Positions 1 through 64,000 of a stretch of 64,000 nucleotides of DNA are shown one piece after another. The stretch's first letter is position 1. Each line of letters begins with the position of its first letter. Made by a program: the position numbers and the translations under genes. Source of the DNA: Candidatus Thorarchaeota archaeon (GTDB lineage: Archaea > Asgardarchaeota > Thorarchaeia > Thorarchaeales > Thorarchaeaceae); assembly GCA_019057475.1 (NCBI GenBank), contig DXJO01000008.1, positions 82,621 to 146,620 of the forward strand. The letters are read 5' to 3'. Below the pieces are notes generated by a model. It was given only the letters and a program-made list of their open reading frames with translations, made no database searches and was not told where the DNA came from.

Positions 1-337
1 CATTGACGACCTACTATTGACCTATTCTCTCGACATAGCTCTCTACGAACTTGGCTCTCTCGGCTCTGCATTTGTGGCTGAGCTGCGCAAATGGGCCAGC
101 TGCCAGTACACTCTGGACCTCAATGAGGGGGTCTCAGATAAGAGAATCAAGTCTGTCACTCTCTTACTGGGCTCAGCACTCAACTCCACAATCCATATCA
201 CAAGCTCCCTGAATCTCAACTCCACAGTCATCTTCTCGAACAATGCTCGTTTATCCTATGACAATCAAAGCTTCAAGTACGATGCTTCAGGAACCGTTGC
301 CCGAAACTTGTACAATCTTGGACATCAACGTCCTTGA
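1..337 (+). CDS. 3' part of a hypothetical protein running in from the window edge
   Basis: Frame open from position 2 to TGA 335-337; no recognisable motif. Confidence 0.4.
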   Translation, partial: IDDLLLTYSLDIALYELGSLGSAFVAELRKWASCQYTLDLNEGVSDKRIKSVTLLLGSALNSTIHITSSLNLNSTVIFSNNARLSYDNQSFKYDASGTVARNLYNLGHQRP

Positions 338-564
338 CTGATGTTTGGTTCCTGATTCATTGAGGTCTGCTCTGCAGATCCTACTGGATCTGCGACAAGT
401 CTTGCGTCCTCTCCACAGGCGTTTTCTGTCTCCATCCAACTGGCGGCGACCGAAGTTCATGCAGGCCCTAGCAATCAGCATTGAACATCCACACTAATCA
501 ATCCTGAGCAGTATGTTATAACCACCTACAAAATGTCTAAGAATGTACAAGTTCTTGGCAGCTG

Positions 565-852
565 TTGCATACCCTCCGCTTTGGATTTGGTGAAGATGTA
601 AGACTCAGCCGGTGGTTTCGCGTTTGGATTGACACAGACATGGCAGCCGTATACATTGACCTACTCGACAGTCATGGTGGTAAGATCACCTTTTCCTACC
701 TGACAGACTACCTCATAGCAGACATTGACGGTTGGTACTCCTGTGGTGCCCGTATGTATTCCGCCGAGGTCAAACTCACGCCACCTGTAGTTGATGTTGC
801 GGTCAGCACGAATACTGCTGTGGTGGTTCTGTACGACTGGAACTTCTTTTGA
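565..852 (+). CDS. Hypothetical protein or gene fragment
   Basis: 95-aa ORF with protein-like composition and no motif; lies in an apparently decaying region. Confidence 0.3.
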   Translation: MHTLRFGFGEDVRLSRWFRVWIDTDMAAVYIDLLDSHGGKITFSYLTDYLIADIDGWYSCGARMYSAEVKLTPPVVDVAVSTNTAVVVLYDWNFF

Positions 853-957
853 CCAGACCGCCTTACTCCTTCGTAGTTGTAGCCCCCTTGCTAGGAATAT
901 GGCCTTACGTGTCTGCTTCTCCGCAGTTGTAGCTAATTACCAGTACCCCAAAGCAGA

Positions 958-1344
958 TTGATAGGACTGTATCTCTCTCCACTCGCATTAGCTGCTGAGA
1001 GCATGAAAAATCGTAGCCTCTGTGAATACAGTGAGGACGGCACCTGCGTACTTCGCAGTGATGAAACAGTGTATTGCCCATTCTCAGGTCAACTTGGAGC
1101 ATGGGGTTTCGCAGGGCTCTTTGTCTACCAGTTCTACGAGATGAGGGAACAGGTACTGCACTTGGCTAACGGTCGGGAAGTGATAGAGCTCTCTCTAGAA
1201 CGGGCATTTGAAGTGCCAAGCCGCAGCTACGTAGAGTCTGGGTTAGGTCCCATCACCTTCACTGACTTCCTGCGAGGAGTGGAGGAAACAGTAACATCAT
1301 TTGTAGCAAACCTTTCGTGGTTGCCTCCAGTTCCTGACGAGTGA
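958..1344 (+). CDS. Hypothetical protein
   Basis: 128-aa ORF with three Cys in the N-terminal half; no family recognised. Confidence 0.4.
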   Translation: MIGLYLSPLALAAESMKNRSLCEYSEDGTCVLRSDETVYCPFSGQLGAWGFAGLFVYQFYEMREQVLHLANGREVIELSLERAFEVPSRSYVESGLGPITFTDFLRGVEETVTSFVANLSWLPPVPDE

Positions 1345-1470
1345 CTTGTTTCGTCGAACGGTAGCAAGTTCCTGCTGGTTATGTTGACACCGTCGATTAT
1401 GACAGTTTCTGTGGTAGTCCTGTCGAGAGCGCCGATAAGTTGTCTTTCCCGACCCGGGTGGTCCCATTAT
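1345..1470 (-). pseudogene. Frameshifted fragment of a LolD/SalX-type ABC transporter ATPase
   Basis: Three consecutive pieces separated by two frameshifts read IMGPPGSGKTT / LIGALDRTTTETVIIDGVNIT / QQELATVRRNK, the typical N-terminal signature of these ATPases; the rest of the gene is absent. Confidence 0.7.
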
Positions 1471-1695
1471 CCAGTAGATTGCCAGCATACTTAATACAGT
1501 CGTGTGAATAGCCGCGTCGACAAATTGGTTCAAAAATGGTGTATGATAGTGCAGGGGGATAACTCAAGAGACCGGAGTGGGCGCCGCAAGTCCGGTCAGG
1601 AATTAGTCATTACGAACTACGACCCTCAGATAACTGTGGAAGAAACCACGACCCACACAGGGGGTGACGCCATTCATTCTGAAATCACCACAAGA

Positions 1696-2496
1696 ATGAT
1701 GGACCGCTCTATCAAGTCTCCATTCCGGTTTCCTGGCAGCAAGGCTCAGGCAATCAAGTACATTCGACCCCACTGGGAGAGCAATCCACACGCCGAGTAT
1801 CGAGAACCATTCCTTGGTGGTGGTGCAGTGTTTTTCTCGAAGCTAAGGGTTCCATCTATCTGGCTGAACGACATTGACGAAGAACTTGTCACTACATACA
1901 AAACAATACAGGACGCTGAATCATGCTCCCTTCTGATGGAACGAGTGAGTCAGGAAGAAGCAACAAAAGAACGCCACACGGAGATGAAGCACTGGAAACC
2001 GAAGACCGCCCTGGACATTGCTCATCGCTATTTCTACCTCAATCGTACATCGTACAGTGGTATAATGAAGAAACCCGCGTGGGGGTATCACCCGAAGAAG
2101 AGTGTCCCCCCGGAGCGGTGGGGACCACGAATCCTGCAAGCACATGAGAAGCTACAAGGTGCCAAAATCACATCTCAGGACTTCGAGTCCATAATCGAGG
2201 CACCCGCACAAAATAATGGCGTCTTCATGTTCATCGATCCTCCGTACTATGAGGCTGACCAGAAACGGGCGTATAAGCACTCATTCACTCAGGCTGACCA
2301 TGTGCGGCTCGCTGCCATTCTCAAGGGGACCGACCTGCCCTTCTGCCTGACCTATGATAATTGCGAGCCAGTTAGAAACCTCTATGACTGGGCCACAATA
2401 ACTCCGGTTTCTTGGAGGTATCACACAGCAAATTCTCGAAAGGCTAGCAGGAAGATGGGTCAAGAACTTATCATCAGCAACTACAAACTCGAATGA
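1696..2496 (+). CDS. Dam-family (D12 class) N6-adenine DNA methyltransferase
   Basis: SPFRFPGSK, EPFLGGGAVF (motif I), LNDID, YLNRTSYSG, FIDPPY (motif IV), C-terminal ELIISNY. The frame is open upstream to 1504. Confidence 0.92.
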   Translation: MMDRSIKSPFRFPGSKAQAIKYIRPHWESNPHAEYREPFLGGGAVFFSKLRVPSIWLNDIDEELVTTYKTIQDAESCSLLMERVSQEEATKERHTEMKHWKPKTALDIAHRYFYLNRTSYSGIMKKPAWGYHPKKSVPPERWGPRILQAHEKLQGAKITSQDFESIIEAPAQNNGVFMFIDPPYYEADQKRAYKHSFTQADHVRLAAILKGTDLPFCLTYDNCEPVRNLYDWATITPVSWRYHTANSRKASRKMGQELIISNYKLE

Positions 2497-2719
2497 AGCC
2501 CTGAATCTTGGCCTGTCTTGAGCTTGGCCATATGTTAAGTTCGCAAGAACGATGTTGGTCCTCTGTTAAGACCGAGCCTTCGTTTCTTCTCATTTTTCGA
2601 GCACTATGATTTCTGGAGGTCCTAGAATGGTGTTTGGGTCTAGTCTGGGCGGTTTCTAAGGGAGACGCCATTACTACAACTGCTAATATGCAAAATGACA
2701 ATCGTTCTGTTGATTGTCG

Positions 2720-3052
2720 ATGACGGTACGATTAGATTCCATCTCTAGGGCTTTCAGCGAAGGAAGGACGGTATGCAATAGACTTGGCTGCGTCATTCTG
2801 TATACGGGTGACAGTTGCGCACTGTGTGATGTCGCTATGGAGGTTCTGCAAGAGGTCGTTACCGAGTTCGGTCTTCCCCTCGACATTGTTACTGAGGTGG
2901 ATATCGACACAGCCAATGATTGCGACCTTTCCGGTATTGTCGCTCTTCCCACGATGAGCATCTGTGGAAAAGTCATTCCCGGATTGCCGGATGTCGATGA
3001 TGTTAGAGGAGCTCTCATGAATGCAATTCTCGGGGGTTGCCTCTTTAGGTAG
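2720..3052 (+). CDS. Thioredoxin/glutaredoxin-like protein
   Basis: LYTGDSCALC (CxxC), EVDID, cis-Pro motif ALPT, G-x-P. Confidence 0.75.
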   Translation: MTVRLDSISRAFSEGRTVCNRLGCVILYTGDSCALCDVAMEVLQEVVTEFGLPLDIVTEVDIDTANDCDLSGIVALPTMSICGKVIPGLPDVDDVRGALMNAILGGCLFR

Positions 3053-3077
3053 GCATGCTCTGACTGCTCGCTTCTTT

Positions 3078-4337
3078 CTACACCCGTTTGAGGATAACTA
3101 AGTGCTCTGTAGCCATTCTGCTGTCCGCATAGCCCGATGCCGGGTTAACTTCTGATTTGAACATGGATCGCGAAACTATCGGGTCTACGTAAGTGACAAG
3201 ATGCTTCCAGCCCATTTCCGTGAGATGTTCAACCAAAATCTCATCAATGGGGATTGATCTTGTCCTAATCTTGGCAGGCCCAACGAATATGCACATGTAG
3301 TCATTGACTCTCTCTCCAAGAGTCGCGAATGCATTTATTGTTCCATGGAAGTACCTGTCATACAGCTGGACAAGGTGGTCCTCAACTATCTCCTTTCTGT
3401 AAGCTTGATACTTCTCAGAGTGAATGTGAATCTCGTCAACAGAGTTGTACGGGAGTTCTTTCTTGCTCAACGATCTCACGTATTCCTCATTATGCCCCAG
3501 CCAGAAGAGTTCGAGCTTCGTCGACCTGATGTACTCCTGAGCTTGCAGGTAGGGCGGAGATGTAATGAGAATATCCACATCTCTGTCTAGCTCGGTGTTG
3601 AGGGAATCAATCCCTGATCTCAGCTTGTGCTTCACCGGTTGAGGATTGAGATTGCTGTGTTCCTTCATCTTGTTGAGGAGTTTCTCAATCTGCTTTTCCA
3701 GCATGCTGTAGAACTCGGTTTCCCAATCTGTCCCCAGCAGCCGCTCTACCTTCTTCTTCGAGTGTCTGGATTTGTACAGCTTGTGCACCTTCTCATCACT
3801 GTATGAGAAGTATCTGGTTGCCTTCAGAAGAGGAATCGAGAGCATTTTCTTCGTCTTGCCCTTTGTTGCATGAACTAGTCCCCATGCCTTTGAGATAGTT
3901 GGGAGAAACTCTTCCGGGAACCAATACGTCAGGTTTGACCAGTCAGGAATGAATTCATGGTCAGAATTGCGCACTCTGGCAACTAGTTCTTGAACGTTGA
4001 TTTTTGGGGCTTTCATGACTGCAGTGTCATGGAATAGGTTCATTATGGGATTCAGGTCCCAGAGCTCGTAGTCATGACCGTATACCCTTGACACAACGCC
4101 AACTGTGCCATAACCCGCAAAGGGATCGAACACGACTGACCCTGGTTCCGCGTATTTCTTCAGAGTGTAGGCGATAACCTGAGGGATGAACTTGGCTGGG
4201 TACTTGTAGATGGAGAAGGTTCCATAGGTCGTCTTGGGAATCTCTGGGACCGAGTTCCTGAACACCACGTCGACTCTCGGAGCAGCATCCTGATTGGATT
4301 GCGTGGTTCCGTTGGATGGTGTTCTGCCTTTGCTCAT
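3078..4337 (-). CDS. Amino-DNA methyltransferase (probably N4-cytosine, alpha-type motif order)
   Basis: YKYPAKFIPQ, VFDPFAGYGT (motif I) preceding ITSPPY (motif IV). Confidence 0.88.
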   Translation of the reverse strand: MSKGRTPSNGTTQSNQDAAPRVDVVFRNSVPEIPKTTYGTFSIYKYPAKFIPQVIAYTLKKYAEPGSVVFDPFAGYGTVGVVSRVYGHDYELWDLNPIMNLFHDTAVMKAPKINVQELVARVRNSDHEFIPDWSNLTYWFPEEFLPTISKAWGLVHATKGKTKKMLSIPLLKATRYFSYSDEKVHKLYKSRHSKKKVERLLGTDWETEFYSMLEKQIEKLLNKMKEHSNLNPQPVKHKLRSGIDSLNTELDRDVDILITSPPYLQAQEYIRSTKLELFWLGHNEEYVRSLSKKELPYNSVDEIHIHSEKYQAYRKEIVEDHLVQLYDRYFHGTINAFATLGERVNDYMCIFVGPAKIRTRSIPIDEILVEHLTEMGWKHLVTYVDPIVSRSMFKSEVNPASGYADSRMATEHLVILKRV

Positions 4338-4366
4338 TGTTGTACACTCTTGAGAGTTCTTCAGAT

Positions 4367-5077
4367 TTAGGACTGTTTACTGTTCCTGTCTGTATGAAGG
4401 AACGCTCTTCTGCGTTTTCCACAGACCGTAATGGCTCCCATCTTCCTCAAGCAATATGTCATCTTCTGCACCAGCCATCTCGGTTTGTCAGTGGCCTTGG
4501 CAAGGTCTGCATTAGTAAACGGTCTGGTCAGTGAATCTGGAATGAACGCGAGGAACTCCTCAGGTTTCTCGAAGAGATACTGGTCAGTAACCTCGACCAG
4601 CCTGCGGTCGACGATACTCCACCCTTTGCGCCTCCAGCTCCCCTTTCCGTCATTGCGCCTGATTTCCTCTTCGCGGATGAGCAGAATTTCGAGTGAGAAG
4701 TTCTGATGAGCGACGAGTTCTGGGAAACTCACGAGTTCCTCAAACAGGTTCTCAAGCGACTTCCTCTTGGGTGAACGCCGTTTCCCGAGTTCGACGCTGC
4801 CGTCGAGGCTCTCCCGGACTATCCATTTCTCGTGGGCGAGCGGATGAACGAGCCGCACCTGATGACTCCCAATCAGGGTCATTAGTTTCTGCTTGATAGC
4901 AGAGAAGTTGCTGGTCTGAATCTCGATAAGCAAGTCGCCACGCACTATGTCAATTACAAAACCATCAACTGGTACTTCCAAGAGGTCTCCTGAGTTGCTG
5001 TACCATTGCTTCAATGCAGCATGCAAAGAGCTCTCAGCCAGTACTCCAATGCCTTGAGAGCCTCCCTCAGAAGCCAT
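4367..5077 (-). CDS. Conserved hypothetical protein, PD-(D/E)XK nuclease-like fold
   Basis: ESSLHAALK...EVPVDGFVIDIVRGDLLIEIQT pattern; C-terminal helix-turn-helix-like segment. ATG 5077 chosen to avoid overlap with iscU. Confidence 0.65.
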   Translation of the reverse strand: MASEGGSQGIGVLAESSLHAALKQWYSNSGDLLEVPVDGFVIDIVRGDLLIEIQTSNFSAIKQKLMTLIGSHQVRLVHPLAHEKWIVRESLDGSVELGKRRSPKRKSLENLFEELVSFPELVAHQNFSLEILLIREEEIRRNDGKGSWRRKGWSIVDRRLVEVTDQYLFEKPEEFLAFIPDSLTRPFTNADLAKATDKPRWLVQKMTYCLRKMGAITVCGKRRRAFLHTDRNSKQS

Positions 5078-5159
5078 GTGTTTGACTGATGCTTCACTCC
5101 TTTTGTCAGTTCTGATAAAAAGATGGCTTCGCGCCATAAACCGAACTCTGCTCCGGGTA

Positions 5160-5939
5160 TTACCCGATAATGACAACGGCATCGATGAATAGCTCGTATT
5201 CCTCGTCTTCATCGAGGTTCTTGATCAGTGCACGTTCTACCTCAAAGTCACCTCTGATCTCAAGGAGTTGTGACTGGTACAGAATTTTGAGTCCCACGTT
5301 GCCGAGGAGCATGTTCAGCTCGTCCGGCATCTTGATGTCCTTGCCACATGTCAGCAGAATTACTCGGTCGGTATGATCTGTGAGCTTAATCGCGGCTTTG
5401 ATTGATGCATCTCCAGTGTAAATTACCAGAGTTCGCTGATCGTCAAAAACAGTCGGATCGCCTATTGTTCGGTACAACCCGTTATTCTCAAATTCGGTCT
5501 TGCACACGATGTGTTCTGTTTGGACGATATCATCACACTCGGGCTCATCCACCTCGCCACTCTCCCTGCGGCGGTAGCTGCTGATTGCCTCGTGCAAAGC
5601 TTCCGCTGCCAAATTCGAACAGTGCATCTTGATGGGCGGCAAACCGTCCAATTCTCCGGCTACATCCTCGCGCTTGACTTTCATTGCCTCATCCAAGGTC
5701 ATTCCTATGACCATCTCCGTGGTCATGCTGCTTGTGGCAATAGCGGAGCCGCAACCGAAGGTTCGGAACTTGGCATCCACAATCTTGTCATCTTTCACCT
5801 TGATGAAGACCTCCATAATGTCTCCACACGTTGGATTGCCAACAGTTCCAGAAGCCACGTCATCTCCCTCGAGAGTACCAACGTTTCTTGGATTTCGGAA
5901 GTGGTCTAGAACCTTTTCAGAGTACTTTGTTGACTTCAT
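5160..5939 (-). CDS. iscU: Fe-S scaffold IscU/NifU with C-terminal thioredoxin-reductase-like extension
   Basis: YSEKVLDHFRNPRNVG, GNPTCGD, FGCGSAIA, LPPIKMHCSNLA; about 130 extra C-terminal residues. Confidence 0.93.
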   Translation of the reverse strand: MKSTKYSEKVLDHFRNPRNVGTLEGDDVASGTVGNPTCGDIMEVFIKVKDDKIVDAKFRTFGCGSAIATSSMTTEMVIGMTLDEAMKVKREDVAGELDGLPPIKMHCSNLAAEALHEAISSYRRRESGEVDEPECDDIVQTEHIVCKTEFENNGLYRTIGDPTVFDDQRTLVIYTGDASIKAAIKLTDHTDRVILLTCGKDIKMPDELNMLLGNVGLKILYQSQLLEIRGDFEVERALIKNLDEDEEYELFIDAVVIIG

Positions 5940-5949
5940 TAGTCATCAC

Positions 5950-7128
5950 CTATTTTCTGGCCTTGTAGATTGGCGATAATTCCCTCAGGCGATTTACCAC
6001 TTTGGGAACCACCTCGAGAGCCCGGTCGATATCGCTACCTTCATTGAAGCGTCCAACCGTGAACTGCAGTGAGCCGTGTGCTTCCTCGTGCAGCAAGCCG
6101 GTTGCTATTAATGTATGCGACGGCTCAAGGGTCTTTGAGCTGCAAGCTGACCCAGTTGATACTGATATTCCCTCATCTTTGAAGGAGAGCAGTATCGACT
6201 CTCCCTCAATACCATCGAATCTAAAATGAGCGTTACTGGCAAGCCGTTCTTTTTGATGGCCGTTGAGGTAGCTGTCTGGAATCTCTTCCAAGACCTGTTT
6301 AATCATTCTATCGCGCCAGCCTATGAACCGCTTAACCTCTCTCTTCATTTCTTTCCTCATGATTCGCGCAGCAGCCTGCATGCCGATAATGGCTGGCATG
6401 TTCTCAGTGCCCGAGCGAAGCCCTCTCTCCTGTCCACCGCCCTGAATCACAGGGTTGGGGCGGGCTCCCTTCCTGATGTACAGAATGCCAAGGCCCTTTG
6501 GTCCATAGATATCGTTGGACGACAGTGACATCAAGTCGATGTTGTCACGCTTGACATCCAATTCAACCAGCCCCTCGGCAGCCACTGCGTCGGTGTGAAA
6601 CTTAATTCCTCTCTCCCTAGCGAGATTTCCAATTTCTGCTACTGGCTGGATTGTACCTATCTCATTGCTTGCATAGCCTATGGAGATCAGTATCGTTTGG
6701 TCTGTTAGTCTTCTCTCGAGCTTCTTAATGCTCACTCTGCCATACCTATCCACGGGTACCCGCGTAACATTGAAGCCCTGCATCTGGAGGTACTTGGCGA
6801 TGTTGCGGATAGAGATGTGTTCAACCTCGGAGATGATGACATGGTTTCCCTTTCTCTTGTTCTTCAGCATGTATCCTAACAGGGCGAAATTGTTGGATTC
6901 AGTCGCACCGGATGTAAAGACAATCTCATCGTTATCAGCATTGATGAATTTCGCAATCTCCTTTCTGCTCTCCTCAAGTGCATCTGTAGCAACGTCTCCC
7001 ACCTTGTGTAGCGCTGAGGGATTCCCGAACTTCTCAGTGAAGAAGGGTATCATCTCATCTATGACTCTAGGATCGACTGGTTTCGATGACTGGTAGTCCA
7101 GATAGATTTCAGGGCGAGAGGTATTCAT
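5950..7128 (-). CDS. iscS: Cysteine desulfurase IscS/NifS
   Basis: IYLDY, GNPS, FTSGATESNN, NEIGTIQP, HTDA, RSGTEN, STGSACSS, EPSH. The usual PLP-lysine segment (SxHK) reads SSND here. Confidence 0.9.
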   Translation of the reverse strand: MNTSRPEIYLDYQSSKPVDPRVIDEMIPFFTEKFGNPSALHKVGDVATDALEESRKEIAKFINADNDEIVFTSGATESNNFALLGYMLKNKRKGNHVIISEVEHISIRNIAKYLQMQGFNVTRVPVDRYGRVSIKKLERRLTDQTILISIGYASNEIGTIQPVAEIGNLARERGIKFHTDAVAAEGLVELDVKRDNIDLMSLSSNDIYGPKGLGILYIRKGARPNPVIQGGGQERGLRSGTENMPAIIGMQAAARIMRKEMKREVKRFIGWRDRMIKQVLEEIPDSYLNGHQKERLASNAHFRFDGIEGESILLSFKDEGISVSTGSACSSKTLEPSHTLIATGLLHEEAHGSLQFTVGRFNEGSDIDRALEVVPKVVNRLRELSPIYKARK

Positions 7129-7142
7129 CTTGGTACGTCACC

Positions 7143-7385
7143 TTACTTCAGTCTGCGAATCAGGAAGCGCTGCACTCCATCATCAAACTTCTCATAGGAG
7201 ATGAGTTCATGACCTGTGCGCTTACAGAACCTCTTGATATCCGACTCTGCGCCTGGATCATCAGCGAGCAGCTCTAGAATCTCTCCAACTTCGACAGAGC
7301 CAATCGATTTCCGTGCCTGCAGGAGCGGCATAGGACAAAAGAGTCCCACACAATCCAATGTCTTAGTTGGTTCAGAATCATTCAT
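7143..7385 (-). CDS. tusA: Sulfur carrier TusA/SirA family
   Basis: LDCVGLFCPMP motif, ADDP, 80 aa; first gene of tusA-iscS-iscU. Confidence 0.92.
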   Translation of the reverse strand: MNDSEPTKTLDCVGLFCPMPLLQARKSIGSVEVGEILELLADDPGAESDIKRFCKRTGHELISYEKFDDGVQRFLIRRLK

Positions 7386-7505
7386 ATTGGCAACACCTAA
7401 CCATTGTTAAGTTTGGGCTAGGTTCGGTTGAGAACCTTATAACTTTTAGCATAGGTCTGGCGAAAATCAAAAGCGTTTTCAAGAGGGTGCAACTCCGCGG
7501 ATGCC

Positions 7506-8330
7506 ATGCCCGACTTCTCAAAACTCCTGAGGAGAGCACGCGATGACGTAAATCTCTGCATTGGGATTTGGTCTGATTTGCTTGGGTCGCTTTATGGCGA
7601 CAGCTTGGTTTGTGCCTACTCGAAGGGGTCGGGTGTGAAGCCGTGGGACGGCGAAATCGACTATGTTCCCCTCATCAGTGACGTAGATATCCACGTCCAT
7701 CTAAAACCCGAAGTCCCAATCACCACTGATGATATCAATTCATTCGGGTTGGCAATGAAAACCTCTGCGGAGTATGAGGAGCGATTCCTAGAAGCGAGCT
7801 CAGAACACCTACATATCCCGCGAACTCAGATTACTTTCGTCCGGATGCTTGAAGATATGATCAGTTATGTTGCCCCAAGAGCATCAGATGTCCAGATGCT
7901 GATTGGTCGCTTCAAGGATACCAAACCACTCTTAGCGGAACGAATCCGCGAGATAGACTACGAACAGCTCCTCTCCATGAAGCCATTTCTTGAGGACATT
8001 CCGAGAACACTCATAGATCGTACTGGCCTTGACCTGTGGAACCTGGTTCGACGCTTGACATGGCGGGTTTCCCCGTCACCGGTCAGACTGATTACACAGC
8101 GACACGAGGACCCGTATGAGGTGTGGACCTGGAACCGTACCCGAATTCTATCTGAGCTCGAAGCGATGGATTATGATGCGATTGCACAGAATTACAATGA
8201 CTTCTACGATGCAGGATGGCGTCTGTTCCTCTCAAATTTCAGTGATTCAGGTCTCTATCGTGAGATGATTGAGCATGGCTACCACCTGCTATGGGGCTGT
8301 GTTCGAGAGGTACAAGAAATCGCAGACTAG
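7506..8330 (+). CDS. Hypothetical protein, nucleotidyltransferase-like
   Basis: KGS...SDVDIH (GS + DxD) pattern of the Pol-beta NTase superfamily. Confidence 0.55.
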   Translation: MPDFSKLLRRARDDVNLCIGIWSDLLGSLYGDSLVCAYSKGSGVKPWDGEIDYVPLISDVDIHVHLKPEVPITTDDINSFGLAMKTSAEYEERFLEASSEHLHIPRTQITFVRMLEDMISYVAPRASDVQMLIGRFKDTKPLLAERIREIDYEQLLSMKPFLEDIPRTLIDRTGLDLWNLVRRLTWRVSPSPVRLITQRHEDPYEVWTWNRTRILSELEAMDYDAIAQNYNDFYDAGWRLFLSNFSDSGLYREMIEHGYHLLWGCVREVQEIAD

Positions 8331-8344
8331 TCCTTCGTGGGTTG

Positions 8345-8842
8345 TTACTGAGTATCATTGAGATGACGCAGCCAGATTACACCATCATCTTGGGGGTAGA
8401 ATGAGGGGAGATTCGCAACTTCTTCGAAGCCTAATGACCTGTAGAATGACCTTCCGCCATCATTCCCATGTTCCATAAACAGATACAGAACTCTGAGGCG
8501 GTATCCGTTCTCTTCGTAGAAACCAGCAGCATCCTTGATGAGCGCCTTCATGAGTGCACTAGCTACTCCCTTGCGGCGGAATGCAAGATTCACGCCAAGC
8601 CCAGCTATCTCAACTACGCCATCGTCGAGACCTCCTCTTGTGTCCCAGGAGAGAGACCCCGCCAGGTTACTATCCACGAAACCGAGGATTGTCTTGAATT
8701 TGAGGGTCAGGTCATCTGCAAACGCCTTCGCGCGCTCTTGATGATTCTCGATGTCCTTAAGGTACATTTTCTCCAATAGGGTTCTGTCAGTTTGAACGGC
8801 CTTGCGTATCTCTGGCATATCTGTTTCTCCATCTTGATTCAT
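8345..8842 (-). CDS. GNAT-family N-acetyltransferase
   Basis: LGVNLAFRRKGVASAL (motif A), N...FYRSLGF; ATGA overlap with the upstream gene at 8839-8842. Confidence 0.88.
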   Translation of the reverse strand: MNQDGETDMPEIRKAVQTDRTLLEKMYLKDIENHQERAKAFADDLTLKFKTILGFVDSNLAGSLSWDTRGGLDDGVVEIAGLGVNLAFRRKGVASALMKALIKDAAGFYEENGYRLRVLYLFMEHGNDGGRSFYRSLGFEEVANLPSFYPQDDGVIWLRHLNDTQ

Positions 8843-9258
8843 TTGGGTTCCGCACTGCTCTGCGTTCTCTCTTGCTCTAGCTCTTGATGCATTGCTCTGC
8901 ATCTGCCAAGCCAGAGAATCTCATACTCCTCAGCACTGATGATTCTGTCGTGAAGGTTGGGAATCCCGCGAATACCTGCTTCCTTGCACCACTCGACGCA
9001 TATCCTGTACTCCTCCCAATCCATCTCCATGTCTTCCCACTCACATAGAATATCGGAGTGTCCTTTCAGGTGCCATACAAGGGCCCTCGTGTGTCCATCA
9101 GTGGATATCATCTCCCCATCTAGCTTCTTGATTGGCACTGGCGGTATCTTGTGCGCTTCATCTTTGTCGAAGGCCTCTAGGATTCTATCGAGTTTCTTGC
9201 GACTAATGTATAGCTGACTGGGCTGAATGTCCTCAAGGTTCATCCGAAATGTGGTCAT
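8839..9258 (-). CDS. ParB/sulfiredoxin-like small protein
   Basis: IQPSQLYIS, PVPI, TDGHTRA motifs. Confidence 0.65.
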   Translation of the reverse strand: MTTFRMNLEDIQPSQLYISRKKLDRILEAFDKDEAHKIPPVPIKKLDGEMISTDGHTRALVWHLKGHSDILCEWEDMEMDWEEYRICVEWCKEAGIRGIPNLHDRIISAEEYEILWLGRCRAMHQELEQERTQSSAEPK

Positions 9259-9400
9259 CGATTTTCTTGGCTCCGCCACACTGGACAATCAGCTCTCGGA
9301 CCTTATGTTTCCTCTTGTGGATACGCACATCAAGGGCAATTTATTAAACCCCTTCAGTTCGGGTGAATGCTGTTGTTCTTTCATAAAATGTGTGCTGCAA

Positions 9401-10525
9401 ATGACCGGAGATCTGACAATAGTGAAAAGCCGTGCTGCTGTTATTCCTGCACCTAACGCCTCGATTGAGATTAGAGAGTTCGAAGTTCCTGAACTAGTTC
9501 CGGGCTCTGCTTTACTGAAGGTCGCCAATGCTGGTGTGTGTGGAACAGATGTTCATCTTTGGCATGGAAAACTAGCAGGTGTTCCTTATCCTCTAATTCC
9601 TGGTCATGAAGCTGTTGGAACTATTGAGAGGATTGGTCCCAGCCCGATTAGCTATCTAAACGGCCAAGAGATCAAAGTTGGCGATAGAGTAACATTTCAT
9701 GACGTGACGAAGACATGCTTCTCCTGCTACTACTGTCTCATCGCGAAGACTCCTACGAAATGTCCAAACCGAGTTGTGTATGGGATAACAATGGACTCGA
9801 CCAAGTTCCCCCATTTGATTGGTGGTTACAGCGAGTACGTATATCTCATTCCCGGTACGCACATCATCAGAGTACCCGATCATGTCAGTTTTGATGGTGC
9901 CATCTCGGTGGGATGTGCGCTTCCTACTGCCATCCACGCAGTGACACGGAGTCCAATGAAGCATGGCCTTAATGTTGCAGTTCAGGGCGCAGGGCCTGTT
10001 GGGCTAATGATTGCAATCCTTGCTAAGATAACCGGGGCAGCAACGATTACCTCAATTGACCAGGCACCCAATAGGTTAGAGGTTGCGAGGCGATTTGGAG
10101 TGACTCACACACTCAACATCCGTGAAACCGACCTAGAAGAGCGAAAGCAAGCCTTGCGTGAGATATCGGACGGACATGGACCCGATATTGTGTATGAAGC
10201 AACTGGAAACGCTCTAGCCGTTCCAGAAGGTATCGAACTTGTCCGCGAGGGTGGCACATACACTATCTGCGGGCAATACACTGATAGTGGGACCGTGGAA
10301 ATGAATCCACATCTCATGAACCGCAAACATCTGGACATTCGAACCGTTTGGGGCTCAGAAACCACCCATGTGTATCAGGCAATACGCACAATCGCCAACA
10401 ATTATGATCGATTCCCATTTGAGGACCTTGTCACACATAGCTTCAAACTTGATGAGGCTCAGAAAGCCCTTGAAACCCAACGTGATCAGAAGTCACTGAA
10501 AGCTGTAATCAGACCACATGAATAG
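9401..10525 (+). CDS. Zinc-dependent alcohol dehydrogenase (MDR family)
   Basis: GVCGTD, GHEAVG, structural-Zn CFSCYYC...C, GAGPVG. Confidence 0.93.
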   Translation: MTGDLTIVKSRAAVIPAPNASIEIREFEVPELVPGSALLKVANAGVCGTDVHLWHGKLAGVPYPLIPGHEAVGTIERIGPSPISYLNGQEIKVGDRVTFHDVTKTCFSCYYCLIAKTPTKCPNRVVYGITMDSTKFPHLIGGYSEYVYLIPGTHIIRVPDHVSFDGAISVGCALPTAIHAVTRSPMKHGLNVAVQGAGPVGLMIAILAKITGAATITSIDQAPNRLEVARRFGVTHTLNIRETDLEERKQALREISDGHGPDIVYEATGNALAVPEGIELVREGGTYTICGQYTDSGTVEMNPHLMNRKHLDIRTVWGSETTHVYQAIRTIANNYDRFPFEDLVTHSFKLDEAQKALETQRDQKSLKAVIRPHE

Positions 10526-11726
10526 ACAGGGAGCCAAGCGCATGGATTACCAACTTGAGATTGAGAAGAGTCAGCAAGCATGTGAGATACTCGACGAACT
10601 CGACATCGCATCTTGGCTAGTCTGGGTCCGTGAGACCTCTCAGACTCCTGACCCAGTTCTGGAACTAATCCTGGGTGGTGATGTGGTTTGGCAATCTGCT
10701 TTCCTCTTCACCAAGGATGGTGAGAAGATTGGCATTGTTGGGAACTTCGATGTCGATGCAATTGAAGCAAAGGGCATCTATGACCGAGTTGTTCCGTACA
10801 CCGAGGGTATCAGAGACCAACTGATTTCAGAACTCGATAAATTCCGCCCTCGTCAGGTTGCAATCAACTTCAGCAAAGACAATGTGGCTGCTGATGGTCT
10901 GACTGTGGGAATGTTGTTGAAGCTCAAAGAGTATCTGAAAGACACTCCTTACCTGACTCGTTTGGTGAGCGCGGAGGAAATCATCACACGACTCCGGGGT
11001 CGCAAGACCGAAAAAGAGGTTACCTGCATTAGGTCAGCTATTGAGGTAACCGAGGCAATTTACGACCGGGCCAAGAGTTTTGTCAAAGTAGGGATGACCG
11101 AGATCGAGGTGTACCAGCATTTTCATGAACTCATGAAGGAACACAAAGTCACTAGTGCTTGGAACGCGGACCACAACCCCGCTGTCGATGCTGGTCCAGA
11201 CAAGCAGTTTGGACACTCAGGACCAACCGGGAATAAAATCAAGAAGGGACACCTATTGCACTTTGACTTCGGAGTGCGCTGGCAGGGCTATTGTTCGGAC
11301 ATTCAACGTATGTTCTTCTTCGGGCCTAAGTCGGCGATACCTGAGGAAGTGCAGACGGCATTCGAAACGGTGCGTGATGCGATTCAGGAAGCCTCTCTTT
11401 ATATCTCCCCTGGAGTTCTGGGTTACGAGGTGGATGCACTAGCCCGCAAGTTCGTAAAAGATAGGGGCTACGAGGAGTATCAACATGCTCTCGGCCATCA
11501 GGTTGGTCGGCGCGCACATGACGGTGGGACCCTCCTTGGTCCATTGTGGGAGCGATATGGAACCAGCCCGAAGGGCGTTGTTGAGGCCGGAAACGTCTTC
11601 ACGCTTGAGCTCTACGTGACAACGAGTAACTATGGACAAGTCAGTCTAGAAGAGGACATTCTGGTCACTCGAAGCGGCTGTCGATTCCTATCTAACCCGC
11701 AGAGCGAACCAATTTGTATAGAATAA
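10518..11726 (+). CDS. Xaa-Pro peptidase, M24 family
   Basis: DFG, YCSDIQR, HALGHQVG..AHD, TLE, LEED metal ligands. Confidence 0.92.
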   Translation: MNRQGAKRMDYQLEIEKSQQACEILDELDIASWLVWVRETSQTPDPVLELILGGDVVWQSAFLFTKDGEKIGIVGNFDVDAIEAKGIYDRVVPYTEGIRDQLISELDKFRPRQVAINFSKDNVAADGLTVGMLLKLKEYLKDTPYLTRLVSAEEIITRLRGRKTEKEVTCIRSAIEVTEAIYDRAKSFVKVGMTEIEVYQHFHELMKEHKVTSAWNADHNPAVDAGPDKQFGHSGPTGNKIKKGHLLHFDFGVRWQGYCSDIQRMFFFGPKSAIPEEVQTAFETVRDAIQEASLYISPGVLGYEVDALARKFVKDRGYEEYQHALGHQVGRRAHDGGTLLGPLWERYGTSPKGVVEAGNVFTLELYVTTSNYGQVSLEEDILVTRSGCRFLSNPQSEPICIE

Positions 11727-11729
11727 GAT

Positions 11730-12542
11730 TCAGGAATTCGCCAGTTCATCCATTGCTCCGGTTCGATACCCTCTAGCGTCGATAGCAACATAGGTGAATC
11801 CAACGGAGATTGCCAACTCGTTTAGCTCGTCGAGTTTGTTGGTGTCGAAGAGTTTGTCACGCTCGTCAGAACCTACTTCTATTCGCACAAGATCACCGTG
11901 GAATCGAGCTCGGATTGTACGGACTTCGAATATTCGTCTGACTGCTTGTTCAATCGTATCTACCATGGTGACATATTTCTTTGTGATCTGCACTCCGTAA
12001 GGAAATCTGGTTGCTAAGCATGCCATGGAGGGTCTGTCTGCAACAGATAGTCCGTTCTCTCTTGCGTACTTGCGAATCTCATCCTTCGTCATGCCTGCAT
12101 CCAAAAAGGGTGATGTCACTCCCATCTCTCTGAGAGCACGTTCGCCAGGTCTGTGGCCTTTCAGATCACTTGCGCTTGTGCCTTCAACGACCATGTCGAA
12201 ACCTCGTTTGCTAGCGTATTCAATCCAGACCTTAGCCAGCTTCTTCTTGCAGAGGTAACATCGGTCGCGGGGGTTCTTTGTGAACTCATCATCGTCCAGA
12301 TGATCCACATGGATTATCTCAGACCCAATTTTCAGCTCGTCTGCGACTTTCTTTGCATTTACAAGTTCAGACTGGGGTGACAGAATACTATCGATGGTGA
12401 GTAACACAACTCTGTCTGCATGCTTCTTAGCGAGGAGTGCAAGGACAGAGCTATCAACACCGCCGCTAAACGCAACTAATACTCGTTGTCCATTCAGAAG
12501 GCGCGCGATTTTGCTAAACTTATCCTTGGAGTGTTCATTCAT
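11730..12542 (-). CDS. larE: ATP-dependent sacrificial sulfur transferase LarE
   Basis: AFSGGVDSS PP-loop, RCYLCK, RPG, PSMACLATRFPYG, RIEV, GYRTGAM. Confidence 0.9.
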   Translation of the reverse strand: MNEHSKDKFSKIARLLNGQRVLVAFSGGVDSSVLALLAKKHADRVVLLTIDSILSPQSELVNAKKVADELKIGSEIIHVDHLDDDEFTKNPRDRCYLCKKKLAKVWIEYASKRGFDMVVEGTSASDLKGHRPGERALREMGVTSPFLDAGMTKDEIRKYARENGLSVADRPSMACLATRFPYGVQITKKYVTMVDTIEQAVRRIFEVRTIRARFHGDLVRIEVGSDERDKLFDTNKLDELNELAISVGFTYVAIDARGYRTGAMDELANS

Positions 12543-12622
12543 CGAAGTCTTGCCTGCTTTCGAGCTGATGGTCTTAAGGATTGGCAAACTGACAATGCTT
12601 GAGGATCTTTCCGGGCTCTCGA

Positions 12623-14470
12623 TTACTTTCCTTTATTTGTTGACATGTAGGGGTCCTCATCAAAATCCATGTCGGTGTAACCCTGGTCCTCCAGAAGATG
12701 TTCCACGGATTCCGCTCCCTTTGTCCATTTTACCTGCCACTGACCCTCTTCAGTCAGCCTGAGCTCCACATCAGGCAGGTCTCCCAGAAGGTTGTGATCC
12801 ATCTCAATAACATCTTGGTACGCGCCTGTCAGGGCCAGAACGAAGTAGGAGTCCTGGACATTCTCCAAGACACCAACAGGGATTCCTTCCTCCATCCCTT
12901 CCTTTGGCAAGGTTAGCGGCCGGTCATCTCTTGTGAACAGCGGCACATCAGTGACCTTTCTGTGGAACTGAGATATCTCACCGTCTGAGTCACAGGTAAT
13001 ATCTACCAAGCGCACAGTCGTTTCGGGTCTTACATGCAGGTCGCGAATAGGCACAATTGGGAAGTGTTGATGGACTAGAACATAGTCTCCTACACTGTTG
13101 AACACACTGAAGTTGCCTATCACGATGTGCTCCGGATACCAGAAGCTTCTGGAAACAGAGCCCGATTTTAGTTGATTGAGTCCGTGCTTCTTCAGTTTCC
13201 TCCGAACTGCTGCTTCAAGCACGCCCACCAACATCTCGCTCTCGAAGATTCCTTTTAGGGTGCCAGAGGTTTCAGTGAGTTCCTTATGGAATTTATTCCA
13301 CGATTTCGCCAACTCATCAGCAGAACTTGATTTCTCAATCCGATCAAGCCATTGGCGCTCAGCCCTTTCCATTGCTTTGCTTTCGTAATCCTTCCGGGGA
13401 GGAAATACTGACCTCAACTCAAGTGCTCTGACCAACACGAGTGAGCCCAAGGCAGTAATTCCCCTTCCTGACTCTATGAGAATGGTCGGCGAAATGCCTT
13501 GGTGCTGGCTCTCCTTGAGGATATCCTTGATTCCCTGAACAAGTGATAGGGCGTACAACTCCATCAGGTCTGAGCGATGGGCGCTAGTGTAGTCAATTGG
13601 TAACCCTCCTCCGAAGTCGATAGTATCCAAGCCAGAGAGGCCCCTGTCGCGGAGCTCCAGGAATACCCGTGTCATGAACTGTGCAAAGCCCCGAAAGCTC
13701 GCCACGTTGATTATCTGTGAACCAGCGTGGCCAAGGATAGTGGAAACAGAGGTCAAGAACCCAGTTTCCTTGAACAGCTCAATAACATCGAAGATATCAT
13801 GGATGCTCATCCCAAACTTGGAGTCGCGCCCGGTCGAGTGTGACCAATGGCCTTCAAGAGTAAGATATGGTTTGAGCCGCAATACTAAATCAGTCATCTG
13901 TGGATTGAAGCGCTCGACAATCATCCTAGCCTCATGCAAAGATTCCACTGACACTGACATTGTGTAGCCATTATCAATGCACTTCTGAATCATATCCAAA
14001 TACTCTGGGTCTTTGGCACCATTGCAGACGATGCGTCTGTGCTTTTCATTTTTGGTCACGTTACAAACTAGAATCAACTCGGACTTGGTCCCAACCTCAA
14101 GGCCGTATTCTGTGTCTGCAGCCAGCACGGGCAACACGAAGTCCCGCCGCTGGTTTACCTTCACTGGATATACTGCATTGAATTTGCCTTCATAGTTCAA
14201 TTGCTTGATGGCTGAAGCGAATGCAGTCTTTAGCTTCTTGACTTGAGAAATAATCAACTGAGGAAGTCGAAGAGTGAACGAGGATGTATAGCCAATGGTT
14301 TCTTCGGCATCTGATTTGGTTCGTCTGACAATTTCTGAGAAGGTTATGGTTGCCTCACCCATTCTTATGCAGAGCTCACCTTCTTCTGTAATGTCAAGAA
14401 AGTGCAAATCATTGCGGTCCAACCCGTAGACCAGTTTCGATTGACCGATAGTCCACTCTTCTTCTTTCAC
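12623..14470 (-). CDS. speA: PLP-dependent biosynthetic arginine decarboxylase (bacterial/plant SpeA type)
   Basis: YPVKVNQ (PLP Lys), GLEVGTKSEL, CNGAKD, SKFG, DFGGGL, ESGR, DITCDSDG, GAYQD, HNL. Confidence 0.9.
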   Translation of the reverse strand: MKEEEWTIGQSKLVYGLDRNDLHFLDITEEGELCIRMGEATITFSEIVRRTKSDAEETIGYTSSFTLRLPQLIISQVKKLKTAFASAIKQLNYEGKFNAVYPVKVNQRRDFVLPVLAADTEYGLEVGTKSELILVCNVTKNEKHRRIVCNGAKDPEYLDMIQKCIDNGYTMSVSVESLHEARMIVERFNPQMTDLVLRLKPYLTLEGHWSHSTGRDSKFGMSIHDIFDVIELFKETGFLTSVSTILGHAGSQIINVASFRGFAQFMTRVFLELRDRGLSGLDTIDFGGGLPIDYTSAHRSDLMELYALSLVQGIKDILKESQHQGISPTILIESGRGITALGSLVLVRALELRSVFPPRKDYESKAMERAERQWLDRIEKSSSADELAKSWNKFHKELTETSGTLKGIFESEMLVGVLEAAVRRKLKKHGLNQLKSGSVSRSFWYPEHIVIGNFSVFNSVGDYVLVHQHFPIVPIRDLHVRPETTVRLVDITCDSDGEISQFHRKVTDVPLFTRDDRPLTLPKEGMEEGIPVGVLENVQDSYFVLALTGAYQDVIEMDHNLLGDLPDVELRLTEEGQWQVKWTKGAESVEHLLEDQGYTDMDFDEDPYMSTNKGK

Positions 14471-14498
14471 TCAACCACCCCTGACGATGTGCTCTTCT

Positions 14499-15971
14499 TC
14501 AGGACTCGTCTTCTTTGATGGAATCAAGCATCCCTTGAAAAGCTCTAGCTAACTCACCGATCTCGTCGTCCTGTGAGATGTAGGTTGTATCAACCCTAAG
14601 GTCAATCGAGTCCAGACTTTCCTCCTTTATCATAGCTTCGACGTTTCTGGTTGCCAGATCCATGAGGTATTGCAGAGGTTTCGTAATCTGATTGGAGATC
14701 ACGATGGCCACAGCTCCAGCTACTATGATTCCGCCCACGGTGATAGCCAGGATGAATGCCAATGCCTGCTGATTGGCCGCATCGATTCTCTCTTCCAACG
14801 GTGGAATCGCGCTCAGCACTTCATCTTCAGGAACAACGATAACAACGATGTAGTTGCCTCTCTCCACGCTAGCGTACACTAGAAGATGGGTTTCACCATT
14901 TCTGGTGTAAGTTAGATTCCCCACTCCTCCTGATTGAACGCTTCTAATCTGCAGAAGCTGTGTGTCACTTAGAGCTTCAGTCGTATCGTTATTTATCTCC
15001 ACTTCAGTCAATGGCATGAGAATCTCGTTCTCTACCCAAAACTCTGCGTAATCCTCTGGGGATAGTTCCGGATGGGCGATGATTCCTCCTCCGGCCTTTT
15101 CGATGAGCGATGCATAGCCGCTCTCCAGGACCTGCACATCTAGAATCTTCTCGTTGATGTCTGCAACTGAGATGTCACCTGAGATGACGCCTATGATGGA
15201 TCCATTGTCGTATCGCACGACTCTGCCGATGGATATGAGAAGAACCCCCTCGAATTCATCAAAGTACGGTTCGACATATGTTATGTCGGGACTTCCCGAG
15301 AGGATATCTATGTACCATGGCTGTGAGCTGGCAGAGTATGGGTGAATCGACCGATCAAGGATACTGCCTGGGTAGTTAATGAAGAGGTCATTCGTGAATG
15401 CTAGGTAGAGCCATCGAAACTCAGGCATCTGCTGATGGATGCCCTGGAATATGAAGTCGAGATTAGAGGCTCGTCCAAGCTTCTCTGCATTCGCATCGGC
15501 AGTGTCATTATAGTTCACTTCGTCTGCGGATGGATGATACCAACTGCTGTAATTCCAAGAAACGCTGAGCCCGTAGCCATCTTCGTAATGGGTATCATTG
15601 GGTTGTGGTCCTCCGGAGTTCTCAAAGAAGTAGTCATAGTATGCTTCTCGAGGTTGTACTGTGGAGTCGTCGCTGAATATCTGTTCGCACTCTTCAGCCA
15701 TTGCTCGAATCATCCCCTCCGCGCTAGCCAGCTTCTGGTTGATCACAAGTGCGTTCTTCTCTGCAGTGAGTTCCATGTTTCTGATTGCTTGTTCTCGCAA
15801 AGCCGTAGCGCTGAGCGAAGTAGTGTCATCCCCGATGTATGTCATGAATTGCTGGGACACCACACCAGTGACAGCTAGCGATATCACTGAGATCAACACT
15901 AGTGAGATCACCACGCTCCTTCGGAAACTCCCTCTCTTCTTCGTAACGTTCTTTTTCTGTGCCATTTTCAT
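14499..15971 (-). CDS. Membrane sensor: TM-dCache_1-TM-HAMP with no cytoplasmic output domain
   Basis: Two hydrophobic helices flank a Cache region (PWY, EPYFD, SGDI); HAMP ITKPL...DEIGELARAFQGM, then stop; many N-x-S/T sequons. Confidence 0.85.
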   Translation of the reverse strand: MKMAQKKNVTKKRGSFRRSVVISLVLISVISLAVTGVVSQQFMTYIGDDTTSLSATALREQAIRNMELTAEKNALVINQKLASAEGMIRAMAEECEQIFSDDSTVQPREAYYDYFFENSGGPQPNDTHYEDGYGLSVSWNYSSWYHPSADEVNYNDTADANAEKLGRASNLDFIFQGIHQQMPEFRWLYLAFTNDLFINYPGSILDRSIHPYSASSQPWYIDILSGSPDITYVEPYFDEFEGVLLISIGRVVRYDNGSIIGVISGDISVADINEKILDVQVLESGYASLIEKAGGGIIAHPELSPEDYAEFWVENEILMPLTEVEINNDTTEALSDTQLLQIRSVQSGGVGNLTYTRNGETHLLVYASVERGNYIVVIVVPEDEVLSAIPPLEERIDAANQQALAFILAITVGGIIVAGAVAIVISNQITKPLQYLMDLATRNVEAMIKEESLDSIDLRVDTTYISQDDEIGELARAFQGMLDSIKEDES

Positions 15972-15980
15972 ATCGCCCCC

Positions 15981-18848
15981 TCAGTAATCAACCGTGGTTC
16001 CTCCCACTTCCATCTGAGCCATAAGCACTCCAATCTCCTGGAACGCTCGCTCTATGTCACTACGTACGTCGCGACTATCGACCACAGAGAGGTATTGTCC
16101 CTGTGGGATTCCCAAGCACACGGATTCTAGTAGCTCTTCGATTGTCAACCGCTGTCCGGTCTTGGGGGACCTGATTCTCTTCTTCGTGTCCACTGGTGCC
16201 CTGAGCTCCCCGCCCACACCTATTATGATTAAGTTCACATCTAGGTGGTTGTTCCTGACGTATCCCTCTATTGTGGATTTCCTGGTCTTCTTCAGACGCT
16301 GTTGAGGCGTGAATACCCCTTGGAGAGCATCAAGTGAGAAGTGCTTTGAGCTGTTGTCCTGGCCGTCAGTAAGGGCAATCACCCATCTATGTTCGCTCGA
16401 CTCCACTCTGTCAAGCTCGACAAGTGCCTTTCCAAGAGCATCGTAGAATGCTGTCGCGTTGTTGGGATGCCTTAGAGCATCAAGTGTTCGATAGATTGGA
16501 CTATCACGGGGGTTCTTGTATTCACCCTTCACGGTGAGTGGCAAAAGCTCGCGGAATCCAGAATTGAACACGATTATGCTCACTTCATCCTGCGGGTTAA
16601 CCTGACTGTCAAGGATCTCCTTGGCTCCTGCAACAGCAGCCTTGATTCTATCCTGTGCTCGCATACTGCCTGAATAATCGATGACGAAGATCACACTCTT
16701 CTTGAACATAATTGACCGTCTAAGCTTCTCAGCTTGCCGTCTCAGCTCGTGGCTTGGCTTATTCAGGTGGTCCAAGACCTCAGCAAGTGCATTCATGCTA
16801 TGGACTGCCAACCAGTACTCCTCGACACTCTGAGCGAGTTGGATGGATGCATCAAACTCCTTTTGGGCTTTTTTCCATTTGCTTTGGTCTGCAAAGAGAT
16901 CGCCCATGTGGTAGTGTATGTAAGCTAAAGCTCGCTCGTAGTTCTCTGCCTTGGCAATTTTCTGAGCCTCTTTAAATCGTGAGAGAGCCTGACTGTGGCG
17001 TCCTGCCTTGAACAAGTTGAGACCCATTGCATCGAAACGTCTAGCGAGTCCTCGATTGTTGCCGAGGGTACGGTCAATCGCTTCTGCATCTTCCAAGTAC
17101 TTCATCGCCGCACCATAATCGCCGATGTCCATCTTAACAAGCGCCATGTTATGATACACCGATGCGATTCGGATCATTGCATCCGATTCGTCAGTGGTAT
17201 CTGACTTGGCTCGCTTGAGCATCCGATTGGCGATGGTTTGAGCCCGACCGTAGTGGTCTAGCGCATTGCCAGTGTCCCCTCGCTGTCTGAACACGTTGCC
17301 AATGTTCAGACTCATTGTCTGTTCCCCAATCTCAATCTTGAGCCTTCTACTGATCTCCAATAGGTTCTGGTAATTGGCTAGTGCTCGGTTCAAGTCGCCT
17401 CTGATGAATGCCTGGTTACCGAATCTACAGGCTTCCTGGAAACTAAGTAGGGCGTCTACAGTTGTTCCTATCTCCTCGAACATCGCCCCTGTCACCGTGA
17501 CTCCGCGTGTGAAGTCCTGTTTCGACATCTTCTCAACCATTTTGGTCATTTCATTGATTGGCTTGACCACGGCTCGTCCTCTTCTGTAGGATATGGCACC
17601 GACAACCACTGCCACAACAGCAAGGACTCCTCCCAGTGCTATCGTCAACAGAAGGGTTTCTTGCATCACAACGTTCAGTATATTGTTGGCAGGTTCAATG
17701 ACCTCGTCAGCAGGAACCACGATTGCAAGTGCGAAACCTGTGTTTGTCACATTGATGTGTGTGAGTATCCATGACTCTCCATCCTTTGTGAACTCAGTAC
17801 TCCCTTGTCCTGCAGTGAAAGCACTGCTAAGCACATCTTGGAAGTCTATTGCTTCCTGGCTTGCTTCAGAGTCAAATTCCAACTCGAAGATGCTTGGCTG
17901 ATCCTCAGCAACAGTGTCCAAGTCTGGATGGGCCAAGACGGTACCGTCAGATGTAAGCAGGTACGCATATCCGCTATCAAGGACCTCTATATTCAGAACT
18001 TCAGATCGAATTGTTTCAACCGACACATCTGCAGAAACAACGCCAATCAGTGTGCCATTATCATACCTAACAGGTCTACCAAATGACAACACCCAGTCGG
18101 TGCTTGGATCGAAGTTCAGTGTGAATGTAATTTCCTCGTTCATGACTCCCTCGACATTGGTATACCAAGTCTCGACGTTAGGGTCATAGTCGTTAGCTGG
18201 GTCAAGCCATACTCCGGGGTCCTCCTGCTGAAAGTACCAGAGATCATCATATGGGTAGTTCCTCATCAAATGCTGGTCGGATACTGCTGGGTCGAATCCC
18301 ATGTACAGCCAGATGTAATCTGGATTCATCTTATGAAGTGCCCTGAATATGTTGACCATGTTTGAAGAGATATCTAGGGTATTGGCCGTCTTGGGAGAGA
18401 GGTCGAATGGATCACTGTTGCGATAGTGCGGTCGCGGCATGTAGTAACAATCGACCGTAAATGATATTCTGTCCGAACCATACTCCTCCCAGAGCTCCTC
18501 CATGTCAGGCACAACAAAACCTGATTGGAGGAATTCGAGCTGCCAATCCCAGTAATAGCTGTGCCGAGTTGTGGCATTGATTTTCCCATTGAAGAGGTCC
18601 TCACAATACCTCTCCATCATGTAGACACCGTCCATGTAGCTCTGGGTTCTCTCCTCAATGTAGAGTCTAGTGTCATTTGATATTCGAAGGAGATTCGCTA
18701 GTTCCTCCTCGTGAAGTGCATTAGCAGCATCGCCAGCATTGTCTTGTGACACATTAAAGATAGTTGTCGCTGATAACGCTGAGATAATGAGAATCGGTAT
18801 CAACGATACCGTCACGAACGTTACAATGATTCGTCTGCTTATCTCCAT
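15981..18848 (-). CDS. Membrane sensor: TM-dCache_1-TM-HAMP-TPR repeats-vWA
   Basis: Cache (TWY, SADV, GYAYLL...AHP); HAMP (VVKPI...EEIG); about 5-6 TPRs (e.g. NIGNVFRQRGDTGNALDHY); vWA with intact MIDAS (VIDYSGSM, TAFYDAL, LTDGQDN). Confidence 0.85.
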   Translation of the reverse strand: MEISRRIIVTFVTVSLIPILIISALSATTIFNVSQDNAGDAANALHEEELANLLRISNDTRLYIEERTQSYMDGVYMMERYCEDLFNGKINATTRHSYYWDWQLEFLQSGFVVPDMEELWEEYGSDRISFTVDCYYMPRPHYRNSDPFDLSPKTANTLDISSNMVNIFRALHKMNPDYIWLYMGFDPAVSDQHLMRNYPYDDLWYFQQEDPGVWLDPANDYDPNVETWYTNVEGVMNEEITFTLNFDPSTDWVLSFGRPVRYDNGTLIGVVSADVSVETIRSEVLNIEVLDSGYAYLLTSDGTVLAHPDLDTVAEDQPSIFELEFDSEASQEAIDFQDVLSSAFTAGQGSTEFTKDGESWILTHINVTNTGFALAIVVPADEVIEPANNILNVVMQETLLLTIALGGVLAVVAVVVGAISYRRGRAVVKPINEMTKMVEKMSKQDFTRGVTVTGAMFEEIGTTVDALLSFQEACRFGNQAFIRGDLNRALANYQNLLEISRRLKIEIGEQTMSLNIGNVFRQRGDTGNALDHYGRAQTIANRMLKRAKSDTTDESDAMIRIASVYHNMALVKMDIGDYGAAMKYLEDAEAIDRTLGNNRGLARRFDAMGLNLFKAGRHSQALSRFKEAQKIAKAENYERALAYIHYHMGDLFADQSKWKKAQKEFDASIQLAQSVEEYWLAVHSMNALAEVLDHLNKPSHELRRQAEKLRRSIMFKKSVIFVIDYSGSMRAQDRIKAAVAGAKEILDSQVNPQDEVSIIVFNSGFRELLPLTVKGEYKNPRDSPIYRTLDALRHPNNATAFYDALGKALVELDRVESSEHRWVIALTDGQDNSSKHFSLDALQGVFTPQQRLKKTRKSTIEGYVRNNHLDVNLIIIGVGGELRAPVDTKKRIRSPKTGQRLTIEELLESVCLGIPQGQYLSVVDSRDVRSDIERAFQEIGVLMAQMEVGGTTVDY

Positions 18849-18915
18849 CTATTTTCCTCCGAGCTATGATAATGCGTGCCTTTTTTTTCTGATTCCATTA
18901 TGTCCCCTCCTAGTT

Positions 18916-20376
18916 CTAAACTGCCCAATGTTTCAGTTCCTTGTTTAGTCCAACCACGAATTCTCTGATGTCTTGACTCTTATCAAGAATAAACGAGTCG
19001 CCAATCAACTCGCCTTCAACCAAACCTTCTCCGAGAAGAATTAGCAGCGTTCTACGAAGAATCTGCCTGTCCACTCCGGTTTCCAGTTCAAGCATCTCGA
19101 TATCTACGGTATTTTCGCCCCCGAGCACTTTGGCTACGGAAGTTCGCAACTTGTTTGGTGTAATCGGTTTCGCTTTCTTGAGCAACTTCAATTTGGTTCG
19201 TCCTGTCCGGACAAAGACATTGTCATCGAAGTGTCCCCTGATGATCTTCTTCTTTATCATCGTTTGAAGGCTTCGTCTAAGATTGTAAGCAGCTGGTTGT
19301 GCAAGCGTTCTCCTCAAGATTCGGTCCAATTCCTTCAGGGGAATTCGAGTGTGCTTTGATGTTATCGATTCAAGACTCTCTTGAAGAAACTCCTCAATCG
19401 CGTATTCATCGAGTATTTCCAGAGTCGCGCCGCAGGAATCACAGGTTGCTGCTTCTGGTGATGCATTTGCTCCGCAGTTACCACACTTGATTGCTCGACG
19501 GTAGAGAATCGTTTTCGTGGATTCTATCTGTTGCAGTGTGATTCTTTCAGTCTTGGAAACCTCGGTTGTTTGTTCAACTTCCCAGAAACCTAGTCTTCGG
19601 TCACCCGTGCTCACCACTAAATACGCAATGTCGGACACATCATCCGGGGTGCCTGTTGCAATTGCCTTGGGTGTTGCCGAGAGCTCAATCCTGGCAACCT
19701 CGCGACCATCGAGGTCCCAGACTCTAAGATGAGTCGAATGATTGCCAGTCACAAACAGCCTTCTTTCTCCAAAGGCTAGAACTCCGAACACAGTCACAGT
19801 CTCTCCAAGCTGAAACCGCTTCAGCTGGTATCCAGCTGACGTGAGTATCGTGATTGTGCCATTTCTCTCAGCGATGACCACTTCGAGCTGGGAGTCGTTG
19901 GTGATATCTTCCAACCAGACATCGCAGAGCGGGCTATCCATAGTCCTACTAAACAGTGCCATCTTGTCATCGTTCCAGAGGATTACTCTTCGATTTTGAA
20001 GCGCAACCACAACTTCAGCTGCAGAATCCCCATCGACGTCTCTGGAGTCACAAGCAAGAATTGGGCTCTCTAGGTCAATGTTCCACATTGGTTGACCCCT
20101 ACAGGTAACGACGAGAACCTTTTTCCCGACGCCCCCGACAAGCGCATCATCCCCTTCTCCTTCCACATCTGCAACAGCAATACATCTGACCTTACTACTC
20201 CATTTTCTGGAAGCCCTGAGTGATCCACGAGTGTCGTAGACCCTTAATCGGTCTCCATAGTCGAGAGAGAAGACTTGTGACCTTGCATCTGGTCTTTGTC
20301 TCACATACAAATTGTACGCGCCAGCAGAAGTAGCTACCTTCGCAACCGAGTGAATCCGCACTAAGCCAAGCACCAT
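18916..20376 (-). CDS. FG-GAP-like beta-propeller + zinc ribbon + two PCI-like winged helices
   Basis: DVEGEGDD, DVDGDSAAEVVV, DITNDSQLEVVI loops; CGNC...CDSC; LQTMIKKKIIRGHFD and LLGEGLVEGELI. Start uncertain. Confidence 0.7.
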   Translation of the reverse strand: MVLGLVRIHSVAKVATSAGAYNLYVRQRPDARSQVFSLDYGDRLRVYDTRGSLRASRKWSSKVRCIAVADVEGEGDDALVGGVGKKVLVVTCRGQPMWNIDLESPILACDSRDVDGDSAAEVVVALQNRRVILWNDDKMALFSRTMDSPLCDVWLEDITNDSQLEVVIAERNGTITILTSAGYQLKRFQLGETVTVFGVLAFGERRLFVTGNHSTHLRVWDLDGREVARIELSATPKAIATGTPDDVSDIAYLVVSTGDRRLGFWEVEQTTEVSKTERITLQQIESTKTILYRRAIKCGNCGANASPEAATCDSCGATLEILDEYAIEEFLQESLESITSKHTRIPLKELDRILRRTLAQPAAYNLRRSLQTMIKKKIIRGHFDDNVFVRTGRTKLKLLKKAKPITPNKLRTSVAKVLGGENTVDIEMLELETGVDRQILRRTLLILLGEGLVEGELIGDSFILDKSQDIREFVVGLNKELKHWAV

Positions 20377-20431
20377 CCTTGATGTTCTCGTGAAACGATA
20401 TAAGTGTGCACTCCGAAAAGACCACCTTGTA

Positions 20432-21520
20432 ATGAGTCCTTCCCCTGAAGACTGCACCGTTGGTTTCGTATGGAGTGCCGAGTTTGAGAGATTCGACTTT
20501 GGTCGCAGACATCCAATTCGTGTCGGCCGCTTCCAGATGGCACATGATCTCGTTAGCGATGCGGGGTTCCTTGAACATCCTTCGGTTTGCCTAATTGATC
20601 CGATTCCACTATCAGATGAGATGCTTGTCCGGATTCATTCCGAGGAGTACATCAAACGAGTGAAGCAGATATCACTCACCGGACAAGGAGAGATTGACAT
20701 CGACACGCCTGGATTCAAGGGAATCTATGAGTACGGTCAGCTGAGCTGTGGAGCCACATTGACAGGAGTCCGCGAAGTGGCCTCTGGGCGTCTCAATCAC
20801 TTCCTCTCTCCAACGGGAGGGTTCCATCATGCGAAGTATGATTCCGGGGGCGGATTCTGCATCTTCAATGATGTCGCAGCTGCAGTGCTTGCACTGAAGG
20901 ACATGGGTTTCGAAAGGGTTCTTGTTGCAGATTTCGACGTTCATCACGGGAACGGGACACAGACGTACTTCTATGAAGACCCCGGCGTTATGGTTATTTC
21001 ATTCCATGAAGACCCTGAGTGGATGTATCCTCACGATGGTCATATCGGGGATATTGGGGCTGGCAAGGGGCGCGGGTACAACATCAATATGCACTTCCCG
21101 ATGGATTCAGGTGACAGTGTCTACAGATATGCCTTTGATGAGCTGGTACCCTCTCTAGTTGAATTCTATCAGCCAGAGTTCATTCTGTTTCTTCCAGGAT
21201 TCGATGCGCACTACAACGATCCGTTGGCACACATGAAGCTTACTACCAACATGATTCGGTATGTTGCTGAGTACATACACAATGCAGCTCATACTTGGAG
21301 CGGGGGTCAACTTGGCGTTCTTTCGGCTGGGGGCTACGACGCTACTGCATTCGGATGGGGAATCGGGACCATCCTCTCAGTTCTCACAGGACTCAAGTAC
21401 TCACCACCAAAACAAACACCTCCGTTTGATGATGATGAGGAAACTTGGGATATCGTTCGTTCCAACGTACGGGAGGTAAAGGAAATGGTCTTCCCCGCGC
21501 TAGGGGCAGACGTAATGTGA
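20432..21520 (+). CDS. Histone deacetylase / AcuC / acetylpolyamine amidohydrolase family
   Basis: HP, DTP, GGFHHA, GFCIFND, DFDVHHGNGTQ, GFDAH..DPL, GGY. Confidence 0.93.
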   Translation: MSPSPEDCTVGFVWSAEFERFDFGRRHPIRVGRFQMAHDLVSDAGFLEHPSVCLIDPIPLSDEMLVRIHSEEYIKRVKQISLTGQGEIDIDTPGFKGIYEYGQLSCGATLTGVREVASGRLNHFLSPTGGFHHAKYDSGGGFCIFNDVAAAVLALKDMGFERVLVADFDVHHGNGTQTYFYEDPGVMVISFHEDPEWMYPHDGHIGDIGAGKGRGYNINMHFPMDSGDSVYRYAFDELVPSLVEFYQPEFILFLPGFDAHYNDPLAHMKLTTNMIRYVAEYIHNAAHTWSGGQLGVLSAGGYDATAFGWGIGTILSVLTGLKYSPPKQTPPFDDDEETWDIVRSNVREVKEMVFPALGADVM

Positions 21521-21599
21521 TCTCGTCAGTGGCTGTTGCATTTAGTGCTTGCCTTGCGCAAGAGAGAAATCCATGTATTGTCAATGATTCTCGATTGCA

Positions 21600-22256
21600 T
21601 TGCAGTGGAAGTATCGTGACAGAACACATGCTGGAGAAGTCCTAGCTGAGGAGCTGCTTCAACTTGAGCTGAATGTCCTGCCCTTGGTGCTTGCTGTACC
21701 CAACGGGGGAGTCGCAGTGGCTGTGCCAATCGCCCGGGCTCTAGGGGCAGAGCTGAATGTTGTGATTGTGAGAAAACTGCAAATCCCACACAACCCCGAG
21801 GCCGGTTTTAGTGCACTGACTTCCCTTGGCACACTGATACTGAACAAACCATTGGTGGCACGCCTAGGACTGACTGAAAAAGAGATAAATTCAGTGAAGA
21901 GAAAGACCGAGAGGCAGATTGAGGAGCGAAGAGAAACCTATGAAGGACTAGTTGGGCACACTGAGCCATTAGGCCGAGCTGTCATTCTCGTAGACGATGG
22001 GCTGGCTTCTGGCTACACTATGATGGCTGCAATCGATTCAGTTCGCGAGTTCCATCCCGATTCAGTCACAGTAGCAGTTCCAACTGCTCATGATAACTCA
22101 GCTAGGATGGTGGAGGCCGCTGTGGATAGATTGGTATGTCCCAGAATTGAAACTGGCTTTGTGTTCGCTGTTGCGAATGCGTATCAGAATTGGTATGATG
22201 TTTCGGACTCTGAGGTGATAGAAGTGCTGCGTCATGCTGCAGACGCAGTAACCTAG
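21600..22256 (+). CDS. Type I phosphoribosyltransferase
   Basis: YRDRTHAG, VRKL, VILVDDGLASGYTM PRPP-binding loop. Confidence 0.9.
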   Translation: MQWKYRDRTHAGEVLAEELLQLELNVLPLVLAVPNGGVAVAVPIARALGAELNVVIVRKLQIPHNPEAGFSALTSLGTLILNKPLVARLGLTEKEINSVKRKTERQIEERRETYEGLVGHTEPLGRAVILVDDGLASGYTMMAAIDSVREFHPDSVTVAVPTAHDNSARMVEAAVDRLVCPRIETGFVFAVANAYQNWYDVSDSEVIEVLRHAADAVT

Positions 22257-22274
22257 CGTTTCTCGTACTGCATC

Positions 22275-22910
22275 TTACTGTGCCAGTTCTCCGATGAACT
22301 GCTTGGCAACTGCGACCGCACTGGTGGCATCCTTGCCAAACGCGTCAGCACCCGTGTAGTCAACGGTTTCTTGGTTGGTGTTTCCTCCGCCTATCATAAC
22401 CTTGACATCGTTCCTGATTCCAGCTGTTCTAAGGGCCTCGATTGTTATCTTCATTGAGTCATGAGCCACAGTAATGAGTCCACTGAGCGCGAGAATCCGT
22501 GCACCGGTTTCATTCAGTTTCTCAATGAACTTCTCAGAAGGCACGTTTTCACCAAGATCATGGACCTCGAAACCGTTGGACTTCAAAAAGGCAATAACCA
22601 GGTTCTTGCCAACATCATGCACATCGCCCTTTACAGTTCCAATCACGATTTTCCCTATTGCGCTCCCTTTCTGTTTCTCAAGCAGCTTGGGTTCCACGAA
22701 TGTCATGGCTTTCTTGAACAGCTCTGCTGACAGGATGAGCTCTACAAGGAAATACTCGTTATTGGCAAACCTTGCTCCAACGATATCCATTCCTTGCCTT
22801 AGCCAATCTAGTATTTGTGCTGGGTCAGTGCCCGCGTCCAGCTGTTCCTTGACAATGTCTAGGAGCTTCTCCTCTTCTAGATCGCCCACGGCATCAATGA
22901 GGTTTTTCAT
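22275..22910 (-). CDS. Methyltransferase corrinoid protein (MtbC/MttC-like)
   Basis: N-terminal cap domain; GTVKGDVHDVGKNLV (DxHxxG), SGL, IGGG. Confidence 0.93.
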   Translation of the reverse strand: MKNLIDAVGDLEEEKLLDIVKEQLDAGTDPAQILDWLRQGMDIVGARFANNEYFLVELILSAELFKKAMTFVEPKLLEKQKGSAIGKIVIGTVKGDVHDVGKNLVIAFLKSNGFEVHDLGENVPSEKFIEKLNETGARILALSGLITVAHDSMKITIEALRTAGIRNDVKVMIGGGNTNQETVDYTGADAFGKDATSAVAVAKQFIGELAQ

Positions 22911-22969
22911 CGTGATTCACTCACAGGTTTCCCTCGAATCGAGCCCCCGCATAAATATGTCCCGAAAAG

Positions 22970-24583
22970 TCAGTCGTGGACTGATTCAAGTATGGTTGCT
23001 TGAGCGAAAATATCAGCGAAGTTGTCGTGAGTAGCAAGCTCGTAGTAGTTTATCTTCCTTCTCAATTGCTCAATCACCCCGCGGCTTCTCCTGGATACCA
23101 GTAACCTCTTTGCTCCTTCTCCTGCGGCGTTACCCACCGCGATAATCCTCTCAAGGTCGACCGGGGGAAAGAGGCTAATCCGCAGCGCGCTAGACGGGTC
23201 GATGTAGTTCCCGAATGCTCCCGCGAGATAAATCGCCTTGATGTCCTCAGTACGGACATTCGCAACCTGCATCAAAATTTGGGTTCCTGCTAGAATGGCT
23301 CCCTTTGCTAGTTGAACCTGTCGAACATCTCTCTGCGTAAACATGATTCTGCTCTTAGATGCGTGTTCTCCAGCACCTACGACGAGATAGGCTAGCCCCG
23401 CTTTGGTGTCATCCACTACCCTTGCTGATGCTTTCATCCTCCCACCAGCATCAACTAGTCCGTTTCTCAGCAGTTCTGCTACGGTATCCACAATGGCAGA
23501 GCCGCACAGTCCTCTAGGTGCACCGCCGCCAATCACTGAGATTTCAGGGGCATCGTCAATCTCTCGAATTGTTAAGTGCTCAATCGCACCATCTTGGCCT
23601 CTCATGCCGTGACTGATTGTCGCTCCTTCGAAAGCGGACCCAGCAGCTGCGGAGCAACAGAACAATTCGCCTCTCTTAGAAAGCACGATTTCACCATTCG
23701 TTCCTATATCGATGCCGAGGACGACATCATCAGCAAGGTCTAATCTTTGGGACAGAATGAAAGCAAGTGTATCGCTTCCGACAAAACCCGCTACGTTCGG
23801 GGCGAAGTATACCTCTGCGTCCGGAGTGGATTTGAGGCCGATTTTTCTCCCATTGCTTGTGAACGCATCCCGCATCTGCGGCTCATAGGGGGCTAGGCCC
23901 AATGATGAGGTATCTAGACCCAAAGCGAGATGATGCATTGCCGTGTTGCCTACCACGACCAATCTCGATAGCTTGTTTGAGGGCACTCCAGACTCATTGC
24001 AGAGCATAGTACTTAGTTCGTCAATCTTATCCAGTACTCTCTGCTTAAGGAGGGTTCTGCCTTTCTCATCTTTCATAGCGTACGCTATTCGTGACATCAC
24101 ATCTTCGCCGAATATGACCTGAGGGTTGAGGTCCGCAGAGTTCGCAATCTGGTTGCCTTTGCTCAGGTCAAGCAGATATGCAACTATTGTTGTGGTTCCT
24201 AAGTCGACCGCGATGCCAAATTCTCCTTCATGTCCTTCATCCAGAGCGAAATCGCTTGTTGAAGAGACCCCACTTGCTAGTATTTTAGCAGCAGTGGATG
24301 TGTGAGGAATGACTGCCCTTGTGTCAAAACTGATTCGATGCTGACAGGCAAGTCGCACACCCACGTCGATGTCATGTTCTCCAATGAGTTGGGTTTCCAC
24401 ACGTGTGGGGGCAGTTGCAGGGTTGAGTATGATACGACATTTCCCGCACGTTCCTCGGCCTCCGCACTCCGAGGAAACTTGGAGTCCTACCATCCGTATC
24501 GCTTCGAGAATTGTAGTCTGCTCGCCTATGGCTATGCGAAGTCCCGATGGTTCAAGGATAAGGACGTGCTCTCGCAAGTGCAT
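22970..24583 (-). CDS. ATP-dependent reductive activator of corrinoid proteins (RACo/RamA-like; 2Fe-2S + ASKHA)
   Basis: CGGRGTCGKC...RLACQ; VDLGTTT, FGEDVMSRI, DIGTNGE, GLCGS, LAGAFG, VGNAA. Confidence 0.92.
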   Translation of the reverse strand: MHLREHVLILEPSGLRIAIGEQTTILEAIRMVGLQVSSECGGRGTCGKCRIILNPATAPTRVETQLIGEHDIDVGVRLACQHRISFDTRAVIPHTSTAAKILASGVSSTSDFALDEGHEGEFGIAVDLGTTTIVAYLLDLSKGNQIANSADLNPQVIFGEDVMSRIAYAMKDEKGRTLLKQRVLDKIDELSTMLCNESGVPSNKLSRLVVVGNTAMHHLALGLDTSSLGLAPYEPQMRDAFTSNGRKIGLKSTPDAEVYFAPNVAGFVGSDTLAFILSQRLDLADDVVLGIDIGTNGEIVLSKRGELFCCSAAAGSAFEGATISHGMRGQDGAIEHLTIREIDDAPEISVIGGGAPRGLCGSAIVDTVAELLRNGLVDAGGRMKASARVVDDTKAGLAYLVVGAGEHASKSRIMFTQRDVRQVQLAKGAILAGTQILMQVANVRTEDIKAIYLAGAFGNYIDPSSALRISLFPPVDLERIIAVGNAAGEGAKRLLVSRRSRGVIEQLRRKINYYELATHDNFADIFAQATILESVHD

Positions 24584-24588
24584 GACTC

Positions 24589-25494
24589 CTAAGCGATTCG
24601 ATACCGTGGATGCTGGCGGTCCACGCGCGTTCTTGTTTCAAGCAGCACTCCTGATAGGGCAACGTCAATCATCGCCACTGATGGGAACACAATGGGTGCA
24701 TGTTTGATAGGTCCATAGAGCACAAAGTCGGCTCCAAGTGTTACTGGCATTAAACTCGATCCTACAAGAGCTGGTTTCTTTGCATCTTTCCCAAATTTCG
24801 GAACCAAGCCCCTCCAAGTGTTCACAGCATTATGTGCACCGCATCCCACCGGCACGCCGAACTTGTCCTTTATCATATGCTGCGCTTTGCATGCAAGGCC
24901 AAGTGTCAACAGATCGATGACTCCCGTATCGATGATAACATTCTCAATTCCTGCCTTGGTTGTTTTGTCTAGGAGCATTTCCGCGAGATCCAACCGCTTC
25001 GTAGCTGATGCCATCGCGGCGTTAGAGAAGGTCAGTCCCACTGCATGCTTCACGCCAAGTTCATGGAACGATTCCAACGCTTCCATGCTTGTGTCTGGTG
25101 TAATGGAATTCAGCATCACTCTGTCTAGGAATCCACCTTCGCGAGCCGCTTGGACCCCTGCAAGATTTACTTCTTCAGAACCGGACCCGTCAACCAGCAG
25201 AGGCATATCTGTGACGTCTACAAGGTGCAGCAGATGCTTCTCAATCGCTTTGGGGGACTCTGCGACGACATCGAGCATGCTTGGCAGTCCAGTAGCACTG
25301 GACGCGTCCACTAACGCATTCAGCAGCGCTTCTGCACTGGGCACATCAATAGTGCCCTCTTTCGCATTCTTGACAAGTTTATCTCCCGAGTGGAAGATGG
25401 AGCCTATGAGAACGGTGGGGTTGATGCCAGGCTTTCCTCCTATCCTCATGTTGTCAATCTCAAGAACTCTTTGCTCTGCTGTGTATTCAAACAT
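24589..25494 (-). CDS. mtrH: MtrH-family methylcorrinoid:tetrahydropterin methyltransferase
   Basis: MFEYTAEQ, IGGKPG.NPTVLIGSIF, PVGCGAHN, GADFVLYGPI; no other mtr subunits nearby. Confidence 0.88.
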   Translation of the reverse strand: MFEYTAEQRVLEIDNMRIGGKPGINPTVLIGSIFHSGDKLVKNAKEGTIDVPSAEALLNALVDASSATGLPSMLDVVAESPKAIEKHLLHLVDVTDMPLLVDGSGSEEVNLAGVQAAREGGFLDRVMLNSITPDTSMEALESFHELGVKHAVGLTFSNAAMASATKRLDLAEMLLDKTTKAGIENVIIDTGVIDLLTLGLACKAQHMIKDKFGVPVGCGAHNAVNTWRGLVPKFGKDAKKPALVGSSLMPVTLGADFVLYGPIKHAPIVFPSVAMIDVALSGVLLETRTRVDRQHPRYRIA

Positions 25495-25671
25495 CTGATC
25501 AGCACCCAAGGCTGCACGCTGGCTCATAGCTGCCTTCAAGTTCTGACGGTATCTCCGCTCAATAACCTTTTGCGAAGTAGAGCTAGGCGCTATGGATAGG
25601 TATCATCGCAAGTACCCATGCATTAATCAGACGAATTTCCGACGGTGCCATCACTAAAAGGATGGGTCCTC

Positions 25672-27027
25672 GTGCTGGCGGTAAAAGAGTCATGCAATCC
25701 TTCCGAGTGCAACCTGGAGTGCGTTGAAGCGTGTCAAGGTGTACAGGGAGACGGTGCGCCCCTTACGATATCGAAAGAAACAGGCCATCCAAGCATTCGT
25801 TATGGCGGGTGTACGGCATGCCTGTTGTGCGTGCGAGCATGCCCTCTCAATGCAATTGAAATCGAGGGATCCACTGCCGGTGCTGCTCGCGCAATGAAAC
25901 GTAGGAACCGCACCAAGCCGAAGCCAGCCGCCAAACAGGCCTATGAGGTGACTGATGATTTCGCCAGGTTCTCCGAGGCAGATATGATATTTGCCAGGGC
26001 ATGGAATGATCCAGAATTCAAGCACTATAAGAGGAGCGAATGGGATGGGGCAAAGGCTGCGATGCAAAGTGGTCTTCCTGGGTATAGCCGAGCCTACTAC
26101 GAGCTGGCGCGGGCTGGATGGGAGCTGTACAATCATCGGACATCTATGATGAACCCCTTGGCTGATCTTGAGGGAGATGGCTCGAGTTTTGCAAATGAAC
26201 GCACATTCGACTCCGACTTGCTTACGAGGATGATGAAGAAGGCAGCTCATTTCTTTGGAGCTAGTCTTGTTGGGATTGCATCTCTAGACCATCGGTGGTT
26301 GTATTCTGCCAGTCGTAGAGGTGTAGAGTACTCCATACCTGACAGCATAGATCACGCAGTCGTCATGGCAATTGCAATGGATTACGACGCCATAGCAACC
26401 TCACCGACATTCATCAGCTCGGCTGCGACTGCTCTTGGGTACTCCACAATGGCATTCGTTGAAATCGAGCTGGCTGCCTTCATTCGCAGGCTTGGATATC
26501 GAGCGATACCCTGCGGGAATGATATCGCTCTGAGTGTGCCTTTAGCTATTGATGCAGGTCTCGGACAATACGGACGGCATGGTCTTCTGATTACAAAGGA
26601 GTTCGGTTCACGAGTGCGTATTGCCAAGGTGCTAACGGACATGCCCCTTCTTCCAGATAGTCCTGACTTGGACTTCTACAACTCCGTGACTCGTTTCTGC
26701 GAAGTATGTGAGAAATGCGCAGAGCACTGTCCCAGTCAATCCATCCCTTATGGAAGAGAACGCACTTGGCATGGTGAGTGCAGGTCCAATAACCCCGGTG
26801 TCAAGAAGTGGTACGTGGATGTGGAGTCATGCTATGGTTTCTGGGTGCAGAATGGCGCTGAGTGTTCGAACTGCATCCGAAGCTGTCCTTACGACAAACG
26901 CGATGGGCCTGCACTCAGGATTCTTCTCTGGCTTACGCGTCATATGCCTAGGCTCAACTCCCTGGTTGTGAAATTGGACGATTTGCTAGGCTACGGAAAG
27001 CAGCGTCTTCCGAAAGATATGCTCTAA
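25672..27027 (+). CDS. rdhA: Reductive dehalogenase-like cobalamin/Fe-S protein with N-terminal RLI-type ferredoxin
   Basis: KKAAHFFGASLVGI, AIDAGLGQYGRHG, GSRVR...VLTDMPL, FCEVCEKCAEHCP, CSNCIRSCP; N-terminal CNPSECNLECVEAC / CTACLLCVRACP; no TAT leader. Confidence 0.85.
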   Translation: MLAVKESCNPSECNLECVEACQGVQGDGAPLTISKETGHPSIRYGGCTACLLCVRACPLNAIEIEGSTAGAARAMKRRNRTKPKPAAKQAYEVTDDFARFSEADMIFARAWNDPEFKHYKRSEWDGAKAAMQSGLPGYSRAYYELARAGWELYNHRTSMMNPLADLEGDGSSFANERTFDSDLLTRMMKKAAHFFGASLVGIASLDHRWLYSASRRGVEYSIPDSIDHAVVMAIAMDYDAIATSPTFISSAATALGYSTMAFVEIELAAFIRRLGYRAIPCGNDIALSVPLAIDAGLGQYGRHGLLITKEFGSRVRIAKVLTDMPLLPDSPDLDFYNSVTRFCEVCEKCAEHCPSQSIPYGRERTWHGECRSNNPGVKKWYVDVESCYGFWVQNGAECSNCIRSCPYDKRDGPALRILLWLTRHMPRLNSLVVKLDDLLGYGKQRLPKDML

Positions 27028-27028
27028 A

Positions 27029-27301
27029 CTACTTGGTGCTTCTAGAGATTCTTTGGTAAAGGCCCTCAAAGAAATCTCCCTTGCGAATCTTACCCTTGTT
27101 GATTGCAAAGAAGTTTGTCTTTATGCGATATAGCTTTGGCTTGAGATTGTCGTAATTCCGAATTCCCCTTCCGTCAATGCTATCGTCAAAAATCTTGGTG
27201 ACGTACTCTGGGAAGTTATCGATGTACTGGCATTGATTGAGCTGGATATGGAACAGGGTGCTTCGTAGTATCTCTGCTCGACTAATATTCCGCGTTGCCA
27301 T
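27029..27301 (-). CDS. Small basic hypothetical protein
   Basis: 90-aa ORF from ATG 27301 filling the gap between rdhA and the radical-SAM gene. Confidence 0.5.
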   Translation of the reverse strand: MATRNISRAEILRSTLFHIQLNQCQYIDNFPEYVTKIFDDSIDGRGIRNYDNLKPKLYRIKTNFFAINKGKIRKGDFFEGLYQRISRSTK

Positions 27302-27429
27302 TGCTTGGTCCCACCGTATTATCGATGGTGCTGCCAATTAAGAGTTCTAGTAAGACAAACCGCCTTCGAGCATTGGCATACGGTTATCAGGCACGAATAG
27401 TCACCGGTTCGTGGAAGCGTGGCAGAAAC

Positions 27430-28125
27430 ATGCGGATTGCATCCATCATTGATATCAGTCTTGTAGATGTGCCCAAGATTCCAGTAACGGTGATATTCAC
27501 AGCAGGATGCAATTTCGACTGCTCATACTGTCAAAACGCTGAACTCATTCCGCTCTCATCAGGCGAGAGCATGGCGATACCTGATATTGTAGCTCATGCA
27601 CGCGGTCATCTTGTAGATGGTTATTGTGTAACTGGTGGGGAACCCACAATACACAAGGATCTCCCGGAGTTGTTGAAAGCCCTCAAAGAAGACTGCGACG
27701 GTCACATCAATCTCAATACGCAGGGGTCAGTTCCGTCCGTGCTAGAGAGGTCTCTACCCTATATTGACTCGGTCTGGTTTGACATGAAGGCAAGCCCTAC
27801 TCGATATGTAGAAACCGCAAGAACATCTTCCGATCCATGGCCGAGGGTCCAGCAGAGTCTAGAGATGCTCCTAGATTCTGAGGTTCTTTTTTGGCCTCGC
27901 ACAACGTATGTTGGAAACCTAACAACACCTGACGACATAAAGGCGATTCTTGCAAAATTGCATGAACTTGGATTCAGAGGTGAGTATCTAGTTCAGAATT
28001 ACATCGATTCGGCAGGCACGCGAGATGAAGAGGTAGCAGCCTTTGAGAAACCGAATCGTGAGGAGATTGAACCGCTGCTTTCTAGCCTTCCCTCTGGAAT
28101 TTCGATGCGGCTTGAGTGGAGATGA
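27430..28125 (+). CDS. Radical SAM glycyl-radical activating enzyme (anaerobic RNR activase family)
   Basis: SLVD.P, GCNFDCSYCQN, VTGGEPT, DMKA. Confidence 0.85.
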   Translation: MRIASIIDISLVDVPKIPVTVIFTAGCNFDCSYCQNAELIPLSSGESMAIPDIVAHARGHLVDGYCVTGGEPTIHKDLPELLKALKEDCDGHINLNTQGSVPSVLERSLPYIDSVWFDMKASPTRYVETARTSSDPWPRVQQSLEMLLDSEVLFWPRTTYVGNLTTPDDIKAILAKLHELGFRGEYLVQNYIDSAGTRDEEVAAFEKPNREEIEPLLSSLPSGISMRLEWR

Positions 28126-28196
28126 ATCACATAGAATCGAAGACCAGCCGCTAAGATGGGTGGTCGCTGCGCTCGCACGATTCAGACACAGAAATA

Positions 28197-28206
28197 CGCT
28201 TATATA
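28197..28206 (+). promoter_or_regulatory. Probable archaeal TATA box upstream of psmA
   Basis: CGCTTATATA preceded by A-rich BRE-like sequence, about 70 bp before the ATG; GGAG site near the start. Confidence 0.45.
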
Positions 28207-28276
28207 CGCCGAAGGCCGTGCTCAAATTCGACCTCACCTCTTTGGTGGTTGGTCATTACAGGAGTGTCTTTGAAGC

Positions 28277-29014
28277 ATGTTCCCGACACAGTCACTAGGC
28301 TACGACCGTGCAATTACAGTATTCAGTCCCGAAGGACGCCTATACCAAGTTGAATACGCTACAGAAGCAGTCCGTCACGGGCCGCTTGCAGTTGGTGTAA
28401 AGGCTACTGATGGTGTTGTCTTGGTTGGTGAGAAGCGTTCTCCGCACCCCCTGGTTGATTTGACCACATTGAAGAAACTCCTTCTTATCGACGATCATGT
28501 TGGAACGGCAATTGCAGGGCTGCATGCTGATGCTAGGAAGCTCATTGATCAGGCTAGAGTTCAGGCACAAATCAATAGACTCAGTTATGACGAACCGGTG
28601 TCGATACAATCACTAGTTGTTAATGTCTGTGACACTAAACAGCTTCATACACAATATGGTGGAGTCCGACCATTCGGAGTGGCACTTCTGGTCGCTGGCG
28701 TAGATGACCTCGGCCCCCAGCTATTCAGCACTGATCCTTCTGGATCCTACTGGGGTTGGAAGGCAACCGCAATAGGCAAGGATTCGGACGTGGTACGTGA
28801 GTTCTTCGCTGAGAAGTACAAACCAGACATCAATCTAGATGGTGCACTCAAGTTGGCAATAGAAGGCGTCCTCACGCCTGGCAGCGACAAGACTGTATCT
28901 GACCCAGCTGAGAAGGCAAAGACCATAGAGATTGGTCGGGTTGACACCACTAAGCGTGAATTCAAGATATTGCCGCAAGATGAGGTCGAGGCCATTCTCG
29001 CAGCTTTCGCTTAG
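28277..29014 (+). CDS. psmA: 20S proteasome alpha subunit
   Basis: GYDRAITVFSPEGRLYQVEYA, GLHADAR, YGGVRPFGVALL, TDPSG, ATAIG. Confidence 0.96.
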   Translation: MFPTQSLGYDRAITVFSPEGRLYQVEYATEAVRHGPLAVGVKATDGVVLVGEKRSPHPLVDLTTLKKLLLIDDHVGTAIAGLHADARKLIDQARVQAQINRLSYDEPVSIQSLVVNVCDTKQLHTQYGGVRPFGVALLVAGVDDLGPQLFSTDPSGSYWGWKATAIGKDSDVVREFFAEKYKPDINLDGALKLAIEGVLTPGSDKTVSDPAEKAKTIEIGRVDTTKREFKILPQDEVEAILAAFA

Positions 29015-29046
29015 CTTGACCGTTCCGCACTCAAGTTTGACAGGAA

Positions 29047-29922
29047 CTAAGTGCCTTTTGATTTCTTCACCAGTAGATCGACAATCATCCCAGCTATATC
29101 GAGATTTGTGACCCTTGACAATGCACTCCAGGATGGCGAAGCATTGGCTTCTATAACACAAGGGCCATCTTTTGATTCCAGGATGTCGACACCTGTATAG
29201 TCGAGCTTCAACACCTCTGCGGTCTTGATGGCACACTCTGTGTACTCGTCATCGAGTTCCACAGCTTCTGCCTCGGCTCCTCCGTGTATGTTGCTTCGCC
29301 ACTCCCCCTTTGGCACATTGCGGTACATTGCAGCCACAAGCTGATTATCTATGACAAATGCTCTAATGTCGCGGTCAGGTTTCTCAATCATTTCTTGAAC
29401 GTAGAGCACCTGTCCAAGCTGGTGAATAAATTTCAGTGCACGGTAGGTTAGTTCTTGGTTCTCCGCTCGAATCATGCCCATGCCACGCGCTCCGATTAGA
29501 GGTTTGATGATTACATCCCCTACCTCCTCGGAGAATGCTGTAGCGGCCTCTAGGTTCTCACTCACATGCGTGCGTGGCACTCTGATGCCCGCCTTGTGCA
29601 GGGCAGTAAGAGTGGCATACTTGTCCTTAGCGCGTCGGAACGAGTAGGCTGGATTCATCACGTAGATTCCGGCATCTTCGAGATGTTCAAGGAGGCTTAT
29701 TCGGTATGTAATTTGATTGCCGGTGCCAAACCCAATGGTCCTCACGATGGCACCATCCAGTGTAAGGTCCTCTTCGAGGTGTACGAACCCATGAGGAATC
29801 TCAGCTGCAACGTCTAGTAGTCGAAAGGGTTTCACATCATGGCCTTTGGCTTTCATTGCATCAATCAGTCCTTTCGTAGCCCAGTTGTTGACGTTCTCGT
29901 GGTAGCTTATTCCGAACCGCAT
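29047..29922 (-). CDS. RimK/LysX/CofF/MptN-family ATP-grasp ligase
   Basis: DKY, VPRT, IIKPL, YVQE, DIRAFV, WRSNIHGG, GVDIL, IEAN. Confidence 0.9.
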   Translation of the reverse strand: MRFGISYHENVNNWATKGLIDAMKAKGHDVKPFRLLDVAAEIPHGFVHLEEDLTLDGAIVRTIGFGTGNQITYRISLLEHLEDAGIYVMNPAYSFRRAKDKYATLTALHKAGIRVPRTHVSENLEAATAFSEEVGDVIIKPLIGARGMGMIRAENQELTYRALKFIHQLGQVLYVQEMIEKPDRDIRAFVIDNQLVAAMYRNVPKGEWRSNIHGGAEAEAVELDDEYTECAIKTAEVLKLDYTGVDILESKDGPCVIEANASPSWSALSRVTNLDIAGMIVDLLVKKSKGT

Positions 29923-30051
29923 TCGAGCGTGGTCTCCCTTTGTTTCAGATGCACATTGCACTAGTAGCTTGGTCCATAAAAACCTGAATGCTTGCACCAC
30001 AGGTGTAGCCCATGGAAAAAGCCTAAGTGAACATGCTGCTATCTGCAATCT

Positions 30052-30831
30052 ATGCCCCTCCCCGGACTCACCAAGGAACAGATGGTTGAGGTCGACCGCA
30101 TCATGGTGAAAGAGCTCCATGTTCCCGTTGAATTGATGATGGAGCATGCGGGACTGAATCTAGCCCGGTTGGCCATTCGCCTTAGTGGGGTCAAGCCCAT
30201 TGAGTATCTAGTTGTGGCGGGTTCGGGAAATAACGGGGGTGGGGGTCTCGCGGCAGCAAGGCGCTTACAAAACTGGAATCTTTCGGTAGAAGTGTGGCTG
30301 CCAAAAGGTGAAGACGCCCTCCGCTCGATACCTATGGAACAGCTAAACCGGGCAAAGGAAGCAGGCGTAACTATCTATGAAGGCGAACCGAAGGCGAGCA
30401 AAGGTCCTGAAGTCTGCATCTTGGACGCTTACGTTGGATATGGCTATTCTAGGAGGAATGACTCCGTGACTAGCGAAGTCTTCAGTTACTTGGCAGAACA
30501 CTCCAACGTTATATCGCTGGATGCTCCGTCGGGACTGGATGTGACTACGGGAGTCAGCGAGAACGGACTGTCACCAAGAGCCACGCTGACACTGGCGTTC
30601 CCAAAGATTGGTCTCCTTCGTGCCCTTGAGAAAACATCAGATGCGCTCTATGTTGCGGATATCGGTGTTCCATCAAGCATCTACAAAGATCGGCTTGGCA
30701 TTGCGTGGAGTTCGCCATTTGATTTGGTGAGCCTCTCCAAGCTGGACCGAGCATTTGCAGAGGACGCTATCCAACAGGTTGAGATCAGTTACGTAGAGGC
30801 AGAAGGAGTCCATTTCTGGGATATCAAATGA
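30052..30831 (+). CDS. nnrE: NAD(P)H-hydrate epimerase (YjeF_N)
   Basis: LMMEHAG, GSGNNGGGG, SLDAPSGLD, TLTLAFPKIGL, ADIGVP. Confidence 0.9.
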   Translation: MPLPGLTKEQMVEVDRIMVKELHVPVELMMEHAGLNLARLAIRLSGVKPIEYLVVAGSGNNGGGGLAAARRLQNWNLSVEVWLPKGEDALRSIPMEQLNRAKEAGVTIYEGEPKASKGPEVCILDAYVGYGYSRRNDSVTSEVFSYLAEHSNVISLDAPSGLDVTTGVSENGLSPRATLTLAFPKIGLLRALEKTSDALYVADIGVPSSIYKDRLGIAWSSPFDLVSLSKLDRAFAEDAIQQVEISYVEAEGVHFWDIK

Positions 30832-30922
30832 TAAAGAAGTTTTAAGTGGTCCACTGGAGCCGAAGGCAAAACAGCAGAGAAGCGATTCTTGCATTGAACT
30901 GGAACGCTTTTGGTGAGCATCC

Positions 30923-31933
30923 TTGATCAACAAGATGACTGAGATATCTGACAAATTGGAGCGGCAGAGAAAGGACGATCCAAAGCTGCTTATCAAGATG
31001 CAGGTGGCCGCTCAGGGACAAGATCCTCGTTTCTTCATAGTTTCTCAAATCCATCGAAGCACTCAAGATCTGAAGCTTCTGGGTCTTGAACAAGGAGATG
31101 CCTTCCATGGCACTCGCGTTTCAGGCTGTCCGCTCCTCTCACCCAGCAAATCGCCAGTACTGTTTGCTGGACCTGCCGCCTTCAATGGAAATTTTCCCCA
31201 GAAAGATGGCGTTGTAATCACGTTTGATAGAGATGAACCACAAGAACGAATTCGCGAATCACTTGTCAATCTTACAGAACATCCGGACCTTTCTGAGATA
31301 CCCATCATAGCTCTCAGTGTTGATTATGGTCAGGGCCATGCTCAAGCAATAGGTCACTCCTTTAATCGCAATAGAGATGTTGAGGAGATGTTCGTATCGA
31401 GGTGTGTTAGACCCGAAAGACTCGACGAGAGCGTCCTAGTGTTGTTATGCTCAGACTCGCGTGTTCATCCTCCTTTAACTCCCGTCGGAATACCCTACGC
31501 GATTCAAACTCTTGGAGCCTACGTTTCCAAGTACACTGGTGCAAATGACGAAACTATGCAGCTGAATGATTTCTTCTCAGACTGGCTTTCCACAGACGCT
31601 AGTGAAAAACGAATTCTGATAGTTGAACATGGGGGATTCACCCAGAATGAACCGCCATGTGGTGCAGGGCAGGCATCCCTGAATCCAGACCAGGTGAAAG
31701 GAGAGTTTCTGCGCCCTGTGATTGAGCTACTCCGCCAAGAAGCACTTCGATTCGAAGATGGCATTCCCAAGACAGTCGAAGATAGAGTTCTTGCAATCGG
31801 CCAGGCCACTGAATACAATCTACGAAACTACCCTGCGATAGCCAGAGCGCAGGACGAAGGAGTTAGCATGGAATCGCTGTTTCAGATAGTGACAATGGAC
31901 ACTGTTACAGGCAAGCTCCGTGAGATTGGATAA
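30923..31933 (+). CDS. Divergent beta-carbonic-anhydrase-like protein with two domains
   Basis: C-terminal half has LLCSDSRV and H...PPCGA; N-terminal half has GQDPRF...LGLEQGDAF without Zn ligands. Confidence 0.6.
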   Translation: MINKMTEISDKLERQRKDDPKLLIKMQVAAQGQDPRFFIVSQIHRSTQDLKLLGLEQGDAFHGTRVSGCPLLSPSKSPVLFAGPAAFNGNFPQKDGVVITFDRDEPQERIRESLVNLTEHPDLSEIPIIALSVDYGQGHAQAIGHSFNRNRDVEEMFVSRCVRPERLDESVLVLLCSDSRVHPPLTPVGIPYAIQTLGAYVSKYTGANDETMQLNDFFSDWLSTDASEKRILIVEHGGFTQNEPPCGAGQASLNPDQVKGEFLRPVIELLRQEALRFEDGIPKTVEDRVLAIGQATEYNLRNYPAIARAQDEGVSMESLFQIVTMDTVTGKLREIG

Positions 31934-32003
31934 GGGCTTGTTGACATCATCACGCCTTCAAAGGTGACATACATACTATCATACAATTGCAGGTCCAGAA
32001 TGA
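31893..32003 (+). repeat. Left copy of an imperfect ~111-bp direct repeat flanking the AT-rich insertion
   Basis: Matches 35224-35345 with 7 substitutions and an 11-nt indel (aligned by eye). Confidence 0.9.
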
Positions 32004-32087
32004 TACTGGCATTCCCAAAGATTGGCCTCCTTCTAAGGTTACTACTTAATAGGAAATCAGATTCCTGAATTTGAATGCGGGAGGTTA

Positions 32088-35000
32088 TTGATAGTGTCAA
32101 CAAAGGATAAGATGCGCCCACAATTTTCACATAATGATGCTGTCAGACTAGCCAAGACGATATATGGTATTGATTGTGCTGCAAGGGAATTGCCAAGTGA
32201 ACGTGATAGAAACTTTCTGCTCATTACTAAAACCAATGAGAAATACGTGATGAAAATTTCCGCAACCTCTGAATCCCGAGATGTCATTGATTGTCAAAAT
32301 GCCGCGTTGCAGCATATCCAAGAGGTTGATGAATCAATAGCGATTCCAAGAATAATTCATTCTCTTAATGGAGAATTTGTTCCGCTTATTTCGACCGAAG
32401 TGGGACATGAGCATTTCATAAGACTATTGACATATCTCCCGGGACGAGTATTCGCGAAAATTAATCCGCATACTATGAAACTGATGGAAGATTTCGGAAA
32501 ATTCATGGGGTCCCTTTCTAGGGCATTAGAGAGCTTTTCGCACCCTGCTGCTAATCGCGACTTCTACTGGGATTTGAAAAACTCACCTCAAATGATTGTT
32601 GAATATAGAGAATTGATTAGTGACAAGAAGAAAAGGGAAATTTCAGACTATTTCTACAATCTATTCGATCAAGAAGTAGTACCCCATATCCGAGAATTAA
32701 GGTCAAGTATAGTGCATAATGACGCAAACGATTACAATGTGGTCGTTGATACAAATTGGACTAATGATTCGAGAAAACTCGGAATTTTTGATTTTGGTGA
32801 CATGTTGTTTACTTGCACAATATTTGAGCTAGCAATTGCTACTGCGTACGCAATATTAGACCATGATGATCCAGTAATGGCTGCAGCTGCAATGATTAAG
32901 GGGTATCACTCAGTATTTCCACTAACAGAACTAGAAATGAAAGTTCTATTTCCAGCTATATGTGCAAGATTACTATCTAGTGTTTGTGTATCAGCATACC
33001 AGCAGTTTCTGGAACCAGAGAATGAATACTTGGCGATAACTGAAACTCCCGCATGGCGGACTCTCAGCAGACTTAGAAAAATGCATCCTAAACACGTTTG
33101 GTACATCTTCAGAGATGCATGTGGATTTCCGCCAAACCCAGAAAACCCGAGAATAGTAAAATGGATAACCGATAATGAAAGTCACTTTGGCAATGTTCTG
33201 ACTAAAAGCATGGAAGAATACAAGTCCGTAGTAATTGACCTAAGTGTCGGTAGTCTAGATTTCGAGTATCCTGAGGATGTCGTGGTTTTTAAAAGATTTT
33301 CTAGAATAATACAGAATAAGATGGACGACCACAAGGCAGAGATTGCTTTTGGTCGATACGATGAAAGTCGTCTTATCTACACCGGTGACCAATATTCAGA
33401 GAATGAAGATCTCGTACAGAATTCAAGAGTAACCCATCTTGGTATTGATATCTTTTCACCACCTAAAACTCCCATTTTCGCACCTCTAGATGGTATCGTT
33501 CATTCACTGAAAAACAATGACATTCCATTAGATAATGGACCAACTATTATCCTTGAACATAACCCCACTTCAGATACTAAGTTCTATACACTCTATGGAC
33601 ATCTAAGTCTGGACTCAATTAACGGACTAATAATTGGACAGAAAATAAGTAAAGGAGATGAAATTGCGCGCATAGGGGATTACCCTAAGAATGGTGGATG
33701 GCCTCCACATTTACATTTTCAAATAATCACAGATATGTTGGACGTGGAGGGGAATTACAATGGAGCTTGTGGGGTAAATCAACGTGATGTTTGGCGAAGC
33801 ATTTGTCCTGATCCAAATTTGATTCTAAAGATTCCAGAAGATAAGTTTCCAGACCCTCTCCTAACTAAACAAGAGATATTACAGACTAGACAGGAGTATA
33901 TTGGACCAAATCTGAGTGTTTCCTATAAAGAGCCATTGAAGATTGTAAGAGGATACATGCAGTACTTGTATGATGAAGATGGAAAGAGATACCTTGACGC
34001 AGTGAATAATGTTCCCCACGTCGGTCATTCAAATCCAAATGTGGTTAAAGCTCTACAGAAACAAGCAGCTGCACTTTATACAAATACTAGATACTTGCAT
34101 GATAACCTTGTTAGGTATGCGGAGAAACTTATTGAAAAAACGCCAGAACCACTTAGTGTCTGTTATTTCGTGAATAGTGGAAGTGAAGCAAACGAACTTG
34201 CATTGAGATTAGCTAGAACACATACTCAGCGAGATGGAATTATCATTGTGGATGATGCGTATCATGGAAACACCGATACCTTAGTCGATCTTAGTCCATA
34301 CAAACACAAAGGACCCGGAGGACGTGAACCACCCACACATGTAGTCTCAGTTTTCAAAGCAGATCCATTCAGAGGGAAGTTTGGTTCTGATGACTCCAAG
34401 GCCGGAGAGAAATACGCTTCTTATATCAAAGATTTTGCTATACCAAGGTTGGAAGAAAGCGGTCATCCTGTAGCTGCATTCATTTGCGAACCCGTTATGA
34501 GTTGTGCAGGACAAATCGTATTTCCAAAGGGATACCTAAAGAAAGCCTATGAGCACGTAAGAAATGCGGGAGGCGTGTGCATAGCAGATGAAGTGCAGAT
34601 TGGATTCGGTAGAGTTGGAAGTCATTTCTGGGGGTTTGAAACACAAGGAGCCATACCGGATATTGTAACTATGGGTAAACCAATAGGAAACGGACATCCA
34701 TTAGCAGCTGTTGTTACAACCCCAGAGATAGCAAAATCATTCGACAATGGAATGGAATTCTTCAGCACTACGGGTGGAAACACTGTTTCATGTGCAGTTG
34801 GACTAGCTGTTCTTAATGAGATCGAATCAAAGAACTTGCAGGAGAATGCATTCTCTGTTGGAAAACATATGAAAGAAAAACTGCTCGATCTGAAAAAGAA
34901 ATACCCTCTCATTGGAGATGTAAGAGGTCTCGGACTGTTTCTTGGTGTTGAACTAGTAAAAGACCAGGAAGAATTGTTTGAACCAGCAGCAGAAGAAGCA

Positions 35001-35177
35001 ACATATATTGTCAATAGGATGAAAGAACTTGGAGTATTAATTAGTGTGGATGGATATCTTCGTAATGTCCTCAAGATCAAACCCCCAATCATATTCTCCA
35101 ATGAGGATGTAGATTATTTTATTGAACGTCTGGAAACCGTTCTTAACGAAGATTTTCCGAGCGGTATTATAGAATAA
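32088..35177 (+). CDS. Aminoglycoside/hydroxylysine-kinase-like phosphotransferase + M23-like domain + class III aminotransferase/phospho-lyase fusion
   Basis: HNDANDYN and DFGD (kinase); HLGID, LYGH, PPHLHFQ (M23); NNVPHVGH, NSGSEAN, ADEVQ.GFGR, MGKPIGNG (class III PLP). AT-rich relative to flanks. Confidence 0.92.
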   Translation: MIVSTKDKMRPQFSHNDAVRLAKTIYGIDCAARELPSERDRNFLLITKTNEKYVMKISATSESRDVIDCQNAALQHIQEVDESIAIPRIIHSLNGEFVPLISTEVGHEHFIRLLTYLPGRVFAKINPHTMKLMEDFGKFMGSLSRALESFSHPAANRDFYWDLKNSPQMIVEYRELISDKKKREISDYFYNLFDQEVVPHIRELRSSIVHNDANDYNVVVDTNWTNDSRKLGIFDFGDMLFTCTIFELAIATAYAILDHDDPVMAAAAMIKGYHSVFPLTELEMKVLFPAICARLLSSVCVSAYQQFLEPENEYLAITETPAWRTLSRLRKMHPKHVWYIFRDACGFPPNPENPRIVKWITDNESHFGNVLTKSMEEYKSVVIDLSVGSLDFEYPEDVVVFKRFSRIIQNKMDDHKAEIAFGRYDESRLIYTGDQYSENEDLVQNSRVTHLGIDIFSPPKTPIFAPLDGIVHSLKNNDIPLDNGPTIILEHNPTSDTKFYTLYGHLSLDSINGLIIGQKISKGDEIARIGDYPKNGGWPPHLHFQIITDMLDVEGNYNGACGVNQRDVWRSICPDPNLILKIPEDKFPDPLLTKQEILQTRQEYIGPNLSVSYKEPLKIVRGYMQYLYDEDGKRYLDAVNNVPHVGHSNPNVVKALQKQAAALYTNTRYLHDNLVRYAEKLIEKTPEPLSVCYFVNSGSEANELALRLARTHTQRDGIIIVDDAYHGNTDTLVDLSPYKHKGPGGREPPTHVVSVFKADPFRGKFGSDDSKAGEKYASYIKDFAIPRLEESGHPVAAFICEPVMSCAGQIVFPKGYLKKAYEHVRNAGGVCIADEVQIGFGRVGSHFWGFETQGAIPDIVTMGKPIGNGHPLAAVVTTPEIAKSFDNGMEFFSTTGGNTVSCAVGLAVLNEIESKNLQENAFSVGKHMKEKLLDLKKKYPLIGDVRGLGLFLGVELVKDQEELFEPAAEEATYIVNRMKELGVLISVDGYLRNVLKIKPPIIFSNEDVDYFIERLETVLNEDFPSGIIE

Positions 35178-35223
35178 GACGTAATACCAAGTCAATAGTT
35201 GAAATCCAAGAATTTGCAGGATG

Positions 35224-35345
35224 CAATGGATACAGTTACAGGCAAGCTCCGTGAGATTGGATAAGGGATTGTTGACATCATCACGCCTTCAAGACGCCTT
35301 CGAAGGTGATATACATGCTATCATACATTTGCAGGTCCAGAATGA
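35224..35345 (+). repeat. Right copy of the imperfect direct repeat
   Basis: Contains a second copy of the last codons of the CA-like gene (MDTVTGKLREIG*) and the true 3' end of the nuclease gene. Confidence 0.9.
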
Positions 35346-35961
35346 AGGAGTTTAGTTTGAATATGGGTATCACGGGCACGCCTTCATGAAACTCGATATC
35401 CTCCACCATCCAAGTCACAATGATTGGCACAAGAGAATAGGACCCGTTGGGTATGGGCTTGAGTTTTCGTGCGAGCCTGTTCATTTGATTCGCTAATTGG
35501 GCGGTTCTTTCCTTCTGCTTTTCCGCAGCGTGCGCAAGTGCCGAGGATTTCCCTGGTCTAATCCCCCACATCTTTGCATCTATGGACACGATAGTCTTTC
35601 CTCTCACGCCGACAACATCGATTTCCATGCCCTTGATGATGCTGTTACCTCTTCTTCGGAAGCTCTCCACGCAACGGAATTCATTCTCTTCCAAGATTTC
35701 CGCAACAAATCCCTCAAAGTCTTTCCAAGTCAGCAGTTTAACAACCGTTTCGATGGCTGATCCAAGGGCAACCGCCTTGAAGGCGAGTGTGATACGGTTG
35801 CGCCTTGATACAATCCACGTGTCGTCTAATCCCCTGCTAGTCCCCAGGCTTTCAAGAACCCCTACCGTTCTTCTGTCCACAATCTCGAGAGCACTCGAAT
35901 CCTTCGTATTCTTTAGGAGAAACAGAATGCGGTCAAGGATGTTCTCGTCCATCTCACTCAT
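35281..35961 (-). CDS. Restriction-endonuclease-like PD-(D/E)XK protein (Mrr/NERD-like)
   Basis: WKDFEGFVAEIL, EIDVVG, IDAK. Confidence 0.75.
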   Translation of the reverse strand: MSEMDENILDRILFLLKNTKDSSALEIVDRRTVGVLESLGTSRGLDDTWIVSRRNRITLAFKAVALGSAIETVVKLLTWKDFEGFVAEILEENEFRCVESFRRRGNSIIKGMEIDVVGVRGKTIVSIDAKMWGIRPGKSSALAHAAEKQKERTAQLANQMNRLARKLKPIPNGSYSLVPIIVTWMVEDIEFHEGVPVIPIFKLNSFILDLQMYDSMYITFEGVLKA

Positions 35962-36017
35962 TCGTTTTTGCGCTCTAGTTTATATCTCCCACTGCTGTGA
36001 TAATAGTTTGATTGAGT

Positions 36018-36512
36018 ATGTCTGAATCTTCAGAAGGTTGGGGGCGGGTCCTCAAGGCATTCGATGATTGGATCTCCTACGAAAGCTCAGAGTTTGCTCC
36101 ATGGACTGCATACTTTTCCCCAGAGAATCTGCGTGACCTTACTGACAAGGAGCGGATGGGTTGGATGCACTCCATGTACAGTGAGGTGATTCCAGGACGT
36201 GTTGAGAGCTGTAAATCGGTCGCTGTTGCTTTCGAGGACTTTTTGCCATATATGCCCGACCCGGCGTCGATAGAGACCGTGCGGTCAATGATTGACTTGA
36301 GCGCAAGAATACAGGATGGCATGCTAGGCATGAGTGATGTCATAACTACCATGATGGAGGAGTACAAGGTTGGAGGACTTGATGAAGCCTTTCACTACCT
36401 CTCATCTCTCGCTGAAGCTGAAGAAGACATTCGGCACCACATGACTCTCTATAGTGCGGGATTTAGGAAGCTGAAGAAGTTGGGGCTCACAATGCCTGAG
36501 GAAATGACGTAG
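36018..36512 (+). CDS. Hypothetical alpha-helical protein
   Basis: 164-aa ORF divergent from the nuclease gene; TTTATAT box at about 35979. Confidence 0.7.
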   Translation: MSESSEGWGRVLKAFDDWISYESSEFAPWTAYFSPENLRDLTDKERMGWMHSMYSEVIPGRVESCKSVAVAFEDFLPYMPDPASIETVRSMIDLSARIQDGMLGMSDVITTMMEEYKVGGLDEAFHYLSSLAEAEEDIRHHMTLYSAGFRKLKKLGLTMPEEMT

Positions 36513-36651
36513 GTCATGGACCGGCATGGCGTGATAAAGCATTGATTCAACAAGTAGGCCCGCCGTATTTCAGCTCGAAAGGCTAACAGCACGCCTGACA
36601 AACCTTAAGTATTGATAGACGAGAGGGAATTCGACCCACTAACAAAGTGAG

Positions 36652-37116
36652 GTGATAACACAATGGGTTTTGGAAGTAAAACCACAACCTCGGCCCATCG
36701 ATGTCGGGTCGCAGAGTCAACAGGTGAGTGTCAAATTAGCCAACGAGGCGAATGTGTTCTCCAGTAGCCATCAGGTTTCTGAACAGTTCACTCATACTGC
36801 TGACAAGCCTACTTTTGAGAGTCTTGCTGCATCATTCCTACGGTTAGCCGACCTAAGGTTGAGCAGCACTCAGAAGACCGTCTTGAGAATGAGTGCCCAA
36901 CTCTTGGAGCACCATCGTCTAACGGTTACTGGGCTTGCAGATTTGCTATCCCGACGAAGCACTGTTCCATATTCGACTGCGAAATGGAATCTGCGTTCTT
37001 TGATGGACTTGGGGCTGCTTGCTGGGGGCAATGCCCAGTGCAGAGGATTGCAAGCAAGTCTGACCCCCTCTGGGCGGATGTTAGCTGCATATCTCGAAGA
37101 ATCTGATGTAGACTGA
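36652..37116 (+). CDS. Winged-helix DNA-binding protein
   Basis: LSSTQKTVL...TVTGLADLL...YSTAKWNLRSLMDLGLL...LTPSGR. The true start may be GTG 36754. Confidence 0.7.
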   Translation: MITQWVLEVKPQPRPIDVGSQSQQVSVKLANEANVFSSSHQVSEQFTHTADKPTFESLAASFLRLADLRLSSTQKTVLRMSAQLLEHHRLTVTGLADLLSRRSTVPYSTAKWNLRSLMDLGLLAGGNAQCRGLQASLTPSGRMLAAYLEESDVD

Positions 37117-37162
37117 GAAAGAGGGGACTCCATCGAGTTTCCCCTTTCTCGTTTCTTTTTTT
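37115..37162 (+). terminator. Hairpin plus T-tract terminator between convergent genes
   Basis: GAGAAAGAGGGGACTC...GAGTTTCCCCTTTCTC inverted repeat followed by GTTTCTTTTTTT. Confidence 0.6.
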
Positions 37163-37202
37163 GGTGTCCGACAGTCCAATGAAGATATCGAGGGACTCCT
37201 CG

Positions 37203-37246
37203 TGCTCTGCCGGTGTTGCATTGCTTTACACGCCGGCTTCACTGCA
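37203..37246 (-). promoter_or_regulatory. Putative eukaryote-type SECIS element overlapping the stop codon
   Basis: RNA 5'-UGC AG UGAA GCCGGCGUGU AAA GC AAU GC A ACA CCGGC AGA GCA-3': UGA/GA K-turn core, 11 nt to unpaired AAA, apical mini-stem. Confidence 0.72.
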
Positions 37247-38042
37247 TCTTCTTGCTGAAGAGCTCCCATGCCTTTGGAATGAGAGCCTCCGCATCCTCGT
37301 GGCTGATCCCTGATGAGATCACGACATCGACGAACTTGCTCTCGCCTTTGTCAAGGGTTCCAAGGTTCCACTGCACTGCGACTGCAACATCCCTTGGTCC
37401 CAGCTCGAGGTTGTTCTTCAGGTCGCGGTAGGTATCTGTCACCTTTAGCTTCAGCGGAGGCGATATCTCCCAACCGGCTGGCTTGGGCTTTGAGGCCAGT
37501 TCCACATGGAGTGGCGCTTCATCCCAGATCCGCATGACGCCTGTTTCTGGGTCGAATCTAGCCATGTCGTCCCTGTAGCTGGGCGGACCGCCAATATCGA
37601 AGTCCATCAGGTTGTAGACCCTCAGGTCTTCCAGTGGCGAACCGCTTATATTCGTCGTCCGATGGCGCATCAACAGGAATGGCCTGTTGAAGGTCCACAA
37701 GGCGATATCGAACATGGCCATTGGGACAGTCTGACCCTCTGGAGTGTATTCCAGAGCCAGTTCGAACCGTTTCTGCTTGTACTCCCTCCGCTTCACGGAA
37801 TAGGACTGCTCTTCTGTGGACATAGCACAGAAGACCTGTCCGCCGCTTCTGAATGTTGACCAGAAGCCACTTCTGTACCCGGCGGGATTCCGAAGCAGTA
37901 GGCGGTCTTTGCCGGTGGGATCAATCAAGCTGAGGCGTTTGATGTAGAAACCTAGGCGACCTTTTCGTCAGCTTGTGCACTCGACATTGTACGCGAGGTC
38001 AAGCCTAGGACGTCGGCTGCCAGTCTCTAGTATCTCAGACAT
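37239..38042 (-). CDS. Candidate selenoprotein, 267 aa (N-terminal CxxU; beta-sandwich-like body)
   Basis: ATG 38042 with AAGTGA SD-like site reads MSEILETGSRRPRLDLAYNVEC-T-S-UGA(37968-37970)-RKGRLGFYIKRLSL in frame into the track ORF 37239..37928; SECIS-like hairpin at the 3' end. Confidence 0.75.
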
Positions 38043-38184
38043 GACCGATCACTTGTTCCTATGCACCATCACTTTTATTCAGGTCTTGATATAAATCTGG
38101 TCAGATGTGTGTACATGCTTTGCGAGGTCGCAAAGTTGATAAAGCGCATTCAGAAACCGAGGCCCGATTAGGTGAGCTTCCCCT

Positions 38185-39420
38185 GTGACCACTCTTACTG
38201 TCGACCAGCTCGACAAATGGTATCGAAAGCGCTTGGCAACGCAGTCGAAGGACTTCATCAAACGCGCTGAGAAAAGCCATAAGAATGTAAGCCAGACTCT
38301 CAAGGATGTTGGGACGATTGCAGGGGATCTGGAAGACAATGCAAAAGACGATTCTGAAACCATTGGGATTGCCAGCCGATTTGCAATGAAACTGGACGGC
38401 ATTGTCAAGAGATTCGAAGTTAAGCAGGATATCACATACGAAAGCACTGAGGCCATGCAAGAGGAGATTCAGCGCTTTATCCAGGAGTTGTGGGGTGCCG
38501 GTGCTCGCTGGATTCGCAGGATGGATAAGAGGCACAAGAATACAATCAAAATGCTTGACACCTACATGAAGGAGCTTTCTAAGGAGATGAAGGTCCTTGG
38601 TAAGTTGCTTTACGAGTTCAGCTGGGTCAAGGACTTGGAACGCATTGGTGGGCGAATCCAGACATTGAGCGAACTAACCTACAGCGCTGAGGGGTTCGAG
38701 GAGCAGATCCGTCAGATTCAGCTCAAGATTGACGCGGCCACGAAAGAGCATTCAACTGCTGCGCAAGCTTACAATGAATTCACTGAAACATCTAATGTCG
38801 CAGAGCTGCTCTCGCTAGACGAGGAATCGGAGCACATCGCTGCGCTGCTCCGGATGAGGCTCAGCCCTTTGAAAAAACAAGTCAAGAAGTTCATGCAGCG
38901 TGATACCGGTGTGAGGGTGTCCCCTTCCAGTCAGAGAGCATTGGCCAATTACTTCGAGGATCCTCTGACTGCAATAATTGCAGAGCCTGATGGCACTCCT
39001 GGCTTAGTTGAGGGTCTAGAAGGCTTGCAGAAAGCTCTTGACACCGGCAAGTTGAAACTTAAGGACCGGCTAGCACGTCGTGCTTCTGAGGAGATTGAAG
39101 CGATAAAGAATGGCTCCATAAGCAATCTTCAACTACAAGCAAAGGAACTGGACGAGAAGCGTCGAACTTTCGCAGGGTCAGATGTTTACAAGAAAAGCGC
39201 CGCCCTCGCAGAGCGTTTGAACGAAGCTTCAAGGAACTTGGAGTATCATACGAATGACCTCCTAAAGGTTGGAGCTGACATTAGGAAACAGATAGCTCGA
39301 GTTGAAGAATTCAAAACACGCATTGAATCCGAGATACTGGAATTCTTTGAAGACACAATCTCAATTAAAATCGATAAGCTAGGTTTGGAGCCATTACTGG
39401 CACGTTGCGTCGTTAGCTGA
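38185..39420 (+). CDS. Coiled-coil hypothetical protein
   Basis: 411-aa helical, charge-rich ORF; AGGTGA SD before the GTG. Confidence 0.8.
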   Translation: MTTLTVDQLDKWYRKRLATQSKDFIKRAEKSHKNVSQTLKDVGTIAGDLEDNAKDDSETIGIASRFAMKLDGIVKRFEVKQDITYESTEAMQEEIQRFIQELWGAGARWIRRMDKRHKNTIKMLDTYMKELSKEMKVLGKLLYEFSWVKDLERIGGRIQTLSELTYSAEGFEEQIRQIQLKIDAATKEHSTAAQAYNEFTETSNVAELLSLDEESEHIAALLRMRLSPLKKQVKKFMQRDTGVRVSPSSQRALANYFEDPLTAIIAEPDGTPGLVEGLEGLQKALDTGKLKLKDRLARRASEEIEAIKNGSISNLQLQAKELDEKRRTFAGSDVYKKSAALAERLNEASRNLEYHTNDLLKVGADIRKQIARVEEFKTRIESEILEFFEDTISIKIDKLGLEPLLARCVVS

Positions 39421-39421
39421 C

Positions 39422-40261
39422 TTGAGGTGCGCAGCCTTGCGAATTCTTGTAACATCGGAAAAGGATATCGCCAGCCAAACGATTCGAAACGTCCTGATAG
39501 AAGAACATGGATTCCTGGAAACCGGAGATACATTCGAGGGCAATCCGATTCTATCATCAGATGAATCGATCTTACTGATTACTTCTACTCGTGACATGAT
39601 TTTCTGTAACCATCTGGAGTCGCACTTTGATGCCGAAGTGTTCATCTTCTGTTCGCGCCACAGGGCTGAATCCGGACAACCTGCCTTGCTGGTCCACAGT
39701 ACAGGCAACCTTGGTCAAGAAGCGCTCTTTGGTGGTAATCCCCAACATCTCTCCGTATCAACAGCATCTCTGGTAGCAGTCGCTCTGAAACGGCTTTACA
39801 AAGAACAAGCAGATCGCAAATTGGATGCCTTCGATGTGACAATGGAAGTCACACACCATGGGCCCACCACAATGAATGCCCCCCTGTTGTTTATCGAACT
39901 GGGCAGCGATGAAGCCCACTGGCGACACGAGGAAGGTGCGCGTGCAGTTGCTGCAGCGGCACTCGACTGCGCAAGAGAGCCGTTTGCAAAAGATGCAGTC
40001 ATCGGGTTTGGGGGTACACACTACGCCAGCAAATTCAACAAATTAGTTTTGGAGCGCAATCTGCGTGTTGGTCATATGGCTCCGAAATACGCAATACCTG
40101 GTCTAACTCGCGATGTTGTACTTCAGATGATGAATAGGTCTCGCGAAACCGTGAAGACCGCCGTTATCGATTGGAAAGGCACAAACGCTGAGCAAAAGGC
40201 GCACCTCCTCCCGCTGCTTGAAAGTCTTGGCCTGGATGTTGTGCGAGCAAAGCGCGTATAG
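39422..40261 (+). CDS. dtdA: Archaeal D-aminoacyl-tRNA deacylase (DTD2)
   Basis: SRH, VHSTGN, EVTHHGPT, FIELGS, GFGGTHYA, KYA. Confidence 0.93.
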   Translation: MRCAALRILVTSEKDIASQTIRNVLIEEHGFLETGDTFEGNPILSSDESILLITSTRDMIFCNHLESHFDAEVFIFCSRHRAESGQPALLVHSTGNLGQEALFGGNPQHLSVSTASLVAVALKRLYKEQADRKLDAFDVTMEVTHHGPTTMNAPLLFIELGSDEAHWRHEEGARAVAAAALDCAREPFAKDAVIGFGGTHYASKFNKLVLERNLRVGHMAPKYAIPGLTRDVVLQMMNRSRETVKTAVIDWKGTNAEQKAHLLPLLESLGLDVVRAKRV

Positions 40262-40412
40262 ACTTCAGGTGCCCTTTCTCACTCATTCACGGTTCTCAAC
40301 GATTCCTGATGTCCCCCACAGCGTTGTTTTACGTTTTCGTAATCTTCTCCCGAAAGCCTAAATACCGGACTCACATCTCAAGCAGCACTCACACGCCCAA
40401 GTAGGGGAAATT

Positions 40413-41444
40413 ATGTCCACCCTAAAAGACGCAGCATCTAACAAGCTTGAAGAAAAAGTTGACAAACTGGCAGAGAGTCTAGCCACGATTGTCAACGAGC
40501 TAAAAGTGCTTTCTTCTGTCAAGGACATGGCCAAGAAGATGGGCGCGCTAGAAGCAGAAGTCAATGACATTAAGACGGCACTAGATCCATTGTCCAAGAT
40601 TGATGATTTGCTCGCCTCAGTCAATGGCATCGACAAGAATGTCGTTGGGATTGTCGAGTCAAGGGAGTACGAGGTCGTTCTGAAGAAAATTGATGATCTT
40701 CTGGTGTCCTCTCAAGACTTGGATGCGGGACTAGCAGAGATTAGGAACTCCAATGCCTTGAGTGAGCTTGGAAAGAAGGTGGAGGCGGTGTCAAGCTCGG
40801 TGTCAGACATTAGCAAGAACATCGAGTTCACTCGCGCAGGGCGCAGTCTCGAAACGCTGGAAACCAAGATTGATGACCTTCAGCAGTATGTCGCTGGTCT
40901 CTCATCGCTGGAAAGCAGCATTCAGGACCTCTCCGGGACATTTGATGAAACCCGTGAGATAGTCAGTATTATCGTGCGACAGTTGGATGACATTGAGCGC
41001 AAATACAACAAGTCAGTTGAAGAGATTCGCAAGGTTGTTGAAGATGTTTCACAGGTGACCCGTACGGTTAGTGAAGATCCATCTGCAATCAAGACAACTA
41101 AGAAAACCGCGAAGACTACAAAGCGCAAGGAAATTGAAAAGAAGACTCCGCCTGCGGCTGAGGAGATAGTACTCCCTGGCACAATCGATGGAATCATGAA
41201 GCATCTTCTGGAAAAGGTATCCCCTGCAACTGAGGCTGTTGAGATGGCCAACGCATTGGAGACCGTTCGGGACCAATTGACCACGATGATTACTGGCGGT
41301 ACCCCTGTCTTGTTCCAGTTCGGCAAGAGAGCGAGGGAGCTCAAATCGTACCCACCAACCGCAACTTTGAACGAGAATGACATTGCTCGACTCAACAGTG
41401 AAATCCGCAACTGGTCAACCAAGCTAAAGGAAGTTACCAAATAG
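40413..41444 (+). CDS. Coiled-coil protein with C-terminal helical domain
   Basis: About 210 aa of heptad-like repeats (KIDDL recurring), K/T-rich linker, ~90-aa terminal domain. Confidence 0.8.
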   Translation: MSTLKDAASNKLEEKVDKLAESLATIVNELKVLSSVKDMAKKMGALEAEVNDIKTALDPLSKIDDLLASVNGIDKNVVGIVESREYEVVLKKIDDLLVSSQDLDAGLAEIRNSNALSELGKKVEAVSSSVSDISKNIEFTRAGRSLETLETKIDDLQQYVAGLSSLESSIQDLSGTFDETREIVSIIVRQLDDIERKYNKSVEEIRKVVEDVSQVTRTVSEDPSAIKTTKKTAKTTKRKEIEKKTPPAAEEIVLPGTIDGIMKHLLEKVSPATEAVEMANALETVRDQLTTMITGGTPVLFQFGKRARELKSYPPTATLNENDIARLNSEIRNWSTKLKEVTK

Positions 41445-41666
41445 GATTCGGCCTTTCTCTGTCCCGTTTGGAGTCTAATGCTTCCAACTTGTCCCAGACA
41501 ATCGCAATTGCACGTAATTACTGCATTATCCCGGTTGACCACGCGCATAACTTTATTTCATTGAAAGCACAGATGCGCAATTGAATCTCGCTCGCGACTG
41601 TTTGGGTCGTTAACGAGGGTTGACCATCTTGGTCATAGTACTACTGGGCTATCTTTAAGCAACGGG

Positions 41667-42494
41667 TTGAAAACTAAAATGAAACTGAAGAAGCATAACA
41701 CGACTTTCGCCACTAAAATGGACTTGTTGGATGTGACAGCTGATAATCAGCTGGCGAAAGAGCTAATGGAATTGCACGAAAACAAGTGTCGTGTGTGTCA
41801 AGAGGATCGATTAAGCTGCACAGTGCGTCCTTCGTGCAAAAACAGGAATTTCCTGAACATGTTGATTGAACTGGGTATTGAACCTGAGGATCTCCCAAGT
41901 TTCTGTTACAGCCAGTATCTCAATCATGTCCAGAGGTTCGTTACGGAGCAGAAGGGACGCCGAATGATTGACCGCAGGCTTCCAATCAAAGATTTCCTCT
42001 CAGCACTGCGTGTGAGTTCGATTAGACACTTCACAACGAAGTTCAAGAAGACTTGGTCCAAGTCGGCCTTAATTCAAAGAAAGAATACCATGCTTGTGGC
42101 TGGTGACGGTCTGCTTTTCCACTTTGACTTTGCTCGCGGCATAGTCGTAATGAATCCCGTGCACGTAAAGATCAAAAGCCTTGAAGTGTTCAAGCTCTAC
42201 GCAGACTTGTTCTCGAAGTACTATGACTTGAAGTCAGAGGTTAAGGATGTAACTCTGAACTGGTGGATACTCAGTATCGCGGTTGATGTTGAGGGCACTG
42301 TTGAGAGTATAAAGCCTGTAAAAAGCAAACTCTCTGGCAGTTTTGATGCTCTCAATGTAGAAGCATTTGAGAATGTCGTAAACATTCATGCTGAGGTCAT
42401 TATCGATGAGAATCGGAAACCTCTCTTTGTGGATGACATTGAGAAGGCATTCACTGTGAGCTCCAAGCTGAGATTGGGCGAGATTAGTAACTAG
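41667..42494 (+). CDS. Hypothetical protein with N-terminal Cys cluster
   Basis: H..KCRVC...C...C...FCY; no family recognised. Confidence 0.75.
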   Translation: MKTKMKLKKHNTTFATKMDLLDVTADNQLAKELMELHENKCRVCQEDRLSCTVRPSCKNRNFLNMLIELGIEPEDLPSFCYSQYLNHVQRFVTEQKGRRMIDRRLPIKDFLSALRVSSIRHFTTKFKKTWSKSALIQRKNTMLVAGDGLLFHFDFARGIVVMNPVHVKIKSLEVFKLYADLFSKYYDLKSEVKDVTLNWWILSIAVDVEGTVESIKPVKSKLSGSFDALNVEAFENVVNIHAEVIIDENRKPLFVDDIEKAFTVSSKLRLGEISN

Positions 42495-42518
42495 GTAGTA
42501 CAGTCCAGATTCTGAGTC

Positions 42519-45500
42519 TTGGACTGTCATTGGATGGGATGCAATTTGACTGAGAATGCAGTTGTAGAATATATGCCTGTCTTGAAGGCGAATCTAGGTC
42601 TAACAGACCTTGAAGCCAAGGTTATGCTGCCCATTTACTTGGGCGGGAACATGACACCTGGCGCCGTCGCCATGATTTCGGGCGAGAAACTTCCCAGAGT
42701 GAATCGCACTCTGGGTAGATTAGAAAGTAAAGGATTTGTCGTTAAGGTCGAGGGTGTAGTGCCTATTTTCAGACCAGTTCCGGCAGTACTCTCCATGACT
42801 GGTGAGCTCAATTCTATGGTTGAGAATATCGAGGGATTGGCGCATGCCTCTCTCAGTGCATTGGACAACCAGATACAGCAAACTGAGGAGTCGGCTGTTG
42901 AGATTAGGGACACGCAAACCACAGCAAGTGAGCGCACAAGGACAATCCTAGAGAATTACGAAAACAAAATGCTTCAAACCGTGCTGAGTCAGGTAGAGCT
43001 AGTCGTCGATACTGCGACCAATGTCTTGACTGGGTACTCACAGAAAATCGAAGAAGCAGTGACAGGGCTGGACACGAGTCTGGATGACGCTCTGGGGATA
43101 AAGCTGGCGGACCTTCAAGCTGAACTGGATAAAAGCCAGATACAACTCAAGCAGGACCTCAAGGTGATATCCCGCGACTTTGACAAGGGCGTCAAACGGG
43201 AACGTGCGCCCTCACTAACTGCACTATCGGATTTCGATAAGAAAGTCCAAGCGCTCATCAAGAAGTCAAAGAACGCAGTTTCCACTGCACTCACAGACTC
43301 AGAAAAAGCAATTCAGAGTGTATCCCTTGATGTGTCCCAGAAGACAAGCTCACAGGTTCTTGGCACCATTGATAAGACTCTTGTAAATCTCGGTTCTTCA
43401 GCAGATTCCTTGACTGCATCTCTCGATCAGTTAGACAAAGATCTCAGTCAAGCATCAAGGGTCGCTCATGACTCACTCACCTCTCTGATAAGTCAAACAA
43501 GATTGATGTCGAACGAGCAGGCGGATCTAACTCGCATAAAGATTCTCAATGCATTCAAGGTCACCGAATCTGCTACTGACGCACTAGATTCCTGGAAAAC
43601 AGATGTCAGAGGAATCATGGATGTTGCATCCCACTCCATGACCGCGCAGTTCGAGCAGGCGGCAGTGACAGAGCGAAACTACCTAGATGCAAACAAGAAT
43701 ACACTTGTAGCCTATCTTGACAAGATTCGCACCATTGTTAGTGAGGAGTACAGCACTCTCCAGAGCTTGGCAGTGGCGATTGACAGTGAGTTCGCCAAGC
43801 ATCTCGACGAAACCAAAATATCGATGATGGGCTTATTCCGCAACGAGCTTGAGGCTGACGAAACAACCCTTGAGGTCGCAACTGAGAAGCTACGCAAAGA
43901 CTTGAACCGATGGTCAACTAAAACGGGGCGGTCAGTTAGAAGGAAAGCGTCGAAGGCTGGCAAAGAGGTGATCGAGGTTCTTGATGGCAAAATTGCTGAA
44001 GTAGACACCATGACCGAGAAAATGTTCAACGAGGTCAAGTCTTCGCTTGGTGCAGTCACCGCAACGGCGGGCACTAAGAACGAAACAATTCTCACTGCCA
44101 TTAATAAGAGCGCACAGAAATTCGAGAAAGATGTTGATGCTAAACTTGGGGGTGTCACTACACGTTTTTCCTCGATAGCGGACAAGTACGTCACTGGAGC
44201 GGGAGTGCTCTATGAAAATCTAAATACAAGATTCGACGACCGAGTCAGTCAGTCAGTCAAGTCCTTGAGTTCGAGCGTAGAGCGAGCACGACAAGAGATT
44301 GACACCATGATGGAAGACCAGATGACCAGAATTGATTTCCATGCCTCTGAGATTCGAAAGGAGTTCCACATGCAGGTTGAGGATATCTCAAGGCAGTTCA
44401 TTAACATGACTCAAGGATTGGAAGCTGCTTTCGGAGGGCTTGTGGCGAGTCAGATAGTCGAAACACGCGATTTCATCGCATCCACACACACCGAGTTCAA
44501 TGCAGCTCTGAATGCTGAGATGAATGCTCTTCGAGATGATTCCGAGAAGCTCCAAGTCGGGTATTCCTCAGAGATGACTCAACGCATAGAGAATCTCCGA
44601 GATTCGGCGAGTGTAATGCGCAAGACCCTAGAAGAGCTTGCCAAGGAGAAACGGCTGGAGATGTCCTCCTCCATAGCGGGCACGCTAACTCAGCTTGAAA
44701 GTGCGACAAATGAAATACAGAAATCGCTTGAGAGCCTCGAAACAGATACGATTAAGGAAATCAATGATGACCTAGCAGAGTTCTCCGAGGAATTCACAGA
44801 GGCTCTTACGACGGCCAAGACGAACCTCACTGATCAGCTTTCAAATCTCAGTGAAGCAACTACAACCGACCTGGAGCGGGGAACAAAGCTTGTCAGGGAC
44901 ATAGCAGACTCTTACTTCACGGAGCACATGGATTCCCATCAGAGGCTTATCGCAAGCACGAGCAAAAAACTAGATTCACTCTCAACTGCCATAACTACAG
45001 GATCATCCCGTAAGGTTGAGGCGTTTCAAGCGAATCTTGCGAAGTCTGAGAAGACTGGACTACGTGGAAGGAATGCTGTGAAGACCGAGATAGCGGAAGC
45101 AATAGAGAACCATAGGACAGAAGCCAGTCAGGCGTTTGAGGGGGCTGCTGCGCGGGTTGATTCCGGTCTATCGAACACAGCTGATTCTATTACAATACTT
45201 GGTGACAAGCTCAACAACGACTTGATGGCGGTTCAGCAGCAAATCGCCCGGGCAGCCAACGATGCCGCGAAGCTTCTCGCAGAGAAGAGCCGCGAAAATT
45301 TAGAAATACTTGAAGAAACGGGAGTTTCGCTCTTCCAGAAGGCGGAGGATACTTTCCGGGAGCACGCTGTAACCTTTGGCAACACAAGTGCTGCCGCATT
45401 AAAACAAGGTGAGGATAGCATGTCCGACCTACCAGAGCTCATTTCAGATATCGTGGATGGCTGTCTCAAGCAAGCGATAAGTGACGCATCGAAGGATTTC

Positions 45501-46433
45501 GGCGATGTTACGGGCAATCTGACTGGATCTTTCTCAGAGTGTGAAAGATCTGCTGAATCCGCAGCCACTGAATTCAAGGAGTTCGTGGAGCGGGTGTCAA
45601 TGAATGTGACGAAAGTTCGTGATTCGGCCTTTGAGAATTCCCAACAAAGTGTTCTCTTGGCCAACCAACATGCATCTAGGAAATTCGAGTCGATCGGTTT
45701 GGACCTAAGAGCGCGTTTCAGCACTGAATCGCATGGGCTGATTGAAGCTGTGCGAAATGACTCTGCAGCAAGAACACTACAGGTTACCAATGCAGGGATA
45801 AAAGCAACAAATGCAGCTGAAGAAACAACAGCGGTCCTGTCACAGTCGCGGAGCGAGGCGTTTAACAAACTGGCCACATCCACGGACAAGACCTTGACTC
45901 GCTGGGCGAACAACGAGAAGAAACAAGCAACATCCTTGCACAAACAAGTGGAAGAAACAGCAACCAGTTTGACAGAATCTGTCAATAGGACTGTGGAAAC
46001 TATGGAGGCAGTTCGTAAAGCTGGTGAAGGATTATTGAAGGTTTCAGCTGAGAAGACATGGTATCTGACAGGCGAGGATGAAACATGTGCTTACATCATG
46101 GACATGGTGCAGAGGGCTGAGGAATCTGTGGTCGTATCCGTTCTGAGCACAGAGTGTTTAGATCTGAAGAAACTGAGTAGGATGAAAGCACCAAAGCGAA
46201 GAGTGCTCATCGTACCCCATACAGACGAACCAGCGCTTGAGGATTTGCACGGTTGGCGAATATGGCACGTGAAGACACCTGTACTCTTTGCGGTAGCAGA
46301 TGACCGTGAGATTTTTCTAGGCGGGGCGGAGGAGTCTGACTTCCCGCTTGGCGTTGTATCCACGGACGAAGCGTACGTGCGCCTCTACCACGATGTTATA
46401 GGCCCCCGGCTTATACGTAGTCGAGTCCAATAG
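42519..46433 (+). CDS. Giant TrmB-like protein: winged helix + ~1100-aa helical repeat + PLD-like effector domain
   Basis: LGLTDLEAKV...PRVNRTLGRLESKGFV...PIFRPVP; C-terminal TWYLTG...DMVQRAEESVVV...VADDREIFLG. Start uncertain. Confidence 0.8.
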   Translation: MDCHWMGCNLTENAVVEYMPVLKANLGLTDLEAKVMLPIYLGGNMTPGAVAMISGEKLPRVNRTLGRLESKGFVVKVEGVVPIFRPVPAVLSMTGELNSMVENIEGLAHASLSALDNQIQQTEESAVEIRDTQTTASERTRTILENYENKMLQTVLSQVELVVDTATNVLTGYSQKIEEAVTGLDTSLDDALGIKLADLQAELDKSQIQLKQDLKVISRDFDKGVKRERAPSLTALSDFDKKVQALIKKSKNAVSTALTDSEKAIQSVSLDVSQKTSSQVLGTIDKTLVNLGSSADSLTASLDQLDKDLSQASRVAHDSLTSLISQTRLMSNEQADLTRIKILNAFKVTESATDALDSWKTDVRGIMDVASHSMTAQFEQAAVTERNYLDANKNTLVAYLDKIRTIVSEEYSTLQSLAVAIDSEFAKHLDETKISMMGLFRNELEADETTLEVATEKLRKDLNRWSTKTGRSVRRKASKAGKEVIEVLDGKIAEVDTMTEKMFNEVKSSLGAVTATAGTKNETILTAINKSAQKFEKDVDAKLGGVTTRFSSIADKYVTGAGVLYENLNTRFDDRVSQSVKSLSSSVERARQEIDTMMEDQMTRIDFHASEIRKEFHMQVEDISRQFINMTQGLEAAFGGLVASQIVETRDFIASTHTEFNAALNAEMNALRDDSEKLQVGYSSEMTQRIENLRDSASVMRKTLEELAKEKRLEMSSSIAGTLTQLESATNEIQKSLESLETDTIKEINDDLAEFSEEFTEALTTAKTNLTDQLSNLSEATTTDLERGTKLVRDIADSYFTEHMDSHQRLIASTSKKLDSLSTAITTGSSRKVEAFQANLAKSEKTGLRGRNAVKTEIAEAIENHRTEASQAFEGAAARVDSGLSNTADSITILGDKLNNDLMAVQQQIARAANDAAKLLAEKSRENLEILEETGVSLFQKAEDTFREHAVTFGNTSAAALKQGEDSMSDLPELISDIVDGCLKQAISDASKDFGDVTGNLTGSFSECERSAESAATEFKEFVERVSMNVTKVRDSAFENSQQSVLLANQHASRKFESIGLDLRARFSTESHGLIEAVRNDSAARTLQVTNAGIKATNAAEETTAVLSQSRSEAFNKLATSTDKTLTRWANNEKKQATSLHKQVEETATSLTESVNRTVETMEAVRKAGEGLLKVSAEKTWYLTGEDETCAYIMDMVQRAEESVVVSVLSTECLDLKKLSRMKAPKRRVLIVPHTDEPALEDLHGWRIWHVKTPVLFAVADDREIFLGGAEESDFPLGVVSTDEAYVRLYHDVIGPRLIRSRVQ

Positions 46434-46901
46434 TCAAAGTGTGATGGAGTAGATGATTGCATCTTCATCTTCGTAGTAGTCGGGTACACTACCCGACTCC
46501 TCCATTCCCATCCTCTCATAGAACCGGCGCGCAGTAAAGTTGCTCTCACGCACCTCAAGGGTGGTTGTTTTGATTCCTCTCACAGTCAATGAGTCAAACA
46601 CGTGTTGGAGTAGGCTCCTACCGAAGCCCCTTCTCTGCAGATTCTTGCTAACAGCGATATTCAGCACTCTGCCTTCGGACGTATCTGGACAATCCTCCCA
46701 GACGACGTATCCAGCCACACTGCCGTTGTTCTCGATGACTTGCATGGATGCTTGTTTTCCTCTACCCAGAGTGATACATCCCTCCGAGCTAGCCAGCGTG
46801 GCAAATACATCTATGTCCCAAGGACTAGGGAAGCAGCTGTCCTCAATGGTTTTCACTGCGATTACGTCGTCAATTCGCACGGGTCTTGTTCTGTCTGGCA
46901 T
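46434..46901 (-). CDS. rimI: RimI/Ard1-family N-acetyltransferase
   Basis: IE..CFPSPW, NIAV...QRRGFG, LEVRESN..A..FYE, YY.DEDAIIY. Confidence 0.88.
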   Translation of the reverse strand: MPDRTRPVRIDDVIAVKTIEDSCFPSPWDIDVFATLASSEGCITLGRGKQASMQVIENNGSVAGYVVWEDCPDTSEGRVLNIAVSKNLQRRGFGRSLLQHVFDSLTVRGIKTTTLEVRESNFTARRFYERMGMEESGSVPDYYEDEDAIIYSITL

Positions 46902-46923
46902 CTGACTCTCTCCTGACGATCTG

Positions 46924-47307
46924 CTAGTCCTCGTTCTCGAAGCCCCTCTGGCATCCATCAATAGGTCTACCGCAACTGGGGCAAAAGGACGCTCGTGATG
47001 GCAGTGCGCCCTCGCAATGGTCGCATAGCGAGTCTACTCTAAGATAACGAGTGTGCAGGCGTGTACCGTCTTCGAATCCTCCAGCCTGAACTAGATCTAA
47101 GACCCCCTTTACAAACCATAGAGCGATTCCCAGAGTAATGATCAGTATGACTACTTCAGCAACTGGACCCAAGCCACTGGCGATGACGAACGGGAATACG
47201 AAGACGAAACCTGTTTCTTCGCCTGTCGAGCTAAGAGCAATCATCGCCATTCCCGCCCCAAGTAGGATGAATCCAGTAACGATGATTGCCAAATGTTTCT
47301 CCTTCAT
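46924..47307 (-). CDS. Small membrane protein with C-terminal zinc ribbon
   Basis: Two to three hydrophobic segments; CDHC...FCPSCG. Confidence 0.75.
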   Translation of the reverse strand: MKEKHLAIIVTGFILLGAGMAMIALSSTGEETGFVFVFPFVIASGLGPVAEVVILIITLGIALWFVKGVLDLVQAGGFEDGTRLHTRYLRVDSLCDHCEGALPSRASFCPSCGRPIDGCQRGFENED

Positions 47308-47442
47308 CGCACGGCCTCCTCTTCTTCCCATGAGCGCTCCATTGATGGGGCTAAAAAAACCTGTGGCACCACCGGCGTTGCCTGAATCACACAAGACATA
47401 TCAATATCTAGGCCTGTGATAAAGGCACGACAGTGATTTGAC

Positions 47443-47904
47443 ATGCCACAAGGAAAGCGTCGAAAGAAGTCCAGACCTAGGAAGAAGAAACCACGCTATC
47501 TCTTCAAGATTACAGTGGTCGGACCCGATGATAAGCTGCTTGAGGAAGTACTTAGTGTGCTGAGCGCAGAAGTTATTGCCGTTGACGGAATTCGGATTAG
47601 CTCAGCGGCGGTGACCGTGGAGAAGACAGATGTTAAGACCCTCTTCATGTCACCAAGGCATTCAGCTCTTGACATCCTGTTATCTGTGACTTTTGCGGGT
47701 GCCAGCGGAGCAATCATTGTTCTCAAGGAAGCAGATTCAGAGATGGAAACTCTCTACAGAAACGAAGTTCGGGAGAAAATCGGTGCCGGCGTGCCCACAC
47801 GTGTTATCGCGATTGGATCTGGAATGGATGACTTCAAGAGAAACGAGATTGCTGTTCTCTTGGATGAGATGGTTGAAGAGATACTCTCTGTCAAAGTACA
47901 CTAG
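47443..47904 (+). CDS. Degenerate Ras/Rab-like small GTPase-fold protein
   Basis: YLFKITVVG and FAGASGAIIV resemble Rab beta1 and post-switch-II segments; G1/G3/G4 motifs absent; polybasic N-terminus. Confidence 0.55.
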   Translation: MPQGKRRKKSRPRKKKPRYLFKITVVGPDDKLLEEVLSVLSAEVIAVDGIRISSAAVTVEKTDVKTLFMSPRHSALDILLSVTFAGASGAIIVLKEADSEMETLYRNEVREKIGAGVPTRVIAIGSGMDDFKRNEIAVLLDEMVEEILSVKVH

Positions 47905-47963
47905 CTTCGGCTCTTCCACCGACGTAATAGCAACGCTTTTTTCTAATCTATGGGTAACCATGG

Positions 47964-48908
47964 TTGGTGTCATTCGTGAGCTCAGATGAAAAAGATGAAA
48001 ATTATTGGCTCGGAGTCCGTGATGGACTTAGGATGGTGGACTCCTTCGTAAGATGGTCAGCTAGGCATAAAGACAAGGCCAAGAATCTGCAGGAATTTAT
48101 CTCCGAAGGACTGATCGCGGCCGCGAAGCGATGCGAGTCGTGTTTGAGCACGACATTAGGTCTTACTTTCGGAGAGTCGCTGGGTGGCCTATCTCCGGAT
48201 GATTTGCTTGAACCTGCCGATCCGAAGGACAGATTGCCGACGCATTATGAGGAACCAGCAGAGGAAAAAGATAATGCTGTTCCGGATGATGAAGTGCCGG
48301 CCACTGAGGATTTGAGTCCCGAACCGAAATTCGAGTCAGAACCAGAGGCAAGCTCAGAAGTCGAGTCTACGTCGATTGAGGCCATCGAGCGAATGGAAGA
48401 TACTGAAATTGAAGATATGCATCTTGAGGGGCCTTCAAGGGACTTTGGAACCGAATTCGAGCTAGGTGAGCCAAGCCCCTTGACAATCGAACCTGAAGTT
48501 GAAGATCAGGAGTTGTCTGTTTCAGAAGCTTCGGAACCAGTGGAACCTTCTGAGCCTGAGCATACTGATGTGATTAAGGATGAAGTCGATGACGCTTCAC
48601 TATCGACGGAGTCTGGGCTCACATGGAGTGAGTACGAGGACACTATTGCTCCCCCCAAAACAACTGGTACACCTACCTCTGAAGAGCGTGTGACCGAAAC
48701 CGAGCCTTCAGAGACGCCTACGAAATGGAGCCCCATTGATGAGCCCATGGTATCAGAGGACGAGCCAGCTGAGGAAGAAGTTGAATCTCCTGACGAAGTT
48801 GACAAAGAAGTGCCCGAAGTCGAACCCCCGCCACCTCCACCGCCAGAATCTGATGAGAGTGAGGAAGAGCGAAGGCGTAGGGCACGAAGATTATTCTTCG
48901 GCACGTAG
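47964..48908 (+). CDS. Acidic, largely disordered protein with polyproline tract
   Basis: Small N-terminal helical domain with CESC; E/P/S/T-rich linker; PPPPPPP; C-terminal EEERRRRARRLFFGT. Confidence 0.75.
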   Translation: MVSFVSSDEKDENYWLGVRDGLRMVDSFVRWSARHKDKAKNLQEFISEGLIAAAKRCESCLSTTLGLTFGESLGGLSPDDLLEPADPKDRLPTHYEEPAEEKDNAVPDDEVPATEDLSPEPKFESEPEASSEVESTSIEAIERMEDTEIEDMHLEGPSRDFGTEFELGEPSPLTIEPEVEDQELSVSEASEPVEPSEPEHTDVIKDEVDDASLSTESGLTWSEYEDTIAPPKTTGTPTSEERVTETEPSETPTKWSPIDEPMVSEDEPAEEEVESPDEVDKEVPEVEPPPPPPPESDESEEERRRRARRLFFGT

Positions 48909-48915
48909 AAGGATG

Positions 48916-49938
48916 CTATTGGAGAATGTCCAGGTAGACAGAAAGGGCTTTCTCCGGTGTTTCCACACCTCTTATGGTTGCAGTACCAGTAGTCGATAAT
49001 GTGACCTTCACTGCATTACTAGTTTCAACCAACAGGAATTTTTCTTGTCTAACCACCTTGTGCTTTCTTGCTAGACGGTTCTCAATTGATTTCAGGTCGA
49101 GATTGAGGATTTTCATAGGAGAAACGTTGAAGGTGCCCGAACATAGAGCCGTCACAACTGGCCCATCCTGAACAACCGTGCTGTCTACTCGATTCACTGA
49201 ACATACCGGGCAGTTCTCAGCGCGTGCGATCTCAAAGAAATCGAAACTCAAAGAGCTGATGTCTATGGTCATCAACCTGTTCCTCAAACGCGCTTCCTTC
49301 TCGGTTGTCAAGAGGACAGCTTCTCTTACTTCAATTGCGGCAGCGATTGAGAGGAGCGTAGGTGTAACCCCAATCCTTTCACAGCTGTTATCCGGATTGT
49401 CTTCCACGTTTCCCATAATGCATGAGAAGCAACCTGTTTCTCCTGGTACAAACGTGGTCAAGTTCGCGTAGTATTCTACCGCTCCAGCAAACACATAGGG
49501 GATGCCCAACGATTGGCTAGCTTTGTTTACAGCCCGGCGGGAGTGGAACGAATCGAGTCCATCAACGATAATATCACATCCCTTCAGGATATCATTCGCA
49601 TTGCTCTCCTCTATTGATATGCATAGGGGCTCGAAGTTGACGTGTGGATTCAAGAGCGCGAGGTTTTCTGCCGCAACATCTACCTTTGGTTTCCCAACAT
49701 CTTGAGTGTTGTAGATGGTCTGTCGCTGAATGTTGGATAGTTCGACCACATCTCTATCCACAATCCGTATGACACCAAAGCCGATGGCAGTCAGAAGCCT
49801 CAAGGCAGCGCTTCCAAGTCCGCCAGCACCGACAACTGCCACCCTGGTGCCCATTACGGACTCCATGTCTGCTTCTTTGAAGTCGTGGAGGGCAAGCATC
49901 CGCGAATACCGCTCTGTTTCGTCTGGAGTAATCTTCAT
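48916..49938 (-). CDS. ThiF/MoeB/HesA-family adenylyltransferase (E1-like)
   Basis: RYSR, VVGAGGLGS, DRDVVELSNIQRQ, DGLD, CFSC, catalytic SCE, CPVC. Confidence 0.92.
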   Translation of the reverse strand: MKITPDETERYSRMLALHDFKEADMESVMGTRVAVVGAGGLGSAALRLLTAIGFGVIRIVDRDVVELSNIQRQTIYNTQDVGKPKVDVAAENLALLNPHVNFEPLCISIEESNANDILKGCDIIVDGLDSFHSRRAVNKASQSLGIPYVFAGAVEYYANLTTFVPGETGCFSCIMGNVEDNPDNSCERIGVTPTLLSIAAAIEVREAVLLTTEKEARLRNRLMTIDISSLSFDFFEIARAENCPVCSVNRVDSTVVQDGPVVTALCSGTFNVSPMKILNLDLKSIENRLARKHKVVRQEKFLLVETSNAVKVTLSTTGTATIRGVETPEKALSVYLDILQ

Positions 49939-49998
49939 TTTGCGGGCCCTGAGAGGTTTAGAGTCACTTAAAGCCTTGTACACAGGCCCAATCTTGGC

Positions 49999-50841
49999 AT
50001 GAACTACACATCAGAGGTTGCAATAGCCATTCGCAGGACTCCACAAGAATCCCTCTCAGAGGCTCTCTCCAAGCTCCTTGCCCCTCCCACTCCAAAAGGC
50101 CCAATAGATCGCGTGATAATCAAGCCTTCCATCTATAAACCCCGTTTGGCAGGAAACACAAATTCAGACCTAGTTGGTGCTCTTATCCGTCTGTTCAAGT
50201 CTATCGCTCCGGTGCTGGTCGTGGAGAGTGATAACCCTCTCAGAAACGCGGAAGATGCGTTTCGGCAGTCCTCATATCATACGCTTGAAGGGAAAACAAC
50301 AACACTGGTCAACCTCTCGAAATCGGACTTAGCTCCTGTGAAAATGGCTGGGCATCTCTTTAAGAGCAAGCCCATGCCAACTCTGCTGACTGGGTCTCGC
50401 ATGCTAATCAATGCGGCGACAATAAAGGTCGATTCTGGGATTTCAGTCATTGGAGCCAGTATGAAGAACCTTTTTGGACTACTGCCTGAGGTTGACAAGT
50501 CAGTTTATCACGACCGCATCGATGATGCTCTGGTCGATCTTCTTCAGGCTTTCAGGCCAGATTTGACAGTTGTTGATTTGACAGAGATTGTAATAGGGCA
50601 GCGAGAAGAGGGACAGGTTGCCAAGGTCGGAGGTGTGGTGGTAGGCACAGACCCTGTTGCAGTTGATACGTTCTGTTGTGACCTCGTAGGAATAGATGCT
50701 TTCAATGTTCCCTACATAGTCAAGGCATATGAATTGGGTTTAGGAGAAGCGCTAATCGATCGAATCGGTATTCGTGGAACTGAGTATCAGAAGCGGAAAA
50801 TCTACGACAGCTTGAAGATCCAGATGCCTCCCCGGAAATAA
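49999..50841 (+). CDS. DUF362-family protein
   Basis: VIIKP, VVES, MKNLFGLLP, DPVAVD. Confidence 0.8.
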   Translation: MNYTSEVAIAIRRTPQESLSEALSKLLAPPTPKGPIDRVIIKPSIYKPRLAGNTNSDLVGALIRLFKSIAPVLVVESDNPLRNAEDAFRQSSYHTLEGKTTTLVNLSKSDLAPVKMAGHLFKSKPMPTLLTGSRMLINAATIKVDSGISVIGASMKNLFGLLPEVDKSVYHDRIDDALVDLLQAFRPDLTVVDLTEIVIGQREEGQVAKVGGVVVGTDPVAVDTFCCDLVGIDAFNVPYIVKAYELGLGEALIDRIGIRGTEYQKRKIYDSLKIQMPPRK

Positions 50842-50916
50842 TATAATCCCGGTGTAGAGAATAAATTTGTTCTCAACGTTTGTGAACTAGCAACGGCAAC
50901 AAAAGGGTGAACTAAA

Positions 50917-52083
50917 TTGGATTGGACTTCACACGCTATGGAACGCATTCCCGCTTCTGGCACCTTAAAGATGTTCGAACTGGCCAAGAAACTCGAGGCT
51001 AAGGGTCGCAAGATATACCACTTCGAGGTGGGAGAACCCGACTTCCCCACTCCGGCGAATGTGGTTGAAGCGGGTATAAAGGCTCTCAAGGAGGGACACA
51101 CCAAATACGTTTCCTCTCGCGGAGCGCCTCCGCTTCTTGACGCTATAGCCGATTACTACAATCAACAAGGCATCAAAATCGACAGCCAAGAGAATGTTAT
51201 TGTTACACCCGGAGCCAAGCTGGCTCTGTTCAGTGGAATCATGGCGACTATCGATAGTGGCGATGAGGTTCTCTGTTTGTCTCCGGCATGGCCAACATAT
51301 CGCGTTATGATACGCATGGTCGGAGCTAAGCCCGTGGATGTCCCAATGAGTCCGGACTTCCAGCTTGATGAAGAGGCTCTCAAGAGCGCTATGACGAGAA
51401 CAGTAACTGCATTAATCATCAATAGTCCATCGAATCCAACGGGCGGGGCGTTGACAAAGGAGCACCTTAAAACCATCTATGACCTAGCCTGCGATCATGA
51501 CTTTGTCGTCTTCAGTGATGAGATCTACGAGTCGCTGGTCTATGATGGCTTCCGTCAGGCATCCATGCTTGATGTCGACCCAGACATGAAGCGGAGCTTG
51601 ATTATCAACGGGTTCTCGAAATCATACGCGATGACTGGATGGCGGTTAGGTTATGCTGTAGGTAATTCGCAAACGATAGGCAACATGATCCGAATACAGC
51701 AGAACACCACCTCTTGTGCTGCAGACTTTTCGCAGATGGCTGCTGTAGAGGCTCTAAGAGGGGACCAAACCTCGATCGAAAAGATGAGGCTCGCATATCA
51801 AAAGCGCCGAGACGTCATTACACAGTTGTTCTGTGATATGGACGGAGTTAGTTGCATGTCCCCGAAAGGAGCCTTCTATGTGTTTCCTGACTTCAGTGAA
51901 TACAACCTAAGCAGTACGACCCTTGCCGAGCTACTTCTGAAGAAGGTTGGTGTTGTAGGGACGCCGGGGGTTGCGTTTGGGAAAGCGTACGACTCATATC
52001 TTAGATTCTCCTACTCAGCTTCAATGTCCGACATTCAGGAAGGCATCACCAAGCTCAGGGAGTACTTGCCCTCATTGAAGTAG
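50917..52083 (+). CDS. Class I/II PLP aminotransferase (aspartate aminotransferase type)
   Basis: GEPDF, TPGAK, NSPSNPTG, SDEIY, GFSKSYAMTGWRLG, GAFY. Confidence 0.94.
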   Translation: MDWTSHAMERIPASGTLKMFELAKKLEAKGRKIYHFEVGEPDFPTPANVVEAGIKALKEGHTKYVSSRGAPPLLDAIADYYNQQGIKIDSQENVIVTPGAKLALFSGIMATIDSGDEVLCLSPAWPTYRVMIRMVGAKPVDVPMSPDFQLDEEALKSAMTRTVTALIINSPSNPTGGALTKEHLKTIYDLACDHDFVVFSDEIYESLVYDGFRQASMLDVDPDMKRSLIINGFSKSYAMTGWRLGYAVGNSQTIGNMIRIQQNTTSCAADFSQMAAVEALRGDQTSIEKMRLAYQKRRDVITQLFCDMDGVSCMSPKGAFYVFPDFSEYNLSSTTLAELLLKKVGVVGTPGVAFGKAYDSYLRFSYSASMSDIQEGITKLREYLPSLK

Positions 52084-52096
52084 GCAGTGACCCGCA

Positions 52097-52702
52097 ATGT
52101 CTGAGAAGAGCCGCGAAACGCAAGAAAATGGCAAGAATCTTGTGCGCTTCGAGTGTATCAAGTGCGGTGAATGTTGCAGACAGAAGGGGCTGATTGTGAC
52201 TGTAACTGGCAGGGACGTAGCCCGTTTGTCTTCAACACTAGGGATGGCAGCTCCAGAGCTATTACGTGCACTGGACTTCTATGTTCTTCCGGAAAACGGA
52301 AACGCCCCCAAGGGTCTGCGTGATACTCCGCTGCTGAAGACCGAATCTGGTAAGGCTTACATGGCGCTGCGGAAGATGGAGTCGGGTGACTGTATCTTTC
52401 TCAAGGACAACCAGTGCATGATACATCCGATTCGCCCATTCGTTTGTAGGACTTTCCCATTTGTATTTCGTGATGTGGCTGGAAGAGTGAAGTGGGGTTT
52501 CAGCTCGATGAAGGATATCTGTCCTGGAATCGGCGAGGGCAGTAAAGCTACAAAGCAGGAACTAGTTGAGTTGTGCATAGCAGCACTTGAGGATTTGGCC
52601 ATATATCGAGAGTTCGCAGAAACCTGGAATGAAACTACTGCTGAACCAACTGTTATTGGTTTCCTTGAGGCAATTCTCTCTGATGTTCGCTTCTCCGTCT
52701 AG
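52097..52702 (+). CDS. YkgJ/CxxCxxCC (UPF0153) cysteine-cluster protein
   Basis: FECIKCGECC, CIFL...CMIH..RP.VCRTFPF, CPG. Confidence 0.88.
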   Translation: MSEKSRETQENGKNLVRFECIKCGECCRQKGLIVTVTGRDVARLSSTLGMAAPELLRALDFYVLPENGNAPKGLRDTPLLKTESGKAYMALRKMESGDCIFLKDNQCMIHPIRPFVCRTFPFVFRDVAGRVKWGFSSMKDICPGIGEGSKATKQELVELCIAALEDLAIYREFAETWNETTAEPTVIGFLEAILSDVRFSV

Positions 52703-52794
52703 CAATAAGCAATGCAATTGGCCGTTGTGTACGATGGCTCGTCAAGAAGTTTGGGCCTGTCGAGTAAATGCGCATTGAATCAGATTTCAAGAGC

Positions 52795-53769
52795 TTAGAG
52801 CCGGCTAAGGATCTCTAGGATGTTGCTGAAGTTATGCTCGACGGTCCGGCTCTTCTCCCCGTAAGCCTCGAGATGCTTGAATCTCTTATCATCCTTCACG
52901 AGGCTCATGAAGCGCTCGGACCGAATCTCAGTATGGATGCTCTCGTTCAATAGCAATATCTCATCTGAGGTCTTCAGAATGAATTGTAGCATCTTTATCA
53001 GGAGATTGAAGTCTGCGATGTCTCTAAGTTGTAATGTCTGGCTGTAAAATTGGAATTCCAATCTGGCTAGGAACTCTCTCATCTGCGCCAACTTGATGAG
53101 CCAATCATTAGCTTTCTCATTGTTGAGTTCATAGTGTATCCTCGACCAATAGGCTTGCTGCTCCAGAAGCTGCACTAGATAGCTCCGCAAGAACGCGAAG
53201 GAGTCAACACCCTCCTCGATGTCATCCTCACTACCGATGGATTTCATCATGTCGTCCATATCGCTGTGTTTGATAGCAATCTTCAGCGAGAACTTGTCGA
53301 CATACCTCCTGATCTCGTCTGCCTTCTCCTGCTTAGTCATGGTGTCAGCATATGTATCACTTAGCGTCAGTATGAATTTGTATATACAATCACTACATAT
53401 TTCCATACTTCCAGTCAAATCCTTCGTGGACATAAACTGAAGAGCATCCTCTATGTCACTAGCAGGAACATCCCTGCCATGAATACGCAAAACCCATCCT
53501 TGTGATATGCAATAAATGCGATTTGTAATGTCATCAATATACACCCAAGCGTAGCAAATACAGTCCTTTTCACTTCGTTCTTTGTCCATGTCTTCCTTGG
53601 AGCGTGCAAACCCAAACAAGGAGGTGTCTACGTCGATGACATCCACTTCTAGAATTGAATCGTCATTCACACAGAGCTTTTCATCGCCAAAAACCTTGAA
53701 GCAGGGACATCCCCTGATCAGTCTGATTGTGCCTTGGCGATCACTGTCTTGGCTTCCACCAATCGTCAC
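52795..53769 (-). CDS. Hypothetical Cys-rich protein, paralog A
   Basis: GCPCFKVFGDEKLC, CY, YCISQG, CSDCIYK; helical C-terminus. Confidence 0.8.
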   Translation of the reverse strand: MTIGGSQDSDRQGTIRLIRGCPCFKVFGDEKLCVNDDSILEVDVIDVDTSLFGFARSKEDMDKERSEKDCICYAWVYIDDITNRIYCISQGWVLRIHGRDVPASDIEDALQFMSTKDLTGSMEICSDCIYKFILTLSDTYADTMTKQEKADEIRRYVDKFSLKIAIKHSDMDDMMKSIGSEDDIEEGVDSFAFLRSYLVQLLEQQAYWSRIHYELNNEKANDWLIKLAQMREFLARLEFQFYSQTLQLRDIADFNLLIKMLQFILKTSDEILLLNESIHTEIRSERFMSLVKDDKRFKHLEAYGEKSRTVEHNFSNILEILSRL

Positions 53770-53862
53770 TATTCACTGCTCCATGTCCTGCTTCCGCTTG
53801 CTCTGCGCTTTCAAACAATCAACAAAAAACAAACGCGGAATCATGTTATAGAGTTTATCGTG

Positions 53863-54885
53863 CTATGTTCGAATCTGGCTGAGGGCTCTGAGAAGGTTGC
53901 TGAATCGGTGCTCAGTGCGCCTACGTTTGTTAGAGTGAATTTCAAATAACTGTTGCACCTGATTTGGAACCCCACCCGTTTCCATTACCTTATGCGACTT
54001 CTCGCGGATTTCGTTGTTTAGACTTACCACCCTCCCAGCAACTTCAACCATGAACTTCAGGATTCCCAGAGAAACGACTTGATCCGGAGCTTGGCTCAGA
54101 GTTATCACCTGGAAGAGGAACACAGTTTCGAGTCTGGCGAGGAGCTTGTAATGCTCCATAAGTTCGATGAGACCTTCGCTGGCTCCCTCCTTCTTCATGT
54201 CGTCTATTCGAGACGCCCATTCACTCCGTTGCTTCATGAGGTCCTCAATGTGGTTCTCAACAAGCTCAATGGGATCCACTCCCTCATCCAGCACAGCTTC
54301 TTCGACTATTTCCTCGAGATCCATGGCCATCTTCACAGCCAAGTTCTTTACATATGCTGCGATTATTTCTCCTCTTTCAGTTTCGCTGAGCCGATCCGCG
54401 AAGACTTCAGTATTCATTATCAGATACTTGTAAAGACAATCAGAACACACGACACCGTCACTAGACTGTTCTGTTGATGTGACAAACTGCAAGGCGTCAA
54501 GAACATCTGACGACTTTACATCGCACTTGTTGATTCGTATTCGCTGACCTTGACTGACACAATATACCTTATCGTCTGTCTCGTCGAGGAAAACCAATAG
54601 ATAACACATGTTCTTCCTGCTACTCTTGAACTTGAGAAGTTCTTCCGGCGACTGTGACTCGGCGAAGAACGATGGGTCAACTGATATCGAGATGATGGGT
54701 AGCACGTCATCGTTGTTCAGGCAGACCTTCTCATCGCCGAACTCCCTGTAACAAGGGCATCCCTTGACAAGGCGCGATGAACCACTGCTGGCTCCTGCCA
54801 GAGATGATGCGCCCAGTTTCATTTCAGACACCTTAGGTCTTATAATAGCACACTCCCGGTCCGATATTCCGATTTCTGTGTTCAA
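53863..54885 (-). CDS. Hypothetical Cys-rich protein, paralog B
   Basis: GCPCYREFGDEKVC, CY, YCVSQG, CSDCLYK; same C-terminal EH.FSN motif as paralog A. Start uncertain. Confidence 0.8.
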   Translation of the reverse strand: MNTEIGISDRECAIIRPKVSEMKLGASSLAGASSGSSRLVKGCPCYREFGDEKVCLNNDDVLPIISISVDPSFFAESQSPEELLKFKSSRKNMCYLLVFLDETDDKVYCVSQGQRIRINKCDVKSSDVLDALQFVTSTEQSSDGVVCSDCLYKYLIMNTEVFADRLSETERGEIIAAYVKNLAVKMAMDLEEIVEEAVLDEGVDPIELVENHIEDLMKQRSEWASRIDDMKKEGASEGLIELMEHYKLLARLETVFLFQVITLSQAPDQVVSLGILKFMVEVAGRVVSLNNEIREKSHKVMETGGVPNQVQQLFEIHSNKRRRTEHRFSNLLRALSQIRT

Positions 54886-55062
54886 GCGATATGAAGTTTT
54901 CTTGCACAGACGGCCCTTCTGGGTTCAAGAAACACAGTCCAGAAGAAGAGAATTCACTGTTAGCCGATTTCGCAGCATCTTTGACCTTCTATTGTATAGG
55001 GATAACTGAATGCAGGTCGTGAAACCTGGCATGCTAAAAGGAGGGAAGGAGCCGCGGGGTGC

Positions 55063-55206
55063 CTATGTGCCCCACAGCTCACGCTTCAGCAGGTCACGGA
55101 TAGCAATCCTGATAGCTTCTGACCTGTTCGGATAGAGATTGCTTTGTACGAGCTTCTCTAGACCATCAACGTACGTTTCCGGGACATGAAGTGTGACCAA
55201 TTTCAA
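55063..55206 (-). CDS. Ribbon-helix-helix regulator, CdrS/CopG-like, 47 aa (absent from the ORF track)
   Basis: MKLVTLHVPETYVDGLEKLVQSNLYPNRSEAIRIAIRDLLKRELWGT*; TTG start with AGGTGA SD; pyrimidine tract after the stop. Confidence 0.9.
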   Translation of the reverse strand: MKLVTLHVPETYVDGLEKLVQSNLYPNRSEAIRIAIRDLLKRELWGT

Positions 55207-55365
55207 TGTTGTATCACCTGAGTCATGTCAGGGTCATACTGTAATATCACTGTGAGTAATACTGGGTCGAGGGTCAAGATGGCAGGCCTTCCTTGGTTCG
55301 CAAGGCAGGAGTTATATCACTTTCATCTGGCACACAAGACCAATCACCAACAAGAGTGGGGTCGC

Positions 55366-57489
55366 TTGACCGTGGACCGACAGAAAGCCATTGAAACGTT
55401 ATTCAATCCCAAGTCTATCGCAGTAATCGGTGCATCATCTACGAAAGGAAAGCTCGGCAACTCGGTTGTGCGCAATATCATTGACAGCGGCTACGAGGGC
55501 AGAATCTACCCTGTTAACCCGAAAGCGGAGAAAATTCTCGGACTTAAAGTCTACAGGTCTGTGAGTGACGTTGTTGGACGTGTGGATGTTGCAGTCATCG
55601 TGATCCCTGCAAGATTCGTCCTCCCCGTAGTGGAAGAATGTGGCAAGAAGGGTGTAACGGCACTCGTGATTATTACCGCTGGCTTCAAGGAGATTGGTCA
55701 TGAGGGTCAGGAAGCGGAGAGGAAAATAGTAGAGATTGCCAAGAAACATGGCATGATTGTGCAAGGACCAAACTGCTTGGGCATCATCAACACCTATGCT
55801 CCATATAACGCTTCATTCTCCGCTGGAACCCCTTCCAAAGGATCGATTGCCTTTGCTTCGCAATCGGGTGCACTGATGACTGGAATTCTTGACTGGAGTC
55901 TTATGGAGAAGATTGGCTTCTCCAAGTTCGTAAGTCTTGGTAACAAAGCGCATCTGGACGAGGCGGACTTCGTTGAGGCATTCGGAAACGATCCGAACTC
56001 CACGTTTATTCTGCTCTACATCGAGTCCGTTGTTGATGGTCGCAAATTCATGAAAGCTTGCCGAGAGGTCGTTCCAAAGAAGCCCATCTTCGTTGTGAAA
56101 TCGGGGGTGAGCGCCGCTGGAGCCCGGGCTGCCTCATCGCACACGGGGTCTCTAGCTGGCAGCGATACTGCGTATGATGTGGCATTCAAACAGAGCGGTG
56201 TCAATCGTGCTGAGAATATGTCTCAGCTGTTCGATGTCGCTAGCGTGTTCGATGACATGCATCTCCCTGCAGGCAACCGTGTGGCAATAGTCACCAATGC
56301 TGGGGGTCCTGGAATTATGACGACCGACGCCTGCGAGGCTTGCGGACTAGAAATCGCTCAGTTATCCCGGACGACAATCGGGCTTCTGCAGAAAGAATTA
56401 CCTCCTGCTGCCTCAGTCTATAATCCAATTGATGCTCTAGGTACGGCTCAGCCTAAGGACTACGAGCTTTGTATTGAAGCTGCTCTGAGGGATGAAAATG
56501 TTGATTCTGTTCTTGTTCTAGTAACTCCTCAGGCCGTAACCAAAGTGGCAGAAACAGCGAAAACGTTGGTCGAGTCGCATAGGAAGTATCCTGGCAAGCC
56601 TCTGGTAGCCGTATTCATGGGCGGCAACTCAATGGTTTACCCGCGCATCATCATGAATGATGGCGGCATTCCCGTCTTCGATTTCCCTGAACGAGCAGTA
56701 CACGCCTTGGCCCAGCTCTACAAGTACACTGTGCGGAGGGACAATCTGAAGGATGATATCGTTCCCAAGTTCAAGGTTGATACAAAACGAGTTCAGAAGG
56801 TCATGGATTTGGTGCGAGCAGATGGAAGGAGCATTATGATGGGCTACGAGTCGCATGAGGTGGCTGAGGCGTACGGCATTCCTGTTGCCCGCATTCGACT
56901 GGCAACCAGTTCTGAAGAAGCAAGACAGATAGCCAAGGATCTTGGCTTCCCTGTGGTCTTGAAGATTGCAAGTCCTGACATTGTACACAAGAGTGACATT
57001 GGAGGGATTATTCTTGGGCTTGAAACCCAGCAGGAGGTCGAAGCTGGCTTCATGCAGATTCTCGAGAATGCGAAGAAGCATGTACCGAATGCAATTGTCT
57101 ACGGTGTTGATGTTCAAGAGATGGCTCCTAAGGGGAAGGAGCTGATTATTGGTTGTTCGCGAGATATCCAGTTTGGCCCGTTGATAATGTTCGGAGCCGG
57201 CGGCATCTTCGTGAACTACCTGAAGGATATTGCATTCAGGCTTGCGCCGATGTCCCGCGCAGATGCGGGGAGCCTCATCGGTGACACTAAAATGGGTGCA
57301 CTACTCACGGGTGTTAGAGGCGAGCTTCCTAGTGACATACCCGCACTGGAAGACACAATTCTAAAAATTAGTCAGTTAGTGACTGACTTCGAGGAAATCG
57401 TGGAATTGGACATCAACCCCGTGTTTGCGTACGAGAAGGGAAAGGGCATATGTGCAGTTGATGTAAAGATAACAATCGCTGGAGAGTGA
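55366..57489 (+). CDS. acd: ADP-forming acetate/acyl-CoA ligase, fused alpha-beta subunits
   Basis: LFNPKSIAVIGAS, GPNCLG, SQSGA, SSHTGSLAG (phospho-His), TNAGGPG, NPID, FPVVLKI, HKSDIGG, ELDINP. Confidence 0.93.
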   Translation: MTVDRQKAIETLFNPKSIAVIGASSTKGKLGNSVVRNIIDSGYEGRIYPVNPKAEKILGLKVYRSVSDVVGRVDVAVIVIPARFVLPVVEECGKKGVTALVIITAGFKEIGHEGQEAERKIVEIAKKHGMIVQGPNCLGIINTYAPYNASFSAGTPSKGSIAFASQSGALMTGILDWSLMEKIGFSKFVSLGNKAHLDEADFVEAFGNDPNSTFILLYIESVVDGRKFMKACREVVPKKPIFVVKSGVSAAGARAASSHTGSLAGSDTAYDVAFKQSGVNRAENMSQLFDVASVFDDMHLPAGNRVAIVTNAGGPGIMTTDACEACGLEIAQLSRTTIGLLQKELPPAASVYNPIDALGTAQPKDYELCIEAALRDENVDSVLVLVTPQAVTKVAETAKTLVESHRKYPGKPLVAVFMGGNSMVYPRIIMNDGGIPVFDFPERAVHALAQLYKYTVRRDNLKDDIVPKFKVDTKRVQKVMDLVRADGRSIMMGYESHEVAEAYGIPVARIRLATSSEEARQIAKDLGFPVVLKIASPDIVHKSDIGGIILGLETQQEVEAGFMQILENAKKHVPNAIVYGVDVQEMAPKGKELIIGCSRDIQFGPLIMFGAGGIFVNYLKDIAFRLAPMSRADAGSLIGDTKMGALLTGVRGELPSDIPALEDTILKISQLVTDFEEIVELDINPVFAYEKGKGICAVDVKITIAGE

Positions 57490-57490
57490 T

Positions 57491-58558
57491 GTGTTGGCGA
57501 AGAATATCGTAATTAGTGGTGAAACGCGTACCGGCAAGACCATGGTTGCTCTTGCCCTCGCTTCGAAACTGCGTGCAAAGGGGAAGTCCGTGAGTTACTT
57601 CAAACCCGTGGGAACGAAGAGTTTCGAGTATAGTACAGAGACGATGGACGTAGATGTAGATGCTGCGGTCATGAAGGAAGTCTTAGCCATGAAGGCAAAT
57701 CTTGACTGCATATGTCCAATTGTCAGAAAGTCTGTGAGCCATGATGAGCTTCTGCGGCTCGGTCATGACGTACTCCTGAAGAAGATTAAGGAGTGCTACT
57801 CGGAGGTTTCTGAAGGGGTTGACTACGTGTTGATTGAGGGGACCAAAGCCCCTTGGCATCTTCTTCATGTCAATCTGTCCACACCCCAGATCGCCAAGGA
57901 GTTCGACGCATCAGTCATTTGTCTTGTTAACTTCTCTACTACAGCAGCAATCGATGATGTCCTACTCCAGCAAAGCCTGTTTCAACAGCACGGGGTTGAT
58001 TCAATTGGGGTTATGCTGAAGAGGGTCCCTCCTATGCTCAGGGACGCCATTAAGGAAAAGATTCAGCCGTTCCTTGAGGGAACGGGACTACGGTTCTGTG
58101 GTGTCGTTTTTCAAAACAGAGATCTGTTCAGTCCCAATGTTGGTGAAATCCTGCGGGCACTGGATGGCGAGATGACAACTGGCGATGATAAACTGGGCGT
58201 TCTTATTGACCACTTCATGATTGGAAGCATGGCTCCAGAAAACGCTTTGAAGTGGTTTCGACGCACCCATGATAAGGCGGTTATTACTAGCGGAGATCGC
58301 CCTGACATTTGCCTTGCAGCGCTTGAAACGGATACAAACCTGCTGATTCTTACAGGTGGAATCGCGCCTGACATTCGAACTGTGTCGAGAGCCAAAGAGC
58401 AAGACGTCCCAATAATGATGACTGCACACGATACATACACTACTAGCCGAATTGTCGACGGGCTCTTGGGAACTGTAACTCCTGAGAGTAAGGAGAAGGT
58501 GCCAATCATCGAGCAAATTGTTGGTGATGCACTAGACTTGAGTTGCTTAGATTTATGA
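57491..58558 (+). CDS. Phosphotransacetylase N-terminal-like protein (BioD-like P-loop + DRTGG)
   Basis: TGKT, YFKPVG, LIEG, ITSGDRPD, LILTGG. Confidence 0.88.
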   Translation: MLAKNIVISGETRTGKTMVALALASKLRAKGKSVSYFKPVGTKSFEYSTETMDVDVDAAVMKEVLAMKANLDCICPIVRKSVSHDELLRLGHDVLLKKIKECYSEVSEGVDYVLIEGTKAPWHLLHVNLSTPQIAKEFDASVICLVNFSTTAAIDDVLLQQSLFQQHGVDSIGVMLKRVPPMLRDAIKEKIQPFLEGTGLRFCGVVFQNRDLFSPNVGEILRALDGEMTTGDDKLGVLIDHFMIGSMAPENALKWFRRTHDKAVITSGDRPDICLAALETDTNLLILTGGIAPDIRTVSRAKEQDVPIMMTAHDTYTTSRIVDGLLGTVTPESKEKVPIIEQIVGDALDLSCLDL

Positions 58559-58901
58559 TGGACAACCATTCAGTTTCATGAAGGCCAGAAAGAGGGTGAG
58601 CAACCGCGCTCCCGTTCCAAAAAGGAAAATGCGCATGATTCGCCGGGAGGTGTACCATGCGCTTCACCATTTCGCAGGTCCATCATCCATAAGTTAGCTT
58701 GTGTATCTGAGCCAATACTCGGCAAGTATCTGAATGCCCCCCTGGCAATACCGGGGACTGTGTTCTCGTATCCATTCGCGTAATGCTATCTCTGTGAAGA
58801 AATTGCCATGAGGGCTACGCTGAGCACCAATCCTTTTATGCGGATATTCCAAGGTATTGCGCTGGAGGGGTTAGAGCCCTCTAGGTTCGGGGGATTGAAA
58901 A

Positions 58902-59657
58902 TTGAAAGAAGCAGAACAAACTGAAAATGAGAACGTGGTCAAATGCATTTTTTGTGGTTTGGACGTTGATCCCGAGGTTGCGGTTCGATATCAGGGATGG
59001 ATAAGCCATCCAGCGTGTGCCAAAGGTGCAATGACTCAGAGGATAGAAGGATTCGATCGAAAGCATTTCATTCTCGGAGCGATTGGATCAGTGATAGGGC
59101 TTGTGTTCGCATTTCTCTTTGCTGGTGCGCAAGCTGCATTTGCAGAGCCCATCGTCCCAGACTACATCTTCATGACGTTCATGGTTGGGATTGGGCTTTT
59201 CGGCATTTCAGTAGGATTTCTAATCCAATCATTTGGCCTGTTCGGTCTTCACATCAACTACGAGCAGGTTCATGCAAAGAATAGCGCAATCCTATCCGTT
59301 CTTGTTGCATGTGCTTTCGGAGCCATGGCTTTTCTGCTGCTAACTTATGGTCTGGATCCTCTATACCATGATCCAGTGACCGGACATTTGTTAGGAATGC
59401 CCAACTACTACCTTGCAGGATTCGCATCACAAGCGCTGTTCGGGGTTCTCTCCGCACTCGTGGGTGTCACGGTATGGATGCTGGAGGATGAGTTGCGCGG
59501 AGGGCTTGTACCTCCGATGATACTTGGCATTCTGTTTGTAATTATTGGCGCACTAGTTATGTATAGCCTCCCGATGATTGCTCTATACTTTGTCGTCATA
59601 TTCCTCATATTCACTACAGCTGGAATTCCGAAGTACTGGATTGAGCTAGAAGAGTAG
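58902..59657 (+). CDS. Multi-pass membrane protein with N-terminal zinc finger
   Basis: CIFC-x14-HPAC, then about 6 hydrophobic helices. Confidence 0.78.
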   Translation: MKEAEQTENENVVKCIFCGLDVDPEVAVRYQGWISHPACAKGAMTQRIEGFDRKHFILGAIGSVIGLVFAFLFAGAQAAFAEPIVPDYIFMTFMVGIGLFGISVGFLIQSFGLFGLHINYEQVHAKNSAILSVLVACAFGAMAFLLLTYGLDPLYHDPVTGHLLGMPNYYLAGFASQALFGVLSALVGVTVWMLEDELRGGLVPPMILGILFVIIGALVMYSLPMIALYFVVIFLIFTTAGIPKYWIELEE

Positions 59658-59831
59658 GCAGATTACTGTTCGACCATTCCGGGGTGTCAAATTTCATTCA
59701 GTGACTGATGGTTTTCGCCCCGGATGCGTTCATTTTGGCTCGTTTTTCCACCAGTTACGTTTCTCGCAATAGATTTATGCTAGATTCTTGCTTCGCATCG
59801 ATTGCGAATAACAATTCCTGAGGAATAATTA

Positions 59832-60593
59832 ATGGGAAGTGCTGCAAAGACCAAAGCGGACACAGGTGGAAAAGAGGAATCGCGTCCCCAGGCCGTTGGA
59901 CAGCTAAAGGCCTTGGAGCTGATACGATCTCGCCGCTCAATCCGTGAGTTTACAGGAGAACGGATTCCAGATGAGCATATCGAGTTGATTCTCGAAGGTG
60001 CCAGGCATGCGCCTAGCCCCGAAAACATGCTTATGATCCGCTTCATAGTAATCCGCGATGACCAGGAGATGAAGGAGTTCCTGGCCGATATCGCGCAAGA
60101 GATGGCCCAGACTGCATTTGGTGGTGCACCCTTTGAGCTCACCAGTGGTCGGAACTGGTTCATCAGTGACCCCTACAGGGCTGCAGTCTATGCACGACTG
60201 AGGGATGGCAAGCTATTCCGGTATCCAGAGAAGAGTGATGCCGTGATTATTGTGTGTGCCAGCGAGTCTTGGCATGATGCTGGCTACATGTACACGAATG
60301 AGTTGTTTGGTTCGGTTGTTGCTGGCATGGCAATCATGAACATGTGGCTGATTGCAACCGAGCTTGGCTATGGTTGCGGCTATGAGGCTCTTGTATGTGC
60401 AGACCCACGACATGCTGAACTTGTCCGTGACCGACTTGGGATTCCACCAATCTGGACGCCGCTCACAGCGTTCTGCATTGGAAAGAGGATATCTCCGCGT
60501 GCTCTTGGTCCAAGCAGGGCTCCACTTGAAGGCCTTATGTATGAAGAGCGATGGGGTAGGCCGTACAAACGAATGGCATTCAGGAAGGGGTGA
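59832..60593 (+). CDS. Nitroreductase-family flavoprotein
   Basis: IRSRRSIREF, APSPEN, NMWLIATELGYG. Confidence 0.88.
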   Translation: MGSAAKTKADTGGKEESRPQAVGQLKALELIRSRRSIREFTGERIPDEHIELILEGARHAPSPENMLMIRFIVIRDDQEMKEFLADIAQEMAQTAFGGAPFELTSGRNWFISDPYRAAVYARLRDGKLFRYPEKSDAVIIVCASESWHDAGYMYTNELFGSVVAGMAIMNMWLIATELGYGCGYEALVCADPRHAELVRDRLGIPPIWTPLTAFCIGKRISPRALGPSRAPLEGLMYEERWGRPYKRMAFRKG

Positions 60594-60856
60594 GCAACAT
60601 GGACGTAAGTTTTGATAAAGAATCAATGGAGAAAATGAAGGAGCTCGCTACCGAGGCTAACCTCTCTCCTGAGGGGTTAATCGAGTGCGTGATGTTGCAG
60701 TTCATGCACAACACCGGTTCCAGAGTCTACACTGGCAGATGGTCCAAGGGTGAGAAGGATGGAGTCAAAGGATTCCGATACGTTGTCCAGTGGCCCTTTA
60801 GACCCGGATTCTATGAGGCAACTGGTGACATGGTTAAGAAATGGAGGCTTGAATAA
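60590..60856 (+). CDS. Small hypothetical protein (RHH-like N-terminus)
   Basis: Translationally coupled to the nitroreductase gene; MDVSFDKESMEKMKELA...PEGLIE. Confidence 0.65.
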   Translation: MSNMDVSFDKESMEKMKELATEANLSPEGLIECVMLQFMHNTGSRVYTGRWSKGEKDGVKGFRYVVQWPFRPGFYEATGDMVKKWRLE

Positions 60857-61128
60857 TGGCTAAGTTTAGACCACATCCAACAGGCGAATGGCCTTTCTAT
60901 CCTCGACTCAAGGATGGCGACATTGAACATGAATACTGGAACACCAAAAAGATGATCCATCAGGCGTTCATCAACGACCGAAAGGGTCGTATTGTTGTCT
61001 TGATGCAGGGAGAGAAGTACGACGCCTTCCTAGAGAAGGTGAAGAAGAGAAAGGGCAACATGTGGACGGTGTCAGTCGATGCCGCAATGCATGAGGCACT
61101 CGATGAATGGATCGCGAAGGAGGACTGA
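60856..61128 (+). CDS. Small hypothetical protein
   Basis: TAATG overlap and GGAGG SD; 90 aa. Confidence 0.7.
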   Translation: MAKFRPHPTGEWPFYPRLKDGDIEHEYWNTKKMIHQAFINDRKGRIVVLMQGEKYDAFLEKVKKRKGNMWTVSVDAAMHEALDEWIAKED

Positions 61129-61500
61129 TTGAAGATGTCAGAACAATTGCAGGAGTTTTTCAAGTTCCTCATTGCAAAAACGAGAGAAAAGGAAGATCTC
61201 AAGAAGCTACTTGTTGAATGGGTTGGACCTTACGATGGTAAGATTCTCCAAGTCCATACGCCTGACGGCGGCGACCAGTACATAGTCGTGACAAAGGAAG
61301 GTATGACCCTGCACGAAGGCGTCTATCCCAGTCCTGACGTCATCTACAAAGCGACCGGAGAAATCCTATTGGGCATCTTCACAGGCGAGGTCAAGTTCAA
61401 GGACACCATGAAGGATGGACGCCTTGAGGTAATTGGCAACGCACACGAGAGCGACCCACTGGCTAACCTAATCCTAGCCGCGATGATGGGTGCATTCTAG
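61129..61500 (+). CDS. SCP2 sterol/lipid-binding domain protein
   Basis: EG...PDV...ILLGIFTGE......MKDGRLEVIGN pattern. Confidence 0.8.
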   Translation: MKMSEQLQEFFKFLIAKTREKEDLKKLLVEWVGPYDGKILQVHTPDGGDQYIVVTKEGMTLHEGVYPSPDVIYKATGEILLGIFTGEVKFKDTMKDGRLEVIGNAHESDPLANLILAAMMGAF

Positions 61501-61512
61501 GAGGTCCGTGAT

Positions 61513-62637
61513 GTGGATGTCAAGAAGATTGTAGTCATCGGCGCGGGTTTGATGGGATCAGGCATTGCTTACATCTCTGCTTGGAATGGTCTAGAAGTCA
61601 AGATGGTCGACATCAAGGAGGAGTTCATCGATAAGGGAATGGAACGAGTCCGAACAGACGTAATGACCGGAATCGACAAGGGCAAGATGACCATGACAGA
61701 GGCTGAGGATCTCATGGGCAGGCTCAGCGCGACCACCAATCTCGAGGAGGCTGTCAAAGATGCTGACCTAGTCATCGAAGCCATCTTTGAGAACATGAAG
61801 GTCAAGAAAGAGGTCTTTGGCAAGGTTGATGCGGCAGCACCTGCTCATACAGTGATTGCATCAAACACATCCTCATTGAGCATCGATGAGCTGGCAACGG
61901 CCACGAAGCGACCGGATAAGGTAATTGGAATGCACTACTTCTCTCCTGTTGCTGCTATGAAGCTGGTGGAAATCATCATTGGCGAAAAGACTAGTGAAGA
62001 AACCATTACAGCAGCGATTGCAGTGGCTGAGAAGCAGGGCAAACAAATCGTCAAGGCGAAGAACAGTCCCGGCTTCATTGTCAATCGTATCCTAATGCCC
62101 GTTCTTAGGGAGTCGATTCTCCTATACGAACAAGGTGTTGCTACCAAGGAAGAGATTGATGTGGCTATGACATCGAAGGCCAAATTCCCAGCTGGTCCGT
62201 TTATGCTTAGTGATTTCGTTGGTCTTGACATCGCGTTCAACGCCATGAGCACCCTTTACCGAGAGCTCGGAGACTGCTTCAAGCCTCCGGAAACTCTGGA
62301 AAAGCTGGTCGAATCAGGACACATTGGCACCAAGTCCAAAAAGGGCTTCTACGAGTACAGCGGGACTCAGGAAGAGCCAGACCCTCCCAAGGGTGTGGAC
62401 ACAGACTGGCTTGTTACAAGAATCACAATGCCTGTGATTCGAGAGGCCATGATTCTTGTGGACGAGGGCATCGCTGAAAAGGATGACATCGACATCGCGA
62501 TGAAGCTGGGCGCAAGCTTTCCGGCTGGGCCTTTTGAGCTTGCTGAGAAAATCGGTATGGATAAGGTACGTGAGGAAATCAGCAAGCTGCATAAGGAACT
62601 CGGGGACTGCTACAGCGTTCCGAAGATGCTGCAGTAA
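61513..62637 (+). CDS. 3-hydroxyacyl-CoA dehydrogenase with duplicated C-terminal domain
   Basis: VIGAGLMGSGIA, EAIFE, ASNTSSL, GMHYFSP, PGFIVNR, two PAGPF motifs. Confidence 0.95.
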   Translation: MDVKKIVVIGAGLMGSGIAYISAWNGLEVKMVDIKEEFIDKGMERVRTDVMTGIDKGKMTMTEAEDLMGRLSATTNLEEAVKDADLVIEAIFENMKVKKEVFGKVDAAAPAHTVIASNTSSLSIDELATATKRPDKVIGMHYFSPVAAMKLVEIIIGEKTSEETITAAIAVAEKQGKQIVKAKNSPGFIVNRILMPVLRESILLYEQGVATKEEIDVAMTSKAKFPAGPFMLSDFVGLDIAFNAMSTLYRELGDCFKPPETLEKLVESGHIGTKSKKGFYEYSGTQEEPDPPKGVDTDWLVTRITMPVIREAMILVDEGIAEKDDIDIAMKLGASFPAGPFELAEKIGMDKVREEISKLHKELGDCYSVPKMLQ

Positions 62638-62654
62638 AACCATCTGGTTGCAGA

Positions 62655-62693
62655 AGGCAGGGCTTGCTCCCTGCCTGACTCTTCTTTTTCTTT
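62655..62693 (+). terminator. Hairpin plus T-rich terminator
   Basis: AGGCAGGG-CTTGCT-CCCTGCCT followed by CTCTTCTTTTTCTTT. Confidence 0.65.
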
Positions 62694-62733
62694 GGTACCC
62701 AAGTGCGTGACTAATGTGTCCTCTGCCTGTCAG

Positions 62734-62876
62734 GGCTCTGTGGAATAATCCCGTTAGTTCACTATCAGCACGATCAGAATCGACATTCGTTTTATCATGG
62801 AGTGTCTGAACCCTGACATTACTGAGTGTGAATTCAGATGCTTTTCCTCACGCCATTCGATTTATTCCACAGGGCC
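62734..62876. mobile_element. 143-bp MITE, IS5 family (IS903-group-like ends)
   Basis: Terminal inverted repeats GGCTCTGTGGAATAA / TTATTCCACAGGGCC (14/15 match); exact 9-bp direct repeat GCCTGTCAG at 62725-62733 and 62877-62885; no transposase. Confidence 0.88.
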
Positions 62877-62948
62877 GCCTGTCAGGAATCGAGTTTATAT
62901 GTAGGTTGAGAGGTTCGCAACAACAAACACTATCGAAGTGATTCAATT

Positions 62949-63761
62949 ATGCCAGAGTATGACACTCTACTTTATTCAAAGGAAGGATCTTTCCTCTCTC
63001 CAGTCAAGAACGTTGCAGTCATCAAGTTCAATCGATTGGATGCTCTCAACTCAATCAACGATCAGTTCATTATTGATCTGGATGCTGCTTTAACTGAAGC
63101 AGAGAATGATCCTGATGTCAGATCTGTGGTCATCGCGTCAGCTCACGATAAGGTATACTGTACCGGAGCCGACCTTAAGATGGCGCAGAGTCTGTTCAAA
63201 GAAATGGACAAAGTCAAGGACTTAATCTCACAGGGTCAGAAAGCCCTCGACAGACTTGCGACGCTGAGTAAGCCCACAATCGCAGCTATACACGGACTCT
63301 GCCTTGGTGGAGGTACCGAGATTGCTCTAGCATGCGACATCAGGATTTGTGACGAAGAGGCCAAGATTGGCACTCCTGAGGTCAGCCTTGGGCTAATCCC
63401 TGCTTGGGGTGGTTGTGTGCGATTGCCACGTATCATCGGAATGAGCAAGGCCATGGAAATGATTCTTACAGGCGGCACATTGACCGCACAGGAATCGCTA
63501 GCTTGCGGCCTTGTGAGCAAGGTCACCTCTGTCGAGGAACTGCTCAGTCAAGCCATGTGGTACGGTGCCAAGTTGGGCGGTAATGCTCCTCTTGCTATGA
63601 AGTTGGCTAAGCAGGCCACACACATGGCCTTTGAGGAGTCCTATGAGAAGAATCTTGAATTCCAAGTCGAAGCTGCCTACAAGTGCTTTGAAACCAAGGA
63701 CTTGGCCGAGGGTATCTCTGCCATCTTTGAAAAGCGAAGAGGCAAGTTCACAGGCGAGTAG
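62949..63761 (+). CDS. Enoyl-CoA hydratase/crotonase
   Basis: YCTGADL, KPTIAAIHGLCLGGGTEIALACDIR, PEVSLGLIPAWGG; TTTATAT box at about 62894. Confidence 0.95.
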   Translation: MPEYDTLLYSKEGSFLSPVKNVAVIKFNRLDALNSINDQFIIDLDAALTEAENDPDVRSVVIASAHDKVYCTGADLKMAQSLFKEMDKVKDLISQGQKALDRLATLSKPTIAAIHGLCLGGGTEIALACDIRICDEEAKIGTPEVSLGLIPAWGGCVRLPRIIGMSKAMEMILTGGTLTAQESLACGLVSKVTSVEELLSQAMWYGAKLGGNAPLAMKLAKQATHMAFEESYEKNLEFQVEAAYKCFETKDLAEGISAIFEKRRGKFTGE

Positions 63762-63774
63762 TCTTTAGGATTAG

Positions 63775-63796
63775 AGACCCCGGAAACTCTGGGGTC
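63775..63796 (+). terminator. Hairpin after the crotonase gene
   Basis: GACCCCGGA-AAC-TCTGGGGTC inverted repeat; weak pyrimidine tail. Confidence 0.45.
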
Positions 63797-64000
63797 ACTC
63801 TTCCGTTGCCCGAAACCTAGACAATCATGGACATCAAGGTCATGAACTGTTGTTCGGTTCCTGCTTCATCGAGGCTGCTTCGCAAATCAAAAATTTGCAA
63901 TGTCTTACGTCCTCTCCACGGGCATTTTACGTCCCCGGCCAACTGACGGTAGAGTCATCCTTGGACTTGGTTCTCGTCCTGGACTGACACTACATGTACA

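Follow-up and report, generated by a model that had tools for sequence, protein, structure and literature searches.

An uncatalogued Asgard archaeal gene family with a conserved in-frame UGA, very likely read as selenocysteine, on a predicted glycosidase-type beta-supersandwich

Introduction

All archaeal selenoprotein families catalogued so far have homologs among known redox or hydrogenase proteins (PMC13188914, PMC11227280). The Asgard families of SECIS type comprise SelD, FrhA/VhuU, HdrA, FrhD/VhuD, a Prx-like protein, an AhpF-N homolog and a DsbA-like protein (Mariotti 2016, PMC4989117; Huang 2024, PMC11227280). Both surveys relied mainly on known families as search queries. Huang 2024 applied these to more than 400 Asgard genomes and reported seven families; a search for novel families in one metagenome reported none (Mariotti 2016, PMC4989117). 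The catalogue of a 2026 review comprises 119 selenoprotein families for prokaryotes and 11 for archaea, none of them named for the fold described below (PMC13188914). Overlap of the stop codon with the SECIS has been described for VhuU.1 and explained by a minimum-distance rule (Mariotti 2016, PMC4989117), and a GUGA_GA variant of the core has been noted in Thorarchaeia selD (Huang 2024, PMC11227280).

Here we analyse a gene in a 64,000-nt stretch of a Candidatus Thorarchaeota archaeon genome (the window; contig DXJO01000008.1). It shares with Asgard lokiSECIS genes an in-frame UGA, a RUGA_GA core with unpaired adenines, the overlap with a terminal UGA, the existence of Cys homologs and the accompanying machinery. 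In contrast, it matches none of the seven Asgard families in sequence or fold. The CxxU motif is common to this gene and to redox selenoproteins such as SelW/Rdx, GrdA and AhpD-like proteins (PMC13188914, Table 1). However, the new family has neither a thioredoxin-like nor a helical AhpD fold, carries the motif on a beta-hairpin loop, and has a Cys that is replaceable by a distal Cys.

Reading frame and gene neighbourhood

On the minus strand, the frame runs from an ATG at 38042-38040 through a single TGA, codon 25 in the context C-T-S-U, to a terminal TGA at 37241-37239 (Table 1). The preliminary description had proposed a 267-aa selenoprotein here, and its length and all coordinates (ATG, in-frame TGA, Cys22, TTG, stop and both upstream boxes) held; the lower bound of the interval it gave, 37203-38042, takes in the SECIS. 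A TTTA(T)A-like box lies about 40-55 nt before the start in most Thorarchaeia orthologs, and GTGA or GTGG occupies the SD-like position in many orthologs. The closest database proteins are Thorarchaeota 'hypothetical proteins' of 220-241 aa that begin after the UGA, and we consider it very likely that these are truncations of the selenoprotein; databases shorten the present gene in this way to a product of about 234 residues.

Table 1. Features of the putative selenoprotein gene and its adjoining RNA elements (window coordinates)
Feature	Position	Strand	Remarks
Putative selenoprotein CDS	37239..38042	-	267 aa + stop; predicted stand-alone beta-supersandwich with C-terminal helix
In-frame UGA, codon 25, very likely read as Sec	37968..37970	-	TGA in 131/139 loci, Cys in the remaining 8; loop site by DSSP
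Cys22, proposed resolving Cys of CxxU	37977..37979	-	Found in 48/49 Thorarchaeia copies
TTG at codon 39, false start of the gene caller	37926..37928	-	No conserved start after the UGA
TATA-like box TTTATAT	38089..38095	-	About 50 nt upstream of the start; role inferred from sequence
SD-like AAGTGA (GTGA core)	38049..38054	-	Just upstream of the ATG
Eukaryote-type SECIS	37205..37242	-	GUGA core, upper stem, AAA, apical mini-stem, 3' GA
Second small hairpin	37189..37202	-	Immediately 3' of the SECIS core; in orthologs, its two inner pairs form in 26/26 and 24/26
Possible closing helix, 37251-37247 with 37185-37181	37181..37251	-	Seen in sequence, partly conserved

The flanking genes at 38185-39420, 36652-37116 and 36012-36512 (all on the plus strand) belong to no confident Pfam family and flank the gene in 28-30 Thorarchaeia loci. 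This conserved neighbourhood, a divergent 411-aa gene with convergent 154-aa and 166-aa genes, is uninformative on function. A D-aminoacyl-tRNA deacylase gene at 39422-40261 follows the 38185-39420 gene. Further along the window, 42519-46433 (+) encodes a 1304-aa protein with, by eye, an HTH-like N-terminal start and a very long helical region.

Conservation of the in-frame UGA

Across 139 full-length Asgard genome loci, the codon aligned with position 25 is either TGA (131) or Cys (8), and TAA, TAG, Trp or Arg was found in none of them; the first 29 orthologs fetched from the same family all have TGA (29/29). TGA makes up about 37% of long-ORF stops in this genome (506/1375), as against 131/131 of the stops at the codon-25 position. 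Related genomes are non-independent samples in these locus counts. The Thorarchaeia copies comprise 47 with CxxU, one with xxxU and one with CxxC; CxxU is also found in families f16 (two copies), f28 (one) and f30 (three). The largest Lokiarchaeia family, f9, has 73 xxxU and four CxxU copies, and f29 has seven CxxC copies. A further Promethearchaeota subfamily has CxxCxxC. Among the f29 orthologs are two that carry the annotation 'hypothetical', DSAG12_02345 of Promethearchaeum syntrophicum and NEF87_004727 of Ca. Lokiarchaeum ossiferum; the eight Cys loci include WP_147663390.1 and UYP48442.1. In the Cys orthologs the upstream strand is encoded in an open frame.

The region upstream of the UGA behaves as coding sequence. 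Codon 1 is ATG, GTG or ATA in 44, 2 and 1 of 47 Thorarchaeia orthologs, respectively. Divergence at codon positions 1, 2 and 3 is 0.33, 0.17 and 0.62 in codons 2-24, compared with 0.35, 0.20 and 0.61 in codons 39-60; codons 2-24 thus diverge as coding DNA does, with a bias to the third position. A conserved start codon downstream of the UGA was not found among Thorarchaeia orthologs. The outcomes that would have refuted the proposal, namely Trp or Arg at codon 25, a lack of conservation in the upstream 24 codons and the absence of Sec machinery from the genome (see below), were all looked for and not met, and the selenoprotein claim stands. We conclude that UGA-25 is very likely recoded as Sec and that the gene is a real, conserved selenoprotein gene, a conclusion that rests on comparative data without protein or RNA data.

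Two other readings of individual codons were rejected. Where one database entry shows Trp at position 25, the underlying codon is a TGA translated by code 4. The terminal UGA is not a plausible second Sec codon, since it sits inside the SECIS core and the sequence downstream is kept as RNA, not as protein; Lokiarchaeia copies terminate elsewhere, at TAA, TAG or TGA, which also speaks against it. Separately, several Lokiarchaeia orthologs (e.g. L042, L048, L050, L053, L063-L065) have no ATG upstream of the Sec codon, and such frames (e.g. L042, L048) apparently start at ATA (or GTG), about 8 nt past a GGAGGT ribosome-binding site.

SECIS element and neighbouring RNA structure

The 3' end of the gene folds into a eukaryote-type SECIS whose core UGA is the stop codon of the gene, with an unpaired AAA at 37227-37225, 11 nt from the GUGA core, and the 3' GA at 37207-37206. 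It meets the Asgard SECIS model of Huang 2024 (GA_[G/A]A core, upper stem of 7-15 bp, unpaired adenines, position near the stop). The SECIS-like hairpin of the preliminary description held: the lone hairpin is modest (z -1.7 to -2.8), and its structure covaries among orthologs. In an alignment of 26 orthologs, pairing in the upper stem reaches 90%, and double-sided changes in the named structure number 81, compared with 23 in shuffles (0/500) and at most 31 in slid controls. The UGA and AA are invariant in orthologs and the GA is near-invariant. In a pattern scan near the stop, the SECIS pattern was present in 112/118 Sec copies and 0/6 Cys copies, against a background of 5-14% of random windows in two large groups. 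The Thorarchaeia Cys copy retains a SECIS remnant by eye. The stop codon likewise overlaps the SECIS core in selD and both vhuU genes of this genome, and an RNA model of the present SECIS, run on the genome, gave no other strong site.

A second small hairpin follows directly (Table 1). Like hairpins follow the selD and vhuU SECIS (L031, G000:C29), as judged by eye, and it is likely that this is a general Thorarchaeia feature; it was not seen in published Asgard SECIS models. A closing helix would make a three-way junction, a possibility for which there are no covariation data.

Sec machinery and distribution

The genome encodes a complete Sec machinery (tRNA-Sec, SelD, PSTK, SecS and EFSec). 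EFSec, SecS, tRNA-Sec and PSTK cluster on contig C42; the PSTK match is full-length, lies under the curated cut-off and adjoins tRNA-Sec. The SelD of this genome carries its own UGA (Sec-SelD), and two small VhuU selenoprotein genes (U-x-x-C; G000:C29) directly follow hydrogenase large-subunit genes matched at 56017 and 65354. Matches to HdrA, MvhD and Prx found by family searches in this genome contain no Sec codon. A motif scan for further selenoproteins in the genome was too noisy for use.

Among 40 Thorarchaeia genomes of at least 90% completeness, the intact gene is present in 32/34 with SecS versus 0/6 without; these related genomes are not independent samples, and absence cannot be shown from incomplete genomes. 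In two of the six SecS-less genomes, in which SelD was also not found, the syntenic site still holds remnants of the gene with deletions (L030 in G010 and L174 in G373), and the G010 remnant still has the UGA and a SECIS-like remnant. The sole Thorarchaeia Cys copy comes from a genome of 89% completeness (G367) in which no SecS match was found, and it nests among Sec copies in a quick tree. The deep forks of that tree are open, and we claim no order of Sec/Cys change beyond this nesting.

The family is not confined to Thorarchaeia; it extends into several Lokiarchaeia families and another Asgard family, and is present in 82/89 near-complete genomes of the largest Lokiarchaeia family. No orthologs were found in Asgard families without SecS, and none in several SecS-positive families (f13, f7, f26, f27). 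One Lokiarchaeia genome of 91% completeness (G223) is an exception in that it has the TGA form but no SecS match. In f16, the gene lies two genes from SecS.

Other neighbourhoods are seen at the Lokiarchaeia loci L040-L053, L173 and L175. A fusion of Roadblock/LC7 with a Ras-like GTPase lies directly upstream in most Lokiarchaeia loci with long flanks. A gelsolin-like gene, recognised by eye, occurs in f30, and f28 and the CxxCxxC subfamily have a VWA gene downstream and a divergent hypD. At the f16 locus L176 (G349:C6:674000-684000), the gene stands between a radical-SAM gene and a GcvH-like gene, near SecS, FrhB-like and HdrA-like genes.

Predicted structure and fold relatives

The AlphaFold2 model is confident (pLDDT 92, pTM 0.90) and consists of 16 strands and two helices, a short one and one at the C-terminus. 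Residue 25 lies by DSSP on a loop between strands 13-22 and 29-40, where model confidence dips; strand 13-22, encoded before the UGA, belongs to the predicted domain. Confidence in the models is lowest at the Sec loop and the C-terminal Cys. A model of the P. syntrophicum ortholog shows the same fold with a longer helical tail. The best structure match is the N-terminal domain of glucodextranase 1ulv (Z 23.2, rmsd 2.5, 227 aligned residues, model range 1-267), followed by glucoamylase 1lf6 (Z 22.8) and then by GH94 phosphorylases and mutarotase-like proteins. The protein is thus predicted to be a stand-alone beta-supersandwich of the GH15/GH94 N-terminal type, with Sec on a flexible hairpin loop. 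This bears out, at the level of a predicted model and a structure search, the beta-sandwich suggested in the preliminary description.

The likeness to GH15 glucoamylase/glucodextranase (1lf6, 1ulv) and GH94 enzymes (2cqs, 1v7v) extends over the whole chain including the linker helix (Z 19-23, rmsd 2.5-3.0), and this GH15/GH94 domain belongs to the galactose-mutarotase-like fold. In contrast to these enzymes, the family lacks the catalytic helical barrel, has only 8-13% identity and possesses the Sec/Cys loop. In all fetched orthologs the chain ends after the helix, with no catalytic barrel in the same chain; the one exception to a single-domain chain is a possible VWA fusion across assembly gaps. 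The protein is not a GH15 or GH94 enzyme, and the fold does not imply carbohydrate activity. Sequence links to such enzymes are slight: a weak match to a 625-aa Asgard protein that resembles a glucoamylase by eye, and one weak TIGR01577 hit (E 0.007). The GalM (aldose 1-epimerase) fold matched with lower Z (13-16); the family alignment, taken by itself without residue-level superposition, has no invariant His or Glu of the kind that forms the GalM catalytic pocket.

Motifs of the C-terminal half (DFD-x-G, GP-x-D, LQW) are shared with an unnamed domain of secreted S8-peptidase, transglutaminase-like and carboxypeptidase-regulatory-domain proteins. These relatives are mostly long and multi-domain, with signal-like N-termini in those inspected, and the matches miss the Sec hairpin; the selenoprotein family, in contrast, is single-domain without a signal-like N-terminus. 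Such distant hits extend over no more than the C-terminal half and mostly represent domains of long proteins; the acidic motifs in common are therefore attributable to the fold, the distinguishing feature of the family itself being the Sec hairpin. This genome encodes a distant copy of the sandwich domain at residues ~608-758 of the open frame of a 1474-aa secreted subtilisin-like paralog (G000:C42:269026-273447, minus strand), a protein present in most Thorarchaeia searched.

Discussion

Within the surveys searched, the suggestion that the family is undescribed held. It is absent from the lists of 2016 (Mariotti), 2021 (Sun), 2024 (Huang) and 2026, the first two of which contain only familiar families. 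Searches of Pfam, NCBIfam release 20.0 and PDB sequences returned no family for the query, and neither it nor 22 orthologs gave a Pfam/NCBIfam hit to the published Asgard selenoprotein families; a weak APS-reductase beta hit was discarded as far below the cut-off. None of the Pfam, TIGR and NF models of the 119 families of PMC13188914 came near its cut-off, and a few table entries without models could not be compared. Atlas searches yielded only unnamed Thorarchaeia and Lokiarchaeia clusters, then GH15 and S8-associated domains. The searchable literature mentions neither the orthologs in cultured strains nor new Asgard selenoproteins, with most subscription papers outside the search. The family is therefore uncatalogued in the literature searched; its recoding machinery is known, its scaffold is unusual and its function is unproven.

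Among the collections searched, the family is found only in Asgard archaea, and it adds to the archaeal catalogue a fold missing from the published lists. Its prevalence is comparable to the 87% reported for SelD, so that it may count among the core selenoproteins of Asgard archaea, one cut short by gene callers. More than 100 new SECIS examples bear on the origin of the eukaryotic element and on what binds SECIS in the absence of SBP2. Natural Sec-to-Cys swaps occur in both cultured Lokiarchaeia, where function is testable.

We propose the following mechanism, in which the first two steps are strongly supported by the comparative data, the third is predicted and the last two are inferred: (i) EFSec with Sec-tRNA reads UGA-25 under the control of the 3' SECIS; (ii) the terminal UGA, inside the SECIS core, is too close for recoding and ends translation; (iii) the product would be soluble, with one domain and the Sec loop exposed, as predicted by the model; (iv) Sec would act as a redox-active nucleophile cycling via a selenenyl-sulfide with a resolving Cys, which may be Cys22 in Thorarchaeia and the C-terminal Cys in those Lokiarchaeia that lost Cys22; and (v) a partner protein or ligand would be bound by the sandwich. 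The redox role is inferred from the retention of a second Cys, at -3 or at the C-terminus: it is present in 138/139 copies, and the only lineage without the -3 Cys always has the C-terminal one. By analogy with selenoenzymes, this pattern is that of a catalytic Sec whose resolving Cys is exchangeable. The CxxU motif emphasised in the preliminary description holds for this gene and is not universal (73 of 77 f9 copies combine xxxU with a C-terminal Cys), and its redox role remains an inference, not a demonstration. One TGA copy without any other Cys (G009) argues against the redox reading. In our judgement the most likely role, at about even odds, is that of a redox switch or an oxidoreductase and not of a glycosidase, with both the Se-S bond and turnover inferred from the motif pattern alone.

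The main rival, which remains possible, is that Sec and the neighbouring Cys are metal ligands (Zn, Ni, Fe-S), for instance in a metal-handling or hydrogenase-maturation accessory protein, maybe across a dimer. In its favour, CxxU-G resembles a metal knuckle, and the CxxCxxC subfamily is as compatible with a metal site as with a redox pair. Three thiol/selenol residues are kept in several Lokiarchaeia lineages; hypD divergently adjoins the gene in two Lokiarchaeia loci (one a Pfam hit, one recognised by sequence only); and radical-SAM, FrhB-like and Hdr-like genes are nearby in f16. However, 120/139 copies have only two thiol/selenol residues, which would not suffice for a site within one monomer; 73 Lokiarchaeia copies have lost Cys22; and neither Thorarchaeia nor most Lokiarchaeia loci show the hypD linkage.

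It is unlikely that the protein is a redox-sensing partner of the Roadblock and Ras-like GTPase fusion, tying selenium or redox state to small-GTPase signalling. The fusion gene is directly upstream and co-oriented in 12 Lokiarchaeia loci with long flanks and two genes off in a 13th, and in P. syntrophicum some 20 nt separate its end from the gene. Other Lokiarchaeia lineages have as neighbour either a VWA gene or one that looks gelsolin-like by eye, without a Pfam hit. The GTPase linkage is nevertheless missing in f16, in f30 and in Thorarchaeia, this window among them, and Asgard genomes have many small GTPases.

Less likely still is a selenium carrier or store feeding SelD or Sec synthesis. 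Orthologs were found only in SecS-bearing Asgard families, the gene is near SecS in f16 and it decays where the machinery is lost, but any UGA-dependent gene would decay without the machinery, each protein has a single Sec, and the gene was not found in the SecS-positive families named above. Finally, a true stop at UGA-25, with a 24-aa leader and re-initiation, a pseudogene or generic Trp/Cys readthrough, is supported only by the database calls of a 220-241-aa protein after the UGA and is all but excluded by the absence of TAA or TAG (0/131), the lack of a conserved downstream start, the Cys alignment in eight open-frame orthologs, a SECIS that accompanies TGA copies and is absent in Cys copies, and the inclusion of strand 13-22 in the predicted domain.

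Inserts in Lokiarchaeia orthologs

In four f9 genomes, an insert of 28-32 nt with the shape of a bulge-helix-bulge lies one base after the Sec UGA, its central helix using the UG of the Sec codon. The inserts measure 31, 32, 29 and 28 nt in L044 (G273), L045 (G264), L049 (G235) and L156 (G239), respectively. In-silico removal at the canonical cut sites restored the frame of insert-free relatives in 4/4 cases, and the carriers fall in three places on the quick tree. On sequence evidence alone, the inserts are candidates for mRNA introns of the tRNA type, and their gain or loss seems to have occurred on more than one occasion. A frameshift reading was rejected, since the lengths differ modulo 3 and two inserts hold a stop in the body frame.

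A bolder, joint reading would see an old selenoprotein, specific to Asgard archaea and with a frequency close to that of SelD in Thor- and Lokiarchaeia, that is the first to use a glycosidase-type beta-supersandwich and acts as a selenium or redox switch on the Roadblock-Ras-like GTPase module; in some lineages, its expression would also depend on a tRNA-type splicing event one base past the Sec codon. Taken as a whole, we consider this combination improbable. As to the inserts themselves, a pattern search matched in three genomes, and in these the sole match was the site one base after the Sec codon.
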